From Deinococcus radiodurans R1 = ATCC 13939 = DSM 20539 (GTDB lineage: Bacteria; Deinococcota; Deinococci; Deinococcales; Deinococcaceae): a DNA stretch of 32,000 nt. Shown here in pieces: positions 1 through 32,000 of this stretch (position 1 is its first letter; each line of letters opens with the position of its first letter). The translations under genes and the position numbers were made by a program. The stretch covers positions 401,865 through 433,864 of the forward strand of contig NC_001263.1 of assembly GCF_000008565.1 (NCBI RefSeq), written 5' to 3'. The notes beneath the pieces are model-generated. The model made no database searches. It was not told the DNA's origin and saw only the letters and a program-made list of their open reading frames with translations.

Positions 1-2651
1 ATAAAGTCGTCGTCGAACATCATCCGGCGCAGTTCGTCGGTGATGCGGGCGGACTCGGCCTCGCTGATGTACGGCCCCTGCAAGCGCAGCGGCTTGACCA
101 GCCCCGGCTGATAAAACAGCATGTCACCCATGCCGGTCAGCCGCTCGGCGCCCGTGGTGTCGAGAATGGTGCGCGAGTCGTGGCTGCTGCTGACCGCGAA
201 GGCGATGCGCGCAGGAATGTTCACCTTGATGAGGCTGGTCAGGATGTCCACGCTGGGCCGCTGCGTCGCCAGAATCAGATGCATCCCGGTGGCGCGCGCC
301 ATCTGCGCCAGGCGCATGATCGCCGACTCGACTTCCTTGGGGCTGGTGATCATCAGGTCGGCAAGTTCGTCGATGATGATGACGAGGTGCGGCAGCTCAA
401 CCTCGCCCACCGCGCGCATCTTGGCGTTGAACTGTTCGAGGTTCTTGGCGCCGACCTGACTCATCATCTTGTAGCGCCGTTCCATGTGGGCCACCGCGCC
501 GAGCAGCACCCCCGCCGCGTCTGCCGGGTTGGTCACCACTGGGCGCACGAGGTGGGGAATGCCGTCGTAGGGCGTGAGTTCGACCATTTTGGGGTCGATC
601 ATGACGAAGCGCAGTTCGGTCGGCAGGTAGCGGTAGAGCAGCGAGGTGATGAGGGTGTTGACGCACACCGACTTGCCCGAGCCGGTCGAGCCGGCGACCA
701 GCAGGTGCGGCATCTTGGCGAGGTCGCCCACCATCATCGAGCCATCGATGCTTTTGCCGAGGATGATCGGCAGCTTGGCGCGGGTGTTCTTGAAGGCTGG
801 ATTGGCTGTCGCCTGATGGAAGGTGACGGGTTCGCGCTCGGCATTGGGCACTTCGAGGCCGATCACACTCTTGCCCGGCACCGGAGCCTCCACACGCACG
901 CCACCTACCGCCAGAGCGCGGGCGAGGTCGTTGGAGAGGCTGGCGATGCGGCTGATCTTCTCGCCGGGCGCGGGCTCGATCTCGTAGCGGGTCACGGTGG
1001 GCCCACGGGCGAGGTCCACCACCTTCGCCTGAAGGCCGAACTGCCGCAGCGTCTCGTTGATCATGTCGCCGCGCCGCTCGGCGTCGAGGTCCATCTGCAC
1101 GGTGTTGCGCGCCCCGTTGGGCAGCGGGTCGAGGAGCTGCTCGCTCGGCAGCGCGAGGCGGGTGGCGCCCCGGCGGCTGACCCCACTGGGGGCCGGAGCG
1201 GGGCGCCCAGCAGCGGGTTCTTCCCAGGGCGCGGCGTGGCTCACCGACGCGGAGGCGGGGCTGACCGGCACTGGGCTCGGCCCTGGACTCGATACTGGGC
1301 GCGGGGTGGGCCGGGCCGCTGCGCGTGGTGTCGGCACCATCTGAGGCACGCTGGCCGCTGCGGGCGCAGGCGTCGCCGGGGGGCCGAAGGGCATGTCTTC
1401 CTCATCGTCCCAGAGGTCGAAGTCAGCCAGGGTGGGGGAGGGAGGCCGGGCCGTGCGGGGAGCGCTGGGCGGGGCCACGTTGCCCGCCGTCGCGGGTCGG
1501 CCCGGTGGGGTGCGGGCCGGGCGCGGGGCAGGCATCTCTGCGGCGTCCAATTGTTGGGGCACGGGCACCAGCGGAGTCGTGGTGCGGCGAGCGCTGCGAA
1601 CGCGGGCCGCTCGGGCGAAGGGGTCGGGCATCTGTTCCGCTGGTGTCCGACTGCGGCGGGGCGCGGCGCTGAAATCGATGTCGAGCGCGGGCACGGCGGC
1701 AGCGTCGTAGACCGGGGGCGACGGGGCCGGGCGAGCCGGGGCCACAGGTGAGACAGGCGTCAGGTCGTCGGCGTCGTCCCAGAGGCCGGGCACGGTGCTG
1801 CGCGGGTCGGGCGCGATCTGAGGCTGCACATCGTCCCAGCCGTCAGTTTCCCTGGGAGCTGTCGCGGCGGAAGGCACCTCGTCGGGGCCGGGAGGGGCCA
1901 TCAAGCGGCTCAGTGTGTGGCCCAGCCGCGAGAACAGACTGCCGGACGGTTCGCTGCTCTCAGCTGCCGCCCAGGTGTCCTCTTCCAGGTCGTCTTCCGG
2001 CAGGTCGTCCTCCGGGGGCGTGAGCTGGCGCTGGTGCTCCTGCTCGGTGGCCTGACGCAGAAACTCGCGCCACCGGTCCTGTTCCTGCATGGTTGCGAGG
2101 GTGCGCTTGTGGAGCTCGGTCGCCACGCGGGTGGCCGCCTCAGTGGGGCCGCTGTCGAACGCGGCGGCGAGGTCGGGCCAGCGCGCATACGCCTGCTCGT
2201 AGGTGTGCCACGTCTGGAAGCGGCTTTGCACCTCCTGCCACTGCCGCAGCCGGCGCAGGTGGGCGTCGTGCTCGCGCTGCACGACTTCCACGGTGGGCCG
2301 CTTGAGGTGGCGCTCGGCGGCGCAGCGCTCGGTTTCCAGCTTCTTGGCCTTGCCGCCGATAGACAGAATCTGGTTGACGAGGTGCCGGCGTACATTTTCG
2401 AGGGCCGCGCTTGCCTGGGTGGCGGGCAAAAAGACGCTCAGCTCGTGGCGGCGGTCGTCCACCACGGCCTTGAGATAGGTGGTCGCCTGCTCGCCTTCGG
2501 GCACCGCCTCCTGCTCCACCTTGGCGCGCAGGTCGTGGGCCGTTTGCAGCAGGGCGTTGCGCGTCATCAGGTCGTAGGTGGTCAGCTCCTCGCGCACCTG
2601 CTTGAGCTGCTCCTCATCGTAGGTTCTGATTTCGCGTTGCAGGCGCCGCAC
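1..2651 (-). CDS. ftsK: DNA translocase FtsK/SpoIIIE, linker plus motor domains (3' end outside the window; 5' part in another frame, see 2669..3340)
   Basis: My minus-strand translation in the frame with codon low coordinate = 0 mod 3 gives ...[20 protein letters not shown] (Walker A) ... [15 protein letters not shown] (Walker B) ... [11 protein letters not shown] ... GMGDMLF, which are classic FtsK motor motifs. Upstream is a Pro/Ala-rich linker (about 1100-1900) and a coiled-coil-like segment. This frame has no stop from the window edge up to 3090. The ORF track omits it because it runs off the window. GTG at 2649-2651 is the first usable start downstream of the frame junction. Confidence 0.9.
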
Positions 2652-2668
2652 CTTCTCATACGGTTCTT

Positions 2669-3340
2669 TCAGCCCGATGTTTTTGGGGTCGATGCGCCGT
2701 AGGCGTCGAGGTGCCCGCGCAGTTCGCTGAGCTGCCCGCGCACGTCGGTGCGGTTGTGGGCGACCACGGTGCCGTTGCCGGGCAGCCGGGCCTCGATGGC
2801 GCCCTGCACGTTGTGCCCCACGCCGGTCAGCAGGCCGATCAGCCCATGCACCAGCCGCCGGGTCACGCCGAGCAGCGACACACCCAGCATGATTTTCAGG
2901 CCGATGAGGGCCGCAAACAGCAGCAGCAGCGGCGTCGCCGGCCCCAGCACGGGCCGCAGCTTGCCCGCCAGCCCATCGGCGAGCAGGCCCGCCGTGCTGG
3001 GGTGCCCAGGTTGACCCGGCAGGAAAAAGGCTTGCAGACACAGAACCGCAAAGACGGCGAGCAGGCCGCCCAGCACCCAGCGGGTGAGTTCACGCAGCGA
3101 CGCGTTGATAAAGGTCGCCACGCCGTAGGCAAGCGCCGCGACGGGCAGCAGCCACGCCAGCCACCCGGCCCAGTCGAGCAGGGCGCGCCGGGCCCCGACC
3201 AGGGCGCCTCCCTGGTGGCCCAGAAACGGCAGCAGCAGGACCAGGCCCAGCAAAAAGGCGACCACCAGCAGCAGGAGCCCCACCACTTCGCCGTCGATCC
3301 GGGCGCGTGGGGGCTGGTCTTGGTGCGAGTTTGCCGACAT
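2669..3340 (-). CDS. ftsK: FtsK N-terminal membrane domain, separated from the rest of ftsK by an apparent frameshift
   Basis: 223-aa ORF with about 4 hydrophobic helices ([84 protein letters not shown]), as expected for the FtsK N-domain. It ends at TGA 2669-2671, while the motor frame is open through the same region. Confidence 0.75.
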
Positions 3341-3417
3341 AGCGGTTTAGTTTATACGGACTCCCTGAGGTGCGGATGTTTTGTACCTCCGCATCCACTG
3401 GACAAAACGTCCTTACA

Positions 3418-3837
3418 ATGCCGGGCGTGCTCCTGACCCTGCCTGCGCCGCTGCGCCGCGCCCTGTGGGCGCAGGTTCGGCGCGAGCTGCCGCGCGAGTG
3501 TGTGGGCGCCCTCGGCGGCTGGGTGCGGGGCGAGCAGGTGCAGGCCCACGCCCTGTACCCGCTGCCGAACGTGGCCGCCGACCCGGAGCGCGAATACCTC
3601 GCCGACCCCGGCGACCTGCTGCGCGTCGTGCGGGCCATGCAGCGCGAGGGTCTCGACCTCGTCGCGCTCTACCACAGCCACCCCCACGGCCCGGCGGCGC
3701 CGAGCGCGTCCGACCGGCGGCTGGCGGCCTACCCGGTGCCCTACCTGATTGCCGACCCCGCCGCCGAGGTGCTGCGGGCGTACCTGCTGCCGGGCGGGGA
3801 AGAGGTGGAGGTCCGCAGCGCCGATGAGAGCAATTGA
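3418..3837 (+). CDS. JAMM/MPN+ (Mov34) family metalloprotease
   Basis: The ORF contains ALYHSHPHGPAAPSASD, which fits the JAMM motif H-x-H-x7-S-x2-D, plus an upstream Glu (PRECVGAL). ATG 3418 is preferred over GTG 3370 because the first 16 codons of the longer ORF are AT-rich at third positions. Confidence 0.8.
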   Translation: MPGVLLTLPAPLRRALWAQVRRELPRECVGALGGWVRGEQVQAHALYPLPNVAADPEREYLADPGDLLRVVRAMQREGLDLVALYHSHPHGPAAPSASDRRLAAYPVPYLIADPAAEVLRAYLLPGGEEVEVRSADESN

Positions 3838-3858
3838 TAAAAGAATGGCCTTGCACTG

Positions 3859-3918
3859 TTTGACCCTCTACCTTGATGGGAGAGGGCCTCGCGCAGCGAG
3901 GGGTGAGGGTGTCTTTTT
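3859..3918 (+). repeat. Small structured intergenic repeat, family B copy 1 (SNR-like)
   Basis: TTGACCCTCTACCTTGATGGGAGAGGGCCTCGCGCAGCGAGGGGTGAGGGTGTCTTT. It has nested hairpins CCCTCT/AGAGGG and CCTCGC/GCGAGG, closed by GACCCTC...GAGGGT. A second copy lies at 20078..20135. Confidence 0.8.
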
Positions 3919-3930
3919 CTGTCAGACGCT

Positions 3931-4875
3931 TTAGGGCAGCGTCCCCAGCCGCTCCAGCAACAGCTTGAAAAAAGCCGCGTCGTCCACGCCCACCGCGACC
4001 TGGACGTTTTTTTCCCGGTCGGTCACGCCGTAGAGGTCGCAGACAGTGCGGCCCACGTTCAGGCCCTCGCTCAGCTCGACTTCGACGTTCATGGCCTGCC
4101 AGGTGAGCAGCTCGGGGCTCAGCGCCGCCGCCACCGCCAGCGGGTCGTGCAGGGCGCCGCCGCTGAGCCCATAGCGCTCGCGGTAGACCCCGGCGTAGAA
4201 CTCCAGCATCTCCGCCGACACCGCCCCGGCGCGGTTGCCGAGGGCACGCAGTTGCTCCAGCCGCTCCGGCGTGGCGATGCACTGCATGGTGACGTTCAGG
4301 CCCACCATGCGGACCGGCACGGGGCTGTGCAGCACGATGTGCGCGGCGTGCGGGTCGGCGAGCGCGTTGAACTCGGCGGCGGGGGTGCGGTTGCCCTGCG
4401 CGGTGCTGCCGCCCATCCACACGACCTCACGCAGCAGCCCCGGCAGGTCGGGCGCCAACCGAAACGCGAGCGCCACGTTCGTCAGCGGGCCGCTGGCGAC
4501 CAGCGTGATTTGCCCCGGATTCGCCCGCACCGTGCGGATGATGAAGTCCACCGCGTGCTCGGCTTCCGGCCCGCGCACAGGCTCTGGCAGGTGGGCGGCG
4601 GGGAGGCCGGTGGCGCCGTGCACCTGCGTCGCGGTCATTCCCTCGCGCAGCAGGGGGCGGTCAGCTCCGGCAAAGTACGGCACGCCCGCCGCCCGCTCGC
4701 CGGCCAGCGCAAGCACCACGCCGGTATTTCGCACTCCTTGCTGAAGCGGCACGTTGCCGTGCACCGCCGTGACGCCCAGCACCTGCGTTTCGGGGCTGGC
4801 AAAGGCGAGCAGCCACGCCACCGCGTCGTCCAGGCCGGGGTCACCATCGAGAAGGACGGGCAAGGAAGAAACCAT
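3931..4875 (-). CDS. Inosine/uridine-preferring nucleoside hydrolase family protein
   Basis: 314-aa ORF with the N-terminal LLDGDPGLDDAVA signature (DxDxxxDD) and overall IUNH-like sequence (GPLTNVA, WMGG). Confidence 0.85.
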   Translation of the reverse strand: MVSSLPVLLDGDPGLDDAVAWLLAFASPETQVLGVTAVHGNVPLQQGVRNTGVVLALAGERAAGVPYFAGADRPLLREGMTATQVHGATGLPAAHLPEPVRGPEAEHAVDFIIRTVRANPGQITLVASGPLTNVALAFRLAPDLPGLLREVVWMGGSTAQGNRTPAAEFNALADPHAAHIVLHSPVPVRMVGLNVTMQCIATPERLEQLRALGNRAGAVSAEMLEFYAGVYRERYGLSGGALHDPLAVAAALSPELLTWQAMNVEVELSEGLNVGRTVCDLYGVTDREKNVQVAVGVDDAAFFKLLLERLGTLP

Positions 4876-4947
4876 GAGCGAAGCATAAGGGCAGAAGTGT
4901 CAGCCGGGGAGCATTCGGCGGCCCCGCGCAGCCCGCAGACTGCGGCC

Positions 4948-5241
4948 ATGAACATGCAAGCTGTCCAGGCGGCTTTCGACGCTGCCTACACCAAAGACCC
5001 CCGCGACGGCCTGACCATCACCCACACCACTGAGGACGGCAAGCTCTGCATTGAGGTCCGTCACGTCAATGTCGAAGGCGACGTGCACGGTTTCGACGTG
5101 GTCGCCCAGCCCACCGAGGCCGAGGGCAAGACCGCCGAGGAAGTGGGTCGCGACATGGCCGAAGTCGTCGAGCGCGAACTCGCCTACGCCCAGCTGCCGG
5201 CCCAGGACGAAAACGGCGACTTCCGGCGCATCGTGGTCTGA
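4948..5241 (+). CDS. Hypothetical small acidic protein (97 aa)
   Basis: This is the C-terminal part of track ORF 4147..5241, taken from ATG 4948 (MNMQAVQAAFDAAYTKDPRDG...). It has high GC3. A -10-like CAGACT lies 6 nt upstream. The region upstream of 4948 is antisense to the hydrolase gene. Confidence 0.55.
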   Translation: MNMQAVQAAFDAAYTKDPRDGLTITHTTEDGKLCIEVRHVNVEGDVHGFDVVAQPTEAEGKTAEEVGRDMAEVVERELAYAQLPAQDENGDFRRIVV

Positions 5242-5243
5242 AA

Positions 5244-5374
5244 CCAATTGCGGTTGAATTGCTCACACTGAGCGATTCAACCCGAGCGGAGCGAGAAGCA
5301 AGGGAGACGTGCTGCGGGAGGTGGACTAAAATCCAGTTCTTTTCTGGATTTTAGGGAATCGGACGCAGCACGTG
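5244..5374 (+). repeat. Structured intergenic repeat, family A copy 1 (SNR/MITE-like, about 130 bp)
   Basis: Near-identical to 19585..19714. It contains nested perfect inverted repeats ACGTGCTGCG (5307-5316)/CGCAGCACGT (5364-5373) and CTAAAATCCAG (5326-5336)/CTGGATTTTAG (5344-5354), plus a 5' hairpin GTTGAATTGCTCA...TGAGCGATTCAAC. Confidence 0.85.
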
Positions 5375-5385
5375 TGAGTTACATC

Positions 5386-5428
5386 AGAAAAAGACCCGCC
5401 ACAACAAGGGTGGCGGGCCTTTTTATTT
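5386..5428. terminator. Bidirectional rho-independent terminator between convergent genes
   Basis: Stem CCCGCCAC (5395-5402)/GTGGCGGG (5410-5417), flanked by an A-run (5386-5392) and a T-run (5420-5428). Confidence 0.7.
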
Positions 5429-5454
5429 GGAATGAAGGAGAAAAACCCCGCCTA

Positions 5455-8775
<3,321 letters not shown>

Positions 8776-8883
8776 GGTGGGGAGAGTGTAGTGGATCGGG
8801 GTGGAGTGGGTCGGGCCAAAATCACTGCCCCAGGAACGCCGCAAAGGCACGCGCCCCGCGCCCGGCGCCGTAGAGTCAGGGCG

Positions 8884-9525
8884 ATGGCCGCGCCCGCTCC
8901 CGACTTCGCCCTGCAACTCGCCCACGTCGCCCGCAAGTTCGGCGCGCAGTTCGTGCTGCGCGACGTGACGCTCGACCTGCGCCCTGGCGAGGTGGCCGCG
9001 CTGTTCGGCGGCAACGGAGCGGGCAAAACCACGCTGCTGCGGGTGGTGGCGGGGCTGCTCTCGGCGAGCCGGGGCGAGGGCCGGGTCTTCGGCTACGACC
9101 TGAAAGACAAACGCAGTGTGCGCGAACACGTCTTTTTCATGACTGAGGGAGGCGGGCTCTACGGCGACCTGACCGCCACCGAGAATTTGGACTTCACGGC
9201 GCGGATGTACGGCCTGACTGCCCCCTCTGCCGAGCTGCTCGAACGGGTGGGCCTCGGCGCGGCGGCGAACAAGCGCGCCCGTGACCTGAGTTCGGGGATG
9301 CGCAAGCGTCTGCAACTCGCCCGGATGCTGCTCGCGCCCTCGCCGTTGCTGCTGCTCGACGAACCGTTCGCCAACCTCGACGCGGGCGGCAAAGACGCGG
9401 TGCTGACCCACCTGCGCGCCGCCCAGGACGCGGGCAAGACCATCCTCTTCAGCTCGCACGAGCCCGAACTCGCCGGACAGGTGGCGACCCGCACGCTCAC
9501 CCTGGAACAGGGGGTGCTGGGGTGA
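8884..9525 (+). CDS. ccmA: ABC transporter ATP-binding protein, heme exporter CcmA-like
   Basis: Walker A GGNGAGKTT, signature LSSGMRKRL and Walker B LLLLDEP. Its stop overlaps the start of a CcmB-like permease gene. The start is ATG 8884, with TAGAGT 7 nt upstream. Confidence 0.8.
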   Translation: MAAPAPDFALQLAHVARKFGAQFVLRDVTLDLRPGEVAALFGGNGAGKTTLLRVVAGLLSASRGEGRVFGYDLKDKRSVREHVFFMTEGGGLYGDLTATENLDFTARMYGLTAPSAELLERVGLGAAANKRARDLSSGMRKRLQLARMLLAPSPLLLLDEPFANLDAGGKDAVLTHLRAAQDAGKTILFSSHEPELAGQVATRTLTLEQGVLG

Positions 9526-10187
9526 GGGCCGCACTCAGCGTCTTTCTCAAGGACTTGCGACTGGAAGGCCGCAGCAAGGATGTGCTGTCCACCACGCTGT
9601 TTTTCGCCGGACTGGTGGTGCTCATCATGGGCTTCGCCTTCGGCCCCGACACCGCCAAGATGCGCGACGCCGCCGCCGGGGTGCTGTGGTGCGCTCTGGC
9701 TTTTGCCAGTGTGCTGGCCGCCAACCGCGCCTGGGCGGGCGAGCAGGAAAGCGGGGCGCTCGAAAGCCTGCTGCTCTACCCGGTGGCCCACGAGTGGCTC
9801 TACCTCGGCAAAGCGGCGGCCAACGCCCTGCTGATGCTCATTCTGGGCGTGGTGACCGCCGCGCTGACCGCCATTTTCTTCGACGTGCACTTCGCCAGCC
9901 TGGGGCTGCTCGCGCTGACCCTCGCGCTCGGCGTGCTCGGCCTGAGCCTCGTGACCACCTTCTACTCGGCCATCACCGTCAACCTGCGGGCCAAAGAAGC
10001 CTTGCTACCGGTCCTGAGCTTCCCCATCATCATTCCGGTGATGATTGGGGCGGTCAAAAGTACAGTTCTGCTCAGCGGCGGCTTCAATCCGGACGACTAC
10101 TGGGCGTGGACGCGGCTGCTGCTCGGTTTCGATGTGGTCACGCTGCTGGTGGCGACCTTCGCTTTTCCGCACGCGGTGGAAAGCTGA
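9522..10187 (+). CDS. ccmB: Heme exporter protein B (CcmB family permease)
   Basis: 221-aa polytopic membrane ORF. GTG 9522 overlaps the ccmA stop (GTGA). Size and sequence are typical of CcmB. Confidence 0.75.
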   Translation: MRAALSVFLKDLRLEGRSKDVLSTTLFFAGLVVLIMGFAFGPDTAKMRDAAAGVLWCALAFASVLAANRAWAGEQESGALESLLLYPVAHEWLYLGKAAANALLMLILGVVTAALTAIFFDVHFASLGLLALTLALGVLGLSLVTTFYSAITVNLRAKEALLPVLSFPIIIPVMIGAVKSTVLLSGGFNPDDYWAWTRLLLGFDVVTLLVATFAFPHAVES

Positions 10188-10196
10188 GAGGCGGAG

Positions 10197-10697
10197 TCAA
10201 AGCTGGTGGTGCCGTCCCCCCGGCAGCGCCATGCTGCGCATGAAGCGGCTCATGGCCTGCACCGCCCGCTGAAACTCGGTGAATTCGATGGGTTTGACCA
10301 CGTAGCTCGCGGCGTGGGCCTGATAGGAGCGCAATACGTCTTCCTCGGCCTGACTCGTGGTGAGCATAAAGACCGGGATGGTCATGAGGTGCGGGTCGGT
10401 CTTGAGCTTGGTCAGCAGTTCGAGGCCGTTCATGCGCGGCATGTTGATGTCGAGCAGGATGACATCAGGGCGCGGCACCTGCTCGTAGGGCGGCTTTCGC
10501 AGCAGAAAATCGAGCGCCTCGACGCCGTCGCGCACGACGTGAAGCTGGCCTGCCAGCCCCTCTTCCTCAAAAACCTCCTGGGTCAGCAGCACATCGGGCT
10601 CGCTGTCCTCGACCAGCAGAAACTGAATGGGAAGAATGCCCGGCTGCTCCGGCGTGCCGTAGTGGCGAAGCTGCTGCTGTGCATTCATGTTCGACAT
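10197..10697 (-). CDS. Stand-alone response regulator receiver (CheY-like) protein
   Basis: REC hallmarks are present: LLVEDSEPD, ILLDINMP (phospho-Asp), MLTTS, YVVKP. There is no output domain. A GAGG Shine-Dalgarno lies 8 nt before the ATG. Confidence 0.85.
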   Translation of the reverse strand: MSNMNAQQQLRHYGTPEQPGILPIQFLLVEDSEPDVLLTQEVFEEEGLAGQLHVVRDGVEALDFLLRKPPYEQVPRPDVILLDINMPRMNGLELLTKLKTDPHLMTIPVFMLTTSQAEEDVLRSYQAHAASYVVKPIEFTEFQRAVQAMSRFMRSMALPGGRHHQL

Positions 10698-10853
10698 GGA
10701 AAAACCTCGGGAAAGTTCGGTGCCCCGAAGGGCAAGCTCGTCCAGACAGTGTGCCGCCCCGGCATGATTTCCGTCTCAGAGCGGGCTTTAGGCTTCCGTG
10801 ACGGCCCCTTGAGGGAGTCTTGAGGGCCCCCGGCGGCGGCGTACCCTGGCCCC

Positions 10854-11273
10854 ATGAACCTGCTGCAAGCTTCCCTGACCGGCGGCGCGGCTTTCCGCGA
10901 GGTGGACGCGCTGCTGGGCGACCTGACCTACGACGAAGCCAGGCATCCCGCCGTCCCGCATACCCTCGCCGAACTGATCGCGCACCTGCGGGTGACCACG
11001 CGCGCCAGCCTCGACCTCGTGACCGGACAGGCGCAGGAGTGGCCGGACGACCTCGACGTGTGGCCCGCGCCGCCCGCGACGGAAGCCGAGTTTGATGCTC
11101 TCCTCACCGACCTGCGGCTGATGCTCGCTGAGGCTTCGGCGCTTGCCCGCGACCCGAGTAGCCGGGCACGCGACGTGCTGACCGACCTCGCCGTGCACAA
11201 CGCCTACCACTGGGGGCAGGTGGCACTCTTGCGGCGGCAAGCGGGGACCGAATTTGAAGAAGTGTTTGAATAA
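10854..11273 (+). CDS. DinB/YfiT-like superfamily protein
   Basis: 139-aa helical protein with conserved His positions (LIAHL, HNAYHWGQ) typical of the DinB_2 family, which is expanded in Deinococcus. Confidence 0.7.
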   Translation: MNLLQASLTGGAAFREVDALLGDLTYDEARHPAVPHTLAELIAHLRVTTRASLDLVTGQAQEWPDDLDVWPAPPATEAEFDALLTDLRLMLAEASALARDPSSRARDVLTDLAVHNAYHWGQVALLRRQAGTEFEEVFE

Positions 11274-11637
11274 ACCGGACCTGACGCCCTACCTCGGCCA
11301 GCGGGTGCGGGTGGTCGTGGACCGGCCCCTCGGCAGCGTGCATCCCCGTCATCCCGACCTGATTTATCCCGTCAATTATGGGGAGATTCCGGGCACCCTC
11401 AGCGGCGACGGGCATCCGATAGACGCTGATCTGTTCGGGTGGGAGGAGCCGACTGAAGGGGGCCGAAGGCGAAGTGATTGCCGTCGTGCTGGGCGAGGCC
11501 GACGCCGAAGACAAGCTAAGCTGGTGGTGGCGCGGGAGGGCACCTGCTGGACAGATGAGGCCATCTGGCAGGCCGCCGAGTTTCAGGAGCGGCTTTTCCG
11601 GACGCGGCTTTTGCGCTCTGATACCTTGCCCACATGA
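11254..11637 (+). CDS. Small inorganic-pyrophosphatase-like protein; internal about 20 codons appear out of frame
   Basis: DRPLGSVHPRHPDLIYPVNYGEIPGTLSGDGHPIDA resembles the PPase core (YPxNYGxIPxTxxxDGDPxD). The track start is TTG 11254, but GTG 11305 (VRVVVDRPLGS) is the more family-like start. See the finding on compensating frameshifts at 11458-11522. Confidence 0.65.
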   Translation: MKKCLNKPDLTPYLGQRVRVVVDRPLGSVHPRHPDLIYPVNYGEIPGTLSGDGHPIDADLFGWEEPTEGGRRRSDCRRAGRGRRRRQAKLVVAREGTCWTDEAIWQAAEFQERLFRTRLLRSDTLPT

Positions 11638-12317
11638 CCAGACCCGTCACCCTGATCACCGGCGCGAGCGGCGGCATCGGCTCGGCGCTTGCCCGGCAGC
11701 TCGCGCCCACGCACGACCTCATCCTGACCGGGCGCGGCGGCGCGGAGCTGGACGCCCTGTGTGCCGAGGTGGGGGCCACGCCGCTCACGCTCGACCTCAT
11801 CCGACCGGAGGCCTTCGCGGCGGCGCTCGCGGGCGTGGGGCGCGTGACCAACGTGGTCCACAACGCCGGGGTGGTGGAGCTGGGCCGGGTGGCCGAGCAG
11901 GGGCACGAGGTCTGGACCCACACCCTCGCCGTGAACACGGTGGCCCCCGCCGAACTCACCCGGCTGCTGCTGCCCCGGGTGCGCGAGGAGCGCGGGACCG
12001 TCCTCTTCGTCAACTCCGGCGCGGGCCTGCGCGCCAACCCCGAGTGGGGCAGCTACGCGGCGAGCAAGTTTGCGCTGAAGGCTCTGGCCGACGCCCTGCG
12101 CGACGAGGAAGCTCCCCACGGCGTGCGCGTTTCCACCGTCTATCCGGGCCGCACCGCCACGCCCATGCAGCAAAAAGTGCGCGAGCAGGAAGGCGCGAAC
12201 TACGACCCCGCCGCCTTCATCGACCCGGCGACGGTGGCGGCGACCATCGCTTTTATCCTCCAGGCCCCGCGTGACGCGCAGCTCCCCGACGTGAGCGTGC
12301 GGCCCGGTCCGCGCTGA
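11634..12317 (+). CDS. Short-chain dehydrogenase/reductase (SDR)
   Basis: TGASGGIGSALA cofactor motif, NSGAG, and the YAASKFALK catalytic YxxxK. ATGA overlap with the upstream gene. Confidence 0.85.
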   Translation: MTRPVTLITGASGGIGSALARQLAPTHDLILTGRGGAELDALCAEVGATPLTLDLIRPEAFAAALAGVGRVTNVVHNAGVVELGRVAEQGHEVWTHTLAVNTVAPAELTRLLLPRVREERGTVLFVNSGAGLRANPEWGSYAASKFALKALADALRDEEAPHGVRVSTVYPGRTATPMQQKVREQEGANYDPAAFIDPATVAATIAFILQAPRDAQLPDVSVRPGPR

Positions 12318-12325
12318 GGCTGGCC

Positions 12326-13300
<975 letters not shown>

Positions 13301-13322
13301 GCGCGCCTGCCACACTGCGGGC

Positions 13323-13502
13323 ATGAAAATCGACGAACGCATGGACCTGCAAGAACTCGCCACGCAGATGGGCAGCGAAGACACCGCTGAGGCTGCCCGG
13401 CTGCGCGACCTGCTGCTGGGCACGGGCCGCGAACGCACCGAGGACTTTTCCGGCGAGGAATGGGCCGAGTTGCTGATTCGGGCGGGCGAGCAGAACAAAT
13501 AA
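13323..13502 (+). CDS. Hypothetical small acidic protein (59 aa)
   Basis: ATG 13323 lies within track ORF 13272..13502 (MKIDERMDLQELATQMGSEDTAEAARLRDLL...). GC3 is fairly high. No recognisable domain. Confidence 0.35.
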   Translation: MKIDERMDLQELATQMGSEDTAEAARLRDLLLGTGRERTEDFSGEEWAELLIRAGEQNK

Positions 13503-13503
13503 G

Positions 13504-14132
13504 GTGCCGCAGGCGATTTTCTTCGACCTCGACGGCACGCTGCATGACCGCGCGGCGACCTGCGGACCTGGCTGCCGCACCATCAGGCCCGTTTTGGGCT
13601 GCCGGACGGCTACGCAGCCCGCTTTCTGGAACTGGACGACTTCGGCTACCGCCCCAAGCGCGAGGTGATGCCGCTGCTGGTCGAGGAGCTGGGGCTAAGT
13701 TGTTTTGCCGCAGACTTACTGACGCATTACGACACGGCGCTGGACCATGCACAGGCCATGCCCCACGCCGCCGAGGTTCTGACCGAGTTGCGGCGGCGCG
13801 GCGTCAACATCGGCGTCGTCACCAACGGCTGGGAGGACGCGCAGACCCGCTGCTTGGCCGGTTGTGACCTGAGCGACCTTGCCGACGATGTGGTCATCAG
13901 CGAGGCGGTGGGCCTGAGCAAACCAGACCCGTGCATCTACCACCTCGCACTGAAGAGGTTGGGGGTCACGACGGCGCACAGCTGGTTCGTGGGCGACTCG
14001 CCGCGCAACGACGTATGGGGGCCGCAGCAGGTGGGAATGCGTGCAGCCTATCTCCCCACCGGCCACCCCCTGAACGGCGAGCGCCCGGACGTGACCCTGA
14101 CCGACCTGCGCGACGTGCTGAACTTGCCATGA
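13504..14132 (+). pseudogene. HAD-superfamily hydrolase (subfamily IA), reading frame broken near 13560
   Basis: GTG 13504 opens VPQAIFFDLDGTLHDRAAT (HAD motif I, DxDGT). Translation then continues sensibly only in the -1 frame: LRTWLPHHQARFGLPDGYAARFLELDDFGYRPKREVMPLLVEELGL..., through VVTNG (motif II), SKPD (motif III Lys) and FVGDSPRNDV (motif IV) to the stop at 14132. Confidence 0.7.
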
Positions 14133-14179
14133 TGGAGCGGCTCAGTTCCGGCTGTAGTGGTCTGGACGGAAAGACCCGC

Positions 14180-15700
14180 TCAGCGTCGCCCTTCCGCTCC
14201 ATTCCAGTAATCGCACTGGTGCCGCCCGTCAAAGTTGGGTTTGAGCGCGGTGGCGCCGGGTTCGAGGGTCATCACCTGGGGAAAGGCCGGGTTGAACGTC
14301 GGCCACACCGTCAGCCCCAGCGAGGCGGGCTGGCCGCTGCGGGCGAAGTTCGTCCAGTATTCGCCCATCTGCGCGGCGAGTTTGGCCTGCGCGCTTGAGA
14401 ACTGCGCCGGATCCGAGACGCCGACCACCGGGGTATCGAGCACGTAGGCGAGTTCGGCGCCGTGATAGGCGCCCAGGTTCGGGACATTCACTTTGCCAGC
14501 GAGCTGAAGCGGTGGGCGGGGGTCACTGAACTCATAGAAATACGTCGGCAGCCCCGCCCCGAGTTTGCCCGCCAGCCACGAGGTCGGGCAGGCAAACACT
14601 TGATCGGTGAGCAGCCGGGTCACGGCGCGGATGGGCTGTTCGTCGCTGCGCAGCGGGTAGCGCCCGCCGAGCGCCCACGCCTGCAAGGGGTTGATGAGGG
14701 TCAGACCTGCCCGGTAGAGCGTCCGGCTGCCGCGCAGCAGGTCGGGAAGGTAAGGCTCGAAAATCTGCCCTTCCTCGCGGTTGATGCCGAGCATGACGGC
14801 GACCTTGAGGCTCTGGCCCTGCGCGAAAGCGTCCTGAGGCCGCAGCGGAATGAGCGCGTCGCCATAGACGGGCGGCAGCGGCACCGGGTCAACCGGCCCG
14901 CGTCCGGTGAGCCGCACCCCGTCGAGCTCGGCCCGGCTTTTGCCGCGCAGGCAGGTGGCCGTCTCGCCCCGGTCACAGCGCAGAGCGCGGGAAAACAGCT
15001 CGCCCTTGCGCCGGGCGTCGCCGAGCGGGGTCTGAAAAATGGGCGCAGCGCACGACCCGCTTTGCAAGATGGCCTTCTGAAAGAGTCCCGCCGCCGAGGG
15101 CGCCGCCAGCAGCGTGCAGATGGCCGCTGCCCCCGCCGACTGCCCCGCCAGCGTGATGTTGCCGGGGTCGGCACCGATGCTCGCGGCGTTTTGCTTGAGC
15201 CAACGCACCGCCCCGAGAATGTCGTACAGCCCCGCGTTGCCGTCGGTCACGCCCGGCACCGCCAGAAACCCGTAGAGCCCCAGCCGGTAGTTGACCGTCG
15301 CCACCACCACGCCGCGCTCGCGGGCCAGCGCCGAGCCATCAAAGAGGCTGGCGTCGCCCCCAGTGAAAAAGCCGCCGTGCACCCACACCAGCAGCGGGGC
15401 ATTTTTCGCGTTCGGCGGGCGGTAAATATTCAGCGTCAGGCAGTCCTCGCTGCCCCCGTCGCCCTGGGCGCAGGCCGGACCAAACTGGGTGGCGTCTCGC
15501 TGACCCGACCAGACCGGCGGCTGCGGCGGCTGCCAGCGCAGCGGACCGACCGGCGGCGCGGCGAAGGGCACACCCAGGAATTGCTGCACGCTATTCACCG
15601 CCTTGCCGTTCAGCGTGCCCTGCTCCACCCTTAACTGTGGCGCGGCAGCTTGAGCCAGCCCCCCGAGGGTCAGTGCGGTCCAGGCCAGCCAGCGTTTCAC
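14180..15700 (-). CDS. Secreted type-B carboxylesterase/lipase (para-nitrobenzyl esterase-like)
   Basis: Signal peptide MKRWLAWTALTLGGLAQAAA, then FLGVPFAAPPVGPLRW, the VWVHGGFF oxyanion motif and the GQSAGA nucleophile elbow. Confidence 0.85.
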   Translation of the reverse strand: MKRWLAWTALTLGGLAQAAAPQLRVEQGTLNGKAVNSVQQFLGVPFAAPPVGPLRWQPPQPPVWSGQRDATQFGPACAQGDGGSEDCLTLNIYRPPNAKNAPLLVWVHGGFFTGGDASLFDGSALARERGVVVATVNYRLGLYGFLAVPGVTDGNAGLYDILGAVRWLKQNAASIGADPGNITLAGQSAGAAAICTLLAAPSAAGLFQKAILQSGSCAAPIFQTPLGDARRKGELFSRALRCDRGETATCLRGKSRAELDGVRLTGRGPVDPVPLPPVYGDALIPLRPQDAFAQGQSLKVAVMLGINREEGQIFEPYLPDLLRGSRTLYRAGLTLINPLQAWALGGRYPLRSDEQPIRAVTRLLTDQVFACPTSWLAGKLGAGLPTYFYEFSDPRPPLQLAGKVNVPNLGAYHGAELAYVLDTPVVGVSDPAQFSSAQAKLAAQMGEYWTNFARSGQPASLGLTVWPTFNPAFPQVMTLEPGATALKPNFDGRHQCDYWNGAEGRR

Positions 15701-15840
15701 AGGCCCAGTATTGGCAGCGAAGGATGAGGAGTGGTCAGGCCGAGTTCAGGCTGGGGTCAGAGAGCCTCTTTTCTGGCATATCCGTCATAGTGTTCGCTCG
15801 TCAGGAAATGTATCTTTTTTGTATCTACTAGGAGGAAGGC

Positions 15841-16083
15841 ATGACGAGTCAAATTCAGAAATGGGGCAACAGCCTCGCGCTCCGCATTCCCAAAGCTCTG
15901 GCGCAGCAGGTGGGACTGACGCAGAGTTCAGAAGTGGAGCTGCTTCTTCAGGACGGTCAGATTGTCATCCGGCCAGTTCCTGCTCGGCAGTACGATCTCG
16001 CCGCGCTGCTGGCCGAAATGACACCTGAAAATCTGCATGGGGAAACAGACTGGGGCGCACTGGAAGGACGCGAGGAATGGTAA
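15841..16083 (+). CDS. mazE: MazE antitoxin (AbrB/SpoVT fold)
   Basis: MTSQIQKWGNSLALRIPKALAQQVGL is the canonical MazE/PemI N-terminus. AGGAGG lies 5 nt upstream. It overlaps mazF by 7 nt (ATGGTAA). Confidence 0.9.
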   Translation: MTSQIQKWGNSLALRIPKALAQQVGLTQSSEVELLLQDGQIVIRPVPARQYDLAALLAEMTPENLHGETDWGALEGREEW

Positions 16084-16430
16084 GCGATTATGTCCCGGAC
16101 GCTGGGCATCTGGTGTGGCTCAACTTCACACCTCAGGCAGGGCATGAACAGGGGGGACGGCGACCGGCGCTGGTGCTTTCGCCTGCCGCTTATAACGGCG
16201 TCACTGGACTGATGCAGGCGTGTCCGGTGACCAGCCGCGCCAAGGGGTATCCGTTTGAAGTGACGCTCCCTGCTCACCTTGGAGTCAGCGGCGTGGTGCT
16301 GGCCGACCATTGCCGCAGCCTCGACTGGCGCAGTCGCCGGGCCGAACAACTTGCGGAGGCGCCGGCGGACGTCCTGGCCGAAGTCCGTGGCAAGTTGGGC
16401 AGCTTGCTGGGCATGTCCGAGAAGGCATGA
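16077..16430 (+). CDS. mazF: MazF/PemK endoribonuclease toxin
   Basis: YVPDAGHLVWLNFTPQAGHEQGGRRPALVLSP...CPVTSR is typical of the MazF family. Confidence 0.9.
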   Translation: MVSDYVPDAGHLVWLNFTPQAGHEQGGRRPALVLSPAAYNGVTGLMQACPVTSRAKGYPFEVTLPAHLGVSGVVLADHCRSLDWRSRRAEQLAEAPADVLAEVRGKLGSLLGMSEKA

Positions 16431-16482
16431 TGCAGGGAGCAAGTGAACAGTGAGTGACGCGGAGGGCGGCTACACTTTCCCC

Positions 16483-16707
16483 ATGACGACGTTGGAGGCC
16501 CGGATTGAGAACGGCAAGGTGGTGCTCACCCCTGAGCAGGCCGCCGAACTGGGCCTGCGCGAAGGCGAAGTGCTGCCGGTGACGATTGCGCCGCACGAAG
16601 CGGAAACGGAAGGCAACCCCTTCACCCGCTGGATTGGGACGCTCCCCCCACTGCCTGACGGTGAAGAGTCTGCGCGGTTCTACCGCCGCCTGCGAGACGG
16701 CGAATGA
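16483..16707 (+). CDS. vapB: VapB-like antitoxin (AbrB/SpoVT-type)
   Basis: MTTLEARIENGKVVLTPEQAAELGLREGEVLPV. The stop overlaps the start of a PIN-domain gene (ATGA). ATG 16483 is preferred over GTG 16450 because TACACT sits 6 nt upstream. Confidence 0.7.
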   Translation: MTTLEARIENGKVVLTPEQAAELGLREGEVLPVTIAPHEAETEGNPFTRWIGTLPPLPDGEESARFYRRLRDGE

Positions 16708-17117
16708 CAGAGAGCACCGTGCTGGACGCCAATATTCTCAGTGCCCTGCTCCGTTCTGAGGCGAACCCTCTGTCCATTGCGCGTCAGCTTTCGGCGCTGG
16801 CCCGTGAGGGTTCACTAGTGGTTTATGCCGAGTTGCTCGCGGGCCCTGAGGTTACGCCCGATTTCCTCAAGGGATTTCTGCAAGAGGTGGACGTGCAGAT
16901 TCTTCCGCCGTCTGGCCTTGCGGTCTGGGAAAGCGCGGGCCTCGCTTATGGGAGCTACGCTCAGCGGCGGCAACGCAGCGGTGGTGGGTCGCCTCGCCAG
17001 ATTCTGAGTGACTTTGTGATTGGTGCCCATGCCCTGTATCACGGCGCCGCTCTCTTCACCGCTGATCCTCAGCATTACCGCCTCAGCTTCCCAGCCCTCA
17101 CAGTCCTGACCCCATGA
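16704..17117 (+). CDS. vapC: VapC toxin (PIN-domain ribonuclease)
   Basis: Conserved acidic positions are present: VLDANIL, YAELL, DFVIGAHAL, LFTADPQHY. The size (137 aa) and the upstream antitoxin fit a type II vapBC pair. Confidence 0.8.
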   Translation: MTESTVLDANILSALLRSEANPLSIARQLSALAREGSLVVYAELLAGPEVTPDFLKGFLQEVDVQILPPSGLAVWESAGLAYGSYAQRRQRSGGGSPRQILSDFVIGAHALYHGAALFTADPQHYRLSFPALTVLTP

Positions 17118-19582
17118 CCCTTCCCATCCAAACGGTCGTCCCTGAAGTCAAAGCCGCCCTTGCCCAGCATCCCCTCGTCGTGTTGCAGGCCCCGCCCGGC
17201 GCGGGCAAAAGCACGGCGCTGCCGCTCGACCTCTTGCACGAGGAGTGGCTGGCCGGCCAAAGTATCATCATGCTGCAACCCCGCCGGGTGGCGGCGCGGG
17301 CGGTGGCGGCGCGGCTGGCCGAGGGGCTGGGCGAAGCGGTGGGGGAGACCGTGGGCTCGCGCGTGCGCTTCGAGTCGCGCGTTTCGGACCGGACGCGGCT
17401 GGAAGTCGTCACCGAGGGCATCCTGACCCGCCGCCTGCAACGCGACCCGGAGCTGAGCGGCGTGGGGCTGGTCATTCTCGACGAGTTCCACGAGCGCTCG
17501 CTCAACGCCGACCTGGCCCTGGCGCTGCTGCGCGAGGTGCAGGGCGCCCTGCGCGACGACCTGCGCGTGCTGGTGATGTCAGCCACGCTGGACCCCGACC
17601 TGCCCGCTCGCCTGGGCGCCCCGCTGGTGGAAAGTGCAGGCCGGGCGTATCCGGTGGACGTACGCTACTTGCCCACCGACCCGACCGGGCGAGTGGAAGA
17701 TGCCGTGGTTGCCGCCGTTCGCCGCGCTCTGGACACCGATGAAGGCGACATCCTGGCCTTCCTGCCGGGCGTGCGGGAAATCCGGGGGGCCGCCGCGCAA
17801 CTCGCGGGCGTGGACGCGGCAGTGCTGCCCCTCTACGGCGACCTTCCGCTGGCCGAGCAGCGCCGCGCCCTGATGCCTGACCCTGGGGGCCGGCGCAAGG
17901 TGGTGCTGGCGACCTCCATCGCTGAAACCTCACTGACCATTCAGGGCGTGCGCGTGGTGGTGGACGGGGGCCAGAGCCGCCGCCAGCAATTCGACCCGGC
18001 CACCGGTCTGACCCGCATGGTCACGGGCCGCGTGACGCAGGACGCCGCGACCCAGCGGGCGGGACGCGCCGGACGCACGGCCCCCGGCGTCTGCTACCGC
18101 CTGTGGTCCGAGCGCACCCAGGCGCTGCTCCCCGCCGCGCAGCCGCCCGAACTGCTTATGGCCGACCTCGCCCCGCTGACGCTGGAACTTGCCGGCTGGG
18201 GCACGACCGACCCCGCCGACTTGCCCTGGCTGGATGCGCCGCCGCCCACCCGGATAGACACCGCCCGCACGCTGCTGCGCAGCTTGGACGCACTGGACGA
18301 CGCCGGGCGCATCACCCCGGCGGGCACGCGGCTGCTGGACTTTCCGACCCATCCTCGCCTCGCGCACCTGCTGTCGGAAGCGGACGACGCGGCGCTGGCG
18401 GCAGACGTGGCCGCGCTGCTGGAAGAACGCGACCCCTTGCCGCCCGGTTCCGGCGCCGACCTCAGCGAGCGGGTGGACGCCTTACGCGGCTGGCGGGCCG
18501 GGGGCCGCACTCGCGGCGAAGTGGCGGTGCTGGAGCGCGTCGAACGGTTGTCAAAGCAGTGGCGCCGGCTTCTGAAAGTCCAGCCCGATAACGCCCCCCC
18601 CGACCCCTACGCCCTGGGCGAACTGCTGGCCCTCGCCTATCCCGAGCGGGTGGCGCTGGCCCGTGAAAGCGTGGCGGGACTCCACAAGGGGCGCTTTCTG
18701 CTGGCCGGAGGACAGGGCGCGGCTTTGCCGGAAGGCGACGCGCTGGCGGGCGCGAGGGCACTGGCTGTCGCCCACCTCAACATGACCGGCGCGGAGGGCC
18801 GCATTTTCCTCGCCGCGCCGCTGAACCCCGCTTGGCTGGCGGCGCGGGCCACCTGGCAGGACGCCGTGCGCTGGGATGCCCGCACCGGCACGCTGCTCGC
18901 TCAGCAGGAGCTGCGGCTAGGAGCGCTCGCGCTGGACACCCGCCCGCTGCGTGAGGTGCCCGCCGACCTGAAAGTCAAAGCCATTGCCGACGCTGTCCGC
19001 GCCGAGGGCCTGCATCTCCTGACCTTTTCCCCTGCCGCCTCCGCCTTCCGCGCGCGGGTGCAGTCGCTGCGCGAGTGGCGCGGTGAAGAGTGGCCCGACC
19101 TCTCCGACGCCGCCCTCCTTGCCACGCTGGAAGACTGGCTGGGCTCAGGGCTGGAGCGCGTCCGCACCCGCGATGACCTCGCCCGACTGGACCTGTTGCC
19201 CGCGCTGCAATCGCTGCTGCCCTGGAACCTGACCCGCGAACTGGACGAGCTGGCACCCACCCACCTCAGCGTGCCCAGCGGCAGTCGCGTCCGGCTGGAG
19301 TACCGCCCCGGCGAGGCGCCGATTCTGGCGGTCAAGTTGCAGGAATTGTTCGGTCTGGCTGACACGCCCACAGTCAACGGGGGCCGCACGCCGGTGCTGC
19401 TGCATCTGCTCTCGCCTGCTGGTCGCCCGGTACAGGTGACGCAGGATTTGCGCTCGTTCTGGAACAGCAGTTATTTCGAGGTCCGCAAAGACCTGCGCGG
19501 GCGTTACCCCAAGCACCCCTGGCCCGACGACCCCTGGACCCACGAGCCAACCCGCTGGACCAAACGGCGGGCTGAGAAATAA
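17114..19582 (+). CDS. hrpB: ATP-dependent DEAH-box helicase HrpB
   Basis: 822 aa with PPGAGKST (motif I), DEFHERS (motif II), SATLD (motif III) and QRAGRAGR (motif VI), plus an HrpB-type C-terminal domain. The start ATG overlaps the vapC stop (ATGA). Confidence 0.9.
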   Translation: MTLPIQTVVPEVKAALAQHPLVVLQAPPGAGKSTALPLDLLHEEWLAGQSIIMLQPRRVAARAVAARLAEGLGEAVGETVGSRVRFESRVSDRTRLEVVTEGILTRRLQRDPELSGVGLVILDEFHERSLNADLALALLREVQGALRDDLRVLVMSATLDPDLPARLGAPLVESAGRAYPVDVRYLPTDPTGRVEDAVVAAVRRALDTDEGDILAFLPGVREIRGAAAQLAGVDAAVLPLYGDLPLAEQRRALMPDPGGRRKVVLATSIAETSLTIQGVRVVVDGGQSRRQQFDPATGLTRMVTGRVTQDAATQRAGRAGRTAPGVCYRLWSERTQALLPAAQPPELLMADLAPLTLELAGWGTTDPADLPWLDAPPPTRIDTARTLLRSLDALDDAGRITPAGTRLLDFPTHPRLAHLLSEADDAALAADVAALLEERDPLPPGSGADLSERVDALRGWRAGGRTRGEVAVLERVERLSKQWRRLLKVQPDNAPPDPYALGELLALAYPERVALARESVAGLHKGRFLLAGGQGAALPEGDALAGARALAVAHLNMTGAEGRIFLAAPLNPAWLAARATWQDAVRWDARTGTLLAQQELRLGALALDTRPLREVPADLKVKAIADAVRAEGLHLLTFSPAASAFRARVQSLREWRGEEWPDLSDAALLATLEDWLGSGLERVRTRDDLARLDLLPALQSLLPWNLTRELDELAPTHLSVPSGSRVRLEYRPGEAPILAVKLQELFGLADTPTVNGGRTPVLLHLLSPAGRPVQVTQDLRSFWNSSYFEVRKDLRGRYPKHPWPDDPWTHEPTRWTKRRAEK

Positions 19583-19584
19583 GG

Positions 19585-19714
19585 CCAATTGCGGTTGAAT
19601 CGCTCAACCTGAGCGGTGAAACCCGAGCGGAGCGAGAAGCAAACAAGACGTACTGCGGGAAATGGACTAAAATCCAGTACTTTTCTGGATTTTAGGGAAT
19701 TGGACGCAGTACGT
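19585..19714 (+). repeat. Structured intergenic repeat, family A copy 2
   Basis: Aligns along its whole length with 5244..5374. Stems are ACGTACTGCG (19648-19657)/CGCAGTACGT (19705-19714) and CTAAAATCCAG (19667-19677)/CTGGATTTTAG (19685-19695). Confidence 0.85.
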
Positions 19715-19715
19715 A

Positions 19716-19741
19716 TAAAAACTCCGCCCTGATGCGGGCGG
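19716..19741 (-). terminator. Rho-independent terminator for the small minus-strand gene
   Basis: Stem CCGCCC (19724-19729)/GGGCGG (19736-19741), followed on the minus strand by a T-run (plus-strand AAAAA at 19717-19721). Confidence 0.6.
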
Positions 19742-19762
19742 AAATGTACTCGGGCACGTCAA

Positions 19763-19987
19763 TTATTTGCTGTCGTTGCCCTTGTCGTGCTCATTGGCCT
19801 TGTTCCCCTGACCCTGGTTGGGCTCGTTGCCGGGGCCGCCGGGGGTGTGAGGCTCAGTGGAGTCGTCGCGGTAGGGGGCACCGCCATTGGGCTGCTGCTG
19901 GTTGCCGATCTGCTGGTGGCCGTCGCCCTGACCAGCGTTCTCGTTCTTGTCGGTGCCGTTGTGGTGCTTGTTGTCCTGGGTTGCCAT
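19763..19987 (-). CDS. Small hydrophilic low-complexity protein (74 aa; N/Q/G/D/H/K-rich)
   Basis: MATQDNKHHNGTDKNENAGQGDGHQQIGNQQQPNGGAPYRDDSTEPHTPGGPGNEPNQGQGNKANEHDKGNDSK. Nearly all codons end in G or C from ATG 19987 onward, whereas the 28 codons upstream (to 20071) are rich in A/T-ending codons. TACGCT lies 5 nt upstream of the ATG. Confidence 0.6.
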   Translation of the reverse strand: MATQDNKHHNGTDKNENAGQGDGHQQIGNQQQPNGGAPYRDDSTEPHTPGGPGNEPNQGQGNKANEHDKGNDSK

Positions 19988-20077
19988 GCCCGAGCGTACC
20001 CGCAACGCTGACTCGGCAGATTTGCGGCGCCGCAACGGGCCTTGAAACATGAACTCTAGAGCATCTGACATGCGTTG

Positions 20078-20135
20078 TTCGACCCTCTACCAAGGGGAGA
20101 GGGCCTGCCACAGGCAGGGGTGAGGGGTCTTTATC
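20078..20135 (+). repeat. Small structured intergenic repeat, family B copy 2
   Basis: TTCGACCCTCTACCAAGGGGAGAGGGCCTGCCACAGGCAGGGGTGAGGGGTCTTTA. It has the same architecture as 3859..3918, with hairpins CCCTCT/AGAGGG and CCTGCC/GGCAGG. Confidence 0.8.
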
Positions 20136-20142
20136 AAATGCC

Positions 20143-20919
20143 TTAAAGTTCGGGCCGCGTCGCCACGAACAGCACCCGCGTAAAGGCGTAGTACACCCGC
20201 TCGCCAGGGAACTCGGCCTGCAATTTGCCCCGGTATACGTCCAGAAACCGCGCCGCGTCCGCCCCGTCCAGCCGCGAGAGGTAAGGCACCAGCGCCGTGC
20301 CCTTGGTCCATTCGATGAGGCCCTCGGCGCCCGGCAGCACAACGGGGTAGACCTTGCTCAGCGCGGTGATGTCCACCGCTCCCAGCCCGTCCAATAGCTC
20401 GGCGTAGGCGGCGGGTGTCAGCACTGGCGAGGCCCCATGCGCCGTGCCGAAGCGGGTAAAGCCGCCCAGCTCGGTCTCAAACTCGTTCGCCGTTGCGGTC
20501 AGCAGCCGGTGTGAGGCGTGGTCGTGATTTGCTGGAACCTGCACCGCCAGCACCCCACCGGGCCGCAGGTGCTCCCACAGCCGCGCCAGCAGTCGGGGGT
20601 GGTCGGGTAGCCACTGCAAGGCGGCGTTGGAGTACAGCAGGTCGAAGCTGCCGCTCAACTCCTGAATGTCACCCTGCTCAAAGCGCAGATTGGGCAGTTG
20701 CTGTGCCCCCGCCTTCGCCAGCATCGCCGCGCTGCTGTCCAGCCCCAGCACGGTGGCCTGCGGAAAACGCTGCGCGAGTTGCGCCGTCTGCTCGCCGGTG
20801 CCGCAGCCGAGGTCCACGACCTGCGCGTAGGGCCGCTCGGGAATGAGGGCTTGCAGGTCACGCGCCGGGGCGCTGCGGGCGTCTTTGAACTGGTGGTACT
20901 GGTCGGGATTCCAGGTCAT
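20143..20919 (-). CDS. tam: Trans-aconitate 2-methyltransferase
   Basis: 258 aa. WNPDQYHQF..., VVDLGCGTGEQT (SAM motif I), YSNAALQWLPDH and GGVLAVQVPAN closely follow the Tam family pattern. Confidence 0.85.
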   Translation of the reverse strand: MTWNPDQYHQFKDARSAPARDLQALIPERPYAQVVDLGCGTGEQTAQLAQRFPQATVLGLDSSAAMLAKAGAQQLPNLRFEQGDIQELSGSFDLLYSNAALQWLPDHPRLLARLWEHLRPGGVLAVQVPANHDHASHRLLTATANEFETELGGFTRFGTAHGASPVLTPAAYAELLDGLGAVDITALSKVYPVVLPGAEGLIEWTKGTALVPYLSRLDGADAARFLDVYRGKLQAEFPGERVYYAFTRVLFVATRPEL

Positions 20920-20983
20920 GGGCTCAGCATAAGAGACTTAGAGGTTAAGTGTACGTACCAGAGTGGTGACAATAGAATTACCA

Positions 20984-21013
20984 GCAAAAAGCCCGTCCAC
21001 CACGGAACGGGCC
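20984..21013 (-). terminator. Rho-independent terminator ending the ddrA transcription unit
   Basis: Stem GCCCGT (20991-20996)/ACGGGC (21007-21012), with a minus-strand T-run (plus-strand AAAAA at 20986-20990). It lies about 200 nt beyond the ddrA stop and 27 nt beyond the stop of the small ORF. Confidence 0.65.
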
Positions 21014-21039
21014 AGAGTTCTGCGAAAGGGGCGCTGCAA

Positions 21040-21215
21040 TCAGAACAGCCGCGACAAGGCGCCGCCGAGCAGGGTCAGCAGCCCCAGGTTCACCATCGCC
21101 CACCCGAGGTGCGGGGTATCCGGCAAGCGGGCGGGGGAGACGCGGGCGGGCATCACTGGGTCAGTGACGGAGGGAGCCGCCCCCCCGCGCAGCTCGGCAG
21201 AGGTCAGGCTGCGGG

Positions 21216-21219
<4 letters not shown>
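21040..21219 (-). CDS. Candidate 59-aa small membrane protein, translationally coupled to ddrA
   Basis: The ATG (21217-21219) overlaps the ddrA TGA (21216-21218) as ATGA. Product: MTRSLTSAELRGGAAPSVTDPVMPARVSPARLPDTPHLGWAMVNLGLLTLLGGALSRLF. By my count 54 of 59 codons end in G or C. The C-terminus is a hydrophobic helix. The ORF is absent from the track, apparently because it is one codon under the size cut-off. Confidence 0.4.
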
Positions 21220-21842
<623 letters not shown>

Positions 21843-21848
21843 GCATTT

Positions 21849-21877
21849 AGTTTAGAACAGAATAACATTACGGTCAA
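21849..21877 (-). promoter_or_regulatory. ddrA promoter: -35 TTGACC, 17-nt spacer, -10 TAAACT, leaderless
   Basis: Minus strand: TTGACC (21872-21877), 17 nt, TAAACT (21849-21854), 6 nt, then ATG (21842). Confidence 0.6.
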
Positions 21878-21884
21878 GACATAA
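21868..21884 (-). promoter_or_regulatory. RDRM-like operator (candidate DdrO binding site) upstream of ddrA
   Basis: The minus strand reads TTATGTCTTGACCGTAA, a 17-bp imperfect palindrome (TTATG ... CGTAA). It overlaps the -35 box. Confidence 0.65.
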
Positions 21885-22039
21885 AACGCCAGTTGATTAA
21901 GGGGAAATGGAGAGGGGTTCGGGGCGGCCCCTGCCTGCTCTGTCGGCCAGCTTTCGGCAGAGTGGGCCCCGGCTCCGGCGCACTGACGCGGGCTAGACCC
22001 TCCCGCGCCGCCCTCCACCGCCGCCTCTACCTTCGTCCT

Positions 22040-22627
22040 ATGCCCCGCACCGCCGCCGTCACCCGCACGACCAAGGAAACCGACATCACCGTCCGGCTCG
22101 ACCTCGACGCCGCACCTTACGAGCAGCCCGCCACCGGGCACGGCTTTTTCGACCATATGCTCGACGCGCTCGCCCGCCACAGTCGCCTCGGTATCAGTAT
22201 TTCCGGCACGGGCGACCTGCACATCGAGCCGCACCACCTGATCGAGGACACCGGCATCACGCTGGGGCAGGCGCTGTCGCAGGCGCTCGGCGACCGCAAA
22301 GGCATCGAGCGCTACGGCTCGGCTTTCGTGCCGATGGACGAAACGCTGGCGCACGTGGTCCTCGACCTCTCGGGCCGCGCCCACCTCGCCTTCGAGCCGG
22401 AAACGCTGGACGTGTACGGCGACGCGGGTGGCATGACCCACTACCACCTGCGCGAGTTTCTGCGCGGCTTTTGCAACCACGCCGGGGCCACGCTGCACGT
22501 GCGCCTGCTGGCCGGGCGCGAGGCGCACCACGTCATCGAGGCCGTCATGAAGGCGTTTGCCCGTGCCCTGCGCGACGCGGTGGCGGTGACTTCGGACGCG
22601 CTGCCGAGCACCAAGGGGAGCCTGTAG
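22040..22627 (+). CDS. hisB: Imidazoleglycerol-phosphate dehydratase
   Basis: MPRTAAVTRTTKETDITVRLDLD..., GHGFFDHMLDALARH, DLHIEPHHLIEDTGI, HHVIEAVMKAFARAL are conserved IGPD motifs. The start is ATG 22040. Confidence 0.9.
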   Translation: MPRTAAVTRTTKETDITVRLDLDAAPYEQPATGHGFFDHMLDALARHSRLGISISGTGDLHIEPHHLIEDTGITLGQALSQALGDRKGIERYGSAFVPMDETLAHVVLDLSGRAHLAFEPETLDVYGDAGGMTHYHLREFLRGFCNHAGATLHVRLLAGREAHHVIEAVMKAFARALRDAVAVTSDALPSTKGSL

Positions 22628-22667
22628 CTCTCATTCCACGTCAGCGACGCACTGTCAGGCTGAGGCG

Positions 22668-23497
22668 ATGCAAAGAATGTTGCCCCTGCTGGCGCTGCTC
22701 AGCTTCGCCTCGGCTCAGGCGCAGGTCTCCGGCCCCAGTGAAACTCGCGTGCCCCGCGCCGCTGAAACCGATGCCATCATCCGCGCCGTATGCAGCGGCA
22801 AAGCCGATCTGGGGCGGCTCAGCGGGTGTAAGCAGACCGTCTATGAAGGTCGCCTGAGTTCGGAGATTCGCAGTCCGCGGACCATGCTGCTGCTGTCCAG
22901 CGTCCTTTCCGGGTCTTTTACGGCGCCGGGTCAAAAGGAACTGCTGGCGACGTTCTGCACCGAAACCGAAAGCTGCTCGGGCGAAACGGTATTGCTGCGC
23001 CAGATGCGCGGGCAGTGGCAGCCCGTCAGCCTCGTGCCGGGCTTTCTGCCGTTCAACTGCCTCACCTACCCCAAGCGCAATGGCACGCAGGCCGCCGTCT
23101 GCATGGGCGAAAACGCCAAAAACGAGCCGATTGGAGACGCCCTGAAAATCGCCTCCTGGACGGGCGGTAAGCTGAAGGTGGAGACGGTGGCCCTCTTTCC
23201 GCTCTTGCAGTTCCGCGACTTTTTCGGGACTGGCTCGCAGCAGTGCGCCGGGCGCTGGCAGTACGAAGCCTTCGGCTGGAACGACCGGGACCGCAACGCC
23301 GACCGGGTGCCTGACCTCACCGTGCTGGCTTCTGTCACGACGTACCAGCCGACGCCCGAGTTGTGCAAAATGGGGCAGGGCTTTGACGCGCAGAGCAGCG
23401 CTTCTGCCCGCCGCGACCTTACCTTCGTCTGGACAGGTGAAACCCTCAGGCCCACCGGCACGACCGCCGCCACGCTGGAGAAGTACTCTAGGGGGCG

Positions 23498-23501
<4 letters not shown>
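22668..23501 (+). CDS. Hypothetical secreted Cys-rich protein (277 aa) between hisB and hisH
   Basis: Signal peptide MQRMLPLLALLSFASAQAQ. The mature part has 8 Cys and no domain I recognise. Its stop overlaps the hisH ATG (ATGA at 23498-23501). Confidence 0.6.
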
Positions 23502-24132
<631 letters not shown>

Positions 24133-24145
<13 letters not shown>

Positions 24146-24166
24146 TTCCGCCGGGGGCGCTTTTTC
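24133..24166 (+). terminator. Rho-independent terminator overlapping the hisH stop
   Basis: Stem CCCCGG (24135-24140)/CCGGGG (24151-24156), extended by flanking G-C pairs, followed by TTTTT (24161-24165). Confidence 0.6.
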
Positions 24167-24268
24167 TGCTACACTGTCACGGTTGCACGTCCGCCCCCGC
24201 CCCCGGCTGCTTGCCGATGAGTGGCGCACACCGGGCAGACGGCGAAATCGCAAGGAGACACCGCCACT

Positions 24269-24982
24269 ATGGAACTGACTGCCAAACCCCGCACCCCCAA
24301 GCAGAAACTCGACGAGAGCATGATCGCCGCCGTCGCCTACAACAAGGAAAACAACGTTTCCTTCGCCCTGGACCGCAAGGCGTTTGACCGCGCTTTCCGT
24401 CAGCAGAGCACCACCGGCCTGTTCGACATCACCGTCGAAGGCGGCGAAACCTTCCCCGCGCTGGTCAAGGCCGTGCAGATGGACAAGCGTAAGCGCGCTC
24501 CCATCCACGTGGACTTTTACATGGTGACCTACGGCGAACCCGTCGAAGTCAGCGTGCCGGTGCACACCACGGGCCGCAGCCAGGGCGAAGTCCAGGGCGG
24601 TCTGGTGGATATCGTGGTCCACAACCTTCAGATCGTGGCCCCCGGCCCCCGCCGCATTCCCCAGGAACTCGTGGTGGACGTGACCAAGATGAACATCGGC
24701 GACCACATTACCGCCGGTGACATCAAGCTGCCCGAAGGCTGCACCCTGGCCGCCGACCCCGAACTGACTGTTGTCAGTGTGCTGCCGCCCCGCCTGACCG
24801 CCGAGGAACTCGAAGCCGAAGTCCAGGCCGCGCAGGTGGCCGGTCTGGTCGCTGCCGGCGAACTGTCCGAAGAAGCTGCCGAAGCCGTGCTCGAAGGCGA
24901 CGCCAGCCTGGAAGAAGTCAAGGCCGAAGCCAGCGAAGACAACGCTGGCACCGACAGCGAAGACAACAGCGACGCCCAGTAA
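24269..24982 (+). CDS. rplY: 50S ribosomal protein L25 / general stress protein Ctc
   Basis: 237 aa: MELTAKPRTPKQKLDE..., VQMDKRKRAPIHVDFYMV, with an acidic C-terminal tail. AAGGAGA Shine-Dalgarno at 24252-24258. A candidate -10 TACACT at 24170-24175 would give a leader of about 87 nt. Confidence 0.9.
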   Translation: MELTAKPRTPKQKLDESMIAAVAYNKENNVSFALDRKAFDRAFRQQSTTGLFDITVEGGETFPALVKAVQMDKRKRAPIHVDFYMVTYGEPVEVSVPVHTTGRSQGEVQGGLVDIVVHNLQIVAPGPRRIPQELVVDVTKMNIGDHITAGDIKLPEGCTLAADPELTVVSVLPPRLTAEELEAEVQAAQVAGLVAAGELSEEAAEAVLEGDASLEEVKAEASEDNAGTDSEDNSDAQ

Positions 24983-25000
24983 GCGCCGCTCAGTCGTTCA

Positions 25001-25031
25001 CTGCGTCCCTTGCGGGGGGCGCAGTTTTTTA
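25001..25031 (+). terminator. Rho-independent terminator after rplY
   Basis: CTGCGTCCC TTGC GGGGGGCGCAG followed by TTTTTTATT. Confidence 0.7.
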
Positions 25032-25166
25032 TTGGCGTCCGGTGGACCCGACCGTAGGCTGGCGTGCGGCCTCCGGCGGCGTGGCTGTTCATGACGCTGA
25101 TTGAGGGCCAGGCCGTACCCGACCTCGACCTATTTCGTCTCGACCGCTGACGGTAGACTGCCCGCA

Positions 25167-25520
25167 ATGTCCCAACCCATCGCCGCGCCCTTTCGTCAGC
25201 AGTTGCTCGACCTCGTGGCCCGCATTCCGCCGGGGCGGGTGATGACCTACGGGCAACTGGCGCTGCTCGCCGGTCAGCCGGGCGCGGCGCGGCAGGCAGG
25301 CGCCGTCATGCACAGCCTCAAGGACTCGGACCTGCCCTGGCAACGGGTCATCAATGCCCAGGGCCGCGTCAGCACCTACAAGGTCGGCCTGGGGGAAGTG
25401 CAAGAGGGCCTGCTGCGCGCCGAGGGCATAGAGTTCGACGACGCCGGGCGCTGTGACCTGAGCCGCTACCAGTGGTGGCCGGACGAGAACGCGGCGAACA
25501 TCGCTCAACGTCTTCTGTAG
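25167..25520 (+). CDS. Alkyltransferase-like protein (MGMT/Ada DNA-binding domain without the catalytic Cys)
   Basis: GRVMTYGQLALLAGQPGAARQAGAVM is the helix-turn-helix region. LPWQRVINAQGRVS replaces the MGMT active site PCHRV with PWQRV, as in Atl proteins. TAGACT lies 7 nt before ATG 25167. Confidence 0.75.
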   Translation: MSQPIAAPFRQQLLDLVARIPPGRVMTYGQLALLAGQPGAARQAGAVMHSLKDSDLPWQRVINAQGRVSTYKVGLGEVQEGLLRAEGIEFDDAGRCDLSRYQWWPDENAANIAQRLL

Positions 25521-25565
25521 GCACCGGGACAGCCTGTCCGCACGGTAAGACGTATGCTGTAGCCC

Positions 25566-26321
25566 ATGAAGATGAGCCAGAACCGTTGGACGGCGGGGAA
25601 CGCCCTGTCCTGGGCCCTAGGCGTGACGCTGGGCCTGATTGTCGGCATTGCCCTGCTGATTGCCATTCCGCGCCTGATGTCCACTCCGACCACCTCCGCC
25701 GAGTCTCCCGAGCCCCCGGCAGCCGTGGCCCAGACCGACGACAGCAGCGGCGCGGCCACCACCACCGAGCAGCCCGGCGCCACCGACCCGACCGGCATGG
25801 CGAGCGGCCAGACGAGCGGCAGCCCCGACCAGAGCGCAGCGGGCGCGATGGGCAACGAATCCCAGACCGCCGGGACTCAGAACACTGGGAGCCAGGGCAG
25901 CGAAAGCGACAGCATGGACAACAACACCGCGAGCAGCACCGCCGAGCAGACGGGCGGTCAGGTGGCGGGCGCCGGCAACGGCGAAGACCCCACCCAGCGC
26001 AGCTCCGGCGCAGCCCCGACCCCGGCCAACACCCCCTCGGACAATGCCCCAGCCCCCAGCGAGTCGGCGGGCGTCGCCAACGCGGGCAAGGAAGTCTTCG
26101 CGGGCAACTGCGCGGCCTGCCACGGCGCCGAGGGTCAGGGCGCGGTCGGCCCCTCGCTGCAACCCACGGTGGAGTGGGACGACACCCAGTTCACCGCCGC
26201 CCTGCGCGAAGGCAAGGCCCCCGACCGGGAGCTGAACACCATCATGCCCCGCTTCACCGAAGCGCAACTCAGCGCCCAGCAGGTGGCCGACGTGCACGCC
26301 TACATCAAGACGCTGTACTGA
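25566..26321 (+). CDS. Membrane-anchored monoheme class I cytochrome c with a long low-complexity linker
   Basis: N-terminal TM helix (ALSWALGVTLGLIVGIALLIAI), then a linker of about 150 aa rich in S/T/G/A/Q/P, then a C-terminal domain with CAACHG and the distal IMPRF Met. Confidence 0.8.
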   Translation: MKMSQNRWTAGNALSWALGVTLGLIVGIALLIAIPRLMSTPTTSAESPEPPAAVAQTDDSSGAATTTEQPGATDPTGMASGQTSGSPDQSAAGAMGNESQTAGTQNTGSQGSESDSMDNNTASSTAEQTGGQVAGAGNGEDPTQRSSGAAPTPANTPSDNAPAPSESAGVANAGKEVFAGNCAACHGAEGQGAVGPSLQPTVEWDDTQFTAALREGKAPDRELNTIMPRFTEAQLSAQQVADVHAYIKTLY

Positions 26322-26340
26322 GCATTCCGGTTTTGGCTGT

Positions 26341-26370
26341 CCCCCCGCTGCCCGGCGGGGGTTTTTCTTG
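26341..26370 (+). terminator. Rho-independent terminator after the cytochrome c gene
   Basis: CCCCCGC (26342-26348)/GCGGGGG (26355-26361) followed by TTTTTCTTGTTT. Confidence 0.7.
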
Positions 26371-26543
26371 TTTGGCCGCCTGACCGCTAAGCGTTTTGCC
26401 GCTCCTCGCTGCGCCACTTGGCCGATGCGCGCAGGGCCGCGTCTCAAGGAACATGCAACGCGGCGTGGTGGTCCGGTGCGGCGCGGGCAGGCACCATCAG
26501 ACATCCCTCTAGAAAGAGCACCTCACACAAGCGAGACGACGAC

Positions 26544-27956
26544 ATGAATGGCAAACACATCACCAAACTCGGTTTTGAAGGCAAAGCGGTGGGCCTCGCC
26601 CTCAGCGCGGCGGGCCTGCGCGAAGACGCAGGCGTGAGCCGTGGGGACATCCTCGACGAACTGCGGAGCGTGCAGAATTACCCCGAACAGTACCAAGGGG
26701 GCGGAGTCTACGCCGACCTCGCCACGCACCTGATAGAGCAGCAGGCCGCTCAACAGACGCGCCAGAGCGCCAAGCTCCGTGCCGCGCCGCTGCCCTACCG
26801 CACCTGGGGCGAAGACCTCATCGAACCCGGCGCCCACCGCCAGATGGACGTGGCGATGCAGCTTCCCATCTCCCGCGCCGGCGCCCTGATGCCCGACGCG
26901 CACGTGGGCTACGGCCTGCCCATCGGCGGGGTGCTGGCGACCGAGAATGCCGTCATTCCCTACGGCGTGGGCGTGGACATCGGCTGCTCGATGATGCTGA
27001 GTGTCTTTCCGGTGGCGGCCACCGGCCTCAGCGTGGACGAAGCGCGCTCGCTGCTGCTCAAGCACACCCGCTTCGGCGCGGGCGTCGGCTTCGAGAAGCG
27101 CGACCGCCTCGACCACCCGGTGCTGGCTGAGGCGACCTGGGACGAGCAACCGCTGCTGCGCCACCTCTTCGACAAGGCGGCTGGTCAGATCGGCAGTTCG
27201 GGCAGCGGCAACCACTTCGTCGAGTTCGGGACATTCACGCTCGCGCAGGCCGATCCGCAACTGGAAGGCCTCGACCCCGGCGAGTATCTGGCGGTGCTCT
27301 CGCACTCCGGCTCGCGCGGCTTCGGGGCGCAGGTGGCGGGACACTTCACCAACCTCGCGCAGCGGCTGTGGCCCGCGCTCGACAAGGAAGCGCAAAAACT
27401 TGCCTGGCTGCCGCTGGACAGCGAAGCGGGGCAAGCGTACTGGCAGGCGATGAACCTCGCGGGCCGCTACGCGCTTGCCAACCACGAGCAGATTCACGCC
27501 CGCCTTGCCCGTGCCCTCGGTGAAAAGCCCCTGCTGCGCGCGCAAAACAGCCACAACCTCGCCTGGAAACAGCAGGTGAATGGACAGGAACTCATTGTCC
27601 ACCGCAAGGGCGCGACCCCCGCCGAGGCCGGGCAGCTCGGTCTGATTCCCGGCAGCATGGCCGACCCCGGCTACCTCGTGCGCGGGCGCGGCAACCCCGA
27701 GGCCCTGGCGAGTGCCAGCCACGGCGCGGGCCGGCAGCTCGGGCGCAAGGCCGCCGAACGCTCGCTGGCGAAAAAGGACGTGCAGGCGTACCTCAAAGAC
27801 CGGGGCGTGACCCTGATCGGCGGCGGTATCGACGAGGCGCCCCAGGCCTACAAGCGCATCGAGGACGTGATCGCCCGCCAGCGCGACCTCGTGGACGTGC
27901 TCGGCGAGTTCCGCCCCCGCGTGGTGCGGATGGACACCGGCAGCGAGGACGTGTAG
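26544..27956 (+). CDS. rtcB: RtcB-family RNA 3'-phosphate ligase with an N-terminal extension of about 85 aa
   Basis: MPDAHVGYG, GVDIGCSM, GSGNHFVE, HSGSRGFG, HRKGATPA, PGSMADPGY and SASHGAGR are the conserved RtcB metal- and GMP-binding motifs. ATG 26544 was chosen. The upstream in-frame stretch to TTG 26418 looks non-coding. Confidence 0.85.
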   Translation: MNGKHITKLGFEGKAVGLALSAAGLREDAGVSRGDILDELRSVQNYPEQYQGGGVYADLATHLIEQQAAQQTRQSAKLRAAPLPYRTWGEDLIEPGAHRQMDVAMQLPISRAGALMPDAHVGYGLPIGGVLATENAVIPYGVGVDIGCSMMLSVFPVAATGLSVDEARSLLLKHTRFGAGVGFEKRDRLDHPVLAEATWDEQPLLRHLFDKAAGQIGSSGSGNHFVEFGTFTLAQADPQLEGLDPGEYLAVLSHSGSRGFGAQVAGHFTNLAQRLWPALDKEAQKLAWLPLDSEAGQAYWQAMNLAGRYALANHEQIHARLARALGEKPLLRAQNSHNLAWKQQVNGQELIVHRKGATPAEAGQLGLIPGSMADPGYLVRGRGNPEALASASHGAGRQLGRKAAERSLAKKDVQAYLKDRGVTLIGGGIDEAPQAYKRIEDVIARQRDLVDVLGEFRPRVVRMDTGSEDV

Positions 27957-27973
27957 GGCAGAGGAAGAAGGGA

Positions 27974-28008
27974 GGGACGGCTTGCGGGCTGTTCCGCCCT
28001 TTTCATTT
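27974..28008 (+). terminator. Terminator hairpin between convergent rtcB and the methyltransferase gene
   Basis: GGGACGG (27974-27980)/CCGCCC (27994-27999) with a one-base bulge, followed by TTTTCATTTTT. Confidence 0.5.
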
Positions 28009-28728
28009 TTATTCGGGACGACGGAACAAAGCCGCTTGCAGGAAGTCCATTTGAAAGACAGGTTCGGACGCCGGTTCCAGCTCAGAGAGGAGGCTCCCCG
28101 TCACGAAGTCCAGCCCTCCGAACATCTCCCGCAGGTCGTCCAGCGTGTAGCCCACGCCGCCTTCGAGTTGGCCCTGGCGCAGCAGTTCGAGGTCACTCTT
28201 CGCGCTGCCCATCCGGCCCCAGGCGAAGGTGCAGAGGCCGAACCAGCCGCCGGGCCTGAGCACCTGCCCCAGCGTATGCAGATACGACAGGCGGCGGTGG
28301 GGCGGGAGGTGATGAAAGCAGCCCGAGTCGTACACCACGTCGAAGGGGCCGCCCGGAATGGGGTCGCGCAGCACGTCGCCTTCGAGATACCGGATGTCCG
28401 GGCCTGGCGTCCGCTCCCGCGCCTGCCCAACCGCGTAGGGCGAGAGGTCGAGACCCGTTACCGCGTAGCCCTGCCGGGCCAGCCAGCGGGCATTGCGCCC
28501 CAGGCCGCAGCCGAGGTCTAGGGCCGTCAGGCCATCGCCGGACGGAAGCAGTCCCTGCCGCGTCCAGTCCACCAGACAGGCGTCGGGGAGGTCCGAGGCG
28601 AGTGGGTGTCCCGGCTGGCTGAACACCCGCTCCCAGGGATCCTGCGCCCCGCGCCGGGTGAGGTCCGAGCCGTCGTCGAACAGCTCATCGAGGGCCTCAA
28701 GCAGCTCCTCCAACGTGGTGATGCGCAT
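28009..28728 (-). CDS. Class I SAM-dependent methyltransferase
   Basis: LDLGCGLGRNARWLA (motif I), VTGLDLS and FDVVYDSGCFHHL are present. 239 aa. Confidence 0.8.
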   Translation of the reverse strand: MRITTLEELLEALDELFDDGSDLTRRGAQDPWERVFSQPGHPLASDLPDACLVDWTRQGLLPSGDGLTALDLGCGLGRNARWLARQGYAVTGLDLSPYAVGQARERTPGPDIRYLEGDVLRDPIPGGPFDVVYDSGCFHHLPPHRRLSYLHTLGQVLRPGGWFGLCTFAWGRMGSAKSDLELLRQGQLEGGVGYTLDDLREMFGGLDFVTGSLLSELEPASEPVFQMDFLQAALFRRPE

Positions 28729-28733
28729 GGGGC

Positions 28734-28784
28734 AGTCTATCTGTGGCCCCTGCCGCCGTGCCGCCCGCCCGCGCGCCGTAGACT
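28734..28784. promoter_or_regulatory. Divergent pair of leaderless-type -10 boxes (TAGACT on each strand)
   Basis: Minus strand: TAGACT (28734-28739), 5 nt, ATG 28728. Plus strand: TAGACT (28779-28784), 6 nt, ATG 28791. Together they form the imperfect inverted repeat GGGCAGTCTA...TAGACTCTGCCC. Confidence 0.5.
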
Positions 28785-28790
28785 CTGCCC

Positions 28791-29435
28791 ATGATCCGAG
28801 TCCTGCTTGCCGACGACCATGCCCTCTTTCGCCAGGGCCTCCGCAGCCTGCTGGAATCGGAGGGGATGCGGGTCATCGGTGAGGCCGCCAATGGGCGCGA
28901 GGCGGTGCGCTACGCCGCCGACACCCAGCCCGACGTGATTCTGATGGACATCCAGATGCCCGAGCTCGACGGGGTCAAGGCGACCCAGAGCATTCTGGAA
29001 ATCAATCCGCAGGCCCGCGTCATCATGATCACCATGTACCGCCAGGACCGCTACGTGTTCGAGGCGGTCAAGGCCGGAGCGCGCGGTTACATCCTCAAGG
29101 ACGCCGACGCGGGCACCCTGATCGACGCGATTACGCGGGTGGCGGCGGGCGAGGCGCTGCTCGACGCGGACATGGCACAGAACGTCCTCGACGACTTCCG
29201 AGACAAGCGCGAGGAACTGCCCAGCGAGAAACACGCCGACCTCAACGAGCGCGAGACGATGATTCTCAAGCTGCTCGCCCAGGGCTTTTCCAACCAGGAC
29301 ATCGCGCTGCGGCTCGACATCTCGGAAAAGACCGTCCGCAACCGCCTCTCCGAGATTTTCACCAAGCTGCAACTCAACAACCGCACCCAGGCCGCGCTGT
29401 ACGCCATCCGCGAGGGCATCGCCAACCTTGAGTAA
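28791..29435 (+). CDS. NarL/FixJ-family response regulator (REC plus LuxR-type HTH)
   Basis: [19 protein letters not shown] and YILKD form the receiver domain. [43 protein letters not shown] is the LuxR HTH. Confidence 0.9.
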
Positions 29436-29682
29436 GCGCCGCTCTCCCCAGCCGGTGACCGTCCGCGCCGTGCCCGCCCAGCTCTACCGCGCCGGCTGCC
29501 TACGTGAGTGGGAAGTCGCCAGCGCCGAGCCCGACCTCGCCTACACCGAGCAGGCCTTTCCCGAGTGCCCGACCTGCCCGCACCGGGTGGAGCCGGAAGG
29601 AACGCTGCCGTTTTGCACGCTGCGCCCGGTGGGAACGGCCCATCCCTTCGCCGCCCTCGCCGGATTGCAGTTGCCCGATTGA
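29428..29682 (+). CDS. Hypothetical small Cys4 protein (possible zinc ribbon)
   Basis: High GC3. Cysteine pattern C-x22-CPTC-x12-C. The stop TGA overlaps the ATG of the next gene. The start is uncertain: TTG 29428 (overlapping the regulator stop) or GTG 29455. Confidence 0.4.
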
Positions 29683-30512
29683 TGCCGGATTTTCTGGCCG
29701 AGCTGCGCCGCGCCGGGTACGCGGGTGAGGTGGGGCTGCTCGTCACCGATTTTGCAGGCCGCGAATTGTACGCCCAAGCCGCCGACGCGGTATTTCCCGC
29801 TGCCAGCACCATCAAAGTGCCGCTGCTGCTGTTCGCGCTCGAACAGGCTGGGCGCGGCGACCTCGACCTGATCGAGCGGGTGACCCTGCGCGCCGAAGAC
29901 CGGGTGCCGGGCGCGGGGGTGCTGCACGAGCTGGGGCTGGGGCTGGCGCTGACCTGGCAGGACGTGCTGACCTTGATGATCGTGGTGAGCGACAATACCG
30001 CGACCAACCTGCTGATCGAGCGGCTCGGTCAGGATCACTTCAACCTTTGGCTGACGGCACGCGGCCTGAACAGCACCCGGCTGATCGGCCCGTTGCAACT
30101 CCCCCCCGAGCGCCAGAACGAGGCCCAGCGCCGGGGTGAGCGCAACCGCACGACGGCGCGGGATCAGGTGGCGCTGCTGCTGTCCCTGCTGCGCGGCGAT
30201 GGGCTGACGCCCCAGATGCAACACCTCGCTCTCGACATCCTGAGCCGCCAGCACCTGCGCGACCTCATCGGGCGGGGTGTTCCCGCCGGGCCGGACGGCG
30301 AGCCGCTCTACCGGGTGGCCTCCAAATCGGGCGAACTGCGCGGCGTTCACCACGATGTCGGTCTGCTCTGGGCCCCGCGCCCGCTGGTCGTCGCTTTGCT
30401 CTCGCAGGGTGGGGAAGACCCGCGCGAGCATCCGGGCAACCGCGACGTGACCCGGCTCTCGGCGGCGCTCTGGCCGCTGCTGGCCGAGCTGGGTGAAACC
30501 GAGACGCCCTGA
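29682..30512 (+). CDS. Class A beta-lactamase-like serine hydrolase, no signal peptide
   Basis: ASTIKV (SxxK), VSDNTA (SDN) and SKSGEL (KSG in place of KTG) occur in the right order and spacing. The N-terminus [16 protein letters not shown] is not a signal peptide. Confidence 0.75.
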
Positions 30513-30743
30513 GAACACGGCCCAGGCAACACTTTTCTCACATTGGGGGACATTTAACCGCGCGGTCAGGCCCAAGATGATGCTTGCCGAAGTGTCGCTG
30601 CTGTAAGCATAGAAATGCCGCTGGGAGCGCGTTTGGCGCGTGCTATGCTGGCTTTCAGACTTCAGGCCGGAGGGAAAAAGCAGCGCAACTCAGCGGAGTC
30701 GAGCGGGCAGGAACTGAGGCCACTTCACGAGGGAGAAGGAAAA

Positions 30744-31622
30744 GTGGAAAGAAACGATGCGGTAATGCCAGGAGTCGCCATCTTCTGCGCGGCGGTGATG
30801 TGGATCGTCCTGCTCTTCCTTTTCAATAAGGAAACGGCGCCCAAGCCTGTGGTCGTGGACCCGGCGGTGGCCGCGAGCATCAGCAAGGACTACCCCACCA
30901 TCGGCAAGCAGATTTTCACCCAGGGCGCGAGCGGCGGCCCGGCCTGTCAGGGCTGCCACGGCGCCAATGGTGAGGGCGGCGTCGGCCCCAAGCTCGCGGG
31001 CGACGCGAAGATTCTCAAAGACCCGGTGTACGTGCACACCATCCTGGTCAACGGCAAGGGCGGGATGCCTGCTTACGGCGACAAGCTCGACGACAAGCAG
31101 CTCTACGCGGTGGCCAACTACGTCTTGCACAGCTGGGGCAACAACATCGAGGAGCCCCTGACCCCCGCCAAGGTGGCCGAGGGCCAGAGCAAGGTGGACC
31201 CGGCGGTCCTCAAAAACCGCTCGCGCTTCGTGCCTGAAGACCTCAAGCTGCCCGAAATCTGGCTGACGACCTTCATCATCGTGCTGCTGACCTACGGGAT
31301 CATCGGGCTCTACAGCCACTGGGCCGAAGGCGAAGAGCTGCGTCCCGGGATTCACAAGGTTCGCTCGACGCCGGTCGCCATGCTGGGGATGGTGCTGAGC
31401 CTCCTCTCGACCCTGCTGTTCAGCGTGCTGTTCATCCGTCAGATGAACATCGATTATGCGGGCTGGGCCGCCAAGGAGCAGGTCATGCCCGACGTGACCC
31501 ACGAAGGCTTCTACGCGGCGATGATCGTGCTGAGCCTCGCGGCCTCGCTGGCGCTCTACAAGAAGTTCTTCATGGACGGCGAAGTGCTGGTCGAAGACGC
31601 TTCGGGCGAGTTCCCCTGGTAA
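30744..31622 (+). CDS. Cytochrome c subunit of a bc-type menaquinol oxidoreductase, with three additional C-terminal TM helices
   Basis: N-terminal TM helix, then CQGCHG ... GGMPAYG (heme c site and Met ligand), then helices [40 protein letters not shown] and [20 protein letters not shown] 30744 has GGGAG 8 nt upstream; ATG 30765 is the alternative start. A Rieske gene follows. Confidence 0.7.
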
Positions 31623-31660
31623 GCCGCACTGCGCCCCTATCCCCTGGAGAGGTTTGATTC

Positions 31661-32000
31661 ATGACCCGTTACAAGAAAGAAGATCCAGAAATCACGCGCC
31701 GCCGCTTTATCAACACGGCGCTCGGCGCACGGCAGCCGTCGGCGGCGTCAGCTGCTCAGCACCCTGGGCGGCGCCAACCCCGTCTTCCGTCTGACCCCCG
31801 CCAAGGCGCCGCCTATGAAGGGCGACATCCTGGTGCACGCGGAAGGCCCCAACAGTGGTCAGCCCGTGACCGTGGCCGACCTCAGCGACAAGATCACCCG
31901 CGCCTGGCCCCAGGGCAAAGACCCCAAGACCGGCGACATGGTGACGCGAAACGGCGACCCGACCAGCATCCTGGCGATCTACAAGTTCCCCAAGGGCCAG
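31661..32000 (+). pseudogene. Rieske iron-sulfur subunit (Tat signal), 5' part only, reading frame broken twice near 31727-31752
   Basis: GGAGAGG Shine-Dalgarno, then ATG 31661: MTRYKKEDPEITRRRFINTALGA (twin-arginine motif). Sensible translation then needs two successive -1 shifts: TAAVGGVS, then LLSTLGGANPVFRLTPAKAPPMKGDILVHAEGPNSGQPVTVADL... Confidence 0.6.

Follow-up and report, generated by a model that had tools for sequence, protein, structure and literature searches.

On comparative evidence, the DNA directly downstream of ddrA in Deinococcus radiodurans is a genuine protein-coding gene that represents this species in a family of 30–65-aa peptides restricted to Deinococcus. Taken jointly, the evidence from the window (the whole 32,000-nt stretch of DNA that was analysed) and from orthologous loci makes it very probable that ddrA and this small ORF form one DdrO-controlled unit, that translation of the second gene is coupled to that of the first, and that its product consists of a disordered N-terminal part followed by a hydrophobic helix. 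The features on which this account is built are collected in Table 1.

Table 1. Features of the ddrA transcription unit, with positions in the window.
Feature	Position	Strand	Description or basis
RDRM operators for DdrO (two)	21885-21867; 21863-21845	(-)	TTTATGTCTTGACCGTAAT; ATTCTGTTCTAAACTAAAT; sequence reading
ddrA promoter	-35 21877-21872; -10 21854-21849	(-)	-35 TTGACC, 17-nt spacer, -10 TAAACT; promoter scan and conservation
ddrA	21216..21842	(-)	208 aa, Rad52/22-family ssDNA-end-binding protein; Pfam PF04098, E = 3.6e-20
Shine-Dalgarno-like element	21225..21230	(-)	GGGAGG in final ddrA codons, 5 nt before small ORF ATG; sequence
Small ORF	21040..21219	(-)	59 aa plus stop; translation MTRSLTSAELRGGAAPSVTDPVMPARVSPARLPDTPHLGWAMVNLGLLTLLGGALSRLF
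N-terminal part of peptide	21118..21216	(-)	Codons 2-34; polar, Arg/Pro/Ala-rich, variable length; predicted disordered, cytoplasmic
Single hydrophobic helix	21046..21117	(-)	Codons 35-58, TPHLGWAMVNLGLLTLLGGALSRL; motif L-x-L-L-G-G-x-L-S-R-L-F
Intrinsic-terminator-like hairpin	20985..21013	(-)	GGCCCGTCC...GGACGGGC(T), then T-run; terminator scan

The small ORF reads back exactly as the preliminary description had placed it, with an ATG (21219-21217) that shares the tetranucleotide ATGA with the ddrA TGA (21218-21216), and a recount agrees that G or C occupies the third position in 54 of its 59 codons. Its absence from the open-reading-frame track has the supposed cause, 59 aa being just below the 60-aa default of the lister. 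Its description as unlisted has to be withdrawn, since gene callers carry the product as 'hypothetical protein [Deinococcus radiodurans]' (GenBank ANC72329.1 / UPI00030219A0, on 213 contigs), an annotation present in both D. radiodurans and D. wulumuqiensis.

The frequency of G/C-ending codons had also been taken to lie well above that of a random frame. Part of this claim stands: the binomial probability of at least 54 such codons in 59 is 5e-4 at the local GC of 0.734, and the composition at the three codon positions (GC1/2/3 of 0.69/0.59/0.92, vs. 0.74/0.47/0.86 in ddrA) is gene-like. What does not stand is the use of GC3 alone as coding evidence, which is weak: GC3 reaches at least 0.88 in 23 of the 140 ORFs of 45–120 aa in the window, and the measure is informative only where antisense shadows are absent. 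Nearly all of the high-GC3 small ORFs are antisense shadows of long genes and have low GC1, and the ORF after ddrA combines its gene-like profile with a position that overlaps no long gene. The open frame itself was rejected as evidence, in that alternative or antisense frames are open in 14–36 of 40 orthologous loci, which renders an open frame uninformative in DNA so rich in GC. The decisive evidence for the status of the gene is comparative.

A search for ddrA yielded 49 related loci. An RTG overlapping the ddrA TGA and opening an ORF of 30–63 aa that ends in a hydrophobic helix is present in 40 of 43 canonical ddrA loci, so that the counterparts which the preliminary description had proposed to seek downstream of ddrA orthologues do exist; two further loci, in which there is an insertion after ddrA, retain a piece coding for the helix. 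Prophage-like DdrA paralogues lack the peptide. One locus (L004) seemed to encode a 351-aa fusion of DdrA to the helix, which we do not regard as natural: in its scaffold one base is ambiguous, and the 3′ end of ddrA is duplicated ahead of an insertion.

The pattern of substitutions among these loci is that of a coding sequence. Within clades, pN/pS ranges from 0.11 to 0.64 (pooled, 0.48), variability at codon positions 1/2/3 is 0.27/0.18/0.44, and all length changes are in frame, thereby bearing out frame conservation and selective constraint, the two properties that had been put forward for checking. In the D. radiodurans clade, pN/pS is 0.38 for the C-terminal part and 0.82 for the N-terminal part, the N-terminal 30 residues evolving almost neutrally. 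Across the family, the amino-acid motif and the hydrophobicity of the helix have been kept despite about 45% divergence at third positions. An all-against-all comparison of the 22 C-terminal codons gave a pN/pS of 0.86, which is near saturation, and the within-clade comparisons were used instead.

When 5.8 billion proteins and 1.84 billion cluster representatives were searched with profiles, only small Deinococcus peptides were returned. The peptide encoded in the window received E-values between 2e-8 and 6e-12, and the matched peptides have a C-terminal motif in common. In every context examined, including those of the metagenomic members, the peptide gene overlaps a Rad52_Rad22 gene by 4 nt. 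Neither the locus survey nor the profile searches yielded a family member apart from ddrA or beyond Deinococcus, and no family member matches a Pfam or NCBIfam model.

The signals by which the second gene would be translated are embedded in the final codons of the first. The ddrA gene in the window ends in GGG-AGG-GCC-GCA-TGA, and across the 40 peptide-bearing loci the positions of the Shine-Dalgarno-like element read GG[G/A]-[C/A][G/A]G. Codon -4 is GGG in 26 of the 40 loci (12% background), the arginine codon at -3 is of the form NGG (CGG/AGG) in 17 of 21 (17% background), and the last alanine codon is GCA in 23 loci, GCG in 17, and GCC or GCT in none, although in the same genes 66% of the alanine codons are GCC or GCT and only 4% are GCA; P-values for these counts treat each species as independent. 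Accordingly, 23 loci show the overlap as ATGA and 17 as GTGA, with CTGA or TTGA in none. The final four ddrA codons are thus rare, G- or A-ending synonymous choices, by which the initiation codon is preserved along with a G-rich Shine-Dalgarno-like element, albeit a weak one (GGGCRGG) in most species. Because the ATGA/GTGA overlap forces an A, residue 2 of the peptide always derives from an ANN codon. The start overlaps the upstream stop and this arrangement is evolutionarily conserved, as is characteristic of coupled pairs; together with the synonymous-site constraint throughout the genus, it supports the translational coupling to ddrA that had been proposed from the window, which we regard as predicted from sequence. 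The C-terminal tail of DdrA is variable except for its final G-[RQ]-A-A, an ending that could be owed to the initiation site it overlaps and not to the function of DdrA. A silent change of the last ddrA alanine codon from GCA to GCC (at 21219) would convert the ATG to CTG and abolish the small-ORF start, leaving DdrA unaltered.

In these respects the locus resembles ATGA/GTGA coupled pairs in general, where two genes in conserved co-orientation overlap by 4 nt and the upstream one contains a Shine-Dalgarno-like element. It differs from them in that the constraint is unusually visible, four synonymous sites in a row at the end of ddrA being fixed for rare codons throughout the genus. Moreover, the -10 element ends 6 nt ahead of the ddrA ATG, from which a leaderless mRNA is predicted, and in D. 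deserti the ddrA transcription start coincides with +1 of the start codon (PMC4007540). With a leaderless ddrA mRNA, only the second gene, the small ORF, would rely on an internal initiation signal.

Both ddrA RDRMs are identical to sites listed with DdrO ChIP-seq support in D. radiodurans (PMC8533742), and the block formed by the RDRMs and the promoter hardly varies among 16 aligned ddrA loci. On the minus strand between 20700 and 22100, promoter- and terminator-like sites only flank the pair, with none between ddrA and the small ORF, and the hairpin (21013..20990) is the sole terminator-like site. As had been claimed, it lies beyond the small ORF. It begins 26 nt past the stop of that ORF, and we predict it to be the 3′ end of the joint transcript. 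In about 22 of the 40 orthologous loci a similar hairpin and T-run start about 10–40 nt beyond the stop of the small ORF. The placement of the small ORF within an RDRM/DdrO-controlled unit therefore gains from comparison, operators and promoter being conserved and the post-ORF terminator recurring across the genus: the unit has RDRMs in its promoter and nothing separates the small ORF from it. In an integrative study of the DdrO regulon, ddrA was entered without an operon partner (PMC8533742). The literature yielded nothing on an sRNA at this locus.

The division of the product into a polar N-terminus and one hydrophobic C-terminal helix, suggested from the translation alone, was recovered by structure prediction and in the orthologues, which keep the helix. 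AlphaFold, with an input alignment of database proteins, places the helix at residues 35-58 of 59 with a pLDDT of 90-94, and assigns the N-terminal part no secondary structure (pLDDT 51-59). The N-terminal extension is missing from the versions of 30-31 aa, which are the majority class, and the cytoplasmic N-terminal part would amount to only 7-8 residues in most species. The family C-terminal motif is L-x-L-h-[GSA]-G-x-L-[AS]-[RQK]-h-h-stop, and among 106 distinct peptides its positions are occupied by L at -12 in 101, L at -10 in 102, [GSA] at -8 in 102, and G at -7 in 96. The helix core of 19-20 residues is flanked by Arg/Lys and contains a mean of 0.19 charged residues per 19-residue core. 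Kyte-Doolittle means for the helix are 1.5-2.9 in the family, the value for D. radiodurans (1.52) being borderline relative to its orthologues. Lysine and arginine average 3.0 in the N-terminal part vs. 0.66 over the four C-terminal residues. With no signal peptide and a single hydrophobic stretch of about 20 residues confined to the final 25 or so, the peptide has the configuration of a tail anchor. The 59-aa product would yield two soluble tryptic peptides, SLTSAELR and GGAAPSVTDPVMPAR, that are fit for targeted mass spectrometry.

The preliminary description had regarded the gene as previously undescribed. This was incorrect: a counterpart in D. deserti, Deide_09148, a putative gene of 30 aa, was published in 2014 and 2017 as being among the most highly radiation-induced genes, dependent on IrrE, and part of a ddrA-Deide_09148 operon (de Groot et al. 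2014, PMC4007540; Blanchard et al. 2017, PMC5552922), and its authors reported TBLASTN hints of homologues in D. radiodurans and D. geothermalis, again after ddrA (PMC4007540). Radiation-induced, IrrE-dependent expression has been reported for this D. deserti counterpart only (PMC4007540, PMC5552922). Like the small ORF, Deide_09148 lies directly 3′ of ddrA on the same strand, belongs to a unit controlled by RDRM, DdrO and IrrE, and is followed by a separately transcribed gene (122 nt on in D. deserti, 120 nt here), and its 30 aa place it in the majority 30-31 aa class of the reconstructed family; the D. radiodurans version differs in having 59 aa because of the variable N-terminal extension. 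By its position, its size and the TBLASTN remark, Deide_09148 would be the published representative of the family, compared here by description alone; protein searches and cluster look-ups gave no match to the family under a D. deserti name. The publications treat the gene as putative, without function, membrane prediction, coupling analysis or genus-wide comparison. The existence of the small gene is hence not new, and what is added is a firmer annotation and a testable functional question.

These features suggest how the peptide could be produced and deployed. The two genes very probably constitute one unit that extends from a leaderless promoter under two RDRMs to the terminator past the small ORF, and cleavage of DdrO by IrrE after irradiation or desiccation would, since the transcription unit is shared, derepress the peptide together with DdrA. 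Translation of the peptide very probably begins at the RTG overlapping the ddrA TGA, aided by the G-rich Shine-Dalgarno-like element, and this coupling of termination to reinitiation would tie synthesis of the peptide to that of DdrA. The predicted product has a variable, positively charged, disordered N-terminal part and a uniformly hydrophobic helix that reaches almost to the C-terminus and bears a conserved face of small residues, [GSA]-G-x-L-[AS]. Because such a helix would leave the ribosome only at termination, its insertion would be post-translational, and the peptide would be tail-anchored with an N-in/C-out orientation. It would act through packing of its helix, with itself or with a membrane protein, and not as a pore.

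Several bacteria encode membrane proteins that inhibit division upon DNA damage, including SidA, DidA, YneA, SosA, ChiZ and DivS. SidA of Caulobacter crescentus is a very small single-helix membrane protein of the DNA-damage regulon that acts by membrane contacts. The Deinococcus peptide is similarly small, has a single predicted helix, and would be switched on by the DNA-damage regulon of its host. Unlike SidA, which has its own LexA-controlled promoter, it is coupled to a repair gene, and the two have neither sequence similarity nor a family model in common. By analogy with SidA, our tentative preference, possible though well short of probable, is for a peptide that, once induced by damage, acts as a brake on some component of the envelope or of cell division, or modulates it. 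D. radiodurans is without SulA, and its division arrest after irradiation has been only partly explained (PMC9832530, PMC10100863). A more specific and more doubtful version would make the peptide a SidA-like microprotein that is the missing membrane effector of the radiation/desiccation response, delaying septation or reprogramming the envelope until re-repression; for septation to be delayed, the small-residue face of the helix would pack against a divisome or envelope protein.

The next option after a division brake is that the peptide serves DdrA itself, as a membrane partner made in fixed ratio that tethers DdrA-bound ends or the nucleoid, or that sequesters or assembles DdrA. The strict linkage of the two genes fits this proposal, no member occurring off canonical ddrA and the prophage-like paralogues being without the peptide, as does the stoichiometric co-production that translational coupling typically gives. 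The invariant end of the otherwise variable DdrA tail is a further point in its favour, but it is equally well explained by the embedded initiation signals, and the N-terminal part needed for contact has mostly 7-8 residues and evolves near-neutrally where it is long. In addition, a D. radiodurans strain deleted for ddrA is reported to regain radiation resistance when given D. deserti DdrA alone (Gutsche 2008, cited in PMC5552922); such complementation, if the construct did not carry the small ORF, speaks against the peptide being indispensable for survival. On balance we consider a partnership with DdrA unlikely. TisB and DinQ of E. coli offer a different precedent, in that these peptides of about 30 aa are membrane-located, regulated by SOS/LexA, and type I toxins. 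Antisense or neighbouring sRNAs, together with structure in the 5′ UTR, keep both silent, and both carry charged residues within the helix. A toxin of this type would depolarise the membrane and arrest growth, lowering the proton-motive force and thus bringing damaged cells to dormancy. The peptide has the appropriate size (mostly 30-31 aa), a single hydrophobic helix predicted to enter the membrane, and a place in a DNA-damage regulon, but its helix core is almost uncharged, and the conserved small-residue face suggests packing on another helix. There is also little sign of an antitoxin sRNA: no promoter-like site was found on the opposite strand between 20700 and 22100, by consensus scans that can miss promoters, and a search of the small ORF region against Rfam gave no family, only anti-hemB noise (17.6 bits against a threshold of 49.5). 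Finally, type I toxins are tightly silenced, whereas translation here is coupled to an abundant protein that is one of the most strongly induced of the regulon, and we judge a toxin to be distinctly unlikely.

The remaining explanations would deprive the peptide of a function of its own, or of its existence. If the act of translation were all that mattered, by keeping Rho or RNases off the ddrA 3′ region or by positioning ribosomes before the terminator, the peptide could be inert, as its nearly neutral N-terminal part with a two-fold variation in length and the lack of any reported phenotype or detection would allow; this is very improbable, since an effect in cis has no need of 22 C-terminal residues conserved by position with a pN/pS of 0.1-0.4 in several clades. 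Still less credit attaches to an untranslated ddrA 3′ UTR or a 3′-derived regulatory RNA, in which GC-rich, stop-poor sequence would have left the ORF open incidentally. The alternative and antisense frames open in 14-36 of 40 loci and the high GC3 of 23 of the 140 small ORFs agree with that view, as does the absence of the tryptic peptides, and with them of proteomic detection, from the text of the supplement to the D. radiodurans sORF peptidomics study, albeit as weak evidence drawn from that part of the source. Against it stand the synonymous constraint by which an RTG, along with a G-rich element, is held precisely at the ddrA stop, a pN/pS below 1 with variability ordered 2<1<3 over codon positions, hydrophobicity and a positional motif that outlast third-position divergence of about 45%, and length changes that are without exception in frame; folding of the region is unremarkable (z = -1.6), and Rfam gave no match. 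A programmed -1 frameshift near the ddrA stop, which would add the helix to DdrA in a minor membrane-anchored isoform, derives some appeal from the small ORF lying in the -1 (+2) frame of ddrA, open for tens of codons upstream in many species. We rejected such a fusion as having a negligible probability: GGG-AGG-GCC-GCA-TGA contains no slippery heptamer, an initiation codon that frameshifting does not need is kept at a synonymous site in 40 of 40 loci, and stops interrupt the frame 4 codons before the ATG in one locus (L013) and about 20 codons before it in several others.

Although ddrA is among the most studied of the damage-response genes of Deinococcus, its operon has usually been taken to be a single gene. 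A second product has been conserved with ddrA across the genus, its translation signals written in the final codons of ddrA, and the published ddrA deletion and replacement mutants have probably also removed or silenced the small peptide. As a candidate for a membrane micro-protein induced by damage the peptide is a strong one; and if the SidA-like reading were true, it would constitute a transcriptionally wired checkpoint in a bacterium without SulA.

The sequence-level observation in the preliminary description is accurate: the window DNA holds a 59-codon ORF overlapping the ddrA stop, with the peptide sequence as given, a recount agrees that 54 of its 59 codons end in G or C, and the sole terminator-like site that a terminator scan found on the minus strand between 20700 and 22100 lies just past its stop. 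The window, DNA of D. radiodurans type, is 67.8% GC by composition count, and high third-position GC is a weaker argument than the preliminary description took it to be, since 23 of 140 window ORFs of 45-120 aa have a GC3 of at least 0.88. Nearly all of these high-GC3 ORFs lie antisense to long genes, as their shadows, and have a low GC1 (0.4-0.55), whereas the small ORF overlaps no long gene and has a gene-like profile (GC1/2/3 of 0.69/0.59/0.92 vs. 0.74/0.47/0.86 in ddrA). In the 40 orthologous loci, the antisense frames over this span are free of stops in 36, 30 and 14 cases, as is one alternative sense frame in 32; an open frame in this DNA means little as evidence of coding. Because high GC3 is not rare and frames are often open, the case must rest on comparative evidence.

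Two other frames in the window may be mentioned here. Opposite the small ORF, and covering all of it, runs a 192-aa plus-strand ORF that also takes in the 3' end of ddrA, the intergenic region and the 5' end of the methyltransferase gene. It is a shadow frame of the kind typical of GC-rich DNA, and ORF length is no evidence of coding in this genome. The 49-codon ORF, overlapped by no long gene and without a match in a Pfam search, is probably not a gene.

Features of the ddrA locus and nearby ORFs, in window coordinates
Feature	Position	Strand	Remarks
RDRM operator 1	21885-21867	-	TTTATGTCTTGACCGTAAT; upstream of ddrA; read from sequence
RDRM operator 2	21863-21845	-	ATTCTGTTCTAAACTAAAT; upstream of ddrA; read from sequence
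ddrA promoter		-	-35 TTGACC, -10 TAAACT; enclosed by RDRMs; promoter scan; -10 ends 6 nt before ATG
ddrA	21842-21216	-	208 aa; Pfam Rad52_Rad22, E = 3.6e-20
Last four ddrA codons	21216-21230		G-[RQK]-A-A
GGGAGG	21230-21225	-	read from sequence; ends 5 nt 5' of small ORF ATG
ddrA stop TGA	21218-21216	-	overlapped by ATG 21219-21217
Small ORF	start ATG 21219-21217, stop TGA 21042-21040	-	59 codons
Terminator-like hairpin	21013-20990	-	9-bp stem, then T-run; terminator scan; starts 26 nt past small ORF stop
Methyltransferase upstream region	20919-20985	-	TATGCT box ~7 nt before ATG, no SD
Methyltransferase gene	20919-20143	-	next gene; start 120 nt downstream of small ORF
102-aa ORF	19763-20071	-	just downstream of methyltransferase gene; GC1/2/3 0.65/0.44/0.80
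192-aa ORF	20698-21276	+	
49-codon ORF	25958-26107	-	GC1/2/3 0.67/0.69/0.90; TTG start; Ala/Pro/Leu-rich product

Taking one genome per species, a locus scan found 49 ddrA-related loci. Almost all canonical DdrA orthologues (about 186-216 aa) have the C-terminus G-[RQK]-A-A, and in 40 of 43 canonical loci, window included, an RTG (ATG 23, GTG 17) overlaps the ddrA TGA and starts an ORF of 30-63 aa with a strongly hydrophobic stretch over its last ~22 residues. Exceptions are a second, divergent ddrA copy in D. phoenicis (L040), where the peptide is present at the main copy; a 186-aa copy that is 70% identical (L047); and L026 and the mis-scaffolded L004, in which an element is inserted after ddrA and the helix-coding segment is kept. 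In the latter two (L004:3600-4060, D. rhizophilus; L026:3630-3848, a D. hopiensis MAG), ~150-250 nt separate the ddrA stop from the helix segment, and the insertions are alike (...PLGWN... when translated). In L004 the insertion does not interrupt the ORF; in L026 the frame is broken, yet the helix segment, at the contig end, has an ATG in front of it. An ambiguous base and a duplication of the ddrA 3' end are also seen in L004, probably a scaffolding artefact.

DdrA paralogues of roughly 300 aa form a distinct group followed by a different overlapping gene. This second class (270-306 aa, with a different C-terminal half; L036, L041, L042, L043, L045 and L046, about 3600-4450 in each) lacks the peptide, and several species have both classes. 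In most cases the next gene overlaps and encodes ~170-230 aa beginning M(A/V/G)(Q/E)IPLHGK..., a protein that lies in the other downstream frame in L042 and L045; the arrangement resembles a mobile or prophage-type recombination module.

The small ORF start takes its A or G from the third base of the final ddrA Ala codon, which is GCA or GCG at every peptide-bearing locus and GCC or GCT at none, against a background in the same 40 ddrA genes of 66% GCC plus GCT and only 4% GCA; ATG and GTG have swapped repeatedly between clades, with the two forbidden bases absent throughout (P-values take no account of shared ancestry). At the two variable synonymous sites before the start, the rare GGG codon occurs in 26 of 40 loci (12% background) and CGG or AGG in 17 of 21 (17% background), a skew to rare G-ending codons that yields a conserved GG[G/A]-[C/A][G/A]G 5-11 nt 5' of the start. 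Within-clade pN/pS in seven clades is 0.11-0.64 (pooled 0.48), codon positions vary in the order usual for coding DNA, 2 (0.18) < 1 (0.27) < 3 (0.44), and no length difference breaks the frame; for the D. radiodurans clade, pN/pS is 0.38 in the C-terminal part (VSPARLPD onward) and 0.82 in the N-terminal part. Judged by comparison of sequences, these three independent signals (start codon, ribosome-binding element, and selection on the product) show that the frame is translated, with strong support for initiation at the stop-overlapping RTG, and they are strong evidence for a genuine, genus-wide peptide gene translationally coupled to ddrA. The small ORF also constrains the 3' end of ddrA itself. 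The last four ddrA codons encode an invariant G-[RQK]-A-A in rare G/A-ending codons, likewise in L001-L049, and lie just where the small ORF has its SD-like element and start codon; conservation of the DdrA tail may be owed to the overlapping initiation site and not to DdrA function.

Among 106 distinct family peptides, lengths are bimodal (38 of 30-31 aa, the others 35-65 aa), and only T, N, I, S, K and M occur as residue 2, each from an ANN codon, because the ATGA/GTGA overlap forces ANN. Counted from the C-terminus, L occupies positions -12 (101/106), -10 (102/106) and -5 (86/106); position -8 is G, S or A (102/106), -7 is G (96/106), -4 is A or S (86/106), -3 is R, Q, K, H or S (99/106), and -2 and -1 are hydrophobic in most of the 106. 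The 19-residue core averages 0.19 charged residues. Arg plus Lys averages 3.0 in the N-terminal part vs. 0.66 in the last four residues, which by the positive-inside rule suggests a cytoplasmic N-terminus. AlphaFold, with a 35-sequence alignment, predicts a disordered N-terminus and one helix at residues 35-58 (pLDDT 90-94) that stops one residue short of the C-terminal end. The structural reading proposed earlier, an ORF coupled to ddrA with one C-terminal hydrophobic helix, is right, and a product of that form under purifying selection is strongly supported. Because the helix adjoins the C-terminus, it would come out of the ribosome only when translation ends, and we infer post-translational, tail-anchored insertion, with an N-in topology. 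The [GSA]-G-x-L-[AS] face is a small-xxx-small pattern, a type known to mediate helix packing, and may do so here.

None of the Pfam and NCBIfam models fits any family member. Searching 5.8 billion proteins and 1.84 billion cluster representatives with profiles yielded no more than a few dozen small peptides; the named matches are all 'hypothetical protein' from Deinococcus species, and every genomic context inspected has the 4-nt overlap after a Rad52_Rad22 gene. The family therefore appears to be confined to Deinococcus, in strict linkage with canonical ddrA.

The two RDRMs are exactly those given for D. radiodurans ddrA with DdrO ChIP-seq support (PMC8533742), and the operator/promoter block is nearly invariant in 16 loci. 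The position of the -10 element implies that the D. radiodurans ddrA mRNA would be leaderless; in D. deserti a leaderless ddrA start was measured (PMC4007540). A terminator-like hairpin and T-run follow the small ORF stop by ~10-40 nt in about 22 of 40 loci. From these positions, the unit runs from promoter and operators through ddrA and the small ORF to the terminator, and co-transcription under DdrO control is strongly supported. In D. deserti the spacing to the next gene is a matching 122 nt, and that gene has a separate leaderless transcript (PMC5552922); the apparent radiation induction of Deide_09130, the leaderless gene at this position, was ascribed to ddrA read-through. The sequence upstream of the methyltransferase gene suggests another leaderless transcript. 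The product of the 102-aa ORF, whose GC profile is gene-like, is very hydrophilic, of low complexity and Q/N/G/H/K/D-rich, had no match in a Pfam search, and could be a hydrophilin-type stress protein.

Contrary to the preliminary description, the ORF is not unlisted, and its novelty does not hold: ANC72329.1 (UPI00030219A0; seen on 213 contigs) lists it as 'hypothetical protein [Deinococcus radiodurans]', D. wulumuqiensis has an annotated protein of 95% identity, and papers of 2014 and 2017 reported the D. deserti counterpart. De Groot et al. located Deide_09148 immediately after ddrA on the same strand, and their TBLASTN search hinted that D. radiodurans and D. geothermalis may have homologues in the corresponding place after ddrA (PMC4007540). 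Blanchard et al. (2017) described ddrA-Deide_09148 as an operon preceded by an RDRM, with IrrE-dependent induction of Deide_09148 of >10-fold (PMC5552922). The existence and induction of the gene are thus already in print, at least for D. deserti. A literature search for this locus tag gave no mention beyond these two papers; a 2018 review of Deinococcus resistance mechanisms does not discuss the peptide, a 2021 integrative DdrO-regulon study (PMC8533742) enters ddrA alone, and a portion of the supplement text of a 2022 sORF peptidomics study lacks peptides of the small ORF. Genus-wide coding status, coupling signals embedded in ddrA, and the membrane-helix nature of the product were not found in print.

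A possible, tentative explanation is that the peptide is a damage-induced modulator of a membrane protein, most likely of the division or envelope machinery, for which SidA and other SOS-induced membrane division inhibitors provide a model. Termination-reinitiation coupling would tie its output to that of DdrA, and it would act via helix-helix contacts. D. radiodurans lacks SulA; its post-irradiation arrest is explained only in part, by RqkA phosphorylation of FtsZ, FtsA and DivIVA (PMC9832530, PMC6052341, PMC10100863). That the peptide is instead a membrane partner of DdrA is rather unlikely: its strict linkage to ddrA speaks for such a role, but its cytoplasmic part is very short and fast-evolving. 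D. deserti DdrA alone, in a result cited in PMC5552922, reportedly restored the radiation resistance of a D. radiodurans ddrA deletion, which counts against an indispensable role of the peptide.

A depolarising toxin like TisB or DinQ is unlikely, given that the helix core is uncharged, that neither a promoter scan of the opposite strand nor Rfam revealed an antisense element, and that translation is coupled to a highly abundant protein. It is very improbable that only the act of translating the small ORF matters, purely in cis, highly improbable that the ORF is a chance frame in the 3' UTR, and extremely improbable that it encodes a frameshift fusion to DdrA.

The start embedded in ddrA gives a cheap, clean experimental handle. 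The interest of the finding is moderate, and would be high only if the peptide turned out to serve the radiation response as a checkpoint or envelope effector.
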